Source: a virus (Duplodnaviria; Caudoviricetes). From it: a stretch of DNA of 64,000 bases. Of the stretch, positions 1 through 64,000 are shown in pieces (position 1 is the stretch's first letter; each line of letters starts with the position of its first letter). The translations under genes and the position numbers were made by a program. The notes beneath the pieces are model-generated. The model did not search any database and had not been told where the DNA came from. It saw only the letters and a list, made by a program, of their open reading frames with translations. Location: positions 13,218 to 77,217 of the IMG/VR virus record IMGVR_UViG_3300032007_000067. One strand, 5' to 3'.

Positions 1-31
1 TAAGGCAAACCGTAATTTCTCATAAATCTGT

Positions 32-307
32 TTACTGCCCCGTTGCTTTCCTGATAATCACTATCTTCATTAACCGCTGGTAAAGTTCTTTATCAGCCTT
101 TCTCACCACCGGATCCAGTTTGTTCACCACGGGCATCAGGCTTTCTTTGTACTGTCCGTGAACCAATACCTCTAAAAGATCTCCTGCCTGTTTTTCGTCA
201 AGCTCCAAAATCACTTTTCTTTTCACCGTTCGGGTTCCGGAAATTACCTGAGCCGCTGTCATGGTAATTGTCATTAACAACCTCTCTGATCCAATAATTT
301 GTAACAT
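32..307 (-). CDS. hypothetical protein
   Basis: 91-aa ORF co-oriented with and overlapping the primase gene end; start uncertain. Confidence 0.5.
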   Translation of the reverse strand: MLQIIGSERLLMTITMTAAQVISGTRTVKRKVILELDEKQAGDLLEVLVHGQYKESLMPVVNKLDPVVRKADKELYQRLMKIVIIRKATGQ

Positions 308-3279
308 GCGCCCTTTGTTTTGAATACATTGAAAGCCATACCCTTGCTCACAAGTTCAAGACTTCCGTCAGTGCATAATCTTTCCAAAGTGCTGTTTATT
401 GCTTTTGTGTAACCTAAACGATACTTTGAAAACACTTTCTGTTTACTCAGAACAAAATGCAAATACTTTAAAGGAATAATCCTCGTATCCTTCATCTTTT
501 TGATAACATCTCCGCTTAAATTTGTCGCATTGCATAAGGATACAATCGCTTTTTCACGCACAAACGTCTTACAGGCATCCAAAACTGCCGCCGCCATTGT
601 CTGCTCATTATTCATCGTCAAATTCGTTTCGCCTGAGATAATCATATTATACACATTTGCAATATCAAGCATGACAAGTCGCATCGCCCATGCCATGTGC
701 TGTATGTTAATCTTAGGTGAGGTATGATTCTGTGATACGGCACACACACCCGCCAATTTCAGAACTTTAAGCTGACACCGGTTCCATGCCTGCCGGTAAT
801 ATTCCGCATCTCCCGCTGCATCCAGCATTTCAAGACACCAGTATTCAAGCCGGTTGTTAAATTCAATCGCTTCCTCTGTCATGCTGATTGTAACAAATCT
901 GCTCTGCCCTCCGCTTTGTCCGGAAAGCGAATCCTCATCCACACAAAGATTATACAGTTCGTCAAGTATGTAATCCGAGATCGGCATGTTGAGACCGGCA
1001 TAGTTCTGAAATACACTTTTGCCGTGGTATGTGATCGTCAGGAACCGGCTTAAAAATCCGTCCTGAGCCATTGTGGGTGTTAATGCATCGGCTAATCCGC
1101 TTATGGTTGTTTCCCCTACAAGGCTGAATCCCGGAGCGTTGACTTCTGACACATTATTTTCGGAACTTGAATAACTCATTCCGCTCAAAACATCGCCCAT
1201 TGCAGAACTTGTGTAGAGCCGAAGATATTGTCCCCGCAAGCCCTGAGCCTGAGAATCACGGGTGTTTTCAGCCATGTTGCCTAAAACCTTTCCAAACTCT
1301 TTCTGAAAGTTTACAAAACTTGCGTACACATCTACCGGAATACCGAAGTTATTCTGTTTCTGCCCCGTTACCGCTCCCGCTTCCTGAGCGCATCTTTTTA
1401 CAAGTGCCTGAGCCGAAACAAAATCATCGTCTATCACATGACGCTTTAACCGGCAATTCGGATAACGCTGTTTCATCTGATACACAAGATCGTTTTTGGT
1501 TGTGTGAAGTCCCTCTTTTCCGATACCCGAACGGGCACATAGGATTATGTAATTGTTTAATCCGGCACATGTAGGTAACTGCCACATTTTTCCCACAATT
1601 CCGCTCATTATCGCAATCACGCTCGCCAGACTTACCTCCAGCACGGGTTTGATTCTGCTTGCATAACTCCACTTTGTGAGTTCATATATAAGTCCGGAAC
1701 TTACCGGCGGTACAATAAGAGCATTGTTTTCTGAGATGTTAAATCCCTTTGTGCAGATATAACCTTTGTCCAAAAGGCGTTTGTAGCTTGTTTCCGCATC
1801 GGAATAAAACGGTACATAATCCGAACTCGGTATCACATTGATCTTTTTAAGCTGTTCTACCACCCCGCAGGCAATCAGCGTATCCGCAAACAAAGTCGGC
1901 AAATCGTATTCAGGATCCGTTTTTTCATTCTGCCACCGTGAATTGACAAGAATCGTCTCCGGATCCACGTTAAGATATTTTTTGTTTATGAGTTCATCAA
2001 CAAGGGCTTTCTTTTCAGCTTCTTTTTCTATTTCCTCGCTTTCGTAATTTCCGGAGATATCAATGTTGTTCAGAATTTCCGTTTCGGTCTTGTCATCGGA
2101 AAATGGAAGTTCATATTCCACATTTTCATCAGCCCTTACCCTTTCCACAATTCTGTTTACATAATCAAGTCTTGTGGCTTTCGGACGTTTTGCAAGTTCC
2201 GACTGAGCAAAAATTCCTTTCATGACATCGGCGTTATCGCAATATCTCACCACAATGGAAAACAGGGCGAAATCCGCTTCTGAACGTGAAGGGAAGGTGA
2301 TTTTGTATTCGGGGTTACATACCATTTTGTCAGGATCGGTATAGTCGTAATTGCACCGGTTATTGAATAAGTCTAAAAAGTTTTCACAGTCCGGCGAATT
2401 AAAGATCTCGCAAAGCGTCCAGTTGATCAGACTTCCTAAATCCTCGCTCCCTGACAGTTTTATTTCCATCTCCGGATCTGCTGTACTTTCCGATACGGGT
2501 TTTTTCAGAAGCGCACAGAGTTCGTCAATTTCCTTTTGCCGTTCCTCAATAACTTTCGTTCCGCCCTCCACTATATTCTCCGTCATTACGGCAAAACGAT
2601 CCTGAGAATACAGTTCAAACCCTACAATACCAAGATCCTTGTGAACCTTGCCAGATCTGATCCCGCTTGCTCCGGTCTTGCTTGAATTGGGATACTTTAC
2701 AGGATCAATACTGCCCCGCACGATTACATGATAACCCAAACCTGACACGCTTCTTTCGGTATAGCTGTTAAACTTTGAGATCCATTCATCCTGATACGCT
2801 ATTTCAGATTGAGTGATACCGTCTTTCCGGTCAAAGTCTATGATTGTGATTCCGAGATCCTTTGTGAATACAAAACCCATGCAGAACTGAGAATCCCTTT
2901 TGATCGGAAACAGCATAATACTGTTCCGGCAGATCTTGTCAGCCGCTGCATAGGTGAGCCATGTCTTTTTAAAATTTTCCGTTGCTCCGGTATTTGCAAG
3001 ATCTCCGGAATAGGTTTTATTTCCCTTTTCATTCACAGTGCTGGTGTATTGCAACCACAAATCATCACCGTTCTGAATGTAATCCTCATTTCCCGGCTCA
3101 AAATAGTCAGGATAAAGTTTTTTGACCTTTTCGATCCATTTCTTTGATACCACAACCGGAATCTTTTCTCCGGTTTTCCCGAAACATAAGCACCATTGTG
3201 GGGTGTTTTCAATATCCTGTAATGTCTGTATTCTTTCGCTCATATCAGCCTCTTTAAGCCCTGCTGTGTCCGGTAGCAT
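274..3279 (-). CDS. primase-polymerase/helicase fusion (NrS-1-like PrimPol N-terminus, DUF3987-like C-terminal NTPase)
   Basis: IIDFD, YTERSVSGLGYHV and ELYSQDRF PrimPol-type motifs; SRSEADFAL helical domain; P-loop-like LCARSGIGKE in the C-terminal half. True start may be the second Met (MSERIQ). Confidence 0.8.
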   Translation of the reverse strand: MLPDTAGLKEADMSERIQTLQDIENTPQWCLCFGKTGEKIPVVVSKKWIEKVKKLYPDYFEPGNEDYIQNGDDLWLQYTSTVNEKGNKTYSGDLANTGATENFKKTWLTYAAADKICRNSIMLFPIKRDSQFCMGFVFTKDLGITIIDFDRKDGITQSEIAYQDEWISKFNSYTERSVSGLGYHVIVRGSIDPVKYPNSSKTGASGIRSGKVHKDLGIVGFELYSQDRFAVMTENIVEGGTKVIEERQKEIDELCALLKKPVSESTADPEMEIKLSGSEDLGSLINWTLCEIFNSPDCENFLDLFNNRCNYDYTDPDKMVCNPEYKITFPSRSEADFALFSIVVRYCDNADVMKGIFAQSELAKRPKATRLDYVNRIVERVRADENVEYELPFSDDKTETEILNNIDISGNYESEEIEKEAEKKALVDELINKKYLNVDPETILVNSRWQNEKTDPEYDLPTLFADTLIACGVVEQLKKINVIPSSDYVPFYSDAETSYKRLLDKGYICTKGFNISENNALIVPPVSSGLIYELTKWSYASRIKPVLEVSLASVIAIMSGIVGKMWQLPTCAGLNNYIILCARSGIGKEGLHTTKNDLVYQMKQRYPNCRLKRHVIDDDFVSAQALVKRCAQEAGAVTGQKQNNFGIPVDVYASFVNFQKEFGKVLGNMAENTRDSQAQGLRGQYLRLYTSSAMGDVLSGMSYSSSENNVSEVNAPGFSLVGETTISGLADALTPTMAQDGFLSRFLTITYHGKSVFQNYAGLNMPISDYILDELYNLCVDEDSLSGQSGGQSRFVTISMTEEAIEFNNRLEYWCLEMLDAAGDAEYYRQAWNRCQLKVLKLAGVCAVSQNHTSPKINIQHMAWAMRLVMLDIANVYNMIISGETNLTMNNEQTMAAAVLDACKTFVREKAIVSLCNATNLSGDVIKKMKDTRIIPLKYLHFVLSKQKVFSKYRLGYTKAINSTLERLCTDGSLELVSKGMAFNVFKTKGACYKLLDQRGC

Positions 3280-4927
3280 TACCGCTTATGGTTGAACCGT
3301 CAAAATCATAGGAAACAATTCTATTATACCCGCCGGACGTTTTTACAGTAATCGCTTTCGGTTCCCGCATTTTTCCGCTCAGGCACATCACGAGAAGCTC
3401 CTGCGTGTTTTTCGGTATATACCCGTCCCTGCTCCGTATCCTGATCCATTCTTTTGCGGCGGTGGCAAAAAATGATTTTTCACTTTCTATGTTTATCCAG
3501 TCTTTTGCAACTGTCTGTATTCCGCTCCGGTATTCAACCAAAACCTGAACGCCGTTTTTGGTCTGAATTTTTGCATATTTTACATGAGTTACCTCAACTG
3601 TCTTTTCCGTTTCCTGTTTTTGTTTCCGTTTTATGATCTCGTCCAAACTTGCATGAGCAGTCAGCTTGGTTTCAGTCGGAAATTCATAGTTACATGCCGG
3701 ACAGAATTTTGCGCTTGCCGGAGCATAACAGTTACATTTCGGACATACCTTGACCGGGGCCGTACCCTCGCCATCATCACGTTTTTTGCCGGATTTCTTT
3801 TTTGGCTGTAACGGATCGTTGATACAACCTAATCTTGCCACATTGCCCGCAAAATCAAGAATGAGACAGTTTTCCTTGTTCGGAGAATATCTTATTCCCC
3901 TTCCGCAAGCCTGAATATACAGACTTACGCTCTGCGTGGGTCTCAGCATTACAAGACAGTCAATATCCGGGTAATTAAATCCGGTGCTTAACACATTCAC
4001 GTTCGCAACCGCTCTGTATTTTCCGCTTTTGAATCCGTCTATGCGTTCCCGCCTTGTGGTCATGTCAAGATCACCGCTTATTACAGTGCTTGTAATTCCC
4101 GCCTTGTTCAGATATTCCACAACATGTTTTGCATGTTCAACGCCGGTGCAGAATATGAGCCAGTGTTTCCGGTCTTTTGCAAGCTGAATTGTTTCGTTAA
4201 GAGCCTGTCTCGTTACGGCATCAGTATCAACCGCCGCCTGTAATTCCTTTTCCACATATTCCCCGCCCCGAATTTTTACATTGCTGACATCGATCTGAAA
4301 TTCCGGCCTTCTCGGAATCGCATCGCACATGTAATTGTTCCGTATCAGCCAGTCAAACGTTTCCACGGTACACATGTTGTAAACAATATCATCAAAAATT
4401 CCGTTTTCGGTTATCCACCCGCAGTCAAGCCTGAACGGGGTTCCGGTAAAACCCACAACCTTTAATTTCGGATTGATTTCCTTTAATCCGGCAATAAGTC
4501 TCCGGTATGTTGTTTCTTCTTTTGCCGGTACTAAATGACATTCGTCAATTACAAGACAGTTTACCTTACCGAACTTTTTATACGTTTCAGGCTTGGCAAT
4601 ACTCTGCACACCACAACAAATAATTCTGTTATCGGTCTGCTTTTTATTCAGACTTGCAGAATACACTCCTAACGGCGCACCCGGCCAAAAATCCACAATA
4701 GCCTCATAATCCTGCTCTATCAGTTCTTTGACGTGAGTAATGACAAGTACCTTGCTCATACGGGTTCCGAACTTGTCATAACAGCGTTTGATAAAGCCCG
4801 CCATTGTGGGAGACTTTCCGGAACCTACCGGCATAACAACCACCGGATTCCCACGGTTTGCAGTTTTTTGCCAGTATTTGAAAATACTGTTGATAGCTTC
4901 TTCCTGATACGGCCTTAATGTGATCAT
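3254..4927 (-). CDS. superfamily II DEAD/DEAH-box helicase (RadD/UvsW-like)
   Basis: LRPYQ Q-motif, GSGKS Walker A, IDECH, TGTP, LSTGFNYP, QACGRGIR; C-terminal Zn finger CPKC..CPAC. Confidence 0.93.
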   Translation of the reverse strand: MITLRPYQEEAINSIFKYWQKTANRGNPVVVMPVGSGKSPTMAGFIKRCYDKFGTRMSKVLVITHVKELIEQDYEAIVDFWPGAPLGVYSASLNKKQTDNRIICCGVQSIAKPETYKKFGKVNCLVIDECHLVPAKEETTYRRLIAGLKEINPKLKVVGFTGTPFRLDCGWITENGIFDDIVYNMCTVETFDWLIRNNYMCDAIPRRPEFQIDVSNVKIRGGEYVEKELQAAVDTDAVTRQALNETIQLAKDRKHWLIFCTGVEHAKHVVEYLNKAGITSTVISGDLDMTTRRERIDGFKSGKYRAVANVNVLSTGFNYPDIDCLVMLRPTQSVSLYIQACGRGIRYSPNKENCLILDFAGNVARLGCINDPLQPKKKSGKKRDDGEGTAPVKVCPKCNCYAPASAKFCPACNYEFPTETKLTAHASLDEIIKRKQKQETEKTVEVTHVKYAKIQTKNGVQVLVEYRSGIQTVAKDWINIESEKSFFATAAKEWIRIRSRDGYIPKNTQELLVMCLSGKMREPKAITVKTSGGYNRIVSYDFDGSTISGNATGHSRA

Positions 4928-6024
4928 GCCGTTTCCTCCTTGTTTTCAGTCATTTTGAAGTCTATTCCCATATAACAATCCTCCGAGAATTTATCCCCGC
5001 CCATTGCACAAGACAGTTCACCGTTCTCACAATTCTGCATCATGCATGTACGGCAATTATGGCTTAATTCCCTGTTTCCGTAACAGAAATCCGAAAATCC
5101 GCACATTTTGCAGATATAGTAAGATTCACGGTCTGAAATGCCGTCAGGAAGAATTTTGTTGTTGCAGATCTCCGGGACCCGTGCAAGCATTTGTTCTGCA
5201 ATGAGATCGTTTCTTTTAACTATAACACCGTGGATATCGTCATTGTTTTTATTTACCGCTAAAAACAACGTATGTTCGATTCTTTGTGATTTTAAGTCCT
5301 TTGTCTTGTCCTGTATCAGACTTGTGAAAATCTCATGCGTATCAGCGTATATGTTCATGCAATGCATATTCACATGGCATTGTCTTTCGTACTGCGGAAA
5401 TTCCCCAATTCCTCTCGCCACAAAATTATCAAAATTTTTGTCGTTCATGGTTTTAAATTCGAGCATGACAATCTCATTCTCGCAATCCGGGATGTTGTAA
5501 GCCAGTCCGTCAATACTCCCTGCAAAAATCCCGTTTTTATACCCGAACTGCCTTCCGTCCCCCCGGTCATTCCATACCTCAATCCCCGCCTGTTCAAGCA
5601 ACGCCAGAATCCTTGCTTCTTCCAAATGTCCCCGGTTCCACAATCTTATCAGACGTGCAGAAGGCTGTGATTCCCTTGTTCTGAATCCGAGCCATACCTT
5701 TCTCAGACAATCCCCGCCGATCTGACTTGCTCCCAAATGATCTCTTAATTCCCCTGAATCCGCTTTCCATGCGTCCGAGATCTGTCCGAACCATTTCTTT
5801 TCACATTCTTTGAATTTCTTTCCGTTGTCTTTTTCAATCCCTTTGTCAATGAGATCAAGCGTTTTTTCAGCCACATGATCAAACAGACTTCCCAGCTTTT
5901 TTACCTTCATACCACACCTTGTCAAACTACCGTTGATGCCGTTGATATCACTTGACACCACCCTGTAAAACCCTAATAAAAAAGGCAACGTTACTTCCCT
6001 GTAAACATTGCCTTTCTCTCCCAC
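4924..6024 (-). CDS. Cas4-like PD-(D/E)XK exonuclease
   Basis: HLGASQIGGDCLRK, GSIDG, LEFKT, QCHVNM motifs; C-terminal CKMCGFSDFC cysteine cluster. Confidence 0.82.
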   Translation of the reverse strand: MGEKGNVYREVTLPFLLGFYRVVSSDINGINGSLTRCGMKVKKLGSLFDHVAEKTLDLIDKGIEKDNGKKFKECEKKWFGQISDAWKADSGELRDHLGASQIGGDCLRKVWLGFRTRESQPSARLIRLWNRGHLEEARILALLEQAGIEVWNDRGDGRQFGYKNGIFAGSIDGLAYNIPDCENEIVMLEFKTMNDKNFDNFVARGIGEFPQYERQCHVNMHCMNIYADTHEIFTSLIQDKTKDLKSQRIEHTLFLAVNKNNDDIHGVIVKRNDLIAEQMLARVPEICNNKILPDGISDRESYYICKMCGFSDFCYGNRELSHNCRTCMMQNCENGELSCAMGGDKFSEDCYMGIDFKMTENKEETA

Positions 6025-6042
6025 GCTATAAATTATAGCACA

Positions 6043-6849
6043 TCAGAACGGCAGATCATCTTCTGCAACCATATCCGGTTCTTCCTGAACGGGAGCGGGA
6101 GCCGGTTTCGGAGCTGGTCTTGCGACCGGTTTCGGTGCAGGCTTGGGAGCCGGTCTCGGCGTAGTCTTTACCGCCGGTTTGGACGCTTTTTGTTCCATAG
6201 CTTTAAGCGCATCCGTAGATTCCTGTTCCTTTGCAATTCGCTGTTTGAGGTAAGCGTATGCCTTGCCGATATCCTTTGCCGGAACCTGAGCCGGATCTGC
6301 GCCTTTCTTTTCGATTAACCACTTTTCCCTTGCGGAACGCTTCTCAGTGTCAAAGAGATTAAACACAGTATAGTTCGCATATACCTTGCCGTTCGGAGCC
6401 TCGTAATCCCCCGCTTTTCTCAGCACCGTGGCAATAAGCTGAAATTCGTTTGCACACAGACCTTCGTATTTATACATGGGATTACCCTGACCGTCCAGCA
6501 CGTCCTCGCCATCCTTGTTCGTGATTTTGGTTTCCACAAGTCCGGAGCCGTTACCGGTCAGGAAACAAAGTTCCTTTGTCTTGCTGAAATACTTATCACT
6601 GGGTTCAACGGAATAACTACTGCTGAATTTTCCAATCGGTTCATTCCCGTCATTGTCCAAAGCAACAAAGGTGCAGGAAATTGCATCGCCATTACTTCTA
6701 TGCACAAGAATTGCGCTTGCGATAAAGCACTTATAAAGTCCGGATTCAACCCATTCAAGATCATCAGTCTTGGTAAAACCGCCGCCAACGCCCTTTTCAA
6801 GGGATTCTTCAAATTCACTGTCATTGTCAAGATCAAGTTCGAGATTCAT
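6043..6849 (-). CDS. putative ssDNA-binding protein
   Basis: Lies between recombinase and exonuclease; Pro/Ala/Lys linker and acidic DDLPF C-terminal tail typical of SSBs. Confidence 0.6.
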   Translation of the reverse strand: MNLELDLDNDSEFEESLEKGVGGGFTKTDDLEWVESGLYKCFIASAILVHRSNGDAISCTFVALDNDGNEPIGKFSSSYSVEPSDKYFSKTKELCFLTGNGSGLVETKITNKDGEDVLDGQGNPMYKYEGLCANEFQLIATVLRKAGDYEAPNGKVYANYTVFNLFDTEKRSAREKWLIEKKGADPAQVPAKDIGKAYAYLKQRIAKEQESTDALKAMEQKASKPAVKTTPRPAPKPAPKPVARPAPKPAPAPVQEEPDMVAEDDLPF

Positions 6850-6904
6850 AAAAATTCCTTTGTAAAACCTTTAAATCAAGTTCGTTAATTATATAGCAAT
6901 CCGG

Positions 6905-7825
6905 TTATTCTGTTACCGTTTCGCTTACCGTTTCAATAACTCCTGTTTCCGTTTCTGTATTTTCCTCCTTGTTTTCAGTTTCGAGTTCTTTCAGTTCAGC
7001 CTTCCGGTCTGCAAACATTTTTACCACAGCCTGAGCATTTTCCGGTTCAATCCGGTTTTTGATCTGAATGTAGTATTTTCCGAGATCCTTTTCCGACTGA
7101 ATCCCTTTTAATCCTCCGCAAATATCCTCCACACTCATGGCAGTTTCAATCTTCTGAGGAATTTCCGGTCTTTTGACTTCTTCGGCAGTTACCGTTTTTC
7201 TCACTTTTGCCACAGCCACCACATCAGAATAACTTCCGGTAGCAGTTGTAGGCATGTCATACGCTTCTTCAGTGGTGATAAGACCGTGTAAAAGATCGGG
7301 GAATACATCACGATAGGCAAATCCCCTTGCCCGCATCTGAGCCATGCGTTTCGGGTATTGTTTCCATACCCCTTTACCCCACAATCCGGCTACTTTAGCA
7401 TCATCAAAGCTGAATGTACGGGTTTCCTCCCCGGCAACGTCTTTACGCTCAACTGTGCAAACCGCCGTCATGGTTTCCTCGTCAAAATATTCAACCTTTT
7501 TCTTCAAAAATCCCGAACTGTAAATTATCGCATTGATCGCATCACCGTAAATGCTCATGTGGCCATTTACATTCATGCAATGAGTCAGAGCCATTTCCGG
7601 AGAAAGTCCTAAAGCCTTGCCGTAAGAGATCACCGCCATCGCCTTGTTAAGACTCTCCTCGCTGATCTGCGTACATTCCTTGTCCTTTTCATTGACTTTT
7701 ATGTCAAGATAAGACTTCGGTAAAACTCCGTTCTCAAACATGAATTTCAGTTTTTCCCGGAAATCCTTAACTTCGTCAACACTCTGATCCACAAAAGTGG
7801 GCTGTGCAAGTTCGTTTTGTTTCAT
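6905..7825 (-). CDS. RecT/Red-beta family single-strand annealing protein
   Basis: GLSPEMAL..MNVNG, WKQYPKRMAQMRARGFAYRDVFPDLLHGL..EEAYD motif. Confidence 0.82.
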   Translation of the reverse strand: MKQNELAQPTFVDQSVDEVKDFREKLKFMFENGVLPKSYLDIKVNEKDKECTQISEESLNKAMAVISYGKALGLSPEMALTHCMNVNGHMSIYGDAINAIIYSSGFLKKKVEYFDEETMTAVCTVERKDVAGEETRTFSFDDAKVAGLWGKGVWKQYPKRMAQMRARGFAYRDVFPDLLHGLITTEEAYDMPTTATGSYSDVVAVAKVRKTVTAEEVKRPEIPQKIETAMSVEDICGGLKGIQSEKDLGKYYIQIKNRIEPENAQAVVKMFADRKAELKELETENKEENTETETGVIETVSETVTE

Positions 7826-7840
7826 GATTATTTATCCTTG

Positions 7841-8599
7841 TTAATCAACAACTACATCGCCGTTACTGCTTACGTCAGGAATAACCTCCCCGCCGTCCTT
7901 AATATAATTCTTATACACCAGTTTTTTCAGGTTCATGATTTTGCGCTGCATGACCGTGGAATTAAGACATGCCATTGCGTCAAAAAACAGTTCCCGATCC
8001 GTTGCATCAGGATAGATATCCTTTAACTCTTTCAGACAGTTAATAATTTGTCTCGGAACATACTTACTCCGAAAACTGAACACCGCCCGAAACAGGTTAA
8101 TCGCCCTTATATCAAGAAAAGTATTCGCTTTCAGCTTTTGCGCTATGACAAACAACTGTTTCCGAGGCGTATCTTTTTGCAATTCTTCTTCTATTGCCGA
8201 TACTGCGTCTGTTGTACTGACATCAATACCAAATTTATTTGCAAGAATTTCACAGAACTCCATGTTTTTCAGCAAAATATTTTGCCTTCCCGCAAAACAA
8301 TACAGCCGGTTGTTCGCCACTGTCTGACATTGATCCGTATAAACTTCCACGGGAATACGCTTAAACACACCCTTTTCGTTCATAAGTTCGGGATGCTGTG
8401 CCAGAGTCCGGAGAACGTTTAACTGTACACAGATCCGATAAGGAAGCGCACCGTTCACCGAAATAAAATACCTGCCTTTATCGTCCTGTTCGTTCTCATA
8501 AATGAGAGCCACGTTGATCGGGATATATTCATCGTCCTTTGCAACTTTCATTGCAAGAACAACGGCGTTTTCATAGGTGATCATATACTCACCTCCCAC
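7841..8599 (-). CDS. hypothetical protein
   Basis: 252-aa ORF in operon, SD-like GGAGGTGAG upstream of the internal Met (MITYEN). Confidence 0.7.
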   Translation of the reverse strand: MGGEYMITYENAVVLAMKVAKDDEYIPINVALIYENEQDDKGRYFISVNGALPYRICVQLNVLRTLAQHPELMNEKGVFKRIPVEVYTDQCQTVANNRLYCFAGRQNILLKNMEFCEILANKFGIDVSTTDAVSAIEEELQKDTPRKQLFVIAQKLKANTFLDIRAINLFRAVFSFRSKYVPRQIINCLKELKDIYPDATDRELFFDAMACLNSTVMQRKIMNLKKLVYKNYIKDGGEVIPDVSSNGDVVVD

Positions 8600-9042
8600 G
8601 ATTCGTTAATTTCAGGCACGTTAGCCACCGGATTTTTTTCAAGGCGTTTGTCAATTTTCATGTCGAACAGCACCGGATCTTTGTTACATTTTGACCAGTA
8701 AATATACAGGGTATTCTTCTGTAACCCGGTCATGTTACTGAGTTCGGTTGCGGTATATTCTCTGCCATGATAACGCAAATGACTGTAAGATTTCACCTTA
8801 CTTCTGCTGACATGTGAGGGAGTGTATATCACATTGTTACGAACCCATGTTCTGATATAATCAGGATCTACAAGTTCCACAAAGTCTCTTGACTGTTCGG
8901 GGGTACAGCCCTGATCGCCTTTTGCATTTAACTGCTTGCATACCACGAGATATATGTCTGCAAAGTCTAGTCCTTGCTGACCGGCGGTTTTTGCCAGTTC
9001 CGGAGTTAATGCCCATGCGTATGCTCTTGGATCTGTTTTCAT
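8581..9042 (-). CDS. hypothetical protein with C-terminal HTH-like repeat
   Basis: Start reassigned to MKTDP (AAAGGA SD); LRYHGREYTATELSNMTGLQKNTLY resembles the repeats at 14.9-17.2 kb. Confidence 0.6.
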   Translation of the reverse strand: MKTDPRAYAWALTPELAKTAGQQGLDFADIYLVVCKQLNAKGDQGCTPEQSRDFVELVDPDYIRTWVRNNVIYTPSHVSRSKVKSYSHLRYHGREYTATELSNMTGLQKNTLYIYWSKCNKDPVLFDMKIDKRLEKNPVANVPEINESWEVSI

Positions 9043-9189
9043 TACAATTCCTTTAAAAGTTATACGATTTAAAACACTATTATTTTCAAATTTTCTTTTA
9101 CTGCTTTTCAAAATTTGTATAAAAGTGTTTGTTCACGTTTCTATAATACTACCTGTTAATCACCTTGTATAGCAAAAAATCGCTTTTCT

Positions 9190-9681
9190 TCAAAAACTGC
9201 GATCATTCTCAAATTTTGCCCGATACTCGCATACGGTTCTGATCACCTCGTCAATTTTCAAAGTCTGATAATATCTGGCTTCCTTCTCAGCATACGGCTT
9301 TATCAGTTCAAACTTTTCAGGGTTTGCCCGATATTCAAGCAGTTTGTTCATGTTGAAATACTGTACCGCTTTTCCCGGTTCCCTGATACCGACAGAATGA
9401 TCCCAGCCCCTCATTTCCCGAAGTTTGATCCAGTCATTCCGTACCACACATTCGCAATACGCAATATTTGACAGAATCACAGGACGAACCTTTTTCAGCT
9501 TTTCCGCAAGTCCGACCACCTGATTATAAGACCAGTCCTGAACACCATTTGCGATAAAGGTAATAGAAGAACTGGTGATCCACCCTTTGAAGAAATCCTT
9601 TTTCTTCTGCTCGGAAAGAGCCGCAATCTTGTTTAAAGTCTCCCGTGAAAACAGGAAAAGATCATCGTTTTCGTTTTGCAT
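9190..9681 (-). CDS. hypothetical protein
   Basis: ORF with GAGAGG SD before MQNEND. Confidence 0.6.
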   Translation of the reverse strand: MQNENDDLFLFSRETLNKIAALSEQKKKDFFKGWITSSSITFIANGVQDWSYNQVVGLAEKLKKVRPVILSNIAYCECVVRNDWIKLREMRGWDHSVGIREPGKAVQYFNMNKLLEYRANPEKFELIKPYAEKEARYYQTLKIDEVIRTVCEYRAKFENDRSF

Positions 9682-9885
9682 GACATACCTCTCAAAAACA
9701 CTAATAATCAGCAATCCTATCATAACGGAAAACGCACGTCATTATTTAGCGTTGTATCACAAAACAAAAATTTTTCCGTCTTTCCTGTCTGTTTTCGGTA
9801 CACTTTGTTTGTTGTTGTCTCATGCGGGTGATAGGATCTGCAATTACCCCTTTTCGGGGAAAGCAGTTTTTAAAAGGTGAATAAA

Positions 9886-11016
9886 ATGAAAGTAATAAAA
9901 AGGGACGGTTCCTCCGAAAACTGGAACCCTGATAAGATCAGACAGGCGGTGTCAAAAGCCGTTGTCAATCACGAGAACACGGAAAAAGCAGTTGCCATCG
10001 CTATCGACCGTATTCAATCCTCTTTTTGCACTATTGATGTAGAGACAATTCAGGATATTGTCGAGCAGGAATTAGGGTATAACGGCAATGTAAACACGCT
10101 CCGTAATTACGCTCATTATCGGGCTGAACGGGCGAACGTCAGAAGTGTAAATGCAATTCTGAATGATATTTACAAAAAGCAGGATTCCACTATTCTGAAT
10201 GAGAACGCAAATATTGACGGCGAGACAAACTGTGCAAAGCGTGATTTTATCGCCAGCGAGATCTGTAAACAGTGGGCTTTAACACACTTTCTTCCGAAGG
10301 ACATTGCCAACGCTCATATCCGGGGTGATATTTACATTCACGATCTCGGCTTTTCTCCCGCCGGTGGCTATATCAACTGCTGTCTTGTTAATATTAAAGA
10401 TATGCTCGAAAATGGCTTTACAATGGGAACTGCACATATCACAGAACCTAAATCCATTCGGGTTGCCACCAACGTTGTCGCTCAGATTATTACCGCTGTT
10501 TCTTCTCAGAATTATGGCGGTACGAGCGTTGATCGTATTGATGAAGTTCTTGCTCCTTACGTTGAAAAAAGCTATGAAAAGTATTGCAATGAAGTTCAGG
10601 AAGAATACGGGGATATTTGCGATGCTGATGTTAAGAAAATTGCCATGAAACGCACTGAAAAAGAATGTGAGGATGCGTTTCAGCAATTAGAATATTCCAT
10701 CAACTGCTCCCACAACTCTCACGCCCAAGTCCCGTTTGTAACATTAGGATTCGGACTGGGCGAAAGCAAGTGGGCGAAAATGATTCAGAAATGGATTCTG
10801 AACACCCGTATCAAAGGTTTGGGAAAAGAACGGAAAACCGCAATATTCCCGAAACTTGTATTTGCTCTGAAACGGGGATTAAACCTGACGCCGACAGATC
10901 CGAACTATGACATCAAACAGCTTGCATTAAAATGTTCAGCACGGAGAATGTATCCGGACATTGTAAGTTATGATAAGGTAACGGAGGTGACCGGCGGTTT
11001 TAAATTTCCGATGGGT
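9886..11016 (+). CDS. nrdD: anaerobic (class III) ribonucleoside-triphosphate reductase, exon 1
   Basis: ATP cone (KVIKRDG), NENAN, HIRGDIYIHDL, NCCL, QNYGG, IFPKL, RMYPD; ends at ..FPMG, ATG 9886 follows SD AAGGTGA. Confidence 0.95.
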
Positions 11017-11279
11017 GAACTTTAAAGACTGCCCATGTAAAACCTGTCTAAACAGGGGATCTCTTTTGAAATAAAGACAATCCTGTGCTAAATGACGAAA
11101 GTCTAAAAGCTAAACGACTAACCCTGATGAATGTAAGGGTGTAAGGTACAAGCAAATGGTATCTGAAATGATAGGCACTTATCATAAGATAAGCGAAGAT
11201 ATAGTCTGATCTGTATGGTGACATACAGCAGTTCATAAGAGAACGGGCGTGAACTTGCGATCCATGCCGAACACAAATG
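11017..11279 (+). mobile_element. group I self-splicing intron (263 nt, no homing endonuclease) in nrdD
   Basis: Removal restores PMG|CRSFL; exon ends in U, intron ends in G; IGS GCCCAT (11031-11036) pairs with exon ATGGGT giving the U.G splice pair; P4 CAGGGGA/TCCTG; P7 GACTA/TAGTC with AAGATATAGTC. Confidence 0.93.
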
Positions 11280-12263
11280 TGCAGAAGTTTCTTATCTGAA
11301 TGGACTAACGAAAAGGGAGAAAAACAGTATTCAGGACGTTGGAATTTAGGTGTGACAAGTGTTAATTTGCCCCGAATTGCCCTGAGACTCACCTCGGACA
11401 AAACAGAAGAAAGAATTGCCGAATACTTTCTTGAACTTGACAAGGTGAGTGAACTTGCTCACAAGGCTTTACAAATGCGGATTAAAAGGCTTTCCACTGT
11501 ACGGGCAAAACAGGCTCCTATCTGCTGGCAGTATGGGGCATTGACCAGACTGAAACCGGATGATTATATTCTGCCGTCATGTCAGAACGGACGGGCAAGT
11601 ATTTCCCTCGGCTATGTAGGCGTGAATGAAGCTGTGCATCAGATTTTTCTTTCCGATGATACGTTGCTTGAAAATGCCGAAATGAGAAAGGTAGCCGAGG
11701 ATATTGTGAAATTCCTTTCAGATAAATGCAAGGAATGGAAGGCGGTTGAACATTACGGGTATTCCCTGTATTCCACACCCGCTGAAAGTCTTGCTCATGT
11801 GTTTGAGAACAAGGACAGAAAAGAGTTCGGGGTTGTGAAGAATGTTACCGACAAGGAATATTACACAAACTCATTTCACCTTGACGTGCGGGTGAAAACC
11901 GATCCTTTTACAAAGATCGATTTTGAGTCTCCGTATCCTAAATGGGCATCCGGCGGGCATATTACTTATGTAGAGACCCGCAATTTAGAGGACAATCTGC
12001 CGGCACTGGAAGAACTGTGGGACTATGCTTATGACAAGGTTCCGTATTTTGCTATAAATGCTCCGATTGACTCATGCACCTGTGGTTTTCACGGTGAGAG
12101 TGTGTTTAAGGACGGCAATTTCACCTGTCCGAAGTGCGGTACATCCGATCCGGAAGAACTGCATTGCACACGCCGTATCTGCGGTTATCTTGGAGAAATA
12201 AACAGTCGGGGTGTGAATATCGGCAAGATTGACGAATTTCAGAAGCGGGTAAAGCATTGTTAA
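11280..12263 (+). CDS. nrdD: anaerobic ribonucleoside-triphosphate reductase, exon 2
   Basis: CRSFL, GRWNLGVTSVNLPR, YSTPAESL, YYTNSFH, GGHI, Zn ribbon CTCG..CPKCG, glycyl-radical loop RRICGYL. Confidence 0.95.
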   Translation, partial: CRSFLSEWTNEKGEKQYSGRWNLGVTSVNLPRIALRLTSDKTEERIAEYFLELDKVSELAHKALQMRIKRLSTVRAKQAPICWQYGALTRLKPDDYILPSCQNGRASISLGYVGVNEAVHQIFLSDDTLLENAEMRKVAEDIVKFLSDKCKEWKAVEHYGYSLYSTPAESLAHVFENKDRKEFGVVKNVTDKEYYTNSFHLDVRVKTDPFTKIDFESPYPKWASGGHITYVETRNLEDNLPALEELWDYAYDKVPYFAINAPIDSCTCGFHGESVFKDGNFTCPKCGTSDPEELHCTRRICGYLGEINSRGVNIGKIDEFQKRVKHC

Positions 12264-12300
12264 ACTTTGTTTAATTTTGCTGAACATCATCAAATTGTTA

Positions 12301-12329
12301 TTGACATTCTGAAACAATCGTTTTATCAT
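12301..12329 (+). promoter_or_regulatory. sigma70-type promoter
   Basis: TTGACA-17 bp-TATCAT. Confidence 0.65.
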
Positions 12330-12354
12330 ATTTTTCGCATGAGAATCGAGAGTT

Positions 12355-12382
12355 CCCCGTCAGAAATGGCGGGGTTTTTTAT
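12355..12382 (+). terminator. intrinsic terminator after nrdD
   Basis: CCCCGTCA-GAAA-TGGCGGGG followed by a T run. Confidence 0.8.
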
Positions 12383-12398
12383 ACTTACCGGAACGAAT

Positions 12399-12929
12399 AT
12401 GGCAGAAAAACAGATAAAATCACGCAAAAGAGTTCAGGAACATGCAGAAGTGTTTACAGCCGAGCGAGAAGTCAATGCGATGCTGGATCTCGTAAATAAC
12501 GAATTGTTACGTCCTGAATCCACTTTTCTTGAACCGGCTTGCGGAGAAGGAAATTTCACGGTAAAGATCCTTGAACGCAAACTGACCGCAATTATAAAAA
12601 CCAATCCTGAGAATTACCGTTATTTTGCTCTTATTGCCTTATCCGGAATATACGCCATTGAACTCTTGCCAGACAACGTAAAGATTGCAAGACGGCGTAT
12701 GCTGGAGACGTTTGTCGCTTTTTCCGTGATTGCAGATCCTGACACTCCGGACAGTTATTTCAAAACAGCCGAACATATCATAGAAAAGAATTTTGTAAAC
12801 GGTAACACGCTTACAGGTTTACAACCGGACGGAACGCCGATAAAGTTTACAGAATGGACGATTGACGGGACAAAGATTTACGGAAGGGATTATGAGTACA
12901 ATGCTTTAGTGAACGGAACTTTGTTTTGA
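12399..12929 (+). CDS. truncated adenine-methyltransferase-like protein (SAM-binding half only)
   Basis: RVQEHAEVFT, motif I FLEPACGEGNF, YAIELL, NFVNGNTL; stops before any NPPY/DPPY catalytic motif. Confidence 0.75.
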   Translation: MAEKQIKSRKRVQEHAEVFTAEREVNAMLDLVNNELLRPESTFLEPACGEGNFTVKILERKLTAIIKTNPENYRYFALIALSGIYAIELLPDNVKIARRRMLETFVAFSVIADPDTPDSYFKTAEHIIEKNFVNGNTLTGLQPDGTPIKFTEWTIDGTKIYGRDYEYNALVNGTLF

Positions 12930-12940
12930 TTTTTTTTCAA

Positions 12941-13165
12941 TCACCAAAAGTAATAACCCTGATCAAGGGGTTTTGCTTTTAGCCAAATATTCAGTTCTTT
13001 CATGTCGTATTTCAGTTTTTCATTCATTCTGCGAAGCTGAATAAGTCTGTTATTCAGGCAAGCCTGACAACCTTTATGGTTACGACAATACACGTCAAAG
13101 ACTTTAGATCCCCTATAAGGTTTCCTATGCTCTTTTCCATGTTCTATTGCTTTATCCAACGACAT
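12941..13165 (-). CDS. small basic hypothetical protein
   Basis: 74-aa ORF with GAGGAA SD, C-x4-C-x2-C pattern; last gene of the tRNA transcript. Confidence 0.65.
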   Translation of the reverse strand: MSLDKAIEHGKEHRKPYRGSKVFDVYCRNHKGCQACLNNRLIQLRRMNEKLKYDMKELNIWLKAKPLDQGYYFW

Positions 13166-13184
13166 AAAAATTCCTCAGATAGAT

Positions 13185-13251
13185 CCCGAAATATCGGACT
13201 CGAACCGATAACAATATCCTAGGTTTATTTTGCCTGTTAAACTAATTCCGG
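13185..13251 (-). pseudogene. tRNA-like element with shortened anticodon arm, no CCA
   Basis: 7-bp acceptor CCGGAAT/ATTTCGG, D arm, T arm ATCGG-TTCGAGT-CCGAT; only ~17 nt between D and T arms. Confidence 0.6.
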
Positions 13252-13292
13252 CGATCCATCTTAAATGACTCTTTCTCAAAAGCTATTTAAGA

Positions 13293-13377
13293 TGGTGGAG
13301 AGGGAAGGACTCGAACCTTCAAACCGCAAAGGGGGCAGATTTACAGTCTGCTGTCATTACCATTAGACAACCTCTCC
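13293..13377 (-). tRNA. tRNA-Tyr(GTA)
   Basis: Full cloverleaf, GCAGA-CTGTAAA-TCTGC anticodon arm, long variable arm, TTCGAGT loop, encoded CCA. Confidence 0.95.
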
Positions 13378-13381
13378 AAAA

Positions 13382-13455
13382 TGGCGGGGAATCGGGAATC
13401 GAACCCGTATTCTGACTGATCATTTCAGAACTCTCACCAGAGACTTTTAACCCCA
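13382..13455 (-). pseudogene. degenerate tRNA-like element (possible GAT anticodon)
   Basis: T loop TTCGATT and encoded CCA, but acceptor only 4 good pairs, 4-nt D loop, anticodon hairpin TTCTGA-AATGATCAG-TCAGAA. Confidence 0.5.
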
Positions 13456-13460
13456 TAAAC

Positions 13461-13535
13461 TGGTACACCCGACCGGATTCGAACCGGTATTACCACCGTG
13501 AAAGGGTGATGACCTGACCATTAGTCGACAGGTGC
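13461..13535 (-). tRNA. tRNA-Glu(TTC)
   Basis: Cloverleaf GCACCTG/CGGGTGT, TCACC-CTTTCAC-GGTGG, TTCGAAT, CCA. Confidence 0.95.
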
Positions 13536-13536
13536 A

Positions 13537-13610
13537 TGGTTGCGGGGCAAGGAGTCGAACCTTGAACTGAAGCTTATGAGACTTCAATGATACCCTTTCA
13601 ATACCCCGCG
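13537..13610 (-). tRNA. tRNA-Met(CAT), initiator-like acceptor
   Basis: CGCGGGG/CCCCGCA (C1.A72), GAAGT-CTCATAA-GCTTC, TTCGACT, CCA. Confidence 0.9.
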
Positions 13611-13615
13611 ATTAT

Positions 13616-13692
13616 TGGAGGCTCCCGGCGGATTCTGCCACCGCAGCTCGAGGCACTACAGCCTCGTATCCTTACTTTTGGACGACAGGAGC
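13616..13692 (-). tRNA. non-canonical tRNA (8-nt anticodon loop CTGTAGTG, T loop GGCAGAA)
   Basis: Acceptor GCTCCTG/CGGGAGC, D stem GTCC/GGAT, anticodon stem CGAGG/CCTCG, T stem GCGG/CCGC, 3' CTCCA. Confidence 0.65.
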
Positions 13693-13710
13693 AAAAATGT
13701 TCAGAGGAAA

Positions 13711-13797
13711 TGGCTACCCCGATAGAATCGAACTATCAAACATTGAAGGAAAGCTGACGAACAGTTGTTACCGATCATGTTGCAAACCTGCGGGGTC
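13711..13797 (-). ncRNA. tRNA-like RNA with acceptor/T-arm/CCA but no recognisable anticodon arm
   Basis: 5' GACCCCG pairs with 3' CGGGGTA; GATAG-TTCGATT-CTATC T arm; ends GCCA. Confidence 0.55.
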
Positions 13798-13804
13798 TTA
13801 AAAT

Positions 13805-13895
13805 GCGGAATCTGAAATCAGTTAAGTTATCAAACCGTTTTTGAGATAACGGCAAGGATAACCCGTTTTGAGATACGACTTCATTCAAACTCCGC
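13805..13895 (-). ncRNA. candidate structured ncRNA with two identical AUCUCAAA loops
   Basis: 12-bp closing stem GCGGAGTTTGAA/TTCAGATTCCGC; hairpins CGT-ATCTCAAA-ACG and CCGTT-ATCTCAAA-AACGG; GGTTATC/GATAACT stem. Confidence 0.55.
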
Positions 13896-14057
13896 TGGAC
13901 AGCAAAAAACTGAAACCAAATTAAGCGTCCGACAAGCGGAATCATTGTTACAGCCCGTTAAAAATCTGTCCGATCGGATTGTTTTTGCTAGGACAAACAC
14001 CGATCTTTTATCACGGTTTTTCTGTTTCGATACCTAGTGGAAACACGGATTATCTCA

Positions 14058-14086
14058 ACTTTATCACACTCAGAAACCCGTGTCAA
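14058..14086 (-). promoter_or_regulatory. promoter of the tRNA/ncRNA operon
   Basis: TTGACA-17 bp-TAAAGT with extended -10 TGn. Confidence 0.75.
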
Positions 14087-14105
14087 CAAAACAATGTTTG
14101 TTTTT

Positions 14106-14121
14106 TGTGATACACCTCTCA
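14106..14121. promoter_or_regulatory. CRP-like box
   Basis: TGTGA-TACACC-TCTCA (9/10 consensus), centred about -62 from the predicted tRNA-operon start. Confidence 0.55.
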
Positions 14122-14213
14122 TTTTACAGCCTTACCTACTCAAATTCAATCCGGTTTAATGCGGTTTCAAACGCTCCGATTCCGGAGAACAAACTCAGTA
14201 ACTTTATCATAAA

Positions 14214-14399
14214 TCAAACCTCTTCCGGAACATCAGGCCAGTAAACAACCGTAACAACATAGATCTCTATGCGATCATTCCCTGTAACGGAAACATTAAT
14301 GCTTTTTACTTCAATATCGTTCTCCTCCAAAAACTTATTGACAGACGCCTCGGCTTTTGCGGCAGTAGCCGCCGAAAAGATTTTAATTCTCATATTCAT
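14214..14399 (-). CDS. small hypothetical protein
   Basis: 61-aa ORF with AAGGAG SD; KIKIF..VNKFLEEN..VKSI pattern common in small phage proteins. Confidence 0.65.
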   Translation of the reverse strand: MNMRIKIFSAATAAKAEASVNKFLEENDIEVKSINVSVTGNDRIEIYVVTVVYWPDVPEEV

Positions 14400-14434
14400 C
14401 GCTTATATTCTCCTTTGCGTAATTCATAACAATA

Positions 14435-14656
14435 TCATTTTGTTTCCGGAACATCGGTTTTGAATATTACAACAACATCTTCTTCTCTTTTGCTGAAATA
14501 ATACTCGGAATATGCCAGGTTAAAAACCTTGTCAAACTCCGTTCCAAGCCTGACATAACTGTTATACAAACAATGATCCCGCCCCATTATCATCACATGG
14601 ACAGCATTGTAAATACCCAATAAACGGGATACCTCCCGCCCTATAATTTCATTCAT
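14435..14656 (-). CDS. hypothetical protein
   Basis: 73-aa ORF, AGGGA SD. Confidence 0.55.
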   Translation of the reverse strand: MNEIIGREVSRLLGIYNAVHVMIMGRDHCLYNSYVRLGTEFDKVFNLAYSEYYFSKREEDVVVIFKTDVPETK

Positions 14657-14859
14657 TCATCTTTCCCTAAATAATTGTCCTGCCCGTAATCAGTTCCCAA
14701 TGTCACCCACACCATCACAATGATGGCGGTCAGCCATATTGCAAGCAACACCCCGCCGACAAGCAGAACCATCGTTTCAAGATCCATATTTAATCCCCGA
14801 ATATACTCACATAACTTCTAACGGCAATCACGGTAAACACCGCAACGGCAATCATTATC

Positions 14860-15708
14860 TTACACAGCAATATCATCATACCAGTTTTTCCTTTCATTTC
14901 TGTGAGGATCAAGGTATTTCTCACAATGATAACGCCCTCTGGACACGGGAACTGTTAAAGCGTATTCCACACTCCATCCGGATTGCATCCTCACCCGAAA
15001 CCTTCTGGGTTGGATACCCCATTTTCTGCACATGGCGGCAATGCTTTCAAACACCTCGCCCGTATGATCTCTCACCCGTTTTCCGTAATGAGGCTTATAC
15101 GGCGTTGTCAATGCCTTTTGTACGTCCCCTTCATACCGATCTAACCTTTTCGACAATGTTTTTAACGGCATCCCCCAGTATTCAGCCATTTCAGTCAGGC
15201 TTTCAAACTCATGCCCTTCATGATCCCGACAGGGAATTTTGTTAAGACAGCCGTCAAAGTAAATCAGATCCTCCCGATCTTTAAATCTTTTAGTTCTCAT
15301 GCAAAGTGTACTGTGACTCATTCCCCTTGCGTCAGCCCACTCAGTCCGAGTTACCGGAAACCCGTTTTCAGGATCCGTAAATTTCTGAGCGTATTTTACA
15401 GGTGTTGTCAAAGCCTCCTCAATCGACATGCCACGGGAACGTCTCACCCGATAATTATCAGCCTTTATTCCCCATGCTTTAGCCATGTCCGTCTCACTTT
15501 TAAACTCCCGTCCTGTGTGATCCGTTACACCGTGTTTGTGTGTAGTCAGAATCTTCTCTAACGACCACTTATTCCTTGTCCGGTAATTCCATGCAGAACT
15601 GGAAACGCCCCAGAACTCCCGCATTTCCATGACGCTGTCAAACTTTCTGCCGGTGTGATCCTGACATGCACGGTAATGCCTTTTCAATTCAAACTTATGA
15701 TCACTCAT
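14860..15708 (-). CDS. HTH-repeat protein (5 repeats)
   Basis: Repeats of D-H-x-G-x-x-F-x-S..M...WG........R...GW.....ALT.P; start MSDHKF overlaps the upstream stop. Confidence 0.75.
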   Translation of the reverse strand: MSDHKFELKRHYRACQDHTGRKFDSVMEMREFWGVSSSAWNYRTRNKWSLEKILTTHKHGVTDHTGREFKSETDMAKAWGIKADNYRVRRSRGMSIEEALTTPVKYAQKFTDPENGFPVTRTEWADARGMSHSTLCMRTKRFKDREDLIYFDGCLNKIPCRDHEGHEFESLTEMAEYWGMPLKTLSKRLDRYEGDVQKALTTPYKPHYGKRVRDHTGEVFESIAAMCRKWGIQPRRFRVRMQSGWSVEYALTVPVSRGRYHCEKYLDPHRNERKNWYDDIAV

Positions 15709-15970
15709 AATTCTGAACCTCATCAACCCCGAACCGGTGAAAGTTCCCGCCACACTCAAACTCAAACTCCTCAAAAAGAGTCTGTAAGGATACGCTCATA
15801 TTTCCCAGATGCACAAAAGTCTCCCCGCCATTCCAGGTAACAATGGCGGTGATCATAAACTTTCCGCTCGCAATATAAGCAGAATCACCCGTTTTGCGGG
15901 AACGAATGTTTACAACCTGTCCTACTGAAAAGAAAACCGAAAACTCAAATCTGTTATATGGTCTGTACAT
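15701..15970 (-). CDS. hypothetical protein
   Basis: 89-aa ORF, GGGAG SD. Confidence 0.6.
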   Translation of the reverse strand: MYRPYNRFEFSVFFSVGQVVNIRSRKTGDSAYIASGKFMITAIVTWNGGETFVHLGNMSVSLQTLFEEFEFECGGNFHRFGVDEVQNYE

Positions 15971-16028
15971 AATAAACTCCCTGATAGCTGTTTGATTTAC
16001 TGTTGTCTGATTAACGGTTTGTTACCCG

Positions 16029-16529
16029 TTACTTTCCGACATCTTTCTGACATTTCTTCTTTTTACCGGCAAGTCCGTTGTTTTTCACCGGTGTGGTAAG
16101 TGCCTTTTTTACGCTCCACCCGTTATTGATCCGGTTTACCACCGCCCAATAACTGATATTCCATGCTTTGCACATATCCGTAAGGCTGTCATATTGTTTC
16201 CCTAAATGATCTTTTGAGGATACGTTGTTCAGTTTTCCTTGGTATTTCAGCAAATCTCCTGTGAGATTCTTTTTCAGCCTTGCCTGTAACCGTGATTCGG
16301 GAATTCCTATATATTTCGCCGCATCATAAAGATTGTAAAATTGCTGTCCGTCAATTTCTATAAGCCGTTCACGGTAATGAGTTCTTTTGCCTTTTGGTGT
16401 TGTCAGGGCTTTTTCCTGAGACCAGTGTAATCTCAGTCTCCCGTAATAAATATTCGGATCTATGTTGTGCCATCTGCACATAATCGCCACGCTTGGGAAT
16501 TCTTTTCCATTATGGTCTTTTACTATCAT
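16029..16529 (-). CDS. HTH-repeat protein (3 repeats)
   Basis: KDHNGKEFPS..ALTTP, IDGQQFYN.., KDHLGKQYDS..ALTTP; start reassigned to MIVKDH (GTGGAG SD). Confidence 0.72.
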   Translation of the reverse strand: MIVKDHNGKEFPSVAIMCRWHNIDPNIYYGRLRLHWSQEKALTTPKGKRTHYRERLIEIDGQQFYNLYDAAKYIGIPESRLQARLKKNLTGDLLKYQGKLNNVSSKDHLGKQYDSLTDMCKAWNISYWAVVNRINNGWSVKKALTTPVKNNGLAGKKKKCQKDVGK

Positions 16530-16552
16530 GTATAACTCCACATTCACACTGT

Positions 16553-16816
16553 TTAATTTTTCTTCAAAGCGTCTGCAAGCGTCATTTTCTGATAATTTAT
16601 TCTGCACCACAATGTTGTGTACGGGATATTGTGATGTTCGGCACATTGTTTCAGACTTTGAAAAACCTGCCCGTTCTCGTCCGTGAACTCCCGAATCCGA
16701 TACCTTTTCGGACGGTCGTTATGTTCCTTTGCCTTATATTTTCTTACCACGGGTCCCGGCAATGCCCGCCCTTTTTTATGGTGTTTCTTTACAAAATCAT
16801 GCAGTTTCAGGTTCAT
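16553..16816 (-). CDS. HTH-repeat protein (1 repeat)
   Basis: Basic N-terminus plus FTDENGQVFQSLKQCAEHHNI..LADAL. Confidence 0.68.
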   Translation of the reverse strand: MNLKLHDFVKKHHKKGRALPGPVVRKYKAKEHNDRPKRYRIREFTDENGQVFQSLKQCAEHHNIPYTTLWCRINYQKMTLADALKKN

Positions 16817-16855
16817 AATCGTTGCGTTCCTTCTCTTATTATCTCATTCCCTTAT

Positions 16856-17233
16856 TTACTCACCCGTCAAAGCCTGTTTCAGCGTTTTATTCGCCCACCT
16901 GCGATGCAGAAAAGTATTGTAATTCACTCCCCATGCGTCACACATTGCCTGAATTGTCGGAAAACTCTGTCCGGTGTGATCTTTCACCGCCCGTCCCTTA
17001 CACGGAATTTTCACAGCTTCTTCAAGTGTCATGCCGTTTTCAAGTCTCCCCCGTATCTGATACATCTCGGCGTGAGAGGCGATTATAACTTCTGAAAACT
17101 GCCGGTATTGTTTTCCCTCAAGTTCGTATTCTCCGGCATCGGATCGAAAGTTTTTCACCTTGCGTTTTCTTTTGCCGTGAATTGCCTTCTCCAGCATAAA
17201 CTCCGGCTTTTTGTCGCTGTCATAATCACGCAT
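16856..17233 (-). CDS. HTH-repeat protein (2 repeats)
   Basis: YELEGKQY..GMTLEEAV and KDHTGQSFPTIQAMCDAWGV..ALTG. Confidence 0.7.
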   Translation of the reverse strand: MRDYDSDKKPEFMLEKAIHGKRKRKVKNFRSDAGEYELEGKQYRQFSEVIIASHAEMYQIRGRLENGMTLEEAVKIPCKGRAVKDHTGQSFPTIQAMCDAWGVNYNTFLHRRWANKTLKQALTGE

Positions 17234-17573
17234 CTTTGTCCCGCCCTATCTTTTTGATAATCTGTTTGCGGTTCAGCATAATAATGCCATCGTATTTTTC
17301 ACTGAAAGCATACACGCCGTAATCTGGTTCAAACAGTTTGTTTTTATCGTTTTCGGTCATGTACTTTATTTCCGCAAGCCAGTAATAAGGCGGGGAAAAA
17401 CCGTCCTCAATATCGGAATAACACACAATAATGCAGTTTTCCCGCACCTCGGCATTATCCCGTAACACGCCTTCAATTTCCCGCCATATTCCGTGTCTTT
17501 CTGACGGTTCCTGACAGATATTGAGACGGTCTGCAAGCTGAGACAGCCGTCCTTTCTGATTATGACTGAACAT
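17226..17573 (-). CDS. hypothetical protein
   Basis: 115-aa ORF, GTGAGG SD, overlaps the next start. Confidence 0.65.
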   Translation of the reverse strand: MFSHNQKGRLSQLADRLNICQEPSERHGIWREIEGVLRDNAEVRENCIIVCYSDIEDGFSPPYYWLAEIKYMTENDKNKLFEPDYGVYAFSEKYDGIIMLNRKQIIKKIGRDKDA

Positions 17574-17590
17574 ATACCCTCACTTGTAAA

Positions 17591-18142
17591 TTACAACCCT
17601 CTGCAACGGGCTTCTTCTTCCAAATTCTGCCACTGACTCTGACACATTCTTTCCATAGCACCGTTTTCCACGGCACTATTCAAATCTTCAAACGCAAGAG
17701 CGAAAAATGCAATCTCATTCAAAAGATTATTCTTTCCCGCACATGCGTCATGAACCATATCAAACATACTGATTCCATTCCGGTCGTATTGAGCAACAAT
17801 TTTTTTCACCCTTTCCGCACTTTCAAAAAACGGTTCGGTTTTAGCGTCTTTTTCCAGCTTCATTGTGCTGATCCATTCATCTATTGCCTTATCGCTGTTT
17901 AATTTGTCGGCAATAACATAGAGATAATCTGATTTATAAATGTATTCTTCTGCAATGAAATCCCATACCAGTTCATCTTCCGGATATCTGAGATAATAGC
18001 GTTCAACCACGCAATTTCCGTCAATAAACAGATCGGCAACATTCCCCCACAGTTCATCATAAGCACGATCCGCAGTATCGTATTCATTGCAGGAAAAACT
18101 GAATTCGTCAGCAGGGTGTTCAACGGCGTACATGTTGGTCAT
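17591..18142 (-). CDS. hypothetical acidic protein
   Basis: 183-aa ORF, AAGGA SD, first gene after the promoter at 18245-18273. Confidence 0.7.
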   Translation of the reverse strand: MTNMYAVEHPADEFSFSCNEYDTADRAYDELWGNVADLFIDGNCVVERYYLRYPEDELVWDFIAEEYIYKSDYLYVIADKLNSDKAIDEWISTMKLEKDAKTEPFFESAERVKKIVAQYDRNGISMFDMVHDACAGKNNLLNEIAFFALAFEDLNSAVENGAMERMCQSQWQNLEEEARCRGL

Positions 18143-18244
18143 AATAAAATCCTTGTTTTGTAGTTTGTTGGTTGTTTGATTGTTTGTTTAACTGTTAAAT
18201 TCAACTTCTGAATTTAACCTCTGAACTTTGCTGTTCATGAGTTC

Positions 18245-18273
18245 ATTATCCTGAATCCCCGAACGTCTTTCAA
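18245..18273 (-). promoter_or_regulatory. sigma70-type promoter
   Basis: TTGAAA-17 bp-GATAAT. Confidence 0.5.
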
Positions 18274-18311
18274 CAACTTTTAAAAACTTATTGATGTTTT
18301 TATGAACCGTA

Positions 18312-19427
18312 TCACAAATTAACAATAGCCTTTAACAGATTTATCATGCCGTTTTTACTGTTTCTTTCTTGCAGAAGTGTTTCAAGATCGGCGTAAAAAT
18401 TCAGATACCGCATGTCAGGAGGAACCACCGCTTTCGGAGGAATGTCAAGCATTTTAGGCGGTACGCATGAAAGGTACATCTCCGACTGATCTTCACAGAC
18501 TCCGTGCTGAAATGACGGTTTTCCCGACACTTGTTTCGCCAGATATGACGTTTTTCCCAGCATTTGCCCGTTGCAGGTCATATACAGACATTCACGGGCG
18601 GGATAACCTTCAAGCATTGAATCAATAAACCGGAACAAATTAAAAGGCTCAAGTTGGTTATCTTTATTGACAACACCCACTGTGAGATCGATGTCATTCC
18701 GGCTGTCAAAAGTCAGAGCATACATAAACGCTCCGATAACATCATAGGGCGATACCGGATAAATCCATTCCCGCATAGCCTTGTTTGCATACCCGCATAC
18801 AACCGGCACATTAACGGCGGTAAGGTTTTTAACCCTGTCAATCTCATTCTCAAGCGTCCTCCCCCTCACAACAGGAACAAACGGCAGAGTTCCGTACATC
18901 ATGCCAATGTAAATACTGACAAACTTTGTATCGCAGTTAAAAAGACTTTCTTCGCATATTCTGCTTTTGCAGAGTTTTTTGGAAACTCCGAGGTAAGACC
19001 AGTTCTCCATATCAAGGGAACACAGAGTGTCAGGGAACACAAATTTGTCAGGACGTGTCTTTGACGCAATCAGAAGGGTGTTTTCAAGGGTGATTATATT
19101 CTGACCAAACCGGTTTTTAAGTTCGTCATGATTCTGCTGTCCTGTTTTATCAAACGCTCCGGCACAATGACAGATACCGGTAATCCGGCATTTCATATCC
19201 CGAATGATTTTAAGACAGTCGAGTGTATCGCTCCGGCTTTCAAGGTTACATTTAATAAAAACCGTATCTGACGGGGAATCGTAAATTTTTCTGAGCTTGT
19301 TCAGAATGTCAGCGGAGTTGTCTTTTACGTCAATTCCTATCAGGTTGTACCCCTGAGCGATTATGGCACTTGCAATGTGCAATCCGATATATCCTAAAAC
19401 TCCGGTAACGATTATGTAATTTCTCAT
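18312..19427 (-). CDS. NAD-dependent epimerase/dehydratase-like (extended SDR), divergent
   Basis: IIVTGVLGYIG Rossmann motif, GID, ICHCAG; catalytic region reads YLGVSK (YxxxxK, not YxxxK). Confidence 0.7.
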   Translation of the reverse strand: MRNYIIVTGVLGYIGLHIASAIIAQGYNLIGIDVKDNSADILNKLRKIYDSPSDTVFIKCNLESRSDTLDCLKIIRDMKCRITGICHCAGAFDKTGQQNHDELKNRFGQNIITLENTLLIASKTRPDKFVFPDTLCSLDMENWSYLGVSKKLCKSRICEESLFNCDTKFVSIYIGMMYGTLPFVPVVRGRTLENEIDRVKNLTAVNVPVVCGYANKAMREWIYPVSPYDVIGAFMYALTFDSRNDIDLTVGVVNKDNQLEPFNLFRFIDSMLEGYPARECLYMTCNGQMLGKTSYLAKQVSGKPSFQHGVCEDQSEMYLSCVPPKMLDIPPKAVVPPDMRYLNFYADLETLLQERNSKNGMINLLKAIVNL

Positions 19428-19602
19428 GAACAATCCCTGTAACAAACCCGAAAAATTATCACTAAAAACTTATAAAACAGTGATCATACCGCATTTTTCA
19501 TATAGAATTTTGTGATCTGAGATTAAAATATACAATCTTAACAGTACAATATCTACCATGAAAACGGTTTTTTAATTATACTCTATCGTATAAAAATCTG
19601 TC

Positions 19603-20004
19603 ATGACATACATAACTGATAACAGAGGTGCATACATGATACTGAAAATAGAACCGCAGGAATACAATGAAACGGAATGGATACGCAAACAAAGCAATCT
19701 GAGAACACGGCAGATTTCAGCAAAACTCGACAAAATCAACACCGCAATCAACGCAATCAATACGGCGTATGAGGATGTTGTGGAACTGTATCAGAAAACC
19801 GCATACGAACATGACGATCTTGCCGACATTGTTCTCGCCCGCATTGCACGGAAATACGGGCATATCTTTGATGTGTGGGGAGTGTTTATCAGCGAGGATA
19901 TTATCGCCGTGAAGGATATTACAACCCGTTGCAACCGTTTTCGTGAAAAAATTATGAACAAAACTGATATAAAAACTACACGGAGTATAGACACCAACAA
20001 ATGA
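19603..20004 (+). CDS. hypothetical coiled-coil protein
   Basis: ORF; likely start MILKIE after AGAGGTG SD. Confidence 0.6.
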   Translation: MTYITDNRGAYMILKIEPQEYNETEWIRKQSNLRTRQISAKLDKINTAINAINTAYEDVVELYQKTAYEHDDLADIVLARIARKYGHIFDVWGVFISEDIIAVKDITTRCNRFREKIMNKTDIKTTRSIDTNK

Positions 20005-20005
20005 G

Positions 20006-20021
20006 TGTGATACACTTCACA
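20006..20021. promoter_or_regulatory. CRP consensus box
   Basis: TGTGA-TACACT-TCACA, 10/10, intergenic. Confidence 0.6.
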
Positions 20022-20068
20022 CAATTAACATTTTGGTGGAATTTTTATGCAAAATGCGGATTTTACGC

Positions 20069-20096
20069 TTGCATTAAGGAAAAAGTATGTTATTAT
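20069..20096 (+). promoter_or_regulatory. sigma70-type promoter
   Basis: TTGCAT-16 bp-TATTAT with TGn extension. Confidence 0.5.
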
Positions 20097-20211
20097 TCAG
20101 ACATCCGCCGGTAACAAAGCGTTATCATTTTTCGTACAACCGTGAGAACTGGTACACTTCGTTATATGGTATGTGATACCTCATCTAACTCCTAATTAAA
20201 AAAGATCCAAG

Positions 20212-20242
20212 AAAAAGGGTATGAGCACCAAACATACCCTTT
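20212..20242. terminator. probable bidirectional intrinsic terminator
   Basis: AAAGGGTATG/CATACCCTTT stem with A run and T run flanks. Confidence 0.65.
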
Positions 20243-20290
20243 CATGTTTCTGTTCCGTAATTCATATTCTCATTGTGATAAAATATATAC

Positions 20291-20527
20291 ATGTATTTCA
20301 TTGCTATTGAGGACGTGGAGACAGATTCGGAACTTTCCCCGCCGTCCGATTATTTTGTTACTACCGATAACACGATTCCTGAAAAGAAAATTTTAGCGTC
20401 TTTTGCGGAATGGGAGCTTATTTTCTACAAAAACTACTATCCGAACTACAAGACCATAACGTACAATATGTATCTGTCATTCATTGAATGGCATTATCAG
20501 TTTTTGCGGTACAGGTATTCAAAATGA
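20291..20527 (+). CDS. hypothetical protein coupled to the polymerase
   Basis: 78-aa ORF whose TGA overlaps the pol ATG (ATGA at 20524-20527). Confidence 0.55.
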   Translation: MYFIAIEDVETDSELSPPSDYFVTTDNTIPEKKILASFAEWELIFYKNYYPNYKTITYNMYLSFIEWHYQFLRYRYSK

Positions 20528-22119
20528 TCTATAAGTTTGACGGAAAGTTTATCGAAGGCGAAACATGGGCAGTAGCAACAAATTCAAACATGCTTTTCGC
20601 CCGCAATGAACGTGATCAGTATTTCTGTATCCGATCAGCCGAGGATCTTGAAATTCTTATCGGTTTTCAGAACGCCCACAATATCTTCATCACCTGGGAC
20701 ACTGACGTTATCAGGTATATCAGACAAAAGTTTTCATTGTCTCTTGCCATTATCTTTATCCGCATGGCTGGCCTTGTTCGTAATATCCCCTATGATCTCG
20801 CCTGTATTCGCTCCGGAATTATCAGACTCCACACTCCGCACCCTGAAAACGAACTTGCATTAACAGCAATGAACCTTCTCACACTGTATAAAAAGTTTCT
20901 GAAGAATGAGTGCAAAATGCTCATATCGTTAAGCCGTGAGTATCATAAGAACTTTTTACAGACAACGACATCAGAAGTAATCGAAAAACTTGACCGGCTT
21001 AAACCCGCATACAACCGCCCTACACTTGAATTTTATTATCAGCCTCCGCAGAACCTTAGTTTTACCATGCCGTTTCTTAATCAGCTTTTATCAGACATTC
21101 TTTCTGAACCATTTAAGGTGATAAACGGCAAGATAACTCATGCAAAACTGCCACAAACATTTACCATAAACAACACTGAAATAACGGTAGGTGTAGGCGG
21201 TATCCACGGGTTTTCGCTTGAAATAAACCGTAAATCCACCTCAAACAAACTTTTGCGGGACTGGGACGTGTCAAGTTATTACCCGTCTATGATCTGCTTT
21301 GATCCGGTTCTGAAATCAATTCTCGGTAATGATTTTGTAAATGAATATGACAATATCCGGAGAAAGCGTATTGCCGTAAAGAAAACCGATCCGGTGCTGG
21401 CTAACGGTCTCAAACTGGTTCTCAATTCAGCAACCGGAAGATTAAACGATAAAAAGAGCCGCCTGTATAACCCGCAGGCTTACATTCAAATCACCCTCAC
21501 AGGGCAGCTTTATTTGCTCATGGTTGCGAATATCTGTTACGACAAGGGTATTCCATTCTACTCGCTTAATACTGACGGTATTACGCTTTTAGACAACAAT
21601 ACAAACATATCCAAACCGATCTTTGACCGTATGACGGAACTCACCGGACTCAATTTTGAGGATACGGTGTTCACTCATTATTTTGCCCGTGATGTAAACA
21701 ACTATTTCGCAATAAAAGAATCTGATGATAATGAAGTTCATATCAAAGGCAAGGGTGTGTTTAATTTTGATAGAAATATAAATAGAAATTGTAACAATCT
21801 TGCTGTAAACAATCTGATACGTTTATCTTTAGACGGAACTAATCCGGCGGTACATTTAGCAGAAATACCTATATCAGATTTTGTTGACGTTGCCTGTTCA
21901 AATTCTACCAATGAACTTTTCCGGTTTTACCGTTCCATTTCTTCTGATGATTGTATCAGAAACAAAGCCGGACGCAAGATACCGTCCACCGATCATTGTG
22001 TGGCCATATCTGAATTTGCACAGGAAAACGATATTAAAGAAGATATTGACTATGACTGGTATTTAGAAAAGGCAGAACTTCAGTTAAATAAAATTCTGCC
22101 ATGTTTTATGAAGAAATGA
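20524..22119 (+). CDS. family B-type DNA polymerase (phage clade with NTDG motif C)
   Basis: VGVGGIHG, motif A DWDVSSYYPS, motif B LKLVLNSATG, motif C LNTDGI, RDVNNYFA, KGKG. Confidence 0.85.
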   Translation: MIYKFDGKFIEGETWAVATNSNMLFARNERDQYFCIRSAEDLEILIGFQNAHNIFITWDTDVIRYIRQKFSLSLAIIFIRMAGLVRNIPYDLACIRSGIIRLHTPHPENELALTAMNLLTLYKKFLKNECKMLISLSREYHKNFLQTTTSEVIEKLDRLKPAYNRPTLEFYYQPPQNLSFTMPFLNQLLSDILSEPFKVINGKITHAKLPQTFTINNTEITVGVGGIHGFSLEINRKSTSNKLLRDWDVSSYYPSMICFDPVLKSILGNDFVNEYDNIRRKRIAVKKTDPVLANGLKLVLNSATGRLNDKKSRLYNPQAYIQITLTGQLYLLMVANICYDKGIPFYSLNTDGITLLDNNTNISKPIFDRMTELTGLNFEDTVFTHYFARDVNNYFAIKESDDNEVHIKGKGVFNFDRNINRNCNNLAVNNLIRLSLDGTNPAVHLAEIPISDFVDVACSNSTNELFRFYRSISSDDCIRNKAGRKIPSTDHCVAISEFAQENDIKEDIDYDWYLEKAELQLNKILPCFMKK

Positions 22120-22120
22120 G

Positions 22121-23266
22121 TCACACTGTCTTTTTGAGCAAGGCGTAAGTAGGCGTGTAGTTAGCAGTATATTTCACACCTGAATAAATTGCTAATTGAG
22201 CAATACCCCGGTTGTTATGATAATTTAAAGAATTACCATCGTCAACTAAATATCCAAGATAAAACTTCGTAAAATTAAAATGATTTGAATTTGTTGCCGT
22301 ATTGTTTCTTGCCAACGTACCGTTAACAAATAAGTTTACAGTATACGAATCTCCTGTGCGTTTGATTGTGATTGTAAAGTCGTTAAGATTGTTCATTCTC
22401 AAATAGTTAGAACTATATGTATTACCGCTGCTGGCAAAAAAATCAACGTATGAACAATTGCCGCCAATACCGGTGGAGCTCGCAACGCCGGTAACCAGCG
22501 CATGGATGTCGGTGTTTAGAGACACACCATCGTCAATGATCAGGGCGTGTTCCGATGCGGTCATGGGAGAGTTGTTATTCATTCCAATGCCGAGCAGCCT
22601 TGACCCCGTGGATCGCGATTCTGTGCCTATCCATTTCAAAAAAGACAAAGTAACCTCATCTCCGTCAGTCAAAGCAAGGCAGGGTATGTCATAATACGGT
22701 AGATGGGACAAAGGAGCGGAAGTGTTTAAAAAATACGTTTCAGCGCAATTTATCGAAGGCATGGCGGGATTGAGTTCTAAAACTGCTGACCCCGCTGAGA
22801 GTTCGGTCATTCCGTAATGCGTAAATGTTCCGTCAACTTTTCCGGTTGCACTGTTAATCACACTCCAAAGGGCAATGAGATCATTGTCGGCTTCAACCGT
22901 GTTATATGCAATACTGACCGATGATTCCGGAATATATGTCGGAATAGCCATCCATTTTGTTGCGTCCCAAGTTCCTGTCAAACCGCTTTCCATTGCAATA
23001 TAAGCCGTAGCGCCGTTTGTTACAATGCTGTTAATATCGTAAACGCTTGCAGGGTTATACTCCCCTTTCCCGGCAAGCCCCCGGCTGATGCAGGTAAAAT
23101 AATTCGCATTGTCCGGATCCGTTCCGGCGGTTGCGTCTGCAATACAGAGATACACACTGTTATTGTATAAGAACGTATCCCACACGGTATAAGCCGTGCT
23201 TGCAGAATACACACCTTTCCATGTAAAACCGATCTTTCCGATATTGACCGTTGTTGTGCTGGGCAT
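22121..23266 (-). CDS. tail fibre/receptor-binding protein with C-terminal LamG-like domain
   Basis: Two N-terminal KG(V/E)Y...Y...(D/S).....Y repeats; C-terminal GIAQLAIYSGVKYTANYTP lectin-like end; distal end of the tail module. Confidence 0.65.
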   Translation of the reverse strand: MPSTTTVNIGKIGFTWKGVYSASTAYTVWDTFLYNNSVYLCIADATAGTDPDNANYFTCISRGLAGKGEYNPASVYDINSIVTNGATAYIAMESGLTGTWDATKWMAIPTYIPESSVSIAYNTVEADNDLIALWSVINSATGKVDGTFTHYGMTELSAGSAVLELNPAMPSINCAETYFLNTSAPLSHLPYYDIPCLALTDGDEVTLSFLKWIGTESRSTGSRLLGIGMNNNSPMTASEHALIIDDGVSLNTDIHALVTGVASSTGIGGNCSYVDFFASSGNTYSSNYLRMNNLNDFTITIKRTGDSYTVNLFVNGTLARNNTATNSNHFNFTKFYLGYLVDDGNSLNYHNNRGIAQLAIYSGVKYTANYTPTYALLKKTV

Positions 23267-23478
23267 TATTGTTTTTCCTCTTTGTCCTTGATTTTAAAAA
23301 TCATACCGTCAATTTTATAAAAAATAAACGCTCCGATAATCTGACCGATAATAACATTAACTGAAAAAGGTACGTCATAGTATTTCATTATCAGCATGAA
23401 TGGCAACATAATAAACCCGCTGATAATCCATCTTATCAGATAAACAGCAAATTTAACCGTCAGAAAATCTTTGAACAT
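23266..23478 (-). CDS. small membrane protein
   Basis: 70 aa with two hydrophobic segments. Confidence 0.6.
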   Translation of the reverse strand: MFKDFLTVKFAVYLIRWIISGFIMLPFMLIMKYYDVPFSVNVIIGQIIGAFIFYKIDGMIFKIKDKEEKQ

Positions 23479-23810
23479 TGTGTTCCCACGTCATTTATAT
23501 AAGGCGAACGGGTGATAATGGCATAAAGACTGTTATCCTGAGTAAACATCTGCAAATAATTAAACCCGTTTGCATTGTCAGACAGGCTTATCGCCCTGAA
23601 ATTCAAAAAAGACTGCATCCAGTAGGCCGTTCCGTATGCCCACCCGCTTGATCCGGAATACTTGTCAGGAGCAATACCGGTTACGGATACCCCACAGATA
23701 TAAAGAGAGTTATGCCATGTTACCACGTCAAGAGGTTTGTATGTTACAGTTGCGTCATATTCGCCTTTAAACGTCAGTTGCAGATTAACCTTTTTGCTCG
23801 CCGTTGTCAT
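23460..23810 (-). CDS. tail-associated protein
   Basis: LTFKGEYDATVTYKPLDVVTWHNSLYIC repeat shared with 22121..23266. Confidence 0.6.
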   Translation of the reverse strand: MTTASKKVNLQLTFKGEYDATVTYKPLDVVTWHNSLYICGVSVTGIAPDKYSGSSGWAYGTAYWMQSFLNFRAISLSDNANGFNYLQMFTQDNSLYAIITRSPYINDVGTQCSKIF

Positions 23811-23811
23811 G

Positions 23812-26800
23812 CTACACCTCGTATGTTCTTATAAGATAACCCGTATCTTCTCCGGTTCCGGCAGAATAAACCGTGTGATAATCGGACGGGGTTGTTACTT
23901 CAAGTTCGCCGTTTACAATGGCAAAGGTTGTCGGATTTCTTGTGTTCATTGTCACAGTAAGCTGTCCGGTTGTCAGGTTCATTCCAAACTCCATCACAAG
24001 ATCCGGCAATTCACCCTCAAACACCACTTTTTGTATGCTGGCCACACTGTCTCTTTCAGACCACACTTCAATTTTAGCATAATCCTCAATATCGCACGGT
24101 ACAATGATATCGTAACTGCTTGTATTCGGAGACACGTCAGACACGGAATAAATACTGCCGGAACGGTTGCTGATGCCGACTTTGTAAACCGTACCCGTTT
24201 CAACTGCAACCCCGTCAGTGTCAATCCACAGCATGTAATCATCAGCGATCTGAGTGAGACGGTTCCGGTTTTTCCACGTCATATTGCCCCGATGATACCA
24301 GTCAACTGCTCCCATTTGCGGGAAAAATACTCCGCCGATCTTCACACATGCCGGAGGATAAGGACGATAACAACGTGCGTCAAACACCACATTCTGAGTA
24401 TTGGTAGCCGTCAGATCGGCAAGTGTGTTTCCTGACATGACAGCAACTTTGATCATGTAGTTTTCACCGCCGGTAAACTCATCATCATTGCAGATTGAAC
24501 TGTTATTCAGATTTGCAATAAACAATACCGCACCGGGCTTATGTATTGCGGGAACGGTATCAAACAAACCACGGCTTATCTGAACGGTTTTGTAATACGG
24601 ATCAATCTCTCCGATTCCGACAATTTCATCATCAATAAATCCGACACACCCGTCTGCCACCGAAACAGAACTCAAATTACTGCCGTTTTCATATCTCATG
24701 GACGTTGCAAGCTGGGAGATCTCGTTTACAAGCACACATGACGGAACAAAATCTTCTTTGTTTACTGAGCCGATATAATTAAAAGACGTGCCGTTTGAGG
24801 TAAGATATTCCTCGGCAGAATCAACCTTGACGGTATTGTATGCAGACACAAACACCCCCAGTTTTCCGGCGGTTTTATCATCATTCAGCATACCGTCCGG
24901 ATCCTGTTCAAGTTTGTAAAGAACGTAATAAGGAAGCTCTGTTGCTTTTACATAATCAAAGTTTGTAGTGATTGCGGGAGCGGTAATCACCGGAGTTCCG
25001 CCCGCAGTATAACCGGCAGAATCCGGCATAAAGAATTTGTCCTGAACAAGTTCCATTTGCACATTATTGCTTGAAGAACCGCCGTAATTGATTTTCAGGA
25101 TTCTGAATACGGAGTTTTCAATTCCGAGATGCGGGAAATCAAGTATAATACAATCGCCGAGATTAAGCGTTCTGCCCTGTAAACCCACGGTAAGCGAACA
25201 TGTTAAAAACTGACTGGCGTTTTCATAAAGATCCCTCTGAGCAAGTTTTACGGCGGTATCCTTCCAGTACACATACGGATAGTCAAAATCTGCATTTATC
25301 GGTTCACCTTGCTGTTGAAGAAGGGCGAGATCCTGATAAACAAGGCTTGCATCCTCACCCGTTTCCCAGTTTTTGTATTTGATTGTTACCTGATTTACAC
25401 ATTCACTTAATGCGGTTCTTTTCACGTCTTTGATTTCAAGAACGTTGTCTGAATTAAACGTCAGAAGATCATCAGTGTCGTAATCGTCTCTGAAAAGTTT
25501 TAATTGCACAAGACCGGTGGATCTGTCAACTCTTAACACCCCGCCGATAATCCTCAGCACATCGGAAATAAAATCGGAGACTTTATCATCGGATTCAAAC
25601 ACAAAACTGATACCTAACTGTTCGGCATAAAGGGTATCAGCCGCCGCCCGGAAATTTGCATCGTCAATTACACTTGCGTCCTTGCCGAGTCCCCATACCT
25701 TGCTGGTGATGGCTTCTCTTATGGCATGAGCGGGGTTGTAATCAAGCTGTGAACCGTCATAATCGGCAAGTTCAAAACTTCTGACAAAGCGGATCACATA
25801 AGTTCCGCAGAACCCGATCATGTAGGATCTTGTCATGACAAAGCAACATTCCGTATCTTCTGCATACGGTAACAGACTTTCATACGTTCCGATCACAACA
25901 TTTTCAAGGTTTTTCTGAGAGGTGATATTGTTGATTCTGACAATGACATCATCGCCGTTATGAACCATAAGATAGGCAATACCCTTGTCGGTATCAACAC
26001 CGAACGCCAGAACCGTATCGCCTGAATCAAACGTTCCCTGACTTGCGTAAAACGTCATGCCGTATCCGGTATTTGCGGTATTGTTTACCGGTTTTACACC
26101 TTGAACCGTATAATTACTGCCTGATTTGTTTCCGCAATAACAGGCACGACCGTCCGTAAATACAATGTAAGAGGATGCAGAGGTGGTGTTTCCGAAATTA
26201 CCGCTCACCACATTGTAAACAGTTTCCCGTCCGAAATGTCCGGTTTCTCTTGCTTCTTCAACACCCAATACCCAGTTTAACTGTGTTCCGGTGCTGTTGT
26301 TTGTCGGTCTTTTGAATATCCAGTAGCCGTTGTTGTAGCTTATATCCGATCTTGCATTTATTGTTCTCGGAAAATCTGTGAGATCGCCTTTGATCGGTTC
26401 GTTGGTGTAAGGGGAGTTGGTGAAGTAGGTATCCTTGTCATAATAAGTCTGTCCGTAAACCGGAAGCAGAATTTTAACCGGAGTCAAAACTTCTGTATAG
26501 ATCACCCCTCCCCAGCCTTCCTGAGTGAGTGAATACCGGTTGTGTGTATAAGTCTGCCCCTTTCCGGAAACAACCGAAAGATCCTTTGCGCTGAACGTAT
26601 CCACAGTAGCGGATTGCCCTTTTTCAAGGGTAGTGTAGGTATCGTGAGTACCCACGGCATACCCGTAAAGCTCATCGGTTCCGAGATTACTGGATACACG
26701 CCAGTATTGCCCCGTGTTTTTCTTTGCCTGTAAACGGGAGCCGTCAGAACTGCTATCATGAGCAATGGTGGCTTTTTCCCGATACCAGTTTTCGGAATAA

Positions 26801-27225
26801 TCGTAATTACATAAGGTGCTTTTAATTCTGAAATGCCACGGTTTTGCATAGGGAGACTGCCCGATATAGAAGTCTTTAGCCACTATGCTGAGAATACCCC
26901 GGCATGCAGAAACAAGTTCTTTTGTTTTATCCGCAAGGTATTGAGATTTTTCCTGGAGAAGATAACCGAATCTTGCCTCGCAGGATCCGGAAACACCGCC
27001 TTCGGATTTATCCCCGCCAAAAAGGTTTGGAGCGTCTATACTGAAAATTTTGCTTTGAGTTATAGGTTCGTTATAGGCGAGTTCGTCATTTATTTTGATA
27101 CTGACAATAGCATCCACAGGAGCCATGCAGATCGCCTGTTCAAAGGTTGCGTAATATTTGACGGGGGTGCTTCCCTTATTCTTTTTGCTTCCCATATATC
27201 CCTCATTCTTCGGAAATATCCGCAC
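23812..27225 (-). CDS. tail tip/host-specificity protein (central tail hub, J-like)
   Basis: YNPAHAIREAITSKVWGLG, DDANFRAAADTLYAEQLGISF, LKLFRDDY, VNQVTIKY, RGLFDTVPAIH, RCYRPYPPA motifs; start probably MGSKKN. Confidence 0.85.
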   Translation of the reverse strand: MRIFPKNEGYMGSKKNKGSTPVKYYATFEQAICMAPVDAIVSIKINDELAYNEPITQSKIFSIDAPNLFGGDKSEGGVSGSCEARFGYLLQEKSQYLADKTKELVSACRGILSIVAKDFYIGQSPYAKPWHFRIKSTLCNYDYSENWYREKATIAHDSSSDGSRLQAKKNTGQYWRVSSNLGTDELYGYAVGTHDTYTTLEKGQSATVDTFSAKDLSVVSGKGQTYTHNRYSLTQEGWGGVIYTEVLTPVKILLPVYGQTYYDKDTYFTNSPYTNEPIKGDLTDFPRTINARSDISYNNGYWIFKRPTNNSTGTQLNWVLGVEEARETGHFGRETVYNVVSGNFGNTTSASSYIVFTDGRACYCGNKSGSNYTVQGVKPVNNTANTGYGMTFYASQGTFDSGDTVLAFGVDTDKGIAYLMVHNGDDVIVRINNITSQKNLENVVIGTYESLLPYAEDTECCFVMTRSYMIGFCGTYVIRFVRSFELADYDGSQLDYNPAHAIREAITSKVWGLGKDASVIDDANFRAAADTLYAEQLGISFVFESDDKVSDFISDVLRIIGGVLRVDRSTGLVQLKLFRDDYDTDDLLTFNSDNVLEIKDVKRTALSECVNQVTIKYKNWETGEDASLVYQDLALLQQQGEPINADFDYPYVYWKDTAVKLAQRDLYENASQFLTCSLTVGLQGRTLNLGDCIILDFPHLGIENSVFRILKINYGGSSSNNVQMELVQDKFFMPDSAGYTAGGTPVITAPAITTNFDYVKATELPYYVLYKLEQDPDGMLNDDKTAGKLGVFVSAYNTVKVDSAEEYLTSNGTSFNYIGSVNKEDFVPSCVLVNEISQLATSMRYENGSNLSSVSVADGCVGFIDDEIVGIGEIDPYYKTVQISRGLFDTVPAIHKPGAVLFIANLNNSSICNDDEFTGGENYMIKVAVMSGNTLADLTATNTQNVVFDARCYRPYPPACVKIGGVFFPQMGAVDWYHRGNMTWKNRNRLTQIADDYMLWIDTDGVAVETGTVYKVGISNRSGSIYSVSDVSPNTSSYDIIVPCDIEDYAKIEVWSERDSVASIQKVVFEGELPDLVMEFGMNLTTGQLTVTMNTRNPTTFAIVNGELEVTTPSDYHTVYSAGTGEDTGYLIRTYEV

Positions 27226-27445
27226 TCATTGTATCTGCAAGGTTATCCGCATCGGTGGCAAAATCATCAAGAGTGCCCACCCTGATAAGCTGATTAACAT
27301 AATAGTCATTCGGCAAGGTGTCAGAATCTACTCCGTGTCTCACAAAACTTTTGTAATCCACGCCGTTTCTTTTGCACCATTCCTTTACGCCTTTAAGACA
27401 GTATCCGGCTTTCCGGCAGGACTCAACCGTAATCAGCATATTCAA
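27203..27445 (-). CDS. conserved small tail assembly protein
   Basis: YCLKGVKEWCKRNGVDYKSFVRHGV pattern, located before the tail tip gene. Confidence 0.7.
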   Translation of the reverse strand: MNMLITVESCRKAGYCLKGVKEWCKRNGVDYKSFVRHGVDSDTLPNDYYVNQLIRVGTLDDFATDADNLADTMSADISEE

Positions 27446-27657
27446 CCTCCGGTAGTGTAGGAATCAACCCACGCCGTAATCTGAGAACTTGTAACCCATG
27501 CCGTTCCCCGGACAACTGCAATCTTGCGTCCTTCTTCCGAAGTGGGTGTATCCACATCAGCATTGTTATTGCTTGTTTTCGGAGTTTTCATGACAAGACA
27601 GATCGCCACAAGTGCCACAACCAAAGCAATTACCGCAATTATCCCCGCTGTTCCCAT
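27442..27657 (-). CDS. small tail assembly protein
   Basis: Hydrophobic N-terminus, PTSEEGRKIAVVRGT motif. Confidence 0.7.
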   Translation of the reverse strand: MGTAGIIAVIALVVALVAICLVMKTPKTSNNNADVDTPTSEEGRKIAVVRGTAWVTSSQITAWVDSYTTGG

Positions 27658-27661
27658 TTTA

Positions 27662-28519
27662 TCACCCGTTCTTCTGTTCGTTCACATAATCCCGCATTAA
27701 CTGAGAATTGTCTTTAAGGTTTGTCTGAGCCAGCGGGTTTCTTTCAGTCGGGTTTTCCAAAGGCAAAAGAGTAAACCCGCCGTAATTATCATCGTTGTTA
27801 AATCTGTTTCTGCAAGTCTCAATGGTTCTGTCGCACCCCTGATAGACCATAACGGTGGCATATCCGTCAACGGGTTGCAGATAACTTGCATAAACAGGAC
27901 GTGACACAGTGATTATATTGTTTTCGTAATCAACCATACGAATAAAAAATAAAGCCTTGTTAGGCATAGAAATTATACCACCATCAATGTTATCGGGCAA
28001 ATCAGCCGCACTTTTCAAACGATAATCATCAAGTCTTGTCCAGTTGGAAACATAGCTTATATGAGCATGATCTTCTTTGTTTACCTTGCATTGTTCACCG
28101 TACAGGGCGAACGGGCATTGCCTCTGATAAACAAGTCGCATTGCTCCCCTTTGCGTGTCATACAGCACATTTGTGAATGACAGGGTAGCCTCCTTCACCG
28201 AAAATTCTATTGTGCTTAACGTTCCGACAAACTCGGTTTCCACATCTCCGGTTGCCACATAATACCGCAGAATTTTCAGGGTTGTCAGATAAGCGTCATA
28301 CTGTTTCAGGATACTCTGAATGTAATCGGTCTGAACGGATATTTTGACCGAGCATTTACTTTTTGTAACCTCGTCAGAATCATGCTCCAAAGCGTCATGA
28401 GACACCGGAACCGCACTGTAAAGATTATCATCGTACAGAAGATCCCGATTGGCATTGGTGTAAAAATATTTTTGTTCCCCGTTGTCAACGGCATAAAGAA
28501 AAACCACTCTTGCAAACAT
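27662..28519 (-). CDS. tail assembly protein (DUF2163/BR0599-like)
   Basis: YQRQCPFALYGEQCKV and GCDRTIETCRNRFNN..NYGGF. Confidence 0.85.
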   Translation of the reverse strand: MFARVVFLYAVDNGEQKYFYTNANRDLLYDDNLYSAVPVSHDALEHDSDEVTKSKCSVKISVQTDYIQSILKQYDAYLTTLKILRYYVATGDVETEFVGTLSTIEFSVKEATLSFTNVLYDTQRGAMRLVYQRQCPFALYGEQCKVNKEDHAHISYVSNWTRLDDYRLKSAADLPDNIDGGIISMPNKALFFIRMVDYENNIITVSRPVYASYLQPVDGYATVMVYQGCDRTIETCRNRFNNDDNYGGFTLLPLENPTERNPLAQTNLKDNSQLMRDYVNEQKNG

Positions 28520-28531
28520 AACCCGTCCTTA

Positions 28532-31500
28532 TTATTCTGTTATCTGAACCGCCGGAAGTCTTTCATTCTGCAATTTTGTCATGACCGCCTCGGCGTCAAA
28601 ATCTCCCTGATAATGTTCGTTTTCATACGCTTTTATACAGGAAATATATCTTGACCAGCCGTTAGCCTGTCTGTTACCGCCATAATACAAAGTCCCCCAT
28701 ATTGCCCCCTGTCCGGTTCCCGCCTGTTCCATAAAATGCTTGCAGTAATACTCAACATAACCCTTAAACAGACTTGCAATTCCGCTGATATTCCCCGAAA
28801 GTCCGTCAACGGTAACGTTTTTGCGGTTGTATGCAAATTTTGATTTGTACTGATTCCACCATTGTTCAACGGTCTGATATTCCTTGCCGTTTATCCACAC
28901 CTTTTCGATCTGCTGAATACTTGAATAGGCGTAATACCCGCCACTGTTAAGAATATTTGTCATAGAAAACTGTACCACTACATGAACCGGATTCACATTT
29001 GGAGACATATCGGATCTTTGCGGGGTGAGGTGTATCTGATACGGATCAATGCCATCGGGTTCGGGTATGACGCCATCACGATAACCCAGTACATAATTGT
29101 TCTGATTTATTCTCTGATTCCACTGAGACCAGTAATCACAGCCGGATCTGACAACAAGCCCAAAAACTGCGGAATAACTTGTATATTCCGAATTTGCAGG
29201 CACTTGATAATCGGAATACAGATCATAATTTTGCAACCATCCGATTTCCATGCTCCACATCTGCATGTGCCGTGAGTCATACTGACATGTATCTCTGTAA
29301 GCAGAACGGTCATATTCCGCAAAACAGAAGTTTACAGGCGGGTTCACCACAAATTCCACCTGTTTGATATGGTGTTCGTTAAGCCATCGTGTCATGTTTT
29401 TGGGAACCCGCAGATCTCCCGGAACTTCGGTTTTTCCCGAATCGCCCAAAAAGTCTATGCTGAACTGATAATCGGTGTAATAAGCATGTCCTCTGAAATA
29501 AAGCGAATTTCCCGTTCTGAGATAATCAAGGTTGTTATTGGAAGGCACAACTGCAATATTTCCGGCTCTTAATATGGTAACATCATAGGGCTTGTAATCC
29601 CCGTCAGATACACTGTACCGGATTGCGCCTATATCGTTTACCACATCATAAGTCTGTGTTCCGGCATTATATTCCTGATGGCTCCCGATCCGGCTTTCAA
29701 AAAGCACACCTGTACGGTTAGGATAAACATAAAACCACCCGTGCCCGGAGACTCCGGTTTTAGGATCGGTAAGGGTAACGGTATATAAGGTGTTTTCCAC
29801 GGGATACTGAATCTCGGTTTTCTTGCTCCCGTCAGACCATGTTTTATTGCAGATATCCACCTCGGTACATTGTTTGAGTCCGAGGAAATACGGCGCAAAC
29901 GGGTGAACGCTTTCAATGTTTTTCAGGGACAGTATTTTTGTGTTGCTCAGATTGTGTGTACCGTATCCCATCGTGAAATGAACGGTATGATAATCCCCTA
30001 AAGTCCACTCATCTGCCACCGTATAAGATTCGTCAACCGTGAGACATTCTTCAACGAGTCTTAATCTGTGAAGATAATATGTACGGGAAGGAAGATTAGT
30101 GCCTTTTCTTAAAGCCAAAGGATACACGCTGATTTCACCCGTTTCATTCCCCGCCATGTAGGTATCAAGCGGAGTCATGGCGGATCTGACACCATTAACG
30201 TATGTTACAATTTTGTTATCCTGACTGCTTACACCTAAAGCAAAAGTTAAAGGTTCGCCGATATTGACGTAAACACCGCTCCCCATGTTACATGCCTCAA
30301 CCGTGTACTGCCCGCCTGAAATCAGAATGTTTACCATAATCCCCCGTAACGGGAATATGCATTGTTTTGTCCACGACTGATCATCACTGAGAACCATTGT
30401 GAACTCAAACCAGAAGTCATGGAACATCTGCATTTCAAACCGGATATTCGGGTGTAAACACCAGTGTATACTGTTTGTGATTGTGAGTCCGGTAGTATTT
30501 TTGGTGTATACGGGACTGGTGTTATTATTTCCGGAAAGCACCGGCTGATCTGCTGTAATTTCCACAGCCCGTCTGACACGGGGCGAATTTCCGGTTAAAA
30601 ACTGAATAACGGAATATGTATCATAAGTTAATCCGGAAACACCGTTAAGAAAAGTCTGTCCCATTTGATCATTGTAATTTTTGAAATCCACAATGCATAC
30701 TGTTGCATTGTCAAATTCACGTAATTTTGTCAGGGAATAATCATTGAGTTTGTATTCACGGTTCATTACCGACATTTCACCGGTATAGACATTTAAACCT
30801 TTTGCAAGTCTGAACTGCTGAACCGTACCGCCTCTTGCAATCTGATATTGCGGATAGTTCATTGCGCCGTCATAATCGGTAGTTCCGGCAAACCCGTGCT
30901 TGAACAAATCCCGTGAAGTTCCGCATAAAAGACCGTCACACAGGAAATACAATTTGCCGTTATGCCTTTGCACCGCCCATTCATGCCAGCCAAATTCATC
31001 TCCGAACCACCGATTCATTTTCATGCTAATTTCAATATATCTTGTATTACCACCGGGACGCTTTTCCGCTCCGAGACAAATCCAGTAATACCCGTTTTTT
31101 CTGAAAAGATGAATACAGTAAGACGGCATATTACTGCTTAACAAATACCTTTCGGTATTTCCTTCGTATTCATCAAACTTGCCTTCCACCTGAAAAACAA
31201 AATCATCATCATCACCGATCAGGGATTTTCCCCATGCAGGTTTAAGAATCCATGAGTTTGAGCTGTTTACATCTTTAATGGCATAGGTTCCGTCATATTT
31301 TCCGGGAACGATAAAACTTTGCCAGTCAGAATTATTGTTTACAATCTGATACCCCGGAGCGTTGGTATTTTCAAAAACGTACCCGTTTTCCGTAACCTTA
31401 AACAAATAAACCGTATTAACATCTCTTACCCTTCCCCATGTATCATCATAGTTTATCAGGGCAGAATCATAAAAGTCGGTTTCAATAAAACTGACATCGC

Positions 31501-32644
31501 AGTTCCACACAGTTTCATTATCGGCTGACACACCGGCAGAACCGAATGTAACAGAATCATCGGCAAGTCGGACAAAGTAAAGGATCTGCACACTGTCAAT
31601 ATCCTTGTATTTAAAGGAAAAAGATTCTTCAAGAACAAGAGTGATAAACTCGCCGGAATAATCAGATTCGACCGGATTACCATTATCGTCCTGTAATGCG
31701 ATTACATGTGCATAGTTAGCAGTTTCATCAGTCTGAATGACAATATACGGTCTTGCCGTAAAGTCGTGTTTATTGTTGCGTATGCGCAAATACGAGCCAA
31801 CTGTATCACTTGCGTTTCCCGCTTTCTGAAAATCAGCCTGACCGGACGGCATAAAGCATGAATAAGTCATGCCCCACCGCCTTTTGATAAAGTTTCTGAA
31901 AACCGGAAGTTCGTTTTCCTTGCAGAATACCGTCACCCCGAAAGAGTTATACATGCGGTCAAAAAAGGTGAACCGATCACTCACACCTATTTCGTAATCA
32001 TTCTCCTGAACCGTCTGCCCCGCCTTTACGGTTACTTCGGAGCTGTCAGAAGTCACACTGAATCCGCACCATACATCATGTCCGAGATATTTTGTGTTCC
32101 AGTCGGACACGGCAGAAAATACCGGTCTCTTTGCTCTGAGTGTGAGATTGACCGCATAACACAAACTGTTAGCCTGTGTTATTTCGGGTTCACCCACAAC
32201 CTCACACGGAAACAACGGCATAAGAACCGCCGAATCATATTCTACTGTGCTTTCAAATATCAAAGTCCCGTTTCTGACGGTTACTTCAACAACTGTCCAT
32301 ACCGCATCGGATACATACAGAACGCCGTATTGAGTTTCCGCAAAGTTTGTCATTGTTACCGGAAATTCGTTATCCCCGCTGACTATTGTGTTCAGCGCAT
32401 GACCGGCTGACCAGTCAGGAACCCATACAGAATCCACATTACCCGCCTTATGGATTTGGCTGTTAAGGTTCAGTGCTTCTTTCAGATCGGATACAAGGAA
32501 ACTGTACCCGAACGACATGCGGGGAATATCCCTCTGAGCGATCCTGTCCTCTTTGTTTCCGTAACTTGCAAGCACGTCAGTTTTGTATTCATAGGTTGTA
32601 CTTGCGTTCAGTACCGGTCTTTTTATCAGATAAAAATCAGTCAT
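28532..32644 (-). CDS. large minor tail protein (distal-tail-like N-terminus plus LamG-like appended domains)
   Basis: YKTDVL..EDRIAQRDIPRMSF, VWVPDW N-terminus; FGWHEWAVQRHNGKLYFLCDG and SQDNKIVTYVNGV lectin-like segments. Confidence 0.7.
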   Translation of the reverse strand: MTDFYLIKRPVLNASTTYEYKTDVLASYGNKEDRIAQRDIPRMSFGYSFLVSDLKEALNLNSQIHKAGNVDSVWVPDWSAGHALNTIVSGDNEFPVTMTNFAETQYGVLYVSDAVWTVVEVTVRNGTLIFESTVEYDSAVLMPLFPCEVVGEPEITQANSLCYAVNLTLRAKRPVFSAVSDWNTKYLGHDVWCGFSVTSDSSEVTVKAGQTVQENDYEIGVSDRFTFFDRMYNSFGVTVFCKENELPVFRNFIKRRWGMTYSCFMPSGQADFQKAGNASDTVGSYLRIRNNKHDFTARPYIVIQTDETANYAHVIALQDDNGNPVESDYSGEFITLVLEESFSFKYKDIDSVQILYFVRLADDSVTFGSAGVSADNETVWNCDVSFIETDFYDSALINYDDTWGRVRDVNTVYLFKVTENGYVFENTNAPGYQIVNNNSDWQSFIVPGKYDGTYAIKDVNSSNSWILKPAWGKSLIGDDDDFVFQVEGKFDEYEGNTERYLLSSNMPSYCIHLFRKNGYYWICLGAEKRPGGNTRYIEISMKMNRWFGDEFGWHEWAVQRHNGKLYFLCDGLLCGTSRDLFKHGFAGTTDYDGAMNYPQYQIARGGTVQQFRLAKGLNVYTGEMSVMNREYKLNDYSLTKLREFDNATVCIVDFKNYNDQMGQTFLNGVSGLTYDTYSVIQFLTGNSPRVRRAVEITADQPVLSGNNNTSPVYTKNTTGLTITNSIHWCLHPNIRFEMQMFHDFWFEFTMVLSDDQSWTKQCIFPLRGIMVNILISGGQYTVEACNMGSGVYVNIGEPLTFALGVSSQDNKIVTYVNGVRSAMTPLDTYMAGNETGEISVYPLALRKGTNLPSRTYYLHRLRLVEECLTVDESYTVADEWTLGDYHTVHFTMGYGTHNLSNTKILSLKNIESVHPFAPYFLGLKQCTEVDICNKTWSDGSKKTEIQYPVENTLYTVTLTDPKTGVSGHGWFYVYPNRTGVLFESRIGSHQEYNAGTQTYDVVNDIGAIRYSVSDGDYKPYDVTILRAGNIAVVPSNNNLDYLRTGNSLYFRGHAYYTDYQFSIDFLGDSGKTEVPGDLRVPKNMTRWLNEHHIKQVEFVVNPPVNFCFAEYDRSAYRDTCQYDSRHMQMWSMEIGWLQNYDLYSDYQVPANSEYTSYSAVFGLVVRSGCDYWSQWNQRINQNNYVLGYRDGVIPEPDGIDPYQIHLTPQRSDMSPNVNPVHVVVQFSMTNILNSGGYYAYSSIQQIEKVWINGKEYQTVEQWWNQYKSKFAYNRKNVTVDGLSGNISGIASLFKGYVEYYCKHFMEQAGTGQGAIWGTLYYGGNRQANGWSRYISCIKAYENEHYQGDFDAEAVMTKLQNERLPAVQITE

Positions 32645-32723
32645 GACATTCCCCGATTATTTGATTGCCCTGTATATACTATCACATGAATAAGCCTTAT
32701 AATTATACCTGTTTTGCAGAAAT

Positions 32724-32747
32724 AAAAAAAGGGCGGTTTCCCGCCCT
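32724..32747 (-). terminator. intrinsic terminator after the tape measure gene
   Basis: AGGGCGG-GAAA-CCGCCCT followed by a T run on the minus strand. Confidence 0.85.
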
Positions 32748-32775
32748 CATATCAACCTGTCATGCACTCATGTGA

Positions 32776-35700
32776 TCACGCCGTTGTTACAATCTGTTTT
32801 ACGGTTTTCGGATTATGCCGAATCGTATTGAGAATCGCCCTTTGTCCGTCAGGAGTATTCAGGTACGCTTTCAGCATATCAGGATCTACCATGTTCACAA
32901 TGCTTACGGAATTGCCTTGAGAACTTATCTGAGAACCGCCGGAACTGCTACCGCTACCCGCAGTCAATCCTTCTGCTCCTCTGTGCATCATTTCAAGGTT
33001 GTTAAGTCCGATCCGTCTCACATCGTCCTGAGTGAATACATACTCACCCTTATGAACCACGCCCGCGGGATCGTATTTTCCGCCGTTTCCGGTATAACCA
33101 CCTTCTGCATAGGAACCGGACATAGCGGCGAGTGCCTTGTTCGTTCCCCATGAGGCGAGGATTGCGGCTTCACCCATTTCAGCGGCGGCCCCCATAGTTG
33201 CAGTTGCTACAAAGGTTGCGGCGGTTGCCCATTCTGCGGCGATTGCGGAGGCTGTTACGGCGTTGGTTGCAACCTCTTTTTCCTTTGCCGAATCTCCGAT
33301 TATGGACATCATAAGCTGAGTTGCTGCCCACTGAATACCCATCTTCACGATTGCGCTGATAACGTTCGTCAGGATACTCTGAGCAACATTGTTCATGGTT
33401 TCTCTGAGATCTTCGCCCTTTACAATCGCACCGGCAATACCGTCTGCAAGTCCGTCTGCAAAGGTGGTAAGGGCATTTCCAAGCGTTTCGGTAATACTTT
33501 CTCCGAGACTTGTAAAGCCGTCAGTCAGTTTGCCGATTGCTTCAAGACCTCTCAAAGACCAATCATCCCACACGTTCGGATCAAGCCCCATACTGACAAG
33601 CATACCCTCGCCCTCGGAGGTTCTGCCGAACCCGCCGGAATAGGCATTGTATTTTGCAAGCTGGTCACGGAAAGAACTCATGTACGCACCCTTAGACATC
33701 ATACCGTTCCGGTATGCTCCTAGGGTTGCGACATTTTCAGCACGGATACTGTTATCAGCCGCCCAAAGCCGACCACCTTCACCCCATGCAATCTGCCCGT
33801 ATTTCTTTGTAACCTGATCCTGCCATTCCCGTTCCCTTGCGGTTTTCATCAGATCTTCGAGTTCTTTTCCTTTTGGTGCTCTCAGTTTTTCTTCTTCAAA
33901 CGCCTTTTTAAGTTCCTCAAACCTGTCAAGCACATTGTTTCCAAAGTCGGAAAGCAGATTCTTTTTCAGCCCTTTTTGGAACGCCTCTGCAAGTTCTTCC
34001 ATCGGAGTTTTGAGTTCTTCGAGTTTTTTCTTGTAAATACTTGCGTCCATATTCAGGGCTTCATGTTGCTTTATAAGTTCCTCTAAAGCCTGTTTCTGAT
34101 TGTTGTATTCCTCCATTGGTTTCTGAACTTCATCGGTAATCTGCTGTTTTACGGCAAGGATCTTTTCCATTTGCTGGCGCTGATCCCACAATGCTTTGAG
34201 TTCAGCGTAATCCTGTTCTGTGAGTTTCACGCCTTTTTCAAGTGCCTGTTCTTTAATCTTTGCGACTTCTTCATACCATTTTTCCGCATCACGGCTGATA
34301 CCGATAAGGTTCTTATTTCCGCCGGGAACGGATTCCTCAAAAGTTTTCAGGATCTTCTTCGGGTTGTAACTGTCATAAAGATTGCCGCCGAGACCGACCA
34401 TGTTCAGCCAGTCAATTCTGAACTTTTCTTTCTGACTGCCACCACCGGAACCACCTTTTCTACCACCTGTACTACCCTTACCATCTGCACTGCCTTTACC
34501 GCCCGCAGTTTTCAGATCGGGGTTGTGTTTATGAAGTTCTTCAAGATTTTTAGTGTGAAAAGTTGCATAACCCGTTTCTCCTCGTATGAGATCATAATCT
34601 TCTAATTTCACTGGTATTGATTTTGAAAAATCATTTTTAAAACCGTAAAAGATCTTGCCCATCGCATCGAGCCAATATTCGGTTTGCAGGATATACTTTT
34701 CATTTATTTTGGCATCATCTTTCACAAACTTATTAAGTTCATTCAGATGTTCTTCATCAGCGGTCTTTTGTGTTCTCAAAGCGGCGTTAGTCATTTCTGC
34801 AATCCCGCTGTCCTTGCCGGTAAGATCCGCTGTCAGTTCCGGCAACAATTTCGGCAGTTCGTCAACCCATGTGGTTTTATTGATTTCGGCAAGATGATTG
34901 GCTTGCTCTATCAGCCCGGAAATCTCATGTTGCATCTTGTCATAACTCATGCCGAGTTCCAACATGGTTTTAGACGCTTTTTTGATTGTCTCATTAAACG
35001 TTATCAGTTTTTTTATGTCCATGCGAGAACTTTCCTGATCCTTGTAAGAATCGCTGATATTCTCCCATTTAACAGACTCAAACCGGGTTGCGAGACGTTG
35101 TATTGCGTCAACTACTGCCGTATAATCCCGTGCCGTTGCAGTTCCGGCGGCAACTTTTTCCTGTAAGGTTGCATAAAGTCCGGTAGTGAGAGAATATGCC
35201 TCTCTGTCCTCTTTTGTTAAGACGCCCGCACCCGTACCCTTTTGCGTAACAACCGACATGGTATCACTGATTTTTGACAAAAATTCTTTTCCGGCTCCGT
35301 TTAAAAACGCTTCCTGTTCTTTAAGCGTGTCCAGAACATCGGTTTTAAATACCTCAAAACCGTGAGAATCAAACACTTTTTCTCCGTAAGCGTCAATAGC
35401 ATTTTGAGACGTTGCGGCGATAAAGTCCCGACTCTTAAATACCTCCTGAATTGCTTTCTTTAATTCCATTCCGGATTTCACGGTTTCAGATCTGCGGTTT
35501 GATGCAATTAAACCTTCTGCAACATCACCCACTGGTGTTGTAAGAGAATAACCGAAAAGCGATTCTGACGCTTTATTCACCCACTTTATCGGTGCGGGCA
35601 AATAAGAAGAAATGGACTCATACCCCTCTTTTACTCTGTCCCGTACACCCTCGTCTTTTTTCTTTGACTGTTTTTCAAATTCTTCCTTGTTAATTATACC

Positions 35701-38583
35701 GGCCTTGTATTTCACATAAGCCGCCGCACTTTTGTCAATGTCTTTCAGATTGCCAAAATCAATACCGGAAATACCTTTCAGAATTTCATAAAAATCCCGC
35801 CAGCCTTCGAGTTCACCGCCTTTGCCGAATTTTGCAATAGCGTCAGCATTACCCTTAATCGCCCGTTCGGTTTGTTCGGATACCTCCGCCCATTTTGTCC
35901 ACAGGTTCAGGATTTCATTCAGAACCATCAGACCGCTAATAACCGCCGTCAATTTACCCACTGCGCTCACCGCACCTATTACCGCCATTTTAGACGCATT
36001 AATAGCTGCTGTCTGGCCGTTTATAGCGGCGGCGGTTTGTTGTATGGCGAGAACTCTTTGTTTTTCAGCCGCTATTTCTCTTTGAATCTGTAATAATCTG
36101 CGAGATGCGGCATAGTCATTAGCCGCTAGTGCTTTTGTCAACGCCTGTTGTACCAAAACCCGATCAGCTTCAAGTTTTGTCAGTCTTGCTTCGACAATAG
36201 CCTGTTTGTTCATGATCGAGTTTGCCTGTGTCATAGCGGCGTTCATTCGCTGTTCTGATGCGGCTATCTGTTGCTGAACGGCAAGTTCTCCGGTCATAAC
36301 AGAAACATAGCGTGAACGTGCGGCGGTAAGGCTTGTTTGCAGGGCAAGGGTTGTGTGCATGGCCGCACGATAAGCAATAATACCGGCGGTAATTAACGCC
36401 ATTTTACCACTGACATTGATAATACCCCGTCCCCATTTTTCCATCATTGTGGCAACAGAACCGATAATATCTCTGATATTTTCCAATGCCCCTTCTTCAG
36501 CAAAATGCCCGATAAACATTTCCCATGCGTTGTCAAGTTTTGCAAAAGCCTGAGTAATGGTCTCGGTGGTTCCTCCGAACTTTCTGTCCATCTCGCCTTT
36601 CATGTTCTTTAAAGCGTTCAGCAGAATGTCAATAGTCAGTTTTCCGGTTCTTGACCATTGCATAAGCTCTTTCTGTCCGGCCCCTACAACGCCCATAGCT
36701 TTTCCGGCTTCACGGGCTAATGCTCTCATAAGCACAGGTGAGTTTTCCATCACGGATCTGAACTCATCACCGTCTAACTTGCCCTTTGACAAAGCCTGCG
36801 ACATCTGGAGCATTACGGATGCCGTTTCGCTTGCGGTTGCACCACCTACTGTCAGTGCTTTTGCAAGTGTGTTAGTCATATCCACGGCCTCCTGTGCGGT
36901 AAAGCCGTATTTTTCGGTAGCAAGCTGAACTTTTAAGAACGTTGTGGAAAATGCGTCCATACTCGTTCTTGCGTCCTGAGCGGAACGATAAATCATATCC
37001 GTAACTTCAACGGCCTTTTCTTCGCTTTCGTAAAGTCCCCGAATCTTGTTTTTGACAACATTCAGACGGTCTAACTGTTCAGCCATGCCCTTAACGCCCT
37101 GAATGGTATTCTGAACAACATACACCATAGCGGCAACACGTCTTATATCCGAGATCGTGCTTTGCATGGATCTTGTGAGAAAGTTGAAACCTTCTCCCGC
37201 ACGTCTTGCGGCGTTACCTAAATCACCCAAACCACGCCGTCCCGCACCGGTAGCACGATTAAGTCCGTTAATGGCATTGTTGCATTGTCTGAGATAAGTC
37301 GCAAGTCTCATGATAGCGGGAATCAGTACGGTCAGATCTCGGATAAGTTGTTGCAAGTTGGTAAGTCTTGATAAGCCTTTTGCAAAAGCGTCAAACAACT
37401 GACGGAAGTTTGTTGTCATAGCGTTGGTTATCTGCAAACGTGAAAGCCTGTCAAGTTGGGTAACAAAAGACGTGAATCCACGGGTAACAGAACCAATTCC
37501 GCTTAACGCATTTCTCAAATTACCAATGGATGTTGCAAGTCTGTCCACACTTGGAAGCAACGGTGCGATACTTTGTGTGGTACGTCTTAAAGTAGAACGC
37601 AAGTGAATTAAAGATGTTCCGAGTGCCTGCCAGTTGATATTCTGTATTCCTGAAAACCGGTTTAACGCACCTTCTAACACCCTGAGACTTTGTGCAAGCT
37701 GATTGATAGGATTGACATTGATCGCCCCCAAAGAACGAATAAGCAGATCCAGTGTTTGATAAAAACCGTGAGCGGATTGCGGGTTCATACCACGCATAGC
37801 GGTAATCAGTTGGTTGACACTCTGAGCAAAAGAGGAGATATGGCTAGTAGCGGGTATCCGTCTCACGGCGTTTGCAAGATTAATAACCGCCTGTCCGAAC
37901 TGAGACCAATTACTGACATTTACATATCGCAACTGTGCATCAAGACTTAACAAACCTTTAACCTCAGTAACAAAATAAGGAATATTTGTGTTTGATGGCA
38001 GTTTGCTCAACGATCTGCCGAGCATGTCAAGTCCACGAGCAAGCATGGAAAAATCGGTAGTGATCTTAACATTGCCTATTGATTGCAGAAAACGGACAAT
38101 CCCGTTCATTTCATTCTGATTAACTTTAATGTTGTTGAGATTGTTCATGGCGGTTATAAATTTGTCAAAACCGCTGGCATTAAAATTAAACTGAAAACCT
38201 GAGATACTTCCGAGAAAATCTTTAATCTTGTCAATATTGGTCTGAGACAGACCCTTTGCGGCGTTTGAAAGCTGAGTAAGTCCGGATGCAAGCGTACCTA
38301 AATTACGGATATTGCCCTGAATATTTGCAGTAAAATCAATCTTCGGCAGATCCGAAAATTTGTTTTTGATGGCGTCTTTGATCTGTCTTTTTACAGATGC
38401 AAGGCTGTTTGCAATCGCTTTTGTGTCAACGTCTGCGAGTTTAAATTGATAATTAAACTTAATTACATGATCTTCTTCAGTAAGAGACTTAATCTTTTGT
38501 TCAATACCGCTAAGGGCTTTTTCAACCTTTTTATCGCCATCAAGAGATATGTTAGTTTTGACATTGATATTTTCGTCTGCCAT
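32776..38583 (-). CDS. tape measure protein
   Basis: 1935 aa, helical; tape-measure domain LQMSQALSKGKLDGDEFRSVMENSP; C-terminal SYAEGGYTGNGGKYDPAGVVHKGEYV. Confidence 0.93.
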   Translation of the reverse strand: MADENINVKTNISLDGDKKVEKALSGIEQKIKSLTEEDHVIKFNYQFKLADVDTKAIANSLASVKRQIKDAIKNKFSDLPKIDFTANIQGNIRNLGTLASGLTQLSNAAKGLSQTNIDKIKDFLGSISGFQFNFNASGFDKFITAMNNLNNIKVNQNEMNGIVRFLQSIGNVKITTDFSMLARGLDMLGRSLSKLPSNTNIPYFVTEVKGLLSLDAQLRYVNVSNWSQFGQAVINLANAVRRIPATSHISSFAQSVNQLITAMRGMNPQSAHGFYQTLDLLIRSLGAINVNPINQLAQSLRVLEGALNRFSGIQNINWQALGTSLIHLRSTLRRTTQSIAPLLPSVDRLATSIGNLRNALSGIGSVTRGFTSFVTQLDRLSRLQITNAMTTNFRQLFDAFAKGLSRLTNLQQLIRDLTVLIPAIMRLATYLRQCNNAINGLNRATGAGRRGLGDLGNAARRAGEGFNFLTRSMQSTISDIRRVAAMVYVVQNTIQGVKGMAEQLDRLNVVKNKIRGLYESEEKAVEVTDMIYRSAQDARTSMDAFSTTFLKVQLATEKYGFTAQEAVDMTNTLAKALTVGGATASETASVMLQMSQALSKGKLDGDEFRSVMENSPVLMRALAREAGKAMGVVGAGQKELMQWSRTGKLTIDILLNALKNMKGEMDRKFGGTTETITQAFAKLDNAWEMFIGHFAEEGALENIRDIIGSVATMMEKWGRGIINVSGKMALITAGIIAYRAAMHTTLALQTSLTAARSRYVSVMTGELAVQQQIAASEQRMNAAMTQANSIMNKQAIVEARLTKLEADRVLVQQALTKALAANDYAASRRLLQIQREIAAEKQRVLAIQQTAAAINGQTAAINASKMAVIGAVSAVGKLTAVISGLMVLNEILNLWTKWAEVSEQTERAIKGNADAIAKFGKGGELEGWRDFYEILKGISGIDFGNLKDIDKSAAAYVKYKAGIINKEEFEKQSKKKDEGVRDRVKEGYESISSYLPAPIKWVNKASESLFGYSLTTPVGDVAEGLIASNRRSETVKSGMELKKAIQEVFKSRDFIAATSQNAIDAYGEKVFDSHGFEVFKTDVLDTLKEQEAFLNGAGKEFLSKISDTMSVVTQKGTGAGVLTKEDREAYSLTTGLYATLQEKVAAGTATARDYTAVVDAIQRLATRFESVKWENISDSYKDQESSRMDIKKLITFNETIKKASKTMLELGMSYDKMQHEISGLIEQANHLAEINKTTWVDELPKLLPELTADLTGKDSGIAEMTNAALRTQKTADEEHLNELNKFVKDDAKINEKYILQTEYWLDAMGKIFYGFKNDFSKSIPVKLEDYDLIRGETGYATFHTKNLEELHKHNPDLKTAGGKGSADGKGSTGGRKGGSGGGSQKEKFRIDWLNMVGLGGNLYDSYNPKKILKTFEESVPGGNKNLIGISRDAEKWYEEVAKIKEQALEKGVKLTEQDYAELKALWDQRQQMEKILAVKQQITDEVQKPMEEYNNQKQALEELIKQHEALNMDASIYKKKLEELKTPMEELAEAFQKGLKKNLLSDFGNNVLDRFEELKKAFEEEKLRAPKGKELEDLMKTAREREWQDQVTKKYGQIAWGEGGRLWAADNSIRAENVATLGAYRNGMMSKGAYMSSFRDQLAKYNAYSGGFGRTSEGEGMLVSMGLDPNVWDDWSLRGLEAIGKLTDGFTSLGESITETLGNALTTFADGLADGIAGAIVKGEDLRETMNNVAQSILTNVISAIVKMGIQWAATQLMMSIIGDSAKEKEVATNAVTASAIAAEWATAATFVATATMGAAAEMGEAAILASWGTNKALAAMSGSYAEGGYTGNGGKYDPAGVVHKGEYVFTQDDVRRIGLNNLEMMHRGAEGLTAGSGSSSGGSQISSQGNSVSIVNMVDPDMLKAYLNTPDGQRAILNTIRHNPKTVKQIVTTA

Positions 38584-38594
38584 TTTTCACCCCG

Positions 38595-39326
38595 TTACTT
38601 TATCCTTTTCAGCCCTGCATTAAACGAATCTCGGAATTTTCTTTGAACGTACTCATCCATGCTCTGTGAGTTAAGCGTTACCCCTGAATTGTATTTACCG
38701 AAATTGTTATCCACCATAAATCTTGTATAGTATCCCTGAAATTTCAGGCGTTTAATTTCAGTACCAAACGGGGCTACAAAAGCATAGTTGCTAATATAAA
38801 TAGTATAGCCGTTTTTGGACAGCGGTTGCAAGTCAGGATTAGACTGATTCGCCCTTTCTCGTGCGGTTGCCTCGGCTGTTGCAGAATGATACATAGAACT
38901 TCCGGTACTAGCCTGTGCAAGTGCTTTCAGATATCCTTTAGGGTTTTTGTAATACTTTCCGTGTATCTGATCGGCAGAATTTTTTGTAAGCGTAACATGC
39001 CATGAAAAAGCCGCATTACCGGTAGTCCCCCGTGTTTTGGCAATCAGATCCACGCAAATATCCACGGCGCATTTCAGCATTAACGCCCGAAGTTGTTTTC
39101 TGAATGATCTGCTTCCTTTTCCGAAAAGACGGGAACCTATTTTGTCTCCGAATACACTGGAATTGTAAAATGCACCTCTTGAAGAACGCCCGCCCCGCAA
39201 AAGATTCAAAGCCTGATCAAGTCTTGCAATCTGCCTTGCAACTTTTTCTTCTCCGGTGGTGGTGAATCTTATGGCATACACAATCCCCTGAGACTCACCT
39301 GTGTTAAGATCCTGTTTTACAGCCAT
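38595..39326 (-). CDS. putative neck/tail completion protein (HK97 gp10-like)
   Basis: TRGTTGNAAFSWHV resembles the gp10 xDTGxxxxSW motif; basic; start MAVKQD. Confidence 0.45.
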   Translation of the reverse strand: MAVKQDLNTGESQGIVYAIRFTTTGEEKVARQIARLDQALNLLRGGRSSRGAFYNSSVFGDKIGSRLFGKGSRSFRKQLRALMLKCAVDICVDLIAKTRGTTGNAAFSWHVTLTKNSADQIHGKYYKNPKGYLKALAQASTGSSMYHSATAEATARERANQSNPDLQPLSKNGYTIYISNYAFVAPFGTEIKRLKFQGYYTRFMVDNNFGKYNSGVTLNSQSMDEYVQRKFRDSFNAGLKRIK

Positions 39327-39360
39327 ATACACCTCATAAAAATACAAATATCCAAAAAAT

Positions 39361-39385
39361 AAAAAGGGATCATCCGATCCCTTTT
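39361..39385. terminator. bidirectional intrinsic terminator
   Basis: AAAAGGGAT-CATCCG-ATCCCTTTT. Confidence 0.7.
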
Positions 39386-39387
39386 AT

Positions 39388-39783
39388 TTACTTGCGTTTC
39401 TTGCTTTCTGCCTTTTCCCGTTCTTTTTTTGCCTCATCAGCAACACGGGCAAGATAGTGATCGTCAAGTCCGGTGACAAAATATATAAGATTGTCCTCGG
39501 TTTCGGGATCGCACCGGTAATGTCTTGAATATGTCAGAATACTTGTGAACGGTATTGCTGACGGAGAAAAACCGCTTGTACGATCTCTTGCAAGATCCTT
39601 AAAAGCCTGAAAATAGAAAAACATTTCATGTTTAAGTTCCGGCGGCGGTTTACTGAGTTCTGTTTGTATTTTCTCGCTAACCTTGCGTCCGAACCTTTTT
39701 GCCATTTCCACGGCTCTTATAAGATCCTGTCTTTTCTGACTCCCGCTGTCATAGCAGTAATCAAAAAACGCAATCAGTTTTTT
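39388..39783 (-). CDS. tail assembly chaperone GT, C-terminal (-1 frame) part
   Basis: Open frame from the slippery site (KLIAFFDY..AVEMAKRF..FKDLARDRTSGFSPSAIPF). Confidence 0.75.
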   Translation of the reverse strand, partial: KKLIAFFDYCYDSGSQKRQDLIRAVEMAKRFGRKVSEKIQTELSKPPPELKHEMFFYFQAFKDLARDRTSGFSPSAIPFTSILTYSRHYRCDPETEDNLIYFVTGLDDHYLARVADEAKKEREKAESKKRK

Positions 39784-40271
39784 AAGGCGTTCTCACGGTT
39801 TCCGATCAGGAAATTGCTCACATCGGAACTCTGCTTCATAAGCCACTGAGCGACCTCAATGAAATCCGGATCACACAAAAGTTCTTCTGCGGCGTTCTTG
39901 CTGAACGGAACCTCTTTACATACCGGAATCCCGTTTTCATCGCAGATATAAGCACCGGTCTTTTCATCAACCTCGGCAGGTTCCTTGATATTACGCCAAT
40001 CCACAAGAAAGTGGTTTATATACGCCTTGAACAAACGCCTGTTTGCATCAACAAACTGAGCGGCGTCCGGAGTATCAGCCTTTGCAAGTTTCTGCAACTG
40101 AGCAAGGATCGGAGTGATCTGCGCCTGATAAGCACGTTCGTACACGGTAATACGCTTAACCTTAAATTCCGGCTTGGTTCCATCATCATTGACCGCATCT
40201 TCAAAAGTTACCCAAACGCCGGACGCTTCGGAGTTTTTGTTGGTCTTGTATTTGCTTAAAAGTCCACCCAT
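39774..40271 (-). CDS. tail assembly chaperone G
   Basis: Follows the tail tube gene; GVWV..FKVKR..DWRNI..VPFSK pattern; ends TTA AAA AAC TGA. Confidence 0.8.
   Translation of the reverse strand: MGGLLSKYKTNKNSEASGVWVTFEDAVNDDGTKPEFKVKRITVYERAYQAQITPILAQLQKLAKADTPDAAQFVDANRRLFKAYINHFLVDWRNIKEPAEVDEKTGAYICDENGIPVCKEVPFSKNAAEELLCDPDFIEVAQWLMKQSSDVSNFLIGNRENALKN
39777..39783 (-). promoter_or_regulatory. -1 programmed ribosomal frameshift heptamer A AAA AAC
   Basis: X XXY YYZ immediately before the stop; the -1 frame is open into 39388..39711. Confidence 0.8.
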
Positions 40272-40357
40272 TTTTTATTCCTTTATTTTACAAAATTAAG
40301 GGAGATAACACAAACACAATCATTATAACACATTTCATTTTTATTTGAACAAATAAT

Positions 40358-40382
40358 AAAAAAAGGGGCATTTCTACCCCTT
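40358..40382 (-). terminator. intrinsic terminator after the tail tube gene
   Basis: GGGGTA-GAAA-TGCCCC plus T run. Confidence 0.75.
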
Positions 40383-40406
40383 ACTCTTTTTTTTATTTAT
40401 ACAGCT

Positions 40407-41930
40407 TTATCCGAGAATATTGTGGTTAGTGGCCATAGCAACATCCGGCAGATAACGGAAGTTCTGGAAAGCAAAGGTATAGCCGTACTTAGACTTAGCA
40501 CCGTTTGCAGTCAGATCCATGGTGATAGGTTCTCCTTCAGATACGCTAGGAATACTAGATCCCATACCCATCATCGGAATATCGAATATAATTCCTTCAT
40601 TGTTGCGGCTCATAATTACCTGCATACCAACGTCAACATTGTTCTGCATGGCGGTTATAGCTTCAACGTCTGAAAAATAAACTGAGGGACTTGCCGTACA
40701 ATCGAATTTGCCCACAGCCACATCAAACGCCCCCAAAACTCCAACAGCCTTCTGAGGAGAGGTGTTGTTGTTGATTGAGATATTACCGGAACTCATGTAG
40801 GCAAACAAAGGATCGGGCTTGGTGGTTTCAGCGTCAGCGTCAACGATTGACAGACAGGCAAGGTACACTTCATTAGCGTTGTTGTAACCCTTTTCGTCCC
40901 ACGGTTCCAAACGGGTTCCGGTGGCGAGAGTGCCCTTCTTTGTGTAGAACCGGCAACCGGTAAAGGTGTACTGGATCTTGGAAAGAGCGGAGTTTTCAAC
41001 GGTAATGGTCATTTCAGAAGGAACACATCCGGACACATAAGAAGCCTGCGGAGTAGTCTGTTCCTGATCGGCGTAACCAAGACGTTCCTCAATGGTGTAG
41101 GTGGTGCGCTTGATCTTGTCAATATCCTTTTCGTTGTGAATGGTGATACCCCAGTAAATATCAACGGTAGTAGCGGCTTCGGCGGTCAGGGCGGTGCTAT
41201 TGGTAGTAAAATCAAGCACGAGACCATCTTCCTCGATCTTACCGACACGGGCAAAGAAAGTACCGTTATCGGAGAACTTATTGCTATCCCCGCCGACAAA
41301 GATCCACTGACCGGGTTCAAGACCGAGTTCATCAGCGTCGGTGAAATTCAGTTTAACGTTTCCAACTACAGAAATGCTTGCGGAAACTTCACAACCGACA
41401 ACTTCAAGCCAGCCGTTACCCACATCTTCAGCGGTAACACCACTTGCGGAAATTACACCGGAATCAATGGCAGTAACCTTTTTCACACCGTTATTACCGG
41501 CGGTTTCAAAACCGGAAGCCTTGACAAGAGAACCTACTTTCAGACCGGTAACAGCGTAAGAGGTGTTGCCGAGAGTGTAAGTTCCCGAACCGGCGGTAAC
41601 AGTAGTGCCGGTAGTGTTCATAGGCTTGGTAGTCCACGGTTCATGAGCCTGAGCAAAGCAAAAACCCTGCATAAGTTCATTAGCGTTGTTCTGAGAAAGT
41701 TCCTGAGTGAAATCAGCACTTGCAGAAAGATCGGTGATAGCACCACGATTGTTCTGACGATCAGGCCGGATAATGGTGCGGGATGTCTGAGTGGTTTCGC
41801 CGCCCACATCACCGATCTCAGAAGGTTCAAGCTGTTGCCATACCGGAGTAACAGGCAGAGTATTCAGGCTTGCTTCCTTTGCCATGTAAAGACCCACGGA
41901 AGCGGAGTCAATTTTAAGTGTCTTAGTCAT
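40407..41930 (-). CDS. major tail (tube) protein
   Basis: 507 aa, R..IRPDRQNNRG..TD, YTIEE, high-expression codon usage, own promoter and terminator. Confidence 0.85.
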   Translation of the reverse strand: MTKTLKIDSASVGLYMAKEASLNTLPVTPVWQQLEPSEIGDVGGETTQTSRTIIRPDRQNNRGAITDLSASADFTQELSQNNANELMQGFCFAQAHEPWTTKPMNTTGTTVTAGSGTYTLGNTSYAVTGLKVGSLVKASGFETAGNNGVKKVTAIDSGVISASGVTAEDVGNGWLEVVGCEVSASISVVGNVKLNFTDADELGLEPGQWIFVGGDSNKFSDNGTFFARVGKIEEDGLVLDFTTNSTALTAEAATTVDIYWGITIHNEKDIDKIKRTTYTIEERLGYADQEQTTPQASYVSGCVPSEMTITVENSALSKIQYTFTGCRFYTKKGTLATGTRLEPWDEKGYNNANEVYLACLSIVDADAETTKPDPLFAYMSSGNISINNNTSPQKAVGVLGAFDVAVGKFDCTASPSVYFSDVEAITAMQNNVDVGMQVIMSRNNEGIIFDIPMMGMGSSIPSVSEGEPITMDLTANGAKSKYGYTFAFQNFRYLPDVAMATNHNILG

Positions 41931-41974
41931 TTCAATGTCCTTTAGCTAAAAGAGGGAAAAAGAAAACAAAGCGT

Positions 41975-42003
41975 ATTATACATCAGAATATTTTTTGTTG
42001 CAA
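41975..42003 (-). promoter_or_regulatory. promoter of the tail tube gene
   Basis: TTGCAA-17 bp-TATAAT. Confidence 0.75.
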
Positions 42004-42052
42004 AACAGGCTAAATAAACCATGTGTAGCCTGAAAAATCATCAGTTGAAACA

Positions 42053-42490
42053 TCAGAAAATATAATCATAATCAAACCTCATTTTCACGATTATTCTGAA
42101 AAAATCCCGATAACGCTCATCATCTTCGGTAAAAGAAAAATCTGAAAAATTTATCTGACAGTCTGCGGGCGGTCTCCGGAACACATTCATAGTCCCCTGT
42201 GCAAGATCGTATGCAAGATCCATAGCGGTATTTGACGGAACATAAATACTCACGGTTACATACCCTGTCTGCCGGAATCTCCGCCGTCCTTCGGTTCCTG
42301 TCAGTGTAGCCTGATCCGCCATGACGTGAATGACATTGAGTTCGGCATACGGAACCTGATCATTCGGTGTTTTCATAGCCACGTTGTCATAACCGCATTT
42401 GTATTTAAGTTGCTGTCCCCAGTAGTTATTGAACAATGTTTTGATATAGTTTACGGCATCTTTTGTATTCATATTACCTTCCCAAACCAT
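42053..42490 (-). CDS. tail terminator/completion protein
   Basis: RRFRQTGYVTVSIYVP..; position before the tail tube. Confidence 0.7.
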   Translation of the reverse strand: MVWEGNMNTKDAVNYIKTLFNNYWGQQLKYKCGYDNVAMKTPNDQVPYAELNVIHVMADQATLTGTEGRRRFRQTGYVTVSIYVPSNTAMDLAYDLAQGTMNVFRRPPADCQINFSDFSFTEDDERYRDFFRIIVKMRFDYDYIF

Positions 42491-42926
42491 ACGAGAACAA
42501 TATCACCTTTTCAGCCGGTTTCATGGTATCGGAGAAATACACCTTGTATCTTACCGTATTCTGCCCGCTCACGTCCTTTGCGAGAATATGTGTAGCCTCA
42601 GATAAATCAACAATCGCTCCGTTTTCATCATAAACCGGCAAAACAAAGCATGACAGTTTATCGGTCAGCATGTCCTTGTCAAAGGTACTGTGAAAGCCGA
42701 AACGGGTTCCCTGAAAGTAAATACCCCGTACAGGCGGCATGATAACTCCGGTTGTTTTGTATGACTTAATCTTTTCCGGTTCTTCGGGATCGGGCGGAGT
42801 GATACGGAACGGCGCATCAGAATCCCCCGGATCAAGACCGAGAACAATTTCAACTTCGGTTCCGTATTTTGTAATCAGTTTTTTCGCCATGTTTACATAT
42901 TTGACGTAATCTTCTTTCTGTGCCAT
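42474..42926 (-). CDS. head closure/stopper protein (putative)
   Basis: AKKLITKYG N-terminus; position after the adaptor. Confidence 0.6.
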   Translation of the reverse strand: MAQKEDYVKYVNMAKKLITKYGTEVEIVLGLDPGDSDAPFRITPPDPEEPEKIKSYKTTGVIMPPVRGIYFQGTRFGFHSTFDKDMLTDKLSCFVLPVYDENGAIVDLSEATHILAKDVSGQNTVRYKVYFSDTMKPAEKVILFSYGLGR

Positions 42927-42978
42927 AGTCTCCGCCTTTGACGTATTCGGGAAATTGTTTTGTTCATATCAGACCCGT

Positions 42979-43542
42979 TTAATTCCGGATACAGCGCATA
43001 ACATTGGTCTGTTTCAGAAGTCTTGCAATAAGGCTGTCTGCAAGGGTGTAGGTTGCCCACAAAGAACCCTCGGCAGAACCCGGATTAAAGTATTCGGTAT
43101 CAGTCTGCAAGGTTCCCACCTGTTCTTTCTTGCGTTTGATACGATCTCCGGTTTCGGTGGTTTCATAATTGACCGCAAGGCTCATTGTTTCCCCGTCAAC
43201 GGCAATAGCATATTCACAGGCTGCCATTAGAAGCGGAGCGGGCATAATCGGAACGGTTGTTTTCTTACCGCTTATCGGATCAGTCTCAGTTCGTGTCCAT
43301 TCGTCACGGGGGAATTCAAGTGTCTGATCAGCATAAAACTTATCTCCTTTAAACTGTCCGAACCACCTTGCATCAATATACTGAGTAGCAACGATTATTC
43401 TGCTTTGTTTTGCGGTTGTGGTCAGTTCTCCCCATGAGGTAATACCCCGATTTTCAAAATAAGCGTCAGCGTATTCCACGCTTACATAGGCGTTAGCACC
43501 TGAAACGTCTGTTCCGTCCTCTACAATAAATTCAACAGTCAT
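42979..43542 (-). CDS. head-tail adaptor (DnaT-like putative)
   Basis: EDGTDVSGANAYVSVEYADAYFENRG..W, ATQYID, QTLEFPR, VGTLQTDTEYF; start MTVEFI. Confidence 0.8.
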   Translation of the reverse strand: MTVEFIVEDGTDVSGANAYVSVEYADAYFENRGITSWGELTTTAKQSRIIVATQYIDARWFGQFKGDKFYADQTLEFPRDEWTRTETDPISGKKTTVPIMPAPLLMAACEYAIAVDGETMSLAVNYETTETGDRIKRKKEQVGTLQTDTEYFNPGSAEGSLWATYTLADSLIARLLKQTNVMRCIRN

Positions 43543-43601
43543 ACCCGCTCCGTCCACTTGCCGTTTAATGTTATCACGTATAAAAACAAAAACTGCGAAT
43601 A

Positions 43602-43630
43602 ATTATACCATTACTCGCAGTTTATCTCAA
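43602..43630 (-). promoter_or_regulatory. promoter of the neck genes
   Basis: TTGAGA-17 bp-TATAAT, overlapped by the inverted repeat AACTGCGA/TCGCAGTT. Confidence 0.65.
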
Positions 43631-43652
43631 AACGTTGCTAAGCTAAAACAGG

Positions 43653-44111
43653 TCAGTACCCGAATCTTTCTTTTGCAATTGCCAGTTTTTCCTCGTCCGT
43701 AAGAACGCATTTAAACGCATGGAACCGGTTTTTGAATCCGGTAAGTCCGTAATTGGTTTCGATTACATCCACCGTACACCCGAATTTCAGTCCGTAAAGT
43801 TTCTGAGTATTAATTGTGCCGTTCTGACATTCCGCATTGAACAGTTCTTCTCCCAGACAGGCTTTGAATATCTGATTGCGTATGCTATTGCCTATTGCAA
43901 CCAGTCTTTTATTTTCAGAACTGTAAACCGTTTCGATCTTACAGGTCTCACCGATCTTGCTTTCATCATCAGCTTTCAGAACTTTGCAGACAATTTCTAC
44001 AATTTTATCATCGCTGGCGAACCCGTCCCGAACGTATTCAAGAACATACTCCCCCGCCGGTAAAGGATCTTTGAGATCATCACTGAGATCAAAACTTGTG
44101 TTAATTTTCAT
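43653..44111 (-). CDS. hypothetical protein (DUF669-like fold possible)
   Basis: DPLPAGEYVLE.. pattern. Confidence 0.55.
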   Translation of the reverse strand: MKINTSFDLSDDLKDPLPAGEYVLEYVRDGFASDDKIVEIVCKVLKADDESKIGETCKIETVYSSENKRLVAIGNSIRNQIFKACLGEELFNAECQNGTINTQKLYGLKFGCTVDVIETNYGLTGFKNRFHAFKCVLTDEEKLAIAKERFGY

Positions 44112-44764
44112 AATTCGTGCTCCTGTTTCATGCGTTTTTCGGCGTCAATTCTTTCAGCAATTTTATCTGCCATGTGTGTGATACGCTCTGCAAATTTATC
44201 TGTCCCGTCATTGTCAACCTTGTAAACATATTCCCATTGCAACACCTTTCTTGCCTTTGTGTTATCCGCAATCTGCCGATGTCCCGCAAGAACGAACTCA
44301 TACATTTTGAGCCATTCACCTTGCTTCCATGAATCATCGATCCGGTTTCGATTGTCTCTTTTGTCTAAAAACCCTTTCCGGTCATATTCCGGTGTTGGAC
44401 GAATGTAAAAGAGTTCATGCGGTAAAGTACATTCTTCAATATGTGGTAACAATTCCGGATGAAGTGTCAATACGTCCTGATAAACAAGAGTGCTGAGACT
44501 GTACCGGTCTTGCAGAACCACATCAAACTCTTTCAGTCTTGCTTGCAAAGGTGAGTTCATGTAGCGTCTTGCGATCAATACGGTAAAAAGCTGAGACAGT
44601 TGATCCCGATTGTGAATGACAATATCTTTCAATTTCTGAGTAAAGGAAGATTTCCAGTCGTTCTCCGTTGTCACCAAATAACCTTTGTCGGTAAGAATTT
44701 TTTCAATCATTTTGATTGCCATTGTTTTACCAACACAATCAATTCCTTCAAACGCTATCAGCAT
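44108..44764 (-). CDS. tmk: thymidylate (dTMP) kinase
   Basis: LIAFEGIDCVGKT P-loop, VLQDRYSLSTLVYQ motif. Confidence 0.85.
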   Translation of the reverse strand: MLIAFEGIDCVGKTMAIKMIEKILTDKGYLVTTENDWKSSFTQKLKDIVIHNRDQLSQLFTVLIARRYMNSPLQARLKEFDVVLQDRYSLSTLVYQDVLTLHPELLPHIEECTLPHELFYIRPTPEYDRKGFLDKRDNRNRIDDSWKQGEWLKMYEFVLAGHRQIADNTKARKVLQWEYVYKVDNDGTDKFAERITHMADKIAERIDAEKRMKQEHEL

Positions 44765-44784
44765 ATTATCCTCCCTGTTAAGAA

Positions 44785-45054
44785 TTATGCTATGAACGCA
44801 CCATCGCCTTTCTTAAATTTTGCATCGCACTCGATCAGAGCGTTTAACAAAACCTTGTGTCTTGACAGCAGAACAATACATGCGTCAAGCAATGCGTTGT
44901 TTTTCACTTCTTTTACTCCGCACTGATTTTTCACAAGACATTTATGAGAATACTCATTCCGGAAAGCGGTAAGATCGTTCACAAGACTTTCGGTAATACT
45001 TATCTCCTTTTTAAGGTGTTCGATCTTCTGTTCTCTTGTCATGTTTTCAGCCAT
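44785..45054 (-). CDS. hypothetical protein
   Basis: 89-aa ORF, AGAGG SD. Confidence 0.6.
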   Translation of the reverse strand: MAENMTREQKIEHLKKEISITESLVNDLTAFRNEYSHKCLVKNQCGVKEVKNNALLDACIVLLSRHKVLLNALIECDAKFKKGDGAFIA

Positions 45055-45161
45055 TAAAAACCTCTTGTCAATATTGTAAAACCTGTTGACTTTTGTCAGT
45101 CAGATAAAGCAGATACAGTTTAATCCCGCTTTGTATTTTTCGCAAAACTTTTATTGTTTTA

Positions 45162-45177
45162 TGTGATAACTGTCACA
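45162..45177. promoter_or_regulatory. CRP consensus box
   Basis: TGTGA-TAACTG-TCACA, 10/10, intergenic, upstream of TTGCGA-17-TAAACT (45145-45117, minus strand). Confidence 0.6.
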
Positions 45178-45195
45178 TGATTTCATTACGGCAAT

Positions 45196-45223
45196 AAAAA
45201 AGCCGGTCAGGAGGATAACCGGC
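45196..45223 (-). terminator. intrinsic terminator
   Basis: GCCGGT-TATCCTCCTG-ACCGGC-TTTTTT. Confidence 0.75.
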
Positions 45224-45274
45224 AAAAACGCTAAACAAGGAGTTAATAATCCGCAACGATTATGAACGTAAACA

Positions 45275-45303
45275 ATACTAGCAGATATTTATCACCATGT
45301 CAA
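45275..45303 (-). promoter_or_regulatory. sigma70-type promoter
   Basis: TTGACA-17 bp-TAGTAT. Confidence 0.6.
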
Positions 45304-45519
45304 TTAATCCCGATTCTTTTTATTGCCAAGCTGATAAACAATCATACATGACGCAATATCCACAAGCATCTGATCGGTTCTTGTTCCCATAGCAAGCATG
45401 ACTAATTTTTGTTTCAAGGAGTTTTCAATCTGACTTTGAGACACTCGCTGTTTCATCAGATACAAAGCGTTTTCTTTGATGGCGTCCGTATATTCTGCAA
45501 CATCATTTTCCCTTGCCAT
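45304..45519 (-). CDS. small hypothetical protein
   Basis: 71-aa ORF directly after 45521..46084. Confidence 0.65.
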   Translation of the reverse strand: MARENDVAEYTDAIKENALYLMKQRVSQSQIENSLKQKLVMLAMGTRTDQMLVDIASCMIVYQLGNKKNRD

Positions 45520-45520
45520 A

Positions 45521-46084
45521 TCAGTTTATCCCCAAAGCGTTCATGTCAATATCGGGTTCACTGACGGTGGATTCATGATGGTTGTCAATATTTTCAAGCA
45601 TTTCCACCCCGCATAAAGCCGACAGTTTACTCACTCTGCTGTCCTGTATCTGAGCGGTATAAACGTTCGCCCGTCTCCATTCATTCCCGCTTATCATCTG
45701 CGGAGTGAACTGAGCGTTATTTTTTGTGCTGAACCACTGATAAAGCACCCGAACGGGACGTTCTGTTTCAACCCTCGGACGCTTTATGCCTTCAACAACG
45801 TAAATGAATACCTTGCCGTTTGAGTTCGGAAAATCATGGTTCCAGTAGTCGGTGATCTGCACAAACTGAGGATCGGGAACTTCAACACTGGCGTCATTTG
45901 CCGACTTAACCAGTCTCCACGTCTTTCCGTCAGAATCTTTAAATTCCCGTGTGATATTGAAGTTCATCATTTGCCTGAGACCGAGAATACCCACAGTTTG
46001 CATATTCATCTGAATATCGGTACTGGTATTCCCGGTCAGTCCGGGTATGGTATTTACAAGCGCATTGTAATTATTTGCCGTCAT
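45521..46084 (-). CDS. hypothetical protein
   Basis: 187-aa ORF overlapping the upstream gene. Confidence 0.7.
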   Translation of the reverse strand: MTANNYNALVNTIPGLTGNTSTDIQMNMQTVGILGLRQMMNFNITREFKDSDGKTWRLVKSANDASVEVPDPQFVQITDYWNHDFPNSNGKVFIYVVEGIKRPRVETERPVRVLYQWFSTKNNAQFTPQMISGNEWRRANVYTAQIQDSRVSKLSALCGVEMLENIDNHHESTVSEPDIDMNALGIN

Positions 46085-46418
46085 GCTTATAAAGTCTCCA
46101 TGCGTTCAATAAAGCTACTGAAAGATGGTAAATATTTTCTTCCCATCCTTTCATATCGCCTATTTTAGCACACTTCATAAGTTCGTCATATTCCATCTTG
46201 ATAATATCATTTGCCCCAACAATATTCTTAGCGTATGCTTTCCATGTTTCGGGACGGTTTTCATCAACTTCATGACAATGCTTCATGTATTCCCAATCCG
46301 GATTACTTTCGTTATCACATGGATCATTGTTCTTTGCAACGGTTTTAACATTGCTTTCATGATCGCTGTGATGAGCGTCAGTGTGTTTAACAACTACAAT
46401 TCCTCGTATCATACACAT
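46071..46418 (-). CDS. hypothetical protein
   Basis: 115-aa ORF, His-rich N-terminus, GAGG SD. Confidence 0.65.
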   Translation of the reverse strand: MCMIRGIVVVKHTDAHHSDHESNVKTVAKNNDPCDNESNPDWEYMKHCHEVDENRPETWKAYAKNIVGANDIIKMEYDELMKCAKIGDMKGWEENIYHLSVALLNAWRLYKHDGK

Positions 46419-46440
46419 ACCCTCATTCTATCCAGTTACT

Positions 46441-46464
46441 AAAAAAGGGGATTACTCCCCTTTC
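46441..46464 (-). terminator. intrinsic terminator
   Basis: AAAGGGGA-GTAA-TCCCCTTTTTT. Confidence 0.75.
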
Positions 46465-46480
46465 TCTATCTTCGTTCCAA

Positions 46481-47218
46481 TTACGCCCCTGCGGTAGTAG
46501 TGGCAGGTTTCAGTGCATTGATAATGGTAGTTACCGCATTACCAAGTGCCTGAGTAGTGAAGATCTGATTAGCAAGAACCGCCTCACGGGCACGAGACTG
46601 ATTCAGTTCATCAACCTTGTTCTGATACTGGATCTCTCTCTGAAGTTCACGATTTGCACAACCCTCACGCTCAATAGCAGTCTTTACCTCACAACAACAA
46701 GCCTGTTGCTGAGAAGCCAACTGCTGTGCCTGTAAGCGAGACTGATACCCCTGTTCGGTAATGTTGTTATTCAGAACGCCAACACCCTGATTGATAGTAG
46801 TATTTACACCACCAAAACCCTGACACATAGCAAGGTTAGTAGCACCCTGAGTCTGAGTCTGAGTAAGAGTATTCTGAAAAATTCCGGCCTGAGTATCACG
46901 AGCATTTGCATTGATAGCACCAACGATAGCGTCACCAGTGTTATTTACAAGATTGCCTACAAACTGATTACTGTTAGCAGTCTGCATCAGAAGGTCACGA
47001 TCAGCGTTAGCGATCTGAGTCTGAACATTGCCAAGCTGATTAGCGATACCGTTGATTGCTCCGGTATCATAGCCGACACCAGCACGATTACCACCCCAGC
47101 CACCAAAACCATTACCAAACAAAGCACCGCCGATAATACCGCCGATGAATCCTGAGCCAAGACCGCCGAATCCCATTCCGGACGGCTGATCAAGGATAGT
47201 ATGAGTTACTTCGTCCAT
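46481..47218 (-). CDS. Gly-rich/Gln-rich protein with CCC motif (function unknown)
   Basis: GLGSGFIGGIIGGALFGNGFGGWGG N-terminus, Q/N-rich body, QQQACCCEVK; own promoter and terminator. Confidence 0.8.
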   Translation of the reverse strand: MDEVTHTILDQPSGMGFGGLGSGFIGGIIGGALFGNGFGGWGGNRAGVGYDTGAINGIANQLGNVQTQIANADRDLLMQTANSNQFVGNLVNNTGDAIVGAINANARDTQAGIFQNTLTQTQTQGATNLAMCQGFGGVNTTINQGVGVLNNNITEQGYQSRLQAQQLASQQQACCCEVKTAIEREGCANRELQREIQYQNKVDELNQSRAREAVLANQIFTTQALGNAVTTIINALKPATTTAGA

Positions 47219-47240
47219 TTTGCAATCCTTAATAAAAATT

Positions 47241-47265
47241 AAAAAACCGTATCTTTTGGATACGG
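47241..47265 (-). terminator. intrinsic terminator
   Basis: CCGTATC-CAAAA-GATACGG-TTTTTT. Confidence 0.7.
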
Positions 47266-47269
47266 CTAT

Positions 47270-47298
47270 ATTTTATACTGATACTGAGATCAATGCAA
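47270..47298 (-). promoter_or_regulatory. sigma70-type promoter
   Basis: TTGCAT-17 bp-TAAAAT. Confidence 0.6.
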
Positions 47299-47312
47299 AA
47301 TGGGTATAAAAA

Positions 47313-47561
47313 CTATGCTAATATGACAACAAGCAAAAAAGAATTATCATCAATGCAAAAAGTCATACCTTCGTCATTGGTGGCGTCTCTGTCAAGAAAA
47401 CATTCAACATGAAAGGAATCACAGACATCTTCAATCATTCTCACAACATCATCGGCAGATTCATATTCATTGCTGTCAACGGTAAGTTCAACGTTATCTT
47501 CATCATCGGTTCTCACGTAACCCTTGCGACATAAGGCTGAAACAAACCTGTCATACAGCAT
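47313..47561 (-). CDS. small acidic hypothetical protein
   Basis: Start reassigned to MLYDRF after GAGGTG SD. Confidence 0.6.
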   Translation of the reverse strand: MLYDRFVSALCRKGYVRTDDEDNVELTVDSNEYESADDVVRMIEDVCDSFHVECFLDRDATNDEGMTFCIDDNSFLLVVILA

Positions 47562-47727
47562 AAAACACCTCGCAATAAAATATTTCAAACATTAAAAATG
47601 CAGACAGGCGATAATGAATTTATGCAACGGGATCTGTTGCACACTACCTGTCTGCTCCTTTCACCAATAGAGAATGTAAAGCAATTATAACACATTCTCA
47701 TAAAACACAACACCAAGCTTCTGTAAT

Positions 47728-47743
47728 CGTGATTAATCTCACG
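47728..47743. promoter_or_regulatory. CRP-like palindrome
   Basis: CGTGA-TTAATC-TCACG, intergenic, upstream of an extended -10 TGTTATAAT (minus strand). Confidence 0.4.
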
Positions 47744-47777
47744 TTATTTGATTAATCAGCCATAAACTGTTATCAGA

Positions 47778-48257
47778 TTACAGATTAAATTCCTGCTGAA
47801 TCAGGTTTATTCTCTGTCTCCAATAAGCCCTCTGTAGTTTATCCGGAGCATACTCTTCCTCAGTTAATTGCCCCTCTGCATACTTGATAGCTTTATAGTC
47901 AGTATCAGAGAGTTGTTTCTTAAGCTGAGTAATTTCTAAGCGATATTGATCCTTGAGCTTATCTTCCTCCGTTTTCATGGGACAAAGTTCTTTCTTGTAA
48001 GTCCATCCGTTAATATCAGATTGCTGAGTATCTTCTATTGCGATGTAATTATTCTCAATATCCCATCCTGACTTATAGGCTAATTCTGCTGATTGAGTAA
48101 AACTGCCTAAATGACCATCAGGATACATTTTCTCATAAAAATAAACATTCTCCGGTGCATTGCTCCAAGGGTAAGTAATAGGAGATTCATAAATTCCATC
48201 ATCAATGGAGTGAATACCCTCTAACTCATTAAATTCAATTTCTGTGTTTTCTGTCAT
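47778..48257 (-). CDS. fibre assembly/chaperone-like protein
   Basis: C-terminal LKKQLSDTDYKAIKYAEG...RAYWRQRIN motif, typically downstream of fibres. Confidence 0.7.
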   Translation of the reverse strand: MTENTEIEFNELEGIHSIDDGIYESPITYPWSNAPENVYFYEKMYPDGHLGSFTQSAELAYKSGWDIENNYIAIEDTQQSDINGWTYKKELCPMKTEEDKLKDQYRLEITQLKKQLSDTDYKAIKYAEGQLTEEEYAPDKLQRAYWRQRINLIQQEFNL

Positions 48258-48266
48258 ATTTGCTCC

Positions 48267-51200
48267 TTAGACGTTTCCTAGACAAGGATAAAAACGAGCA
48301 TAAAATAATGTTCCGCAAACCGTTCTAATGCGAACTCTGTTACCTGCTACAAGCGGAAGCATTCCGAAAATCGTATTGATATTAGCAGGAGCGAAACTCG
48401 CTCCCCATCCGTTATTTCTATCGCAGTACATACTGAGGGAGGGAGAATTGTTCCCCACGCATACACTGATCCAGCCGTTAACAGCCGGTGTGTAGAAATT
48501 ATCTGTTCCATCCAGATTAGTTATATTACCGGAAATATCCGCAAAAGATGCAGCATCAGGTAAACTCAACGCCCCCGGATTCACGCCGTTGAGGGTTTTC
48601 CATTTGTTTGTGGATGTGCCGAGATCAGTAACATTATTAGTGATAGGCTTTAAACTGTTTTCATTACCGTCATTTGTAACCCTGACCGCCTCCATCATAT
48701 CCATGATCAGATAATGCGGGGCTACTCTCCATAAATTAAATGATGAATCGGGTGTATAGCCATCATTAGTGTCTCCTTTCTTATCTGTAGATCTCACAAG
48801 TTTAAATTGAGCGTTTCTATCCGGAGAAGCTCCTGTTGAGTAACCAGCAAACAAAAAGGTACCATATGACGAATAATTTGAGCTGCCACGAGTATTAAAA
48901 AATATTGTATTACTATTTGCAGAAAATCCTAATGTTGGATCGTTTAACGAAGATATACTTGATAACGGAGCATTTTTATTAAATCTGTTATTTTCAGACC
49001 ACGCATTTACTTTATCCAACCCCCAAGCAGTCCCATTATAATAGTAGTTCTTTGCATAGAGGTTGTTCCATTGATGTGTAGAATCACCTATATTAAATGT
49101 CTCAGTTGTGTAAGGATAAAGCGAGTTATTAACATATCCACTCCAATTAAAATAAGAAGTACCATTTGAAGTAATCGTCTGTTTAACACCCTGATAAGCC
49201 TGAGTTCCTGTAGGATCAAGTGCTCCATTTTTATATTTGTTTGACACAAGCATTTCAATAGAGATGTCACCGCTTGTATCATATTGATGTCTTAACCAAC
49301 CGATATTAACTCCGTTTTTATCCTTAAATAACAGTCCGTTGCGATTTTGGGCATTTGGAGCAACGCCTATCTCAGTACCGTCAATAACAATATTTTGATA
49401 CTTAGTATAGGTATTATCACCTGTCCACACATTAGCAGAATTAAACAAATCCGTAATATCTGCCTTGCTATGTGTATGAGCAACCGGGGTTCTTGCGTTT
49501 GATAACCTACTGTCATTTCCTTCGCAGAAAGTATTTGCGGCATTTCCGAAACTGCCTGCCTGAACAACGCCGCCAGTTCCGGTAATTAAAGGAAGGTTTG
49601 CGGTTGTTCCTAACTTTCCGTCATTCGTAATACTGCCGTGAACGTGGTTTGATGCTGAAAATTCGGAAGCATTGTGAGTTGCAATATCTCCGAATGCGGT
49701 TGTGCCGAGATAATATGAATCAGCATAAACAGATTTCCATTTATTAGAAGATGTGCCTAAATCTATAACAGAATTTGTTGGTTTAACTGAATCTGGATTG
49801 AAAGAAACTTCGACTGAGGTAGTTCCATCATTTGATTTTATTTTTGATGAGCCATCATCTTTTAAAACGAATTCCGCACCATCATACCAATTAGCATTTC
49901 TTAAATGCCCTATTTCTAACTTATCATTATAGCTTCTGATTACAGTTCTTGAAAGCCCTGTATTATCATTAAATCTGATATTGCAAGAACCTGAAGAAGT
50001 TCCTTTTTGAATGGATAAGTCTACATTTGTTGAATTTGAAAAAGTCTTGGTTCCTGAAATCGTCTCATTTCCTGTCTTATGAACAACCCCAGAATCATCT
50101 GCTTTTGCATTCAGTTGTGTCTGAATTGCAGATGTAACCCCTGAAAGATATCCAAGTTCCGTATCCGTAACCGAAGAAACCGTGATTTTCTTAGAGGAAT
50201 CTGAAATCAGAGCACGAGAAGCAGTCGGAAGTTTACCGTCATTACTCACGTTGCCGTGAGTATGACTTGAAGGCGTAAAACTTGAAGGTTTGCCTGTAAC
50301 ACCAGACCACGGTACTGAAGTTGCCGAACCGGCAGTAAATTCAGTATAACCATCAGCAGAATCAAGTTTTGTTTCATCAGTAACAACATACATCACGCCG
50401 GTATCAAGTTGCTGAACCGTATCCCCTAACTGAACATCATCAGTTGTCAGGGCGAATCTTGCGGCTTGATCCGCAACCTTTACAAGCCTTTCAAGTGATC
50501 CTTTCGGCAATCTTGCAATATCAATAGTCCCACTTGTGATCTTGCTTGCGTCTAAATTCGGTATTCTTGCGATATTGAAAGTGCCGGAGGTTACATCGCT
50601 TGCGGCATGAGTATGAACAAGCGGAGCCTTGCCATCAAGTTCAGATTTTACAACCTTGTTCTGCAAAGCGTTTTCAGACGTTGCTGACAGTTCATTGTCA
50701 ATAGGATTGTGCTGCGTGAGAAAGCCCGCATCGTTATCAAGTTCAGAAGTCTTTGTCGGTATTGCCAGATTAGCCGTTACATTCGAACTTGCGTTTGCCG
50801 TAAACGTTGCTACATCTGTTCCGTTCTTCTGAATTGTCAAAGTAGCGTTATTCACAGTGGGAATAGTCGGAGCGTTCAGCAAGTCACCGTAATCTCCGGT
50901 AGTTGCAACCGTGGCAAGATCCGCAGAATTTGCCTTGTCCGGAACGGCGGCAATGTTATTAAGCTGAGTCTGACTCAAAGCGTCCTGTTTACCGTTCCAT
51001 GCCGTGCGGTCAGAAGAACTTACATGAGCGGAACTGTCGGCTACATGAGCATCATACCCCGTTACTTTTGTATCTGTAACACCGGAATTAACCGCATTAA
51101 GTTGTGTCTGAGAAAGTCCGTCCTGTTTTGCGCTCCATGCGGTTTTATCAGAACTGGTAACATGAACCACCGTGTCAGCAACATGCGTGTCATATCCCGT

Positions 51201-51698
51201 TACTTTTGTTGCATTTACGCCTGAATTAACAGCGGCGGTCTGATCGGTGTCGAGTGCGTTTTGCTTACCGTTCCACGTGGAACGTTCGGCGGCGGTGATA
51301 TGAACCTCAGTGTTCGCAACATGAGAGTCATATCCTGTTACCTTTGATGCGGTAATACCGGACGCAACGGCGGGCAAAGCATTGGTTTCAGACTTTGTAT
51401 AGTAATTGTCCATCTCGGTTGCGGAGGTTCCTATCGGTTCCCACGCATTGTTTATATACATATACTCGTCATACAGATCGCCGCTCTGCTGAGAGTTTCG
51501 CAACATGTAAATAACGTTTGTTTTGATATTGTCAGTCGGCAGGGAATTTACAATCTCCCTTGTCAGCCCCGCAGAAGATAATGCCTGAACTGTTTCAATA
51601 AGATTATCAAGCGTATCCCAGTTATTTTTAAGACCGTTATAACAATTACGCTCTCCCTGATCCGGCAGGTAAATCCCGTTGTCTAATGTTCCGCCCAT
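48267..51698 (-). CDS. fibre protein (tail or head fibre)
   Basis: 1143 aa; three 46-aa repeats, HxH motifs, VPWSGVTGKP, TISGTKTFS, DLGTSSNKWK, C-terminal FYARFYPC. Confidence 0.8.
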   Translation of the reverse strand: MGGTLDNGIYLPDQGERNCYNGLKNNWDTLDNLIETVQALSSAGLTREIVNSLPTDNIKTNVIYMLRNSQQSGDLYDEYMYINNAWEPIGTSATEMDNYYTKSETNALPAVASGITASKVTGYDSHVANTEVHITAAERSTWNGKQNALDTDQTAAVNSGVNATKVTGYDTHVADTVVHVTSSDKTAWSAKQDGLSQTQLNAVNSGVTDTKVTGYDAHVADSSAHVSSSDRTAWNGKQDALSQTQLNNIAAVPDKANSADLATVATTGDYGDLLNAPTIPTVNNATLTIQKNGTDVATFTANASSNVTANLAIPTKTSELDNDAGFLTQHNPIDNELSATSENALQNKVVKSELDGKAPLVHTHAASDVTSGTFNIARIPNLDASKITSGTIDIARLPKGSLERLVKVADQAARFALTTDDVQLGDTVQQLDTGVMYVVTDETKLDSADGYTEFTAGSATSVPWSGVTGKPSSFTPSSHTHGNVSNDGKLPTASRALISDSSKKITVSSVTDTELGYLSGVTSAIQTQLNAKADDSGVVHKTGNETISGTKTFSNSTNVDLSIQKGTSSGSCNIRFNDNTGLSRTVIRSYNDKLEIGHLRNANWYDGAEFVLKDDGSSKIKSNDGTTSVEVSFNPDSVKPTNSVIDLGTSSNKWKSVYADSYYLGTTAFGDIATHNASEFSASNHVHGSITNDGKLGTTANLPLITGTGGVVQAGSFGNAANTFCEGNDSRLSNARTPVAHTHSKADITDLFNSANVWTGDNTYTKYQNIVIDGTEIGVAPNAQNRNGLLFKDKNGVNIGWLRHQYDTSGDISIEMLVSNKYKNGALDPTGTQAYQGVKQTITSNGTSYFNWSGYVNNSLYPYTTETFNIGDSTHQWNNLYAKNYYYNGTAWGLDKVNAWSENNRFNKNAPLSSISSLNDPTLGFSANSNTIFFNTRGSSNYSSYGTFLFAGYSTGASPDRNAQFKLVRSTDKKGDTNDGYTPDSSFNLWRVAPHYLIMDMMEAVRVTNDGNENSLKPITNNVTDLGTSTNKWKTLNGVNPGALSLPDAASFADISGNITNLDGTDNFYTPAVNGWISVCVGNNSPSLSMYCDRNNGWGASFAPANINTIFGMLPLVAGNRVRIRTVCGTLFYARFYPCLGNV

Positions 51699-51713
51699 TT
51701 TAAACCTCTGTTA

Positions 51714-52103
51714 TTAAGGATTGCCATACGGATCAACGCCGTACTGATCTAAACCGTATCCGGCATTGTCTAAAATGCCGATTATTTTCGCCCAGTCTGA
51801 ACTTCTCTGACCGAGATCAACATAAACCTCACCCGTTGCTCCGGTGGTCAAAGTCGTATTTGCCTGAACCACAAGAATAAACTCATCCCCTTTACTGATC
51901 TCATAATTCGTTTCTTCTCCGGAAAGAGAAGTGGTGAACGTGCAATCACCTGTTACCGCAACAAATTTCAAACGCAACCTCTCCGGTATCAGAACCGAAT
52001 TGCCGTTTGACAAAGGTTTGTCGATCCACGGCTGTACCGTTGCAAGTCTCGCCCCGTAATGCCGCCAGTGCGTAAAATACCCGTTTGAATTTGTAAAAGT
52101 CAT
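51714..52103 (-). CDS. hypothetical protein (possible decoration/fibre adaptor)
   Basis: 129-aa ORF between the capsid-downstream gene and the fibre. Confidence 0.6.
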   Translation of the reverse strand: MTFTNSNGYFTHWRHYGARLATVQPWIDKPLSNGNSVLIPERLRLKFVAVTGDCTFTTSLSGEETNYEISKGDEFILVVQANTTLTTGATGEVYVDLGQRSSDWAKIIGILDNAGYGLDQYGVDPYGNP

Positions 52104-52123
52104 TTCAGTTCACCGTCTGATAA

Positions 52124-52609
52124 TCAGTTCTTCTTACGCTTTTTAGCTTTCGGGGAATCATCCAGTATTGCCGTGATATCAGCATCGCTCACGTTTGCAA
52201 CTTCTGATACCTTTGCTTTAATTGCGTTTTGCAGTTCAGCCCGTTTAATGCCTTCTGCAACCATGTTTGCGATCTGCTTTTCACGAACCTGTTGCAACAG
52301 TTCACGTTCATTCACCGGCTTGTTATCAGCCATCTCAACCACATCAAGTTTCTGTGTAAGTTCCTGTATCTCCGCCTGAATCTTAATAAGTTCTTTACGC
52401 TTTTCGTCAAGTTCGGCCATCAGACTTTCTTTCTTAACCTTACCCGAATCAGCCTTAAACAGCATTTCTACCTGAGCAAGGGTGATTGCGGGATCTTTAA
52501 ATGCTTCAATGATCGCCAGTCTTGCGGCGTTAAAATCTTTCTGCATTTCGGATTTTTGCTCGTCAGAAAGTCCCTGAACCCAGTTATAAGCACGTTCAAT
52601 CGCTCTCAT
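52124..52609 (-). CDS. coiled-coil hypothetical protein
   Basis: 161 aa, AAAGGA SD, follows the major capsid gene. Confidence 0.7.
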   Translation of the reverse strand: MRAIERAYNWVQGLSDEQKSEMQKDFNAARLAIIEAFKDPAITLAQVEMLFKADSGKVKKESLMAELDEKRKELIKIQAEIQELTQKLDVVEMADNKPVNERELLQQVREKQIANMVAEGIKRAELQNAIKAKVSEVANVSDADITAILDDSPKAKKRKKN

Positions 52610-52645
52610 TATGTATTCCTTTGTGTTGTCTTAACATTGTTTCAG

Positions 52646-52671
52646 AAAAGGGTACTGGTTTCCCAGTACCC
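52646..52671 (-). terminator. intrinsic terminator after the capsid gene
   Basis: GGGTACTGG-GAAA-CCAGTACCC-TTTT. Confidence 0.85.
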
Positions 52672-52691
52672 CCGTACCGTCAAATCAAGGA

Positions 52692-53735
52692 TTAAGATTC
52701 ACGGGTTACAAGTTCAACCATCTGACAGCCACGAACATCACCAACAACACGCCGCCAAGAACCGGCGTTAGCAAGGTTGGTAGAAGTAGCATCATTAGAC
52801 GGGCCGCCGACAGCGGTGCTTGCGCCCACATAGGAATAACCCTTCGGAGCAATAGCGTTACACCATCTTGCATACATGGTGGAAACGCCGTAGCCGTTGC
52901 CCTGTGCCTGCTGCTTTTCATAGGCAAGAGGCTCGTCAACGGAACCAAAACCAAGACGGAACTGATCACGTCCGACAATATAGGTACTGCATACGGCAGA
53001 ACCGGAGGTTACAGTTACCGGAACATTGTTGTTCAGGATAATCTGATAGCCGTTGTAGTAGTAAGTCGGAGCGGAAGCAGTAGAAGGAATACGGGTGTCA
53101 ATCACATCCTGTTTCTGCATATTTGCAAATACAAGCGGATGAACCATAATCATACCAAAACCATCCTGAGCGTCACCCAACAGGGAGATAGCGTCAATAA
53201 GGGCGTTTACGCTGAAATCGGTAGTACCTTTTAGGTAAGAACCGGAGTTAGCGGTGGACAGGTCAATACGCTGGTCATTCTGAGTGTGATAAGTGTCGGT
53301 GGCACTTGCGTTGTTGGCAAAAATACCCTTTACAACTGCAAGGAACTGCTTCTGCAAAGCACCTACACGGTAGTCGGCAACACGGGAACCAATGAAAGCC
53401 ATCGGGTCGGAACCGGTCAGCATCTTGTCAAGATCGGCAACCTGCCATGCAACGGCACGAACGCACCGAGGTACGAGCAGATTGTTGGCAGTTACCTTCT
53501 CAGGGGTAATAACGTCAGCAGGATTGTCGGTAGCAACAACTTCGCCGGTTTCAGCAAGGTTGTTGTAGAACGGGAAGTTAAATACAGCGCCGCCGCCATT
53601 CAGAAGGCGATCAAGAGTGCCGTCACGGGTAACAGCGCCGGACTGAACAAGGTTAAGTTTGCGAACAACTTCCTCGGCAACATAGGGTTCAAACACCTCA
53701 GGTACAATGAGGTCGGTAATACGAGTAGTAGCCAT
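52692..53735 (-). CDS. major capsid protein
   Basis: MATTRITDLIVPEVFEPYV..QSGAV..FNFPFYNNL; high-expression codons; position after the scaffold. Confidence 0.9.
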   Translation of the reverse strand: MATTRITDLIVPEVFEPYVAEEVVRKLNLVQSGAVTRDGTLDRLLNGGGAVFNFPFYNNLAETGEVVATDNPADVITPEKVTANNLLVPRCVRAVAWQVADLDKMLTGSDPMAFIGSRVADYRVGALQKQFLAVVKGIFANNASATDTYHTQNDQRIDLSTANSGSYLKGTTDFSVNALIDAISLLGDAQDGFGMIMVHPLVFANMQKQDVIDTRIPSTASAPTYYYNGYQIILNNNVPVTVTSGSAVCSTYIVGRDQFRLGFGSVDEPLAYEKQQAQGNGYGVSTMYARWCNAIAPKGYSYVGASTAVGGPSNDATSTNLANAGSWRRVVGDVRGCQMVELVTRES

Positions 53736-53868
53736 TTTAATTATTTCTCCAAAATGTCATGAGCAAACATGACTAAATAATATAAGGGAAAACCATAAAT
53801 CATAAAATCATCTCAGCATCACGCATTGAAGATCGCTATAAGAAAATCACTTTCAAACAGCAAAACGC

Positions 53869-53897
53869 AATATACCACAACTAAAAAATAAATGCAA
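53869..53897 (-). promoter_or_regulatory. promoter of the capsid gene
   Basis: TTGCAT-17 bp-TATATT. Confidence 0.55.
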
Positions 53898-54021
53898 ATC
53901 AGGTATGTTTTTTAGACATTCATTTAAAATTGTTTATAAAGCGTATGATAGAAAATTGTATAACACACAAAAACTTCAAGTCAAATTCACTAAAAACCGG
54001 TATAAACCCTGAGCAACAAAT

Positions 54022-54043
54022 AAAAAGCGGGTATAAAACCCGC
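54022..54043 (-). terminator. intrinsic terminator after the scaffold gene
   Basis: GCGGGT-TTTAT-ACCCGC-TTTTT. Confidence 0.75.
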
Positions 54044-54070
54044 CTGTAAATTTATCTGCAATTCGCCGAA

Positions 54071-54946
54071 TTACTTTTTGTAAAGATACTGCTTGATAAA
54101 GGGATAGCGTTCCACGATCTCTTTTTCAATTCCGGCTTTTCTTGCAACTGCAAGGGTAGCGGCGGGATCTTCCATTGCCGACTGCACCAGTTTGGTAACA
54201 TTCACGCCACCGTTTTCACCGGTATTAGTCCATGAGTCAATACCGACAACATTTCCACTTGATCCGCCAGCACCGCCACCGATTGATCCGCCGAAAAGAT
54301 AAGGCTTGCTCTTTTTAAGGAACTGCGCCCATGAATCCACGGAAATACCGGCGGGAAAATTACCGGAATTACCTTCCTTAACTCTTACAGAACCATCTTC
54401 AGCGGTTTCAAGCACATTTACCGCCCACATAAGACCATCATCTTCAGCACCTTCGGCAATACCGTTCTGACGCAAAGCCTTGCGAGCCTGATCTTTCAAG
54501 GAGTTGAGTTTACGTTCATTTTCGTAACGTTCATTCTGCTTTAACAGGGCGTTAAACTTGTCATTCAGGTCGTTGAATTTAAGCTCAAGATCGGCTTTTG
54601 AACTCTTTAGCTTAACCACATCACTCTCAGAGGATTTAAGATTTGCAAGTTCGGTCTGCATACCCTTGACAGCAGTAGCGTCAAGACCGCCGTAAGAATC
54701 AATCACCCCTTGCAGTTCCTTAATCTTTGCCTGATTACCCTTATTCAGTTCCCGTTCCGAGTTCAGTGCCTTGCGGATATTGTCAAAATCATTCTGAAAG
54801 GGGATATCAGCCATGATCTGAAATTTACCGTCAGTAGTTTCGGCGTAAAGTCCTCTGTACTGTTCACTTACATTGTCAAGACTGTCAACTACCGGATCAA
54901 TAACCGGCTTTACATTAGGATCTTTAAATGTCATATTGTTAATCAC
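54071..54946 (-). CDS. capsid scaffolding protein
   Basis: VDSLDNVSEQYRGLY..DGKF, coiled coil, KPYLFGGSIGGGAGG. Confidence 0.8.
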   Translation of the reverse strand: MINNMTFKDPNVKPVIDPVVDSLDNVSEQYRGLYAETTDGKFQIMADIPFQNDFDNIRKALNSERELNKGNQAKIKELQGVIDSYGGLDATAVKGMQTELANLKSSESDVVKLKSSKADLELKFNDLNDKFNALLKQNERYENERKLNSLKDQARKALRQNGIAEGAEDDGLMWAVNVLETAEDGSVRVKEGNSGNFPAGISVDSWAQFLKKSKPYLFGGSIGGGAGGSSGNVVGIDSWTNTGENGGVNVTKLVQSAMEDPAATLAVARKAGIEKEIVERYPFIKQYLYKK

Positions 54947-55027
54947 CTCAAATTTGAAAGTTAAGCCGATTATATCATAACATAAAAAAATTAAACTGTT
55001 GTGTTAAAAATATAACCGGCTGATAAA

Positions 55028-56614
55028 TTATTTTGCTTTCTTCACATTGTTAATATCCGCAGATGCACCTGTTGTCTGATTTGCTACACTGGTCGCAGAT
55101 CGTCCGGCATTTCCGGCATTGTTACCGTTCAAAGGATTCAGTCCCGAATTGCTTGAGGTAAGCTGATTCTGAGGCATAAGAAGATCCCTGAGACCGGATT
55201 TCTTTTCCTTCTTAATCATCTTAATCTGAGTATCAAACGGTTCCTTTGCGTATCCCTTGCTCTGAGCATATTCATAAGCAGACTGGAAAGACATCGGAAA
55301 GCCGAGACTGATCGCCGTGGTGATTTTGACAAGATCATCACCGCTCGCACGATAATCACAGAACTCAAGATTAGGCTGAACAACCACTTCTTCCTCATTT
55401 GCCCCGATCCATCTCGCAATGATTCTGAGGGCTTTCTGGAGACCAAAAGCACCGGTCAAAGCGATCTGATTCAGCGTGGCAGTCTGAGCGGTAAGTCTTG
55501 TTTTCAGGCTTTCTCCGGTTTCAAAATTGCCGGAGTTCATGAGAAGATTACCGGATTTTTCCTCACACCTTGCGTAAATATTCTCAAGAGCGGAACGCAT
55601 TTCGGGAATACCGGAACCGGAAACACCGATAAACTCGGCAGAACCGTCTGTTCCGACATTCAGCACCGCCCCGGCTCCGGTTCTTATACCCTGTTCCTGA
55701 GCGTTCTTACTGTTATCCTGCGGGGCGTTGACATCAGCATTGAGTAAATGCCCCTTAATGACAAGGGTATCCTGCCCCTGCATGTGAAGTGCCTGTCTGT
55801 AATCGGCTGATAACTGATACGCACTCAATGAATTATTTGCAAGATCATCAAGAGGAGGATAATCAGGACGAGGCAGACAATCGCACGAGTTAATAAAGAC
55901 GAAAGGTATTTCATGTAACTTTGTACCCAAATAGGACGGCGTGAACATGGCGTTCGGATTAAAGTCGGTGGTATCAGTGAAAACACCCTGTTTGTAAACG
56001 TCAGATTCGTTCACAATGTTGCCGTCTCCCAGCAGACATACACGGTATCGGGTAACGTCATTCCATGTAAAATTTTCGCAAACATGTTCAATTTCTTCCA
56101 TGACAACCATGTTAAGGTCAGTCTTGCCGTGAGCATTGTCGCTTTCATTCCAGTTAATCACACTGAACGCATCATAAAATGCAAGATAAGGCTCCCCGCC
56201 TTTGATGTCAGTATTAAGATCGGCAAAAAGCCCACAACGTCCGATTTTAACCTGAGCGGTATTGATCATTCTCAAAAGGCTTTCAAGGCTCTGACCGTCC
56301 TTTGTGGCATGTTCTCTCAAATACTCCATCTCGGAAGGAAGCTGAATTGTCGGGGAACTCTGATGGCAAAGACCGACATAACGCTCAACCGCTGTCTTGA
56401 CATGATTGATATACTCTGCCCGCTCTTTGTAGGAATTGTAGATTCTCTCACCGAGACTTCCGGGAACTCCGGCTCCGTCAATAATCATACCGGCTGATGC
56501 GGGGAGATATTTCAACCCTTTGGATTTAACAACCTTTTCGCCCCGGTACAGATCATCAAGTTTCTGCCAGTAAGGGAGCATAAGGGTGTATTCATAATTG
56601 TTTGAATTAAGCAT
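55028..56614 (-). CDS. portal protein (DUF4055-like)
   Basis: KYLP..YKERA, GRCGLFAD, EIPFVFIN, YQLSADYRQALH, ETGESL. Confidence 0.9.
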   Translation of the reverse strand: MLNSNNYEYTLMLPYWQKLDDLYRGEKVVKSKGLKYLPASAGMIIDGAGVPGSLGERIYNSYKERAEYINHVKTAVERYVGLCHQSSPTIQLPSEMEYLREHATKDGQSLESLLRMINTAQVKIGRCGLFADLNTDIKGGEPYLAFYDAFSVINWNESDNAHGKTDLNMVVMEEIEHVCENFTWNDVTRYRVCLLGDGNIVNESDVYKQGVFTDTTDFNPNAMFTPSYLGTKLHEIPFVFINSCDCLPRPDYPPLDDLANNSLSAYQLSADYRQALHMQGQDTLVIKGHLLNADVNAPQDNSKNAQEQGIRTGAGAVLNVGTDGSAEFIGVSGSGIPEMRSALENIYARCEEKSGNLLMNSGNFETGESLKTRLTAQTATLNQIALTGAFGLQKALRIIARWIGANEEEVVVQPNLEFCDYRASGDDLVKITTAISLGFPMSFQSAYEYAQSKGYAKEPFDTQIKMIKKEKKSGLRDLLMPQNQLTSSNSGLNPLNGNNAGNAGRSATSVANQTTGASADINNVKKAK

Positions 56615-56678
56615 AATTTTCCCTCATGGTTCAATAATACATCGTATATCATACGCATGACATATCGTACAAAAATTA

Positions 56679-58322
56679 CTATGACATGCCGTAAGATCTC
56701 TGTGTTTTGCCGTCCCAGTCCACATAGGATATGAGATATCGCAAAGCGTCAGCAAGGTGATCCTCGGAATTGGTGTCAAGGTCAAAGTCTTTTTTCGGAT
56801 CTCGGTCAATGTTCGGGATCGTTCTCAGACATTCGGTACAGGTGTTAAAGAAAAACAAACCCGGTTTTTCCCTCGGTAATGTTATACCGTTCACCTTTTC
56901 GGGAACGCTGTTTCTGAGTCGTTTTCTGATGAGTTCCCACCCTACACTTCTCGAACCGCTTTTCTTGTTTGCTCCAACCCATGAAATACCCGGATAAACC
57001 CGATCTCCGATTTTGGTTCTGACGATCATTTCATCAGCAATACAGTGATCATCTTCCTTGTTAAAAATTGCAGAATCGGCAATTCCTGTTTTGGTTCTGC
57101 CGTAATATCCTTCATGAATCTCTGTCATTATGATATTTTTTGCTACATCACGGGCTAACATACAAAGACCGATATTAGGCTTGCCCTTAACACACCCGTA
57201 ATATTCCATAAAGACAAATGCATCGTTTCTGACGGTATTCTTCACAGTTCCGTCTTTCAGTTCCACGGAACTCCCGTCACTCAAAGCTACCCATACCGTT
57301 GCAAATGGTTTAGACCAGCCCCAGTCAAACCCTCTGTATATCTGCCATGTATCCGGTATTCTGAACGGTTGAACCACATGTATTCCGGTGCGGAAAATGT
57401 CATTAAACATACCGTCTCCAAAACTGCAATTCCAGTCTCCGAAAAGCCATGCCTTGCGAAGTTCAGGATCTTCAATGCTTTCAAGTTCAAGAATGTATTC
57501 GGGCGATAAATGGTAATTCTCTTTGTAGGAGCTGAAAATATGCACCTGGGTTTTTATCATTTCTTCTTCACGGCGGGTCTGAGGATTGTACGCCCGCACG
57601 GTTTTTCGGACAATTTTTCCGGCGGGGGCGGGATCAATAAATCTCTGTTTCACCCACTGTTTTCCGGCTCCGGACGGGTTTGTTGTAACCACAATCCTCG
57701 GTCTTAACGGCGGCAAAAACCTGATTTCGGCATCAGGGTGCTCCTTCGGAACCCGTTTTTCAATATGATACCGTGCATAATATTTTTTGTCGATCCAGTA
57801 CGGGTGTTCTTTCGGGTTGAATGATGTACGGTTTGTGGTTTTCATTTTGTCAAAAAACGCCGGAGACGGATTCTTTGAGATTTCATTGTAAAGAATCATT
57901 GCATATTCCTGACCGTGAAACCGTTCGTAATCGTCCTCTGCTCCGCCCTGTCTGAAAAGCAGTTCTTCACCCGTGTCCCAAACCCACTTTTCATCGCCTT
58001 TGGAACTGTAAAATCTCGCCTTTTTCCCGAATATCATCGGAAACAATCTTCTGCTTCTTGCGATAACATCGGCAAGATCCTTGTAATGTAGGTCAATATA
58101 CACACCCCGATAATACGAGCCGTAACCACGCCCGATCTCTTTTGCAAAAATTATGAGACTGACTTCGGTTTTTCCGGTGGCACGAGATCCGGTAAGAGCA
58201 AGCAGATCACAGGGGCATGTCAGGGCTAATTCCTGAGAACTCATGTAATATTTATCGTTGATCACCCGTCCTTTGAACGGAGACCACACAACATTGATAT
58301 TGTCAGGTAATGCTAATGCCAT
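56679..58322 (-). CDS. terL: terminase large subunit
   Basis: GSRATGKT, FHGQEY..ILYNE, TTNPSGAG..WVKQRF, RGFDWG..KPF, nuclease EDHLADALRY. Confidence 0.93.
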   Translation of the reverse strand: MALALPDNINVVWSPFKGRVINDKYYMSSQELALTCPCDLLALTGSRATGKTEVSLIIFAKEIGRGYGSYYRGVYIDLHYKDLADVIARSRRLFPMIFGKKARFYSSKGDEKWVWDTGEELLFRQGGAEDDYERFHGQEYAMILYNEISKNPSPAFFDKMKTTNRTSFNPKEHPYWIDKKYYARYHIEKRVPKEHPDAEIRFLPPLRPRIVVTTNPSGAGKQWVKQRFIDPAPAGKIVRKTVRAYNPQTRREEEMIKTQVHIFSSYKENYHLSPEYILELESIEDPELRKAWLFGDWNCSFGDGMFNDIFRTGIHVVQPFRIPDTWQIYRGFDWGWSKPFATVWVALSDGSSVELKDGTVKNTVRNDAFVFMEYYGCVKGKPNIGLCMLARDVAKNIIMTEIHEGYYGRTKTGIADSAIFNKEDDHCIADEMIVRTKIGDRVYPGISWVGANKKSGSRSVGWELIRKRLRNSVPEKVNGITLPREKPGLFFFNTCTECLRTIPNIDRDPKKDFDLDTNSEDHLADALRYLISYVDWDGKTQRSYGMS

Positions 58323-58804
58323 TATTGCCCTTCATAGTTCTTCTGCATAGTTATCGCCGCCTGTTCCTCCCAGTCGGCATCGCTGACCGGAGTCGGTGAC
58401 ATTATAACATTTGTCATGGCATTGTTAGTTCTTATATCAATCGGTTTATTAAGCCCGTACAGCATACTGATCTGCTTGCAGGCTTCAAGGCGTTCTTTTG
58501 GTGTCCCGGAATCCGCAATGGTTTTCAGGCGGGAAATAACGTATTTAAACGCCTTTTCCACATTCTCCTGTTTATCCGGCGTTCCGAGAACAAATTCTTT
58601 TGCCATCTGTCTTTGAACGTAAGGACAATTCAAAAAAAACAGAATTGCCTGATTAAGTGCCGTGCTTTCCACACCAAGTCGCAGGCATGCTTTTTCGGGA
58701 TCATAGTCCTTGCCGTATTCCTGCAAAAACAGGTCACACAATTTGAGTTCCTTGTCTGTCAGGGTATTTTCCTGTATTTCAAAATTATCGCCCGTTTCCG
58801 ACAT
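58322..58804 (-). CDS. terminase small subunit
   Basis: LTDKELKLCDLFLQEY..DPEKACLRLG; directly upstream of TerL. Confidence 0.75.
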   Translation of the reverse strand: MSETGDNFEIQENTLTDKELKLCDLFLQEYGKDYDPEKACLRLGVESTALNQAILFFLNCPYVQRQMAKEFVLGTPDKQENVEKAFKYVISRLKTIADSGTPKERLEACKQISMLYGLNKPIDIRTNNAMTNVIMSPTPVSDADWEEQAAITMQKNYEGQ

Positions 58805-59300
58805 AATACACCTCTTTCAGTTTTTCGTATTTTTCTGCGAGCCGGTCACATTCTTCGGCAATAGCCAGACTTCTCTCAATCTTTGACCGTAATTCGGCTT
58901 CACTGTAACAGACAAGACCGGCGGGAGTTCCGGTTTTTGAGGACACAGGTTTTCCGGCACTTTCTGAGGGACATTCACGCACCCCGCTAAACTGATACTG
59001 ACCGTTACGAAAGTCAGCAATAACAGTCTCGTATTCATTCCTGATCCGCTCCTCGCTTTCAATCTGTTCCGAAACAATCGCATTGATCTTTTTCTGAGCG
59101 TTTATCTCACTCTGTCTTATCATTCCCGCAAGTTCATTCAGCCGGTTTAAATACTGATTTTCCTGAACCTGACTTTTATCTTTCCATGAGGTATTGCACA
59201 CTGTATATCCCTGATAATACCCGATACCAAAAGTAAGAACCCATATTATACCGGTCAGAATCAGCGGTAAATATTTCAAAAGCCATGCGGGAATGTTCAT
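58785..59300 (-). CDS. i-spanin (Rz-like)
   Basis: N-terminal TM helix, periplasmic coiled coil, follows the holin. Confidence 0.8.
   Translation of the reverse strand: MNIPAWLLKYLPLILTGIIWVLTFGIGYYQGYTVCNTSWKDKSQVQENQYLNRLNELAGMIRQSEINAQKKINAIVSEQIESEERIRNEYETVIADFRNGQYQFSGVRECPSESAGKPVSSKTGTPAGLVCYSEAELRSKIERSLAIAEECDRLAEKYEKLKEVYYVGNGR
58817..59038 (-). CDS. o-spanin lipoprotein (Rz1-like) embedded in the i-spanin gene
   Basis: MNTRLLLLTFVTVSISLAG|C lipobox, Pro-rich mature part, alternate frame inside Rz. Confidence 0.75.
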   Translation of the reverse strand: MNTRLLLLTFVTVSISLAGCVNVPQKVPENLCPQKPELPPVLSVTVKPNYGQRLREVWLLPKNVTGSQKNTKN

Positions 59301-59301
59301 A

Positions 59302-59673
59302 TTAAGCCTTATCGTTCTCGTCTTTTTCTTTCAGTTCATCATCAAGTCCGGCCTTTTTCATGATAAAACGCTTGAAAAGATTAAGGGTAAAATCTGCTCC
59401 TAAATATCCGCCGACACCCGCAACCGCCGATATGATGGTGACGGAATACTGGAAATACAGCATCACCCACCCTATGACAAGTCCGGCGAACGCCGAGGAA
59501 AGCCCTTTGATAATAAAATCAAGGAATACAAACTTTTTTCTGCTACCGAAAAGCGAGCTCAGATAGGATATGAGACCGCCGACACCCGCTACCACGGCGA
59601 ACAAAAGCCCGTTCAGAACTTCTTTTATTTCACCGGTATTAAAAACGTCCTTGAACTCATCTCCGTTAAACAT
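59302..59673 (-). CDS. holin
   Basis: Three hydrophobic segments, AGVGGYLGAD, charged C-terminus; between endolysin and spanin. Confidence 0.8.
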   Translation of the reverse strand: MFNGDEFKDVFNTGEIKEVLNGLLFAVVAGVGGLISYLSSLFGSRKKFVFLDFIIKGLSSAFAGLVIGWVMLYFQYSVTIISAVAGVGGYLGADFTLNLFKRFIMKKAGLDDELKEKDENDKA

Positions 59674-60160
59674 ATTTTTTTCCCTGTTCGTATCTGCGGA
59701 GAACCAGCTTTGCGGCTTCCTGTTTTGTTACTACATGATCTTTATTAAGATCAAGCCCTTTGTTCTGTTCGTACTGTTTGCCATTGACAAACACCGGCGA
59801 ATTTTCAGGCTTGCCGATAAACTTCGGCATAAGAATTGCCATATACATGTCTGACAGGGTTTTGGTACGTTTGTAATAAGGTTTAAAATGCTCAATGACA
59901 TACGGCAGTTGTTCTACAAAACTTTTTCTTCTCATTTCCTGAGCGGTTGTTCCGTATGCTTTGCAAATAGCGGGCATAAACTGAATCAGTCCCACCGCTC
60001 CCGAAACAGAATTTCGTGCTTTAGGATCAAGTCCTGACTCAAATGCCATACACGCAATAAGATAATCAAGCTGATCATCGTTCCATGAAAACAATTTTTG
60101 CAGGTCTCTTAATCCCTGTTTTTGCTCTTCCGATAAAATTCCCGAATAAATCATAGCCAC
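59666..60160 (-). CDS. endolysin (SLT/lysozyme-like fold)
   Basis: MAFESG..P.ARN..SGAVGLIQFMP, YEQNKGLDLNKD. Confidence 0.85.
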   Translation of the reverse strand: MAMIYSGILSEEQKQGLRDLQKLFSWNDDQLDYLIACMAFESGLDPKARNSVSGAVGLIQFMPAICKAYGTTAQEMRRKSFVEQLPYVIEHFKPYYKRTKTLSDMYMAILMPKFIGKPENSPVFVNGKQYEQNKGLDLNKDHVVTKQEAAKLVLRRYEQGKKYV

Positions 60161-60251
60161 CTCACAAACAAAACCCCCGACTATGTAAATATACGATCAT
60201 ATATTTTACACAATATCGGGAGTTATTTGCAAATGTACTTAAAAATTATGC

Positions 60252-60542
60252 CTATTCTGACAAAATATCCGTAACAGTCTCACTGACGGCAATTGCAGTT
60301 TGCTTTTCTCTGAGAATTTGCCATTCCTGCCAAAAGCCTGTTACGATCTCGCAGAATATTTTTGCAAGTCTTTCTGATTTAAACTCAAACACAAAAGACT
60401 CCGGCATCGGAATACCGTTATCACCTTCTTTTGCAATATTTACCACCGCATCAAAACCGAATCGGGTTTTTCTTTTGGTGCAGTTTAAAAAGAATATGCC
60501 GGGTGTGTTCCGGATATACTCTGAAAGTTCGTAACAGGTCAT
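60252..60542 (-). CDS. hypothetical protein
   Basis: 96-aa ORF. Confidence 0.6.
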   Translation of the reverse strand: MTCYELSEYIRNTPGIFFLNCTKRKTRFGFDAVVNIAKEGDNGIPMPESFVFEFKSERLAKIFCEIVTGFWQEWQILREKQTAIAVSETVTDILSE

Positions 60543-60546
60543 AGAT

Positions 60547-61257
60547 TTATTCCATCAGTTTAAGTTCGAGTTCTGCGGTTCCCGTACCCTTAAAAGGCTT
60601 ACCGATCCGCTTTTCCATGTCTTTGATCTTCTGCCAGTATTGCGGTAAATAACGGATCATGGCTTTACATTCACCAAGATTTTTATTTGCACAGCAATAA
60701 CAGCTTACACGTTCAAGAACATCATAAAGATCAACATCACCTTCCTTCCAGTTTATCCCGCTCCGGTAGCATTTTATGAGACAGTCATTCTCTGTCATTC
60801 CCCATAACACAAGCGGATAAACCTTGATATTGTTATTATTGCTCCGCTCAAGTTTTACCCTGTCTTTTTCATCAGAAGCAATACCGACATATTCGCATAT
60901 AGGTTCATTACCATACAGATCGGTATAAAACTGAGTTAAAAGCTGTTTCTTAAAAGTCGTTCCCCATCTTACACGACCACCGCACCATGAATAACCGTAA
61001 TGCGCCCCGCCTTTTTGCTCCCTGACTTCTCTTTCGGCAAAATGATAATCAAAACCATGCGGAAGTTTTAACTGAGCGTGATTAACACCGTGAGCATCGC
61101 ATACCTCACACACCTTGTCCCACACCCGATAAATACAATCAAACTCCTTTCCTAAATCAACCATTACCACGCAGTCAAGCGGCCATTCCTTTTCGATCAG
61201 TCCCAGCACCATCGCAACAGAATCTTTACCGCCCGAACAACTTGCAACGTATTTCAT
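60547..61257 (-). CDS. PAPS reductase-family (PP-loop) protein
   Basis: YVASCSGGKDS PP-loop, SWCGG, YVGIASDE, YPLVLWGMTENDC, RVSCYCC. Confidence 0.85.
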   Translation of the reverse strand: MKYVASCSGGKDSVAMVLGLIEKEWPLDCVVMVDLGKEFDCIYRVWDKVCEVCDAHGVNHAQLKLPHGFDYHFAEREVREQKGGAHYGYSWCGGRVRWGTTFKKQLLTQFYTDLYGNEPICEYVGIASDEKDRVKLERSNNNNIKVYPLVLWGMTENDCLIKCYRSGINWKEGDVDLYDVLERVSCYCCANKNLGECKAMIRYLPQYWQKIKDMEKRIGKPFKGTGTAELELKLME

Positions 61258-61264
61258 TTCATCA

Positions 61265-61368
61265 CCTTACTTTAAGTAAGGCAACCGTCAAGCCTCGTGC
61301 GGAGCACCATGCACAGACGGTTTTATGCCATACTGACTCACAGCGTATGGCAACCTAGTTTCACTAGG
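61265..61368 (-). promoter_or_regulatory. four-hairpin structured leader of the PAPS-reductase-like gene
   Basis: CCTAG/CTAGG, TGCCATAC/GTATGGCA, AACCGTC/GACGGTT with inner GTGC/GCAC, and CCTTAC/GTAAGG covering the SD. Confidence 0.5.
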
Positions 61369-61435
61369 ATAGACTATTTGCTAATCGATCCTTCCCAAAT
61401 CAAATTAAAATCTCCAAAATGTTAAAGATTAAAAA

Positions 61436-61519
61436 TCAAACATCATCATCGTTATCAAAAATAACCCTCAAAAACAGTATCACCATGATAACGATGAAAA
61501 ACAAATCAAACCAGTACAT
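61436..61519 (-). CDS. unannotated 27-aa membrane peptide
   Basis: MYWFDLFFIVIMVILFLRVIFDNDDDV, read by hand; below the ORF-track cutoff. Confidence 0.4.
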   Translation of the reverse strand: MYWFDLFFIVIMVILFLRVIFDNDDDV

Positions 61520-61791
61520 CTACGTACAATTTTCCTCACCTGTATTCTTTCATTGTTATAATTGTTTTCGTAATTATTACAACAATCATTTTCAAAATCA
61601 CAGGGCAGATCATATTCAATTTCAGCAGACGTTTCAACACTCAGTTTATTGCCGGTATCCTCATTATCTTCACCGATATCATCACCGTTGTCATTCTCAT
61701 TATTTTCATTCAGCATGATTTCAATTTCAGCGGGTTCGCTGTCATACTTGCAAAGCACCTCATTCTGAAAAATCAGCGGACGATCATACAT
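61480..61791 (-). CDS. acidic Asn-rich hypothetical protein
   Basis: Start MYDRPL (GGGTGA SD); about 24 D/E versus 8 K/R. Confidence 0.5.
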   Translation of the reverse strand: MYDRPLIFQNEVLCKYDSEPAEIEIMLNENNENDNGDDIGEDNEDTGNKLSVETSAEIEYDLPCDFENDCCNNYENNYNNERIQVRKIVRRCTGLICFSSLSW

Positions 61792-61807
61792 ATCACCCGG
61801 ACGCAAT

Positions 61808-62023
61808 CTAAACACGAAAAACCACCTTGCATTTACGATTAAGCCAACGTACAGACCGGTCATAGAAGAAATAAAGGGAATAAAAGCAGATCAAAGGCAG
61901 AGCAACTGCAATTACAGTTTCGGAACAATTAAAAAATGACATGAGCAGATAAACACCACTCATGCCACAACACCACAAAAACTGTGCAAAACTGTCAATA
62001 ATCAGGGCATAAATATTTTTCAT
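61808..62023 (-). CDS. small membrane protein
   Basis: 71 aa, two hydrophobic segments. Confidence 0.5.
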   Translation of the reverse strand: MKNIYALIIDSFAQFLWCCGMSGVYLLMSFFNCSETVIAVALPLICFYSLYFFYDRSVRWLNRKCKVVFRV

Positions 62024-62073
62024 ACGGTGATTATATCACACACTACTCAAACATCGCACTTCATCAAATATCA

Positions 62074-63003
62074 CTAACCCTCAGAATCAGTGTTTTTGGC
62101 ATTAGCAAAACACAATGCTTTCTTTGTCAGTTTTCCGAACAGCTTTGCAAAGTCAATTTCAGGGAAATTGAACTTAAACACCATATTTGCCGCTTCTTCT
62201 TTGATAAACTCACGGACAACAAGGTTTGCAAATTTCTGAGCTTTTACCGGGTTTTCCTTCGGGAATCTTTCAAGGTACTTGCAGTATTCTTTTTCAAGAT
62301 ACTCCTCGGAAAACCATTCATTAAGCACCGTTTCTAACATGTCAGTATGTGTAGCGTTCGGCTTTTCATAGACAATTTTAGCCCATGTGCATCTCCCGTA
62401 CTGATTGCCGGTCATGCCGTAATCTTTGATAACAAAACCTTCACCATGCGGGAAATTGCTTGTTACGGCAAAACGGGAAAACTCTTTATGAGTCTCGGTA
62501 AGATTATCCACCTCAGACGGCAGGATTTCAAGTGAAGGTACGAAGTCAATTCCCGCATTGACAAGGCTTATATTAAAATCATAAGGATTATACCAGTAGG
62601 CTTTGTTGTCAGCATACATAACGTATATATCAAACATGATAAAGGTGTTTTTCTTTTGCGGGATTATCTTGTATTTATTACCGGTGGCAAATTCACCGTA
62701 AAACACAACATGTTTCACCTCATAATCATTTTTAACGGCAAATGCAAGCCCTGTAAACGCATCTTCCCGCTCCTGAACATACTTTGCAAAACCGTAATTG
62801 TCATTTTCGATGGTCAAAAACCGGTTTCTGCTTCCCGCTTTTACGGTGCAAGTGCCATCATCAGAAAACTCGCAAACCACAACACCGTTCGTCCCGTCAA
62901 GTTTAGGCTGAACGGTAAGCGTATCGCAGTTCTTTAAATATTCAACTTCATCAGTTCCCCAGCGTTCAACGTGCTGATACTTTACATCTTTAAAATCAAT
63001 CAT
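62074..63003 (-). CDS. ATP-dependent RNA ligase (Rnl2-like)
   Basis: Motif I QPKLDGTN, SRNR, FYGEF, FIMFDIY, GEGFVIK, WAKIV. Confidence 0.85.
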   Translation of the reverse strand: MIDFKDVKYQHVERWGTDEVEYLKNCDTLTVQPKLDGTNGVVVCEFSDDGTCTVKAGSRNRFLTIENDNYGFAKYVQEREDAFTGLAFAVKNDYEVKHVVFYGEFATGNKYKIIPQKKNTFIMFDIYVMYADNKAYWYNPYDFNISLVNAGIDFVPSLEILPSEVDNLTETHKEFSRFAVTSNFPHGEGFVIKDYGMTGNQYGRCTWAKIVYEKPNATHTDMLETVLNEWFSEEYLEKEYCKYLERFPKENPVKAQKFANLVVREFIKEEAANMVFKFNFPEIDFAKLFGKLTKKALCFANAKNTDSEG

Positions 63004-63116
63004 GCCTTAAAACCCTTATTTAACAAACACCAACGAAAAACCCCAAAATGCAAATGTTGTAATCACACAACCCATTGCTACACAAAGCCAAATCATCAGC
63101 AGAATCCGCAATGTAT

Positions 63117-63377
63117 TCATGGCATTGTTACCCTGTATATTTCATACTCACTACATACACGCATCGAACGTTTAACACACTTCGCCACATGTGTCGGAAT
63201 CTCCGTTTTAACTCCGGTAACACCATCAGCTTTCGGCACTTTTTCGCCTGCATGATTGATGTATGCGACAGCAACCACCCCTGTAATTAGTATAAAAGTG
63301 ATTGCTACCGTTGCCCATTCTGTTACAGCTTCTGTTGTCTTATTCATTCTTCTGTACTCCGGCATTTTGCTCTGCAA
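63117..63377 (-). CDS. small membrane protein
   Basis: One TM segment; likely start MNKTTE. Confidence 0.5.
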   Translation of the reverse strand: MQSKMPEYRRMNKTTEAVTEWATVAITFILITGVVAVAYINHAGEKVPKADGVTGVKTEIPTHVAKCVKRSMRVCSEYEIYRVTMP

Positions 63378-63595
63378 ATGAGATCACGTAGTGCATCTTC
63401 GGCGTCTTTCAGGTGCGCTTCGCACTCAGCAAGATCATATTCATCATTGCTATCGAAACACCAGCCCCATTCATGAACTGAATCCCACACATTTTCGATC
63501 TGTATCATCGCTTTTTGCAGACTGGCTATGTATTCAGCTTTTGCATGAGCGGTAAACTTTTCACCGTCATGCTGATTCTTTCCACTCATTGTCAA
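63344..63595 (-). CDS. hypothetical protein
   Basis: 83-aa ORF, GGAGG SD. Confidence 0.6.
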   Translation of the reverse strand: MTMSGKNQHDGEKFTAHAKAEYIASLQKAMIQIENVWDSVHEWGWCFDSNDEYDLAECEAHLKDAEDALRDLICRAKCRSTEE

Positions 63596-63831
63596 TCGTC
63601 CTCCACGTCAGGATCCACCACGGACTCATACTCGGCATAGCAATCTTCCATAATTTCCGTGAAATGCAAGGTGTTCACAAACTTTTCAGATTCATCGTCC
63701 TGAATAAGTTCTTCGATCTCCGGAACTGCGTTTTTACGGATCACAAGTTTGATACTGATATCGTCAGGGTTGATCCCAAACCATTCCTTGTCCTTCGGCT
63801 CATTTTCAGGGTACTGAGCATAAGCAATCAT
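63592..63831 (-). CDS. acidic hypothetical protein
   Basis: 79-aa ORF overlapping the next start. Confidence 0.55.
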   Translation of the reverse strand: MIAYAQYPENEPKDKEWFGINPDDISIKLVIRKNAVPEIEELIQDDESEKFVNTLHFTEIMEDCYAEYESVVDPDVEDD

Positions 63832-64000
63832 CAGGTTAAGATAATTCAGAATGTAAACGCTGTTTGTACCTAATATTCGCTCTGTTCCACTCTATAGTTG
63901 ATCTGAAACATTTCATAGGGAATAACTCTCCGTAAAACAGCTAGAAAGTTATTATATGCGGTCTAGCGAATAGACCTCTACTGACTATCCCTTTTACAAA

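Follow-up and report, generated by a model that had tools for sequence, protein, structure and literature searches.

A phage tRNA operon with three canonical tRNAs and four tRNA-like units, two of which appear to be maintained as structured RNAs

The window, i.e. the whole stretch of 64,000 nucleotides analysed here, carries on its minus strand a tRNA operon with the order promoter, leader, twin-loop hairpin RNA, seven tRNA-shaped units, hairpin and 74-aa ORF (orf74), where the 40-nt hairpin sits between tRNA-Tyr and the last tRNA-shaped unit. ARAGORN and Rfam agree on exactly three tRNAs, all encoded on the minus strand: tRNA-Met (CAU; 13537-13610; Rfam 48.3 bits), tRNA-Glu (UUC; 13461-13535; 59.3 bits) and tRNA-Tyr (GUA; 13293-13377; 59.9 bits). 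For this assignment, either the Rfam RF00005 gathering threshold of 29 bits or a default ARAGORN call was used as the criterion. The sigma-70-type promoter (14086-14058; TTGACA-17-TAAAGT, with a TG upstream of the -10 element and 10 of 12 matches) is invariant in 6/6 aligned relatives, with an identity of 97-100%, and the first terminator-like site downstream of it is located at 12972-12955, past orf74. From the lack of internal promoter and terminator signals, we infer one transcript for the tRNAs and the non-tRNA units. The structured leader RNA (13896-14052, approximately 157 nt) belongs to no known family and is conserved in all relatives with 94-99% identity. RNAalifold predicts 43 pairs for it, all four substitutions in stems retain a wobble pair and the remaining variable sites fall in loops; the leader has no Rfam match and nhmmer found no homologue in more distant loci. 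The twin-loop hairpin RNA (13805-13895; fold z = -4.7) is an optional cassette that is found in the window, L028, L029, L030, L041, L047 and L048, and a short hairpin takes its place in L032, L033 and L036. The complement of the twin-loop motif (TTTGAGAT) was considered as an enriched target and rejected (6 matches versus 4.3 expected), as was a 56-aa ORF in the leader (13775-13945), whose frame is broken in relatives by a 37-nt twin-loop indel. A 24-aa remnant ORF at 14139-14210 did not align with the methylase predicted in L029. The transcription unit ends with the gene orf74 (12941-13165, minus strand), which is Cys-rich and has 516 homologues, none of them named; no Pfam or PHROG family was matched.

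The remaining four units, termed A (13711-13797), B (13616-13692), C (13382-13455) and D (13181-13257), all on the minus strand, are not called by ARAGORN at default thresholds, and RF00005 does not match them in a 1.1-kb search with the cut-off relaxed to E<=10. At relaxed thresholds, ARAGORN calls A and C at ps80, reading C as GAT, and D at ps90 as 'Pyl/cta' with the coordinates of the first-pass annotation (13185-13251); B is called at no threshold. None of the four has the anticodon arm of a canonical tRNA, in which a 5-bp stem closes a 7-nt loop that carries U33 and, at position 37, a purine. Within the full 64 kb, the T-loop word GGTTCGANTCC has five exact copies, each of them on the minus strand between 13196 and 13561, and a custom scan for a T arm combined with a 7-bp acceptor recovered five units in the 1-kb region versus 0.125 in shuffles. 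The first-pass annotation, which had been made from the sequence alone, had proposed the promoter, the leader, the twin-loop RNA and seven tRNA-shaped units with only Tyr, Glu and Met being canonical, and had suggested ARAGORN scoring; the calls described above bear it out. Its count of three aberrant units with CCA is likewise correct (GCCA in A and C, C-U-CCA in B, none in D). The acceptor/T-arm shape that it attributed to all four is kept in D (7 + 5 bp), with a shorter acceptor in A (5-6 + 5 bp), and is not found in the T arm of B, which presents the T loop GGCAGAA on a 4-bp stem.

Unit A is predicted to combine an acceptor of 5-6 bp and a canonical T arm (T loop UUCGAUU on a 5-bp stem) with a G-CCA end and a D arm of 3 bp whose loop measures 4 nt; acceptor and T arm would stack over 10-11 bp in comparison to the canonical 12 bp. 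It has no anticodon loop; instead, a long central arm terminates in a 3-bp stem capped by UNCGU, and the sole hypervariable base falls in this UNCGU loop. Among relatives, the unit is 95-100% identical, whereas the neighbouring genes show 78-87% identity; in L032 and L033, for example, 96.6% for unit A contrasts with 78-81% for the neighbouring 220-aa gene (orf220) and 84-87% for orf74. The T stem changes from GATAG/CTATC to GATGG/CCATC in a compensatory manner, and L028 lacks a bulged A. A homologue was detected with the model R1 (30.3 bits, E = 1.2e-5) in the distant phage G002, whose NrdD is 76% identical; both share a 5' motif, and the acceptor and T stems differ yet still pair. Unit A further conserves a motif that spans a small D-like hairpin and the junction (CGCAGRUUUGCRACAUGA). 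In the alignment of unit A, which was fitted to the model and covers the clade and one outgroup only, 99.2% of the cells are paired, five pairs are doubly changed and 0/500 shuffles score as high. As a control for the paired cells, sliding the partners resulted in 24-57% of cells paired, versus 98.8-99.2% in D and A. Model R1 did not find unit A in G001 or G003-G006, and a pattern scan of GTDB genomes gave no match. The combination of unit A and the leader was also considered as a tmRNA-like RNA and rejected, as ARAGORN (also with -m at ps80) finds no tmRNA, Rfam matches only a 15-nt T arm and a short tag ORF is not conserved in G002.

Unit D consists of a 7-bp acceptor and a 5-bp T arm with the canonical T loop UUCGAGU, and it lacks CCA. 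Its flanks pair into a 5-bp leader/trailer helix that extends the acceptor past a 1-nt bulge, resulting in a predicted acceptor-like helix of 12 bp, and a central region of 35 nt is present where the D and anticodon arms would be. Depending on the relative, the outer helix reads GGAUC/GAUCY, GGACU/AGUCC or CGGCU/AGCCG and the fourth pair of the T stem is G-C, U.G or U-A; in L047, the bulge is displaced and the 12 bp are retained. Across three haplotype groups only, 98.8% of cells are paired with five doubly changed pairs, a score reached by 1/500 shuffles. A long hairpin of 40 nt (13256-13295, minus strand; 11 + 6 bp; fold z = -6.2), absent from the list in the first-pass annotation, starts at the CCA of the preceding tRNA and lies ahead of unit D in every relative with D, wherever it is placed. 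A role of D as internal promoter (TTAACA-16-GATATT) was rejected, as the -10 element is lost in L032. Unit D is missing together with orf74 in L031 and is interrupted by an IscB/HEARO element in L049; these natural deletion and insertion variants imply that it is dispensable in at least some genomes.

Unit B is a well-paired cloverleaf (fold z = -2.5) with a 7-bp acceptor and a 3' end that is offset by one. Its anticodon loop (CUGUAGUG) comprises 8 nt (or 6 nt), its D loop reads AAAAGUAA and a CUGC/GCAG hairpin is predicted as an alternative for the T region. The unit is found solely with tRNA-Met, as a cassette, in the window, L030, L036 and L041, and the only difference between these four near-identical copies is a wobble-compatible change of A-U to G.U. 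It was tried as a paralogue of tRNA-Glu, with which it has the acceptor sequence GCTCCTG in common, but the global score does not exceed that of shuffles. Unit C resembles a degenerate Ile(GAU)-like tRNA, with tRNA-Ile as the best global match. Of its 7 acceptor pairs only 4-5 form, the T stem is 4 bp long and bears the T loop UUCGAUU, the D loop has 4 nt and the 3' end reads GCCA; its anticodon arm is the most normal one among A-D, with a 7-nt loop (AUGAUCA), C37 and a closing A.G mismatch. Variants among relatives include CCA to UCA, G to A in the acceptor and U33 to C, at approximately the background rate, and a canonical tRNA-Pro fills the slot of unit C in L032. Specific homology of unit C to unit C' of G002 was rejected, as the score does not rise above that expected from the general resemblance among tRNAs. 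The high identity in L036 was likewise discarded as a sign of selection on B and C, since the entire cluster is near-identical there and of mosaic ancestry, a type of recombination that inflates apparent conservation in some relatives. Unit C is probably a decaying or chimeric Ile-like tRNA, i.e. a by-product of cassette shuffling and T-arm recombination.

The comparison of relatives displays both the origin and the turnover of such units, via cassette exchange, T-arm recombination and insertion elements. Cassettes that are present, absent or moved comprise B with tRNA-Met, the twin-loop RNA, tRNA-Ser, tRNA-Pro and the hairpin with D, and L049 contains a chimera of tRNA-Glu and unit C with its junction in the T arm. 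Uncalled units with acceptor and T arm are found in all members of the clade, in G001 and in G002, and in 0/3 control phage tRNA clusters. Exact and degenerate pattern scans of IMG/VR for units C, A and D yielded nothing beyond G002, and a metagenome pattern scan added one close relative (L041); two further hits, L040 and L042, were rejected as high-GC chance matches after reading the sequences. No relative of orf220 was found in IMG/VR. A blastn search of the locus against 50,697 phage records matched canonical tRNAs only (Glu, Tyr), the units of G002 had no match in the same set, and the portal protein of the phage is at most 44% identical to that of any cultured phage.

The compensatory stem changes in both A and D and the retention of A in the distant G002 phage favour selection over decay for these two units only. 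The analysis supports the view that A and D, the latter with its upstream hairpin, are held by selection as structured RNAs, and their conserved part is, as judged from the predicted folds, the top half of a tRNA, namely a T arm with consensus loop on which an acceptor-like helix stacks. The interpretation preferred here, which is held with a confidence slightly short of even, is a mosaic 'RNA operon' in an uncultured tailed phage, with three working tRNAs and four tRNA-derived non-decoding units, in which the top half is used as a processing handle. A single promoter would drive the structured leader, optional hairpin RNAs, the Met, Glu and Tyr tRNAs and the four non-decoding units. The top half would serve as a handle for host tRNA maturation enzymes, with a cut by RNase P at the 5' side followed by 3' trimming and CCA maintenance. 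Unit A, and perhaps B, may be excised from the polycistronic precursor as stable small RNAs and might bind a partner that reads the acceptor, T arm or elbow of a tRNA and not the anticodon. Due to its closed 12-bp helix and the lack of CCA, D more likely serves inside the precursor as a module for its structure or processing; the pairing of its leader and trailer is expected to hinder RNase P cleavage and not to help it, which speaks against the preferred interpretation, as do the shortened acceptor and T-arm stack of A and the natural variants without an intact D. A related reading is considered unlikely, albeit credible: a clade of uncultured phages would maintain a 'tRNA top-half' RNA family with acceptor, T arm and frequently CCA but with the decoding half exchanged, which would be transcribed along with true tRNAs, processed by the host and provide trans ligands or decoys for factors that read the acceptor or elbow. 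This new RNA family would be founded on A and would further include, from relatives, units E, H and C' (G002) and the hairpin with D; candidate targets would be CCA-end toxins of the MenT/AbiEii type, other defences directed at tRNA and factors that sense tRNA or control its quality.

Four rival explanations were weighed against the processing-handle interpretation. The first assumes a purely cis-acting role, in which units, hairpins and leader organise cleavage and folding of the precursor by RNase P, RNase III and RNase E as well as the stability of the orf74 message, and only a modest probability is assigned to it. The closed helix of D without CCA and the long hairpin that always precedes it and sequesters the CCA of the upstream tRNA are in line with this role, and RNase P and RNase E are known to act jointly on polycistronic mRNAs (references in PMC11143913). 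In genomes of the window type, moreover, D is followed after 15-20 nt by the ribosome-binding site of orf74. However, in L033, L047 and L048 hairpin and D are placed between Glu and Tyr, away from orf74, for which reason D was rejected as a 5'-UTR element of this gene; the encoded GCCA and the deeply conserved internal motif of A would be superfluous for a cleavage signal, and in many phage tRNA clusters processing takes place in the absence of units of this kind, none of which was found in the control clusters. According to the second explanation, all four units are neutral debris, i.e. pseudogenes or chimeras that arose in a fast-evolving array as genes were duplicated, recombined through the T arm or deleted. 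This is rather unlikely for the set as a whole, even though C, with disruptive variants at about the background rate, the Glu/C chimera in L049, the loss or disruption of D in L031 and L049 and the recent common ancestry of the L036 segment, to which the conservation of B and C can be ascribed, all agree with it. Against it stand the compensatory double changes in A and D with their paired-cell values far above those of slid partners, the conservation of A beyond that of its flanking protein genes and across the distance to G002, and the stems of B, which are all intact. The first-pass annotation had read the damage as concentrated in the anticodon arm, which does not apply to C, where all arms are hit, and had inferred selected non-decoding RNAs rather than random decay, with covariation across related phages as a possible check. 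This covariation upholds the inference for A and D, whose stems compensate, and not for C, whose variants are disruptive.

A function as decoys or sponges for tRNA-attacking defences appears improbable. Such RNAs could be directed at anticodon nucleases (PrrC, RloC, VapC, PARIS, retron/Septu), with the phage ligase for repair, or at acceptor-end toxins (MenT/AbiEii nucleotidyltransferases). A role against tRNA-targeting defences is ascribed to phage tRNAs (PMC10264068, PMC11464382), and MenT-family toxins, relatives of AbiEii, modify tRNA acceptor ends (PMC7450476, PMC10435456) of the kind shown by A, B and C. Regarding anticodon-like features, the loop of B starts with CUGUA as in the phage's own tRNA-Tyr, a known defence target (PMC13096335), and C carries U-GAU-CA. 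In contrast, A and D offer no anticodon stem-loop, the element that an anticodon-nuclease decoy would need to mimic. The phage RNA ligase gene (62074-63003), which the first-pass annotation had proposed as the repair arm, is of the PF09414 type (phrog_548), had no match in a PDB sequence search and lies 49 kb from the tRNA locus. In the 88%-complete genome, a Pnkp-type kinase (PF13671, AAA_33) was not found, with control genomes being positive, nor was a CCA-adding enzyme (PolyA_pol); the search for Rnl1 (PF09511) was also empty there, a weak result as its control matched nowhere. The locus has no linked gene for defence or anti-defence, and the proposal of an anticodon-nuclease decoy with ligase repair is left unsupported. 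Finally, it is highly improbable that the units are unusual decoders, with B as quadruplet (+1 frameshift) reader on account of its 8-nt loop in an otherwise good cloverleaf, and D as amber suppressor (CUA) and C as tRNA-Ile on account of the relaxed ARAGORN calls. The acceptor and T helices of D covary, yet its putative anticodon stem is lost in L032; D also has a closed leader/trailer helix without CCA, and its 'cta' is read at relaxed thresholds only. In B, the T loop and D loop depart from the consensus that a tRNA elbow requires, and C has C37, mismatches in its acceptor and a T stem of 4 bp. Long ORFs of up to 1935 aa that are open under table 11 give no sign of recoding.

Several known systems can be compared with these units. 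Units A-D share with canonical tRNA (RF00005) the tRNA fold as their source, the consensus T loop in A, C and D, and the CCA in A, B and C. Processing handles with tRNA-like structure are exemplified by MALAT1 mascRNA, the gammaherpesvirus TMERs and engineered tRNA scaffolds, and tmRNA and the plant-virus TLS are further substrates of RNase P. These known handles are eukaryotic, plant-viral or synthetic, and a corresponding role for A-D would be an analogy; in contrast to them, the conserved part of unit A is the tRNA-like core and not the cargo. The substrates of bacterial RNase P include many that are not tRNAs but have tRNA-like structures (PMC11143913), and tRNA-like modules recruit maturation enzymes and thereby set the ends of non-tRNA RNAs or stabilise them (PMC11143913, PMC6926008). 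Phage tRNAs with substitutions in the anticodon loop have been proposed to escape host tRNases (PMC10264068, PMC11464382), but these still decode and score as tRNAs, unlike A-D. In the T4 system, Pnkp and Rnl1 repair the damage caused by the anticodon nuclease PrrC and, as observed here, an RNA ligase and tRNAs are encoded in one genome; the ligase described here differs in its type, in the kinase that was not found with it and in having no linkage to the tRNA locus, and the T4-type pair was not recovered from the 88%-complete genome, where the Rnl1 search had no working control. The closest known analogues of A-D are the small RNAs RNAC and RNAD of T4, two RNAs of unknown role that are produced from its tRNA region (PMC3014915, PMC9697503). 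Like A-D, these 'species 1 and 2' stable RNAs are small non-tRNA RNAs inside a phage tRNA cluster; they are co-expressed with the tRNAs, as would be expected for A-D from the sequence signals. The phage described here is not T4-like, no sequence relationship was detected by blastn among the 50,697 phage records, and its units number four and show cassette-like presence and absence. Phage tRNA clusters are usually annotated by the calls of tRNA finders alone and the sequence between calls is ignored; at least two of the inter-tRNA units described here appear to be covarying RNAs that retain the half read by processing enzymes and several toxins and discard the decoding half. If processed and stable, they would represent a natural case of tRNA-scaffolded small RNAs in a bacterial virus and offer a testable entry to the 50-year-old question, posed by RNAC and RNAD among others, of which purpose non-tRNA RNAs serve in phage tRNA operons.

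The window belongs to a 77-kb IMG/VR phage contig that is 88% complete, and all cultured phages are distant from it (portal protein identity at most 44% to any). A stretch of about 1 kb with no convincing coding potential separates two minus-strand ORFs, one of 61 aa (14214-14399) and one of 74 aa (orf74; 12941-13165). Of the promoter-like sites, the strongest (TTGACA-17-TAAAGT with a TG; 14086-14058, minus strand) is directed into this RNA region, and no terminator-like site precedes 12972-12955, which is past the 74-aa ORF. ARAGORN and Rfam agree on tRNA-Tyr (13293-13377), tRNA-Glu (13461-13535) and tRNA-Met (13537-13610), all on the minus strand. The four aberrant tRNA-shaped units of the first-pass annotation, here A (13711-13797), B (13616-13692), C (13382-13455) and D (13181-13257; core 13185-13251), are confirmed with corrections: the tRNA covariance model matches none of them even at E<=10, and relaxed ARAGORN thresholds call D at exactly 13185-13251, A and C weakly and B never. 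The T-loop consensus word GGTTCGANTCC has five exact copies in the window. These cluster on the minus strand within 13196-13561, three in the tRNAs and two in units C and D.

IMG/VR contains just two moderately related phages, G001 and G002 (NrdD identity 76-78%); closer relatives (L028-L033, L036, L039, L041 and L047-L049) were reached via homologues of the 220-aa (orf220) and 74-aa neighbour proteins in public assemblies. Alignment of the RNA regions reveals a locus organised like a set of cassettes. Its constant members are the promoter, the leader, unit A and tRNA-Glu, and tRNA-Tyr is found wherever a contig extends to that part of the locus. Presence is variable for the twin-loop RNA (a hairpin RNA at 13805-13895, minus strand, between leader and unit A), an extra element of ~135 nt, the pair of unit B and tRNA-Met, unit C, tRNA-Pro and tRNA-Ser, and further uncalled tRNA-like units are likewise gained and lost. 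Unit D and a hairpin at 13256-13295 always occur together; in window-type genomes they follow Tyr or Ser, and in L033, L047 and L048 they occupy the Glu-Tyr interval.

Several neighbouring features were recorded alongside. A 1.5-kb C5 DNA methylase gene (PF00145) lies between the 61-aa ORF and the RNA-operon promoter in relatives (L029:3827-5365; L033:3294-4865; L036:404-1942); in the window, 13 nt and a 24-codon ORF containing an FSGIGAFE motif take its place (14136-14213, minus strand), and BLASTP does not align this ORF with the methylase protein of L029. In L032, a DDE transposase gene (PF01609; L032:3408-4934) is inserted beside the homologue of the 220-aa methyltransferase-like gene, which is truncated there. 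A group I intron (10997-11228; Rfam 69.6 bits) divides NrdD (anaerobic ribonucleotide reductase; 9877-12263, plus strand) into two ORFs (9877-11025 and 11277-12263), a split shared by L028, L030, L031 and L032. The Cys-rich 74-aa ORF has 516 homologues in the protein collection, none named; in otherwise different phages, homologues lie directly 3' of tRNA-Met and end tRNA clusters (L035:2909-3237; L037:1310-1706; L038:93-489), which suggests that this small protein is repeatedly associated with tRNA operons.

Unit A is a conserved RNA that resembles a cloverleaf. Its acceptor has 5-6 bp, its D stem 3 bp and its D loop 4 nt; the T arm is canonical and followed by GCCA, and a long arm lacks an anticodon loop. 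It matches no Rfam family. In L032 and L033, the most divergent of the close relatives, it is 96.6% identical, compared with 78-81% for orf220 and 84-87% for orf74. Its few changes are compatible with a fold; the T stem carries an A-U to G-C change, L028 lacks the A that bulges from the central arm's base helix, and the one hypervariable base (U, G or A) belongs to a hairpin loop, UNCGU. In G002, the tRNA region includes a unit of 105 nt that has the 5' motif of unit A (CGCAGRUUUGCRACAUGA), a T arm and G-CCA, in which the acceptor and T-stem sequences differ from those of A with pairing retained and the central arm is longer. Covariance model R1, built from the close clade alone, finds this unit at 30.3 bits (E = 1.2e-5), while real tRNAs score <=16 bits. 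In the unit A alignment, 99.2% of cells pair and five pairs are changed on both sides, which 0/500 shuffles reach; slid controls pair in 24-50% of cells. Because the alignment was fitted to the model and covers few lineages, this covariation is good, not conclusive, evidence, and unit A can be put forward as defining a small new RNA family with covariation support.

Upstream of unit A, the 157-nt leader (13896-14052, minus strand) is 94-99% identical in all relatives and 94-96% in L032 and L033. Its predicted fold has 43 pairs; a wobble pair is retained at each of the four stem substitutions, and the remaining variable sites fall in loops. The leader has no match in Rfam and may itself be a new structured RNA. 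The twin-loop word UUAUCUC (13840-13874, minus strand) could form seven pairs (3-4 G.U) with GGGGUAG, the 3' strand of unit A (13711-13720), as could CUACUUU (also 3-4 G.U) in genomes without the twin loop; either pairing may provide an alternative, longer 'acceptor' for unit A, or may be due to chance.

The acceptor/T-arm shape first described for unit D is present, in a longer helix than originally reported: past a one-base bulge, the 7-bp acceptor (CCGGAAU/AUUUCGG) gains five more pairs from the flanks. The T stem has 5 bp and the loop UUCGAGU, and CCA is absent. Across relatives the outer helix reads GGAUC/GAUCY, GGACU/AGUCC or CGGCU/AGCCG, and T-stem pair 4 is G-C, U.G or U-A. Among five distinct sequences 98.8% of cells pair, with five pairs changed on both sides; 1/500 shuffles pairs as highly, and slid controls reach 26-57% of cells. 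Three substitutions in L047 shift the bulge and keep 12 pairs, and the 35-nt centre retains the words GGAAUUAGUUUAA and AACCUAGG. A suppressor tRNA, as implied by the CUA of ARAGORN, is unlikely, since the 'anticodon stem' is destroyed in L032. Unit D is dispensable in some genomes. It is lost together with orf74 in L031, and in L049 a ~1.5-kb insertion element (L049:243-1805) splits it at the invariant CCTAG(G). This element has terminal inverted repeats (AACTGTGCATAAAT), CCTAG duplicated at both junctions, an RNA of HEARO/omega type that scores 74 bits against Rfam RF02033 (gathering score 83 bits), and an IscB-like protein of 410 aa with RRXRR and HNH domains. With its closed helix and no CCA, unit D may act in cis, as a module for structure or processing, and not as a free RNA.

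Unit B folds into a well-paired cloverleaf (z = -2.5) with an anticodon loop of 8 nt (CUGUAGUG), or 6 nt with an extra C-G pair, a D loop lacking GG, the T loop GGCAGAA on a 4-bp stem with which an alternative hairpin competes, and the 3' end C-U-CCA. It occurs only alongside tRNA-Met. The four genomes that carry it are near-identical and show one A-U to G.U change, and L036 owes its near-identity to the common ancestry of the whole segment. In unit C, 4-5 of the 7 acceptor positions pair, the T stem is 4 bp long, the D loop has 4 nt and the anticodon loop is AUGAUCA, with C37. Among 47 distinct tRNAs, unit C matches a tRNA-Ile best. Its variants (CCA to UCA and an acceptor G to A in L028; U33 to C in L029) are disruptive and accumulate at about the background rate, and in L032 a canonical tRNA-Pro occupies its slot. 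L049:20-97 is a chimera of the 5' two-thirds of tRNA-Glu and the 3' end of unit C, with the junction in the T arm. This is direct evidence for T-arm recombination generating aberrant tRNA-like units at this locus, and it shows how mismatched acceptors can arise. The best interpretation of unit C is a tRNA that is decaying or chimeric.

Scanning for T arms with a 7-bp acceptor after them detects uncalled units in every clade member, L047 included, and in G001 and G002 (three in G002), compared with zero in three control tRNA clusters of other phages and 0.125 in each shuffled region. A tRNA-like unit of 103 nt is common to G001 and G002 (L020:1772-1875; L019:1898-2004; minus strand). It combines a 7-bp acceptor, a D arm and a T arm with an anticodon arm that is lengthened to ~16 bp and has the loop UUAAGU, and its fold z is -5.2; neither ARAGORN nor Rfam calls it. 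A 115-nt uncalled unit in L047 (1021-1136, plus strand), with a 7-bp acceptor and a 6-bp T stem, looks like another cassette type, and its central word AGCGTGGGCTRTCTGAT..AAGTCCTTTGTAATTCT recurs after tRNA-Tyr in L047 (1425-1500, plus strand) and L048.

The comparison across related phages proposed in the first-pass annotation yields five doubly changed pairs each in A and D, from few lineages. Its view of selected non-decoding RNAs rather than decay is supported for these two units and is not supported for unit C with its disruptive variants. Units A and D are kept as structures, and their conserved part is the tRNA top half. The top half is the recognition part for bacterial RNase P, 3'-end enzymes and CCA maintenance. 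Bacterial RNase P also cleaves many tRNA-like non-tRNA substrates (PMC11143913). Considered together, these properties make it probable that the units would be excised and stabilised as tRNAs are, yet be unable to decode. A decoy role would fit acceptor-end readers, for example the MenT/AbiEii nucleotidyltransferase toxins (PMC7450476, PMC10435456), better than anticodon nucleases, the targets first proposed, for which the case is weak because A and D present no anticodon loop. The suggested RNA ligase repair arm (62074-63003) is not supported, the enzyme being of the PF09414/phrog_548 type, 49 kb away and without a neighbouring kinase; neither an AAA_33 kinase nor a CCA-adding enzyme was found in the 88%-complete genome, and an Rnl1 search of it gave no match, with an uninformative control.

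The locus is a phage tRNA operon with tRNA-derived non-decoding RNAs. Phage tRNAs have been viewed as nuclease-resistant replacements, a concept that concerns tRNAs that still decode (PMC10264068, PMC11464382), whereas the units described here do not.

Follow-up and report, generated by a model that had tools for sequence, protein, structure and literature searches.

An eight-nucleotide anticodon loop in a strain-variable phage tRNA operon: a tRNA-derived and probably non-decoding accessory unit

We analyzed a 64-kb stretch of phage DNA (64,000 nucleotides, hereafter the window) and examined a 77-nt tRNA-shaped unit on its minus strand that carries an 8-nt anticodon loop. The unit is probably a tRNA-derived, non-decoding accessory unit, either a disabled tRNA paralogue or a mimic, two readings that the data do not separate. 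The window belongs to a 77-kb phage record with genes for a primase, a helicase, a DNA polymerase, a portal protein, a major head protein, and a terminase, and the samples are bovine rumen or gut. The coordinates of the unit, its parts, and its surroundings are summarized in Table 1.

Table 1. Features of the studied unit and of its surroundings, in window coordinates.
Feature	Position	Strand	Remark
Cytosine-5 DNA methylase gene	14136..14210	-	cut to 24 codons
Sigma-70-like promoter TTGACA, 17 nt, TG-n-TAAAGT	14058..14086	-	10/12 matches, extended -10
tRNA operon body	13185..13797	-	seven tandem units
Unit 1	13711..13797	-	first unit of the operon
13-nt spacer, upstream unit to studied unit	13698..13710	-	recombination junction, matched twice around the ~121-nt insertion (runs X7, X10)
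Studied unit	13616..13692	-	77 nt, cloverleaf including the C-U-CCA tail
Acceptor stem, 5′ strand GCUCCUG	13686..13692	-	pairs with CGGGAGC at 13621-13627, 7/7 pairs including U6.G67
D arm GUCC / AAAAGUAA / GGAU	13668..13683	-	single G in D loop in place of G18G19
Anticodon arm CGAGG / CUGUAGUG / CCUCG	13649..13666	-	8-nt loop, 6 nt if C32-G39 pairs
T region GCGG / UGGCAGAAU / CCGC	13628..13644	-	4-bp stem, 9-nt loop, no UUCRANY
3′ tail C73-U-CCA	13616..13620	-	L187 haplotype: G73-CCA without the extra U
tRNA-Met	13537..13610	-
tRNA-Glu(UUC)	13461..13535	-
Ile-like odd unit	13382..13455	-
tRNA-Tyr	13293..13377	-
CUA unit	13185..13251	-	last unit of the operon
Cys-rich 74-aa protein	12941..13165	-	ends the operon
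nrdD	9877..12263	+	two ORFs

Read from 13692 to 13616, the sequence of the unit is GCUCCUG / UC / GUCC-AAAAGUAA-GGAU / A / CGAGG-CUGUAGUG-CCUCG / AGCU / GCGG-UGGCAGAAU-CCGC / CGGGAGC / C / U / CCA. All 20 stem pairs are standard and uninterrupted (18 Watson-Crick pairs, U6.G67, and G10.U25), and the parts follow the tRNA spacing 7-2-4-8-4-1-5-8-5-4-T-7-1, with UC as the acceptor-D linker and a variable region of 4 nt. When the 3′ partners were slid by 1–3 columns as a register control, pairing fell from 100% to 36–52%. RNAfold gave a free energy of −31.6 kcal/mol, with z values of −2.5 (77 nt) and −3.2 (73 nt) that are comparable to that of the adjacent real tRNA-Met (z = −3.1), and 1 of 200 shuffled sequences folded equally well. 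The minimum free energy structure closes an extra C32-G39 pair, which leaves a 6-nt anticodon loop. The GC content of the unit is 62%, as against 42% for the genome. The initial annotation had described an intact cloverleaf with a CGAGG/CCUCG stem, an 8-nt loop (6 nt with the C-G pair), and a C-U-CCA end, and the sequence and RNAfold confirmed each of these features.

The T region is where that description needed correction. The T loop had been given as GGCAGAA; it is indeed non-canonical, but a loop of 7 nt requires a U.U closing pair, so that the paired stem is 4 bp and the loop is UGGCAGAAU, of 9 nt. The 7-nt reading contains no G53-C61 pair, and RNAfold prefers an alternative CUGC-GGUG-GCAG hairpin in this region. 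Moreover, the D loop AAAAGUAA has a single G and thus lacks the GG pair, a fourth deviation beyond the three that had been listed. A register shifted by one, with U as the discriminator, was rejected, as it mismatches U1 with C72 and U49 with C65, lengthens the acceptor-D linker to 3 nt, and is also contradicted by the G73-CCA end of a second haplotype (locus L187). A plus-strand ORF at 13587-13757 is not a gene; it runs across three tRNA-type units, and the frame is destroyed in sister strains.

We compared the unit with the known classes of tRNA. It gave no match to Rfam RF00005 (gathering threshold 29 bits) at E≤10, even in a search of 97 nt, and in a 4-kb search the neighboring tRNAs scored 48–60 bits and the unit was not among the matches. 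ARAGORN did not call the unit at the default setting or with -ps, -ps90, or -ps80; its default calls in the operon were Tyr, Glu, and Met only, and with -ps80 it added the operon's remaining three odd units while still passing over this one. The canonical anticodon loop has 7 nt, U33, and a purine at position 37; CUGUAGUG (8 or 6 nt) departs from this in all of the assemblies and in L187, and the unit likewise lacks the canonical 5-bp T stem with G53-C61, UUCRANY, and G18G19. The 7-bp acceptor stem is present, with a C-U-CCA tail in the window and in sequencing runs X7 and X10 and a G-CCA tail in L187. Frameshift-suppressor tRNAs have an otherwise canonical, chargeable body, which the sequence of the unit lacks. 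In allo-tRNAs, the acceptor branch has 12 bp arranged as 8+4 or 9+3 pairs and the variable arm is usually long (PMC5389517). This class was ruled out, because the acceptor of the unit has 7 bp (the eighth pair would be U8-C65) and the T stem 4 bp, for a total of 11 bp, with a variable region of 4 nt. As these defining features were tested and are absent, the unit is not a suppressor tRNA, a canonical tRNA, or an allo-tRNA, and none of the detectors used predicts it to be a working tRNA. Ordinary or frameshift decoding is very unlikely in view of four defects: an anticodon loop of 8 nt, a T region that lacks both U54-U55 and G53-C61, the absence of GG from the D loop, and, in the window strain, a 5-nt tail. 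The unit shares tRNA ancestry, the loss of functional features, and the absence of conservation past close relatives with tRNA pseudogenes, but the stem decay expected of a pseudogene is not seen.

The unit, including its 8-nt loop, is identical in three other assemblies, one of which possibly comes from the source sample of the window itself: L079 (a Logan DNA run), L080 (a JGI metagenome), and L081 (a Logan contig from a metatranscriptomic library, run X3). They were found through an exact match to the 74-aa protein encoded just downstream, and 800 nt of the operon are 100% identical among them. All sequencing runs were examined as contigs. A second haplotype at L187:1184-1259 retains the 8-nt loop and the T region, carries A29>G (A29-U42 to G.U), and ends in ...CGGGAGC-G-CCA. 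An assembly indel, raised in the initial annotation as a possible source of the extra loop nucleotide, is therefore excluded by three identical assemblies and a divergent haplotype with the same loop. In runs X7 and X10, the unit differs from that of the window only by 13664 T>C (plus strand), again A29>G, and the tail is C-U-CCA; in this strain, an insertion of ~121 nt, flanked by the duplicated 13-nt spacer, lies just upstream of the unit. The L187 unit directly abuts the spacer that comes after tRNA-Tyr in the window. Thus, neither the 8-nt loop nor the odd T region varies among three operon architectures (window, X7/X10, and L187).

The 3′ end is not constant. The extra 3′ nucleotide is not a conserved feature, because L187 ends in a normal G73-CCA, and the difference between CUCCA and GCCA indicates that nothing holds the acceptor end fixed. 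It follows that the three deviations are not coordinated, as had been proposed. The two haplotypes show one body difference, which is one-sided (A-U to G.U), and no double change, at a divergence of ~1%; two sequences differing at one body position would be too little to show selection on the unit.

In regards to distribution, several strains of this phage and all of its more distant relatives lack the unit, so that the proposal that it is maintained is not demonstrated. L170 and L171 share the promoter, the leader, and unit 1 with the window, and homology to the window ends just past the 13-nt spacer in L170, L171, and L184. In L170 and L171, the slot is filled by a gene for a 410-aa RRXRR+HNH (IscB-like) protein, followed by a different tRNA set, and in L184 a third filler replaces the unit and tRNA-Met. 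The unit is also absent from L188-L190, L217, and L218. In the sister strains without the unit, the neighboring 61-aa protein is 97–100% identical and the flanking genes are of equal size (~9 kb compared). Judged by these alternative fillers of the slot, the unit is an accessory cassette in a recombination hot spot. The IscB-like gene lies at L170:6994-8226 with ~300 nt of non-coding sequence upstream and is also found in L171, L162-L168, and L189; this mobile element, inside a phage tRNA operon, occupies the slot of the studied unit, tRNA-Met, and tRNA-Glu.

Searches for homologues were negative. BLAST and R1, a covariance model built from the unit, found no homologue in the relatives identified through NrdD (L001, L002, and L006 from IMG/VR; metagenome loci L082-L088, NrdD identity 73–88%), and R1 found none in ~0.9 Mb of related loci. 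When the cluster was searched by BLASTN in 50,697 phage records, only generic tRNA matches appeared. Exact-pattern scans of IMG/VR with the anticodon arm and with 34 nt spanning the anticodon and T arms gave no match. The loop-only pattern gave 2 matches in IMG/VR, neither with a cloverleaf, and 26 in the GTDB species genomes, approximately the chance number, none of which was a cloverleaf by the model. Two weak matches were dismissed as chance: an R1 match in L044 (16 bits) lies inside a DNA polymerase ORF, and a BLAST match in the relative G001 (L012) covers an RBS-like stretch.

The tRNA-Glu of the same phage is the closest relative that we found. With filters off, it was the best non-self R1 match in every strain searched (21–25.6 bits in four strains), as compared with 15–17.5 bits for tRNA-Tyr and 12.5 bits for one tRNA-Met; no R1 match was listed for the other ARAGORN-called tRNAs in the searched loci. 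The 5′ third and the acceptor of the unit align with tRNA-Glu. In our alignment (A5), the tRNA-Glu(UUC) of the operon and the unit share GCNCCUG-UC-G, U6.G67, the D-loop frame AA..GU.A, GAAUCCG in the T arm, and CGGG in the 3′ acceptor strand; the acceptor pattern GCNCCUG/CGGGNGN is common to both. Furthermore, the G73 of the L187 unit is the discriminator of tRNA-Glu in several strains. The two differ in an unrelated anticodon arm, in a loop of 8 rather than 7 nt, and in the rebuilt T loop. These similarities suggest that the unit is likely a paralogue of tRNA-Glu, although the overall identity of ~50% is close to that of unrelated tRNAs.

The operon is driven by a strong sigma-70-like promoter that is conserved in L170, L171, and L187, and no terminator-like site was found in it before 12955-12972. 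The unit is in tandem register with the tRNA-shaped units on either side of it, both of which end in CCA. A 2,143-nt contig of metatranscriptomic library X3 (that is, L081) covers 12691-14833 and is centered on the operon, and a 186-nt contig of the metatranscriptomic run X17 covers 13851-14036, the leader only, beginning ~15 nt past the expected transcription start. The two contigs hint at transcription of the operon; the contig over the unit is not proof of it, because the library may contain DNA.

Several other units of the operon are also unusual. Unit 1 (L170:6600-6690) combines an acceptor stem, a T arm, and CCA with a middle part that is unrelated; its conservation extends to the sister strains L170, L171, L184, and L187, and its T stem in L170 and L171 shows a compensatory change from GAUAG/CUAUC to GAUGG/CCAUC, so that it looks like a maintained RNA. 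The CUA unit (L187:1296-1366) has CUA in an anticodon-like loop and is labeled 'tRNA-Pyl' by ARAGORN -ps90. When the window is compared with L187, every acceptor difference of this unit leaves pairing intact (C-G to U.G, G-C to G.U, and G.U to A-U), and in the T stem both partners of one pair have changed, from G-C to U-A. The Ile-like unit combines a 6-bp stem with a loop of 9 nt, AAUGAUCAG; the relative G002 (L008, minus strand, ~2412-2336) has a similar unit, in which UGAUCA lies in a loop of 10 nt. The working tRNA-Glu of the window, compared with L184:1354-1428, L188:691-765, and L217:1138-1212, shows compensatory changes both in the D stem, from GACU/GGUC to GAAC/GUUC, and in the anticodon stem, from CACC/GGUG to CUCC/GGAG, and the discriminator is A or G depending on the strain. 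This variation serves as a positive control for maintained units at this divergence.

Observations were also made on the genes around the operon. The Cys-rich 74-aa protein has 63 homologues in IMG/VR and no Pfam family; in 9 of 60 loci scanned, the 4 kb upstream of its gene contain tRNA genes in the same orientation. The loci named for this protein are L019, L027, L032, L033, L042, L058, L069, and L070; L032 and L033 contain a 'tRNA-???' with a 6-nt anticodon loop. The cytosine-5 DNA methylase gene (MIKLLSLFSGIGAFE...) is cut to 24 codons in the window, L170, and L171 and is intact, at 385–524 aa, in other strains of the same phage (L172:6236-7393 and L177:2270-3808). The two ORFs of nrdD (382 and 328 aa) are ~250 nt apart, consistent with an intron, and both have NRDD Pfam matches in the gene calls of sister strains; in L085 and L087, the exon-2 match spans ~270 extra nt and may reflect a further insertion.

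On this evidence, we give close to an even chance to the reading of the unit as a disabled paralogue (pseudo-tRNA) in a strain-variable cassette of the tRNA operon. The unit would be a copy of a tRNA gene that has lost decoding and stands closest to the tRNA-Glu lineage of the operon. It would be co-transcribed with its neighbors from the operon promoter, and RNase P and 3′ trimming would probably still excise it as a small stable RNA, since the acceptor stem and the 4-bp T helix are intact. The frequent recombination that shuffles the operon units would carry the disabled paralogue along. Dispensability, a very narrow distribution without homologues, the variable 3′ end, the failure of every tRNA detector, the lack of any gene that needs recoding, the tandem register in a promoter-driven operon without an internal terminator, and the R1 match to tRNA-Glu all favor the disabled copy. 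Decayed tRNA copies are, moreover, found in related operons: a clearly decayed tRNA-Phe-like copy in G001 (L009, minus strand, ~1660-1590) and a copy of the Ile-like unit at L170:8385-8458, where an acceptor mismatch and UCA in place of CCA suggest decay.

Against a disabled paralogue, 20 of 20 stem pairs are intact while every tRNA-defining loop deviates. By a rough estimate, ~7 events all falling outside the stems have p ~0.01–0.03 under neutral decay from a canonical tRNA. The body also survived three operon architectures with a single change that preserves a pair, and the GC content is well above that of the genome. In addition, other odd units of the operon show compensatory changes, which indicates that the operon carries functional non-canonical RNAs. 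The absence of decay is, however, also expected of a very young relic, because the haplotypes have diverged by only ~1%. We take the unit to be dispensable to the phage.

The same features bear on a second reading, which we regard as possible but on balance unlikely: that the unit mimics a tRNA without decoding and is maintained because of its shape and of the Tyr-type loop face C32-U33-G34-U35-A36. It might, with a similarly limited probability, bind and titrate a host enzyme that attacks or modifies tRNAs whose anticodons contain G34-U35; a colicin-E5-like nuclease, a PtuAB-like nuclease, and tRNA-guanine transglycosylase are examples. Perfect stems with altered loops would be expected of such a mimic, as would retention through three rearrangements with a pair-preserving change. 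Loop positions 32–36 are identical to those of the tRNA-Tyr of the operon (CUGUA), and the neighboring unit 1 and CUA unit carry compensatory changes. An accessory, hot-spot location is typical of counter-defence genes, and the patchy strain distribution would be explained if the mimic were an accessory counter-defence cassette. The phage T5 tRNA-Tyr counters the retron-Eco7 nuclease PtuAB and a phage tRNA-Lys counters PrrC (PMC11555353), and phage tRNAs are known to carry anticodon-loop changes (PMC10264068). Against a mimic, no homologue was found beyond one sub-lineage or in sister strains, the two distinct sequences show no covariation, and no tRNA-related enzyme was found among the 26 phage ORFs scanned against PHROGs or Pfam; the flanking small proteins likewise matched no tRNA-related family in Pfam or PHROGs. 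We know of no non-decoding tRNA decoy that acts against such enzymes, and a literature search found none, the published cases being working tRNAs. The most novel form of this proposal, in which the unit is a selected decoy that is excised from the operon transcript, presents a UGUA loop on a rigid 5–6 bp stem, titrates a tRNA-targeting nuclease or modification enzyme, and is one module of a shuffling set of anticodon-altered mimics in rumen phages, seems to us improbable.

A third reading, that the unit is a processing or punctuation element whose tRNA-shaped fold serves only to direct RNase P and 3′ trimming and thereby fixes the ends of unit 1 and tRNA-Met in the polycistronic transcript, has a small probability in our estimate. 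The acceptor stem, the T helix, and the CCA-like tail are the best kept parts, the operon has no internal terminators, and the stable RNAs of the phage T4 tRNA region are released by such processing. Both neighbors, however, are tRNA-shaped with their own CCA and would be processed without the unit. The downstream neighbor is also different in L187, and the neighbors are present without the unit in L184, L170, L217, and L218.

We examined recoding in the 64-kb window using the ORFs of at least 200 aa. Under translation table 11, the long ORFs of the window are open, including 21 of at least 280 aa, the longest of which has 1,935 aa. Reading CTAC as one step (CTAC=Y) lengthened no ORF of at least 200 aa in the window and shortened or broke the primase, a 381-aa ORF, and the large terminase, and TACA=Y broke most of the long genes in the window. 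Reading TAG as Q made no material change in the window genes; since it changes nothing of substance, the CUA unit of the operon is not needed for in-frame TAG. A search for ORFs split at CTAC had been suggested for the unit, and its outcome speaks against a role there: a four-base reading of CTAC or TACA helps no ORF of at least 200 aa and breaks real genes. A working +1 frameshift or quadruplet suppressor that reads CUAC or UACA through the 8-nt loop is therefore very improbable, as the genes show no need for recoding and the body is non-canonical. The loop is real and conserved in both haplotypes, and laboratory suppressors with 8-nt loops exist (PMC9094753), but the strains without the unit have flanking genes of equal size, the body fails every tRNA model used, the T and D loops lack the elbow nucleotides, and the tail of the window strain is one nucleotide too long. 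An 8-nt anticodon loop alone is thus no sign of recoding.

A chance fold in an inter-tRNA spacer without tRNA ancestry is the least credible reading of all: relaxed ARAGORN (-ps80) gives ~30 spurious cloverleaves in the 77-kb genome and the unit has no homologues, but none of these cloverleaves combines 20 unbroken pairs, the position, and a CCA tail, and the exact tRNA geometry, which slid registers lose, the z values of −2.5 to −3.2, the tandem register between CCA-ending units, the unit's own CCA, and the likeness to tRNA-Glu put the probability of such a fold at this site at <1e-4 by a rough estimate.

Among known systems, the unit belongs most naturally with those tRNA-derived units in phage tRNA regions that do not decode. 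Like the tRNA pseudogenes of phage clusters, it lies in tandem with real tRNAs, fails covariance models, is strain-variable, and is dispensable. It is unlike typical pseudogenes in that all stems are intact and GC-rich and the loops heavily altered; typical tRNA decay also breaks stems. Species 1 and 2 of phage T4 (rnaC/rnaD) and the stable RNAs of T5 are non-decoding small RNAs of unknown function among tRNA genes. These RNAs resemble the unit in being encoded among and co-transcribed with tRNAs and presumably released by tRNA-processing enzymes. The T4 RNAs, however, are of greater length and show conservation across the T-even phages; the unit is restricted to a single sub-lineage within one species of rumen phage.

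The +1 and quadruplet suppressors with 8-nt loops, such as sufD, SufB2, and engineered qtRNAs (PMC9094753; bioRxiv 10.1101/2020.12.31.424971), share with the unit an extra anticodon-loop nucleotide on a 5-bp stem. These suppressors have a canonical body and a CCA end and are aminoacylated, in contrast to the odd T and D loops, the variable tail, and the lack of target genes of the unit. The counter-defence tRNAs of phages resemble the unit in their tRNA-rich region and in an altered anticodon loop (PMC10264068), with which the Tyr-type CUGUA face of the unit may be compared. The published examples are functional decoders that replace or outlast cleaved host tRNAs; the unit cannot plausibly decode and could therefore act only as a decoy, which would be a new mechanism.

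Another tRNA-shaped RNA was observed in the relatives G001 (L009, minus strand, ~1425-1325) and G002 (L008, minus strand, ~2262-2150). In this conserved RNA, a long helix replaces the anticodon arm and consists of 6 bp, a bulge, and 7–11 bp capped by an 8-nt loop, UUUAAGUA. It is followed by a structured stretch of ~170 nt that shows a compensatory change between CCACCG/CGGUGG and CCUCCG/CAGAGG.

By itself, the studied unit is a small curiosity, one more tRNA-shaped element overlooked by annotation pipelines, and its main value is as a well-documented example of the make-up of phage tRNA operons. Should it prove to be a mimic, no earlier case would be known of a phage that uses a non-decoding tRNA decoy against tRNA-targeting immunity. 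Phage tRNA operons are mosaics, with slots that hold working tRNAs, odd tRNA-like RNAs, mobile elements such as the IscB-like gene, and disabled copies.
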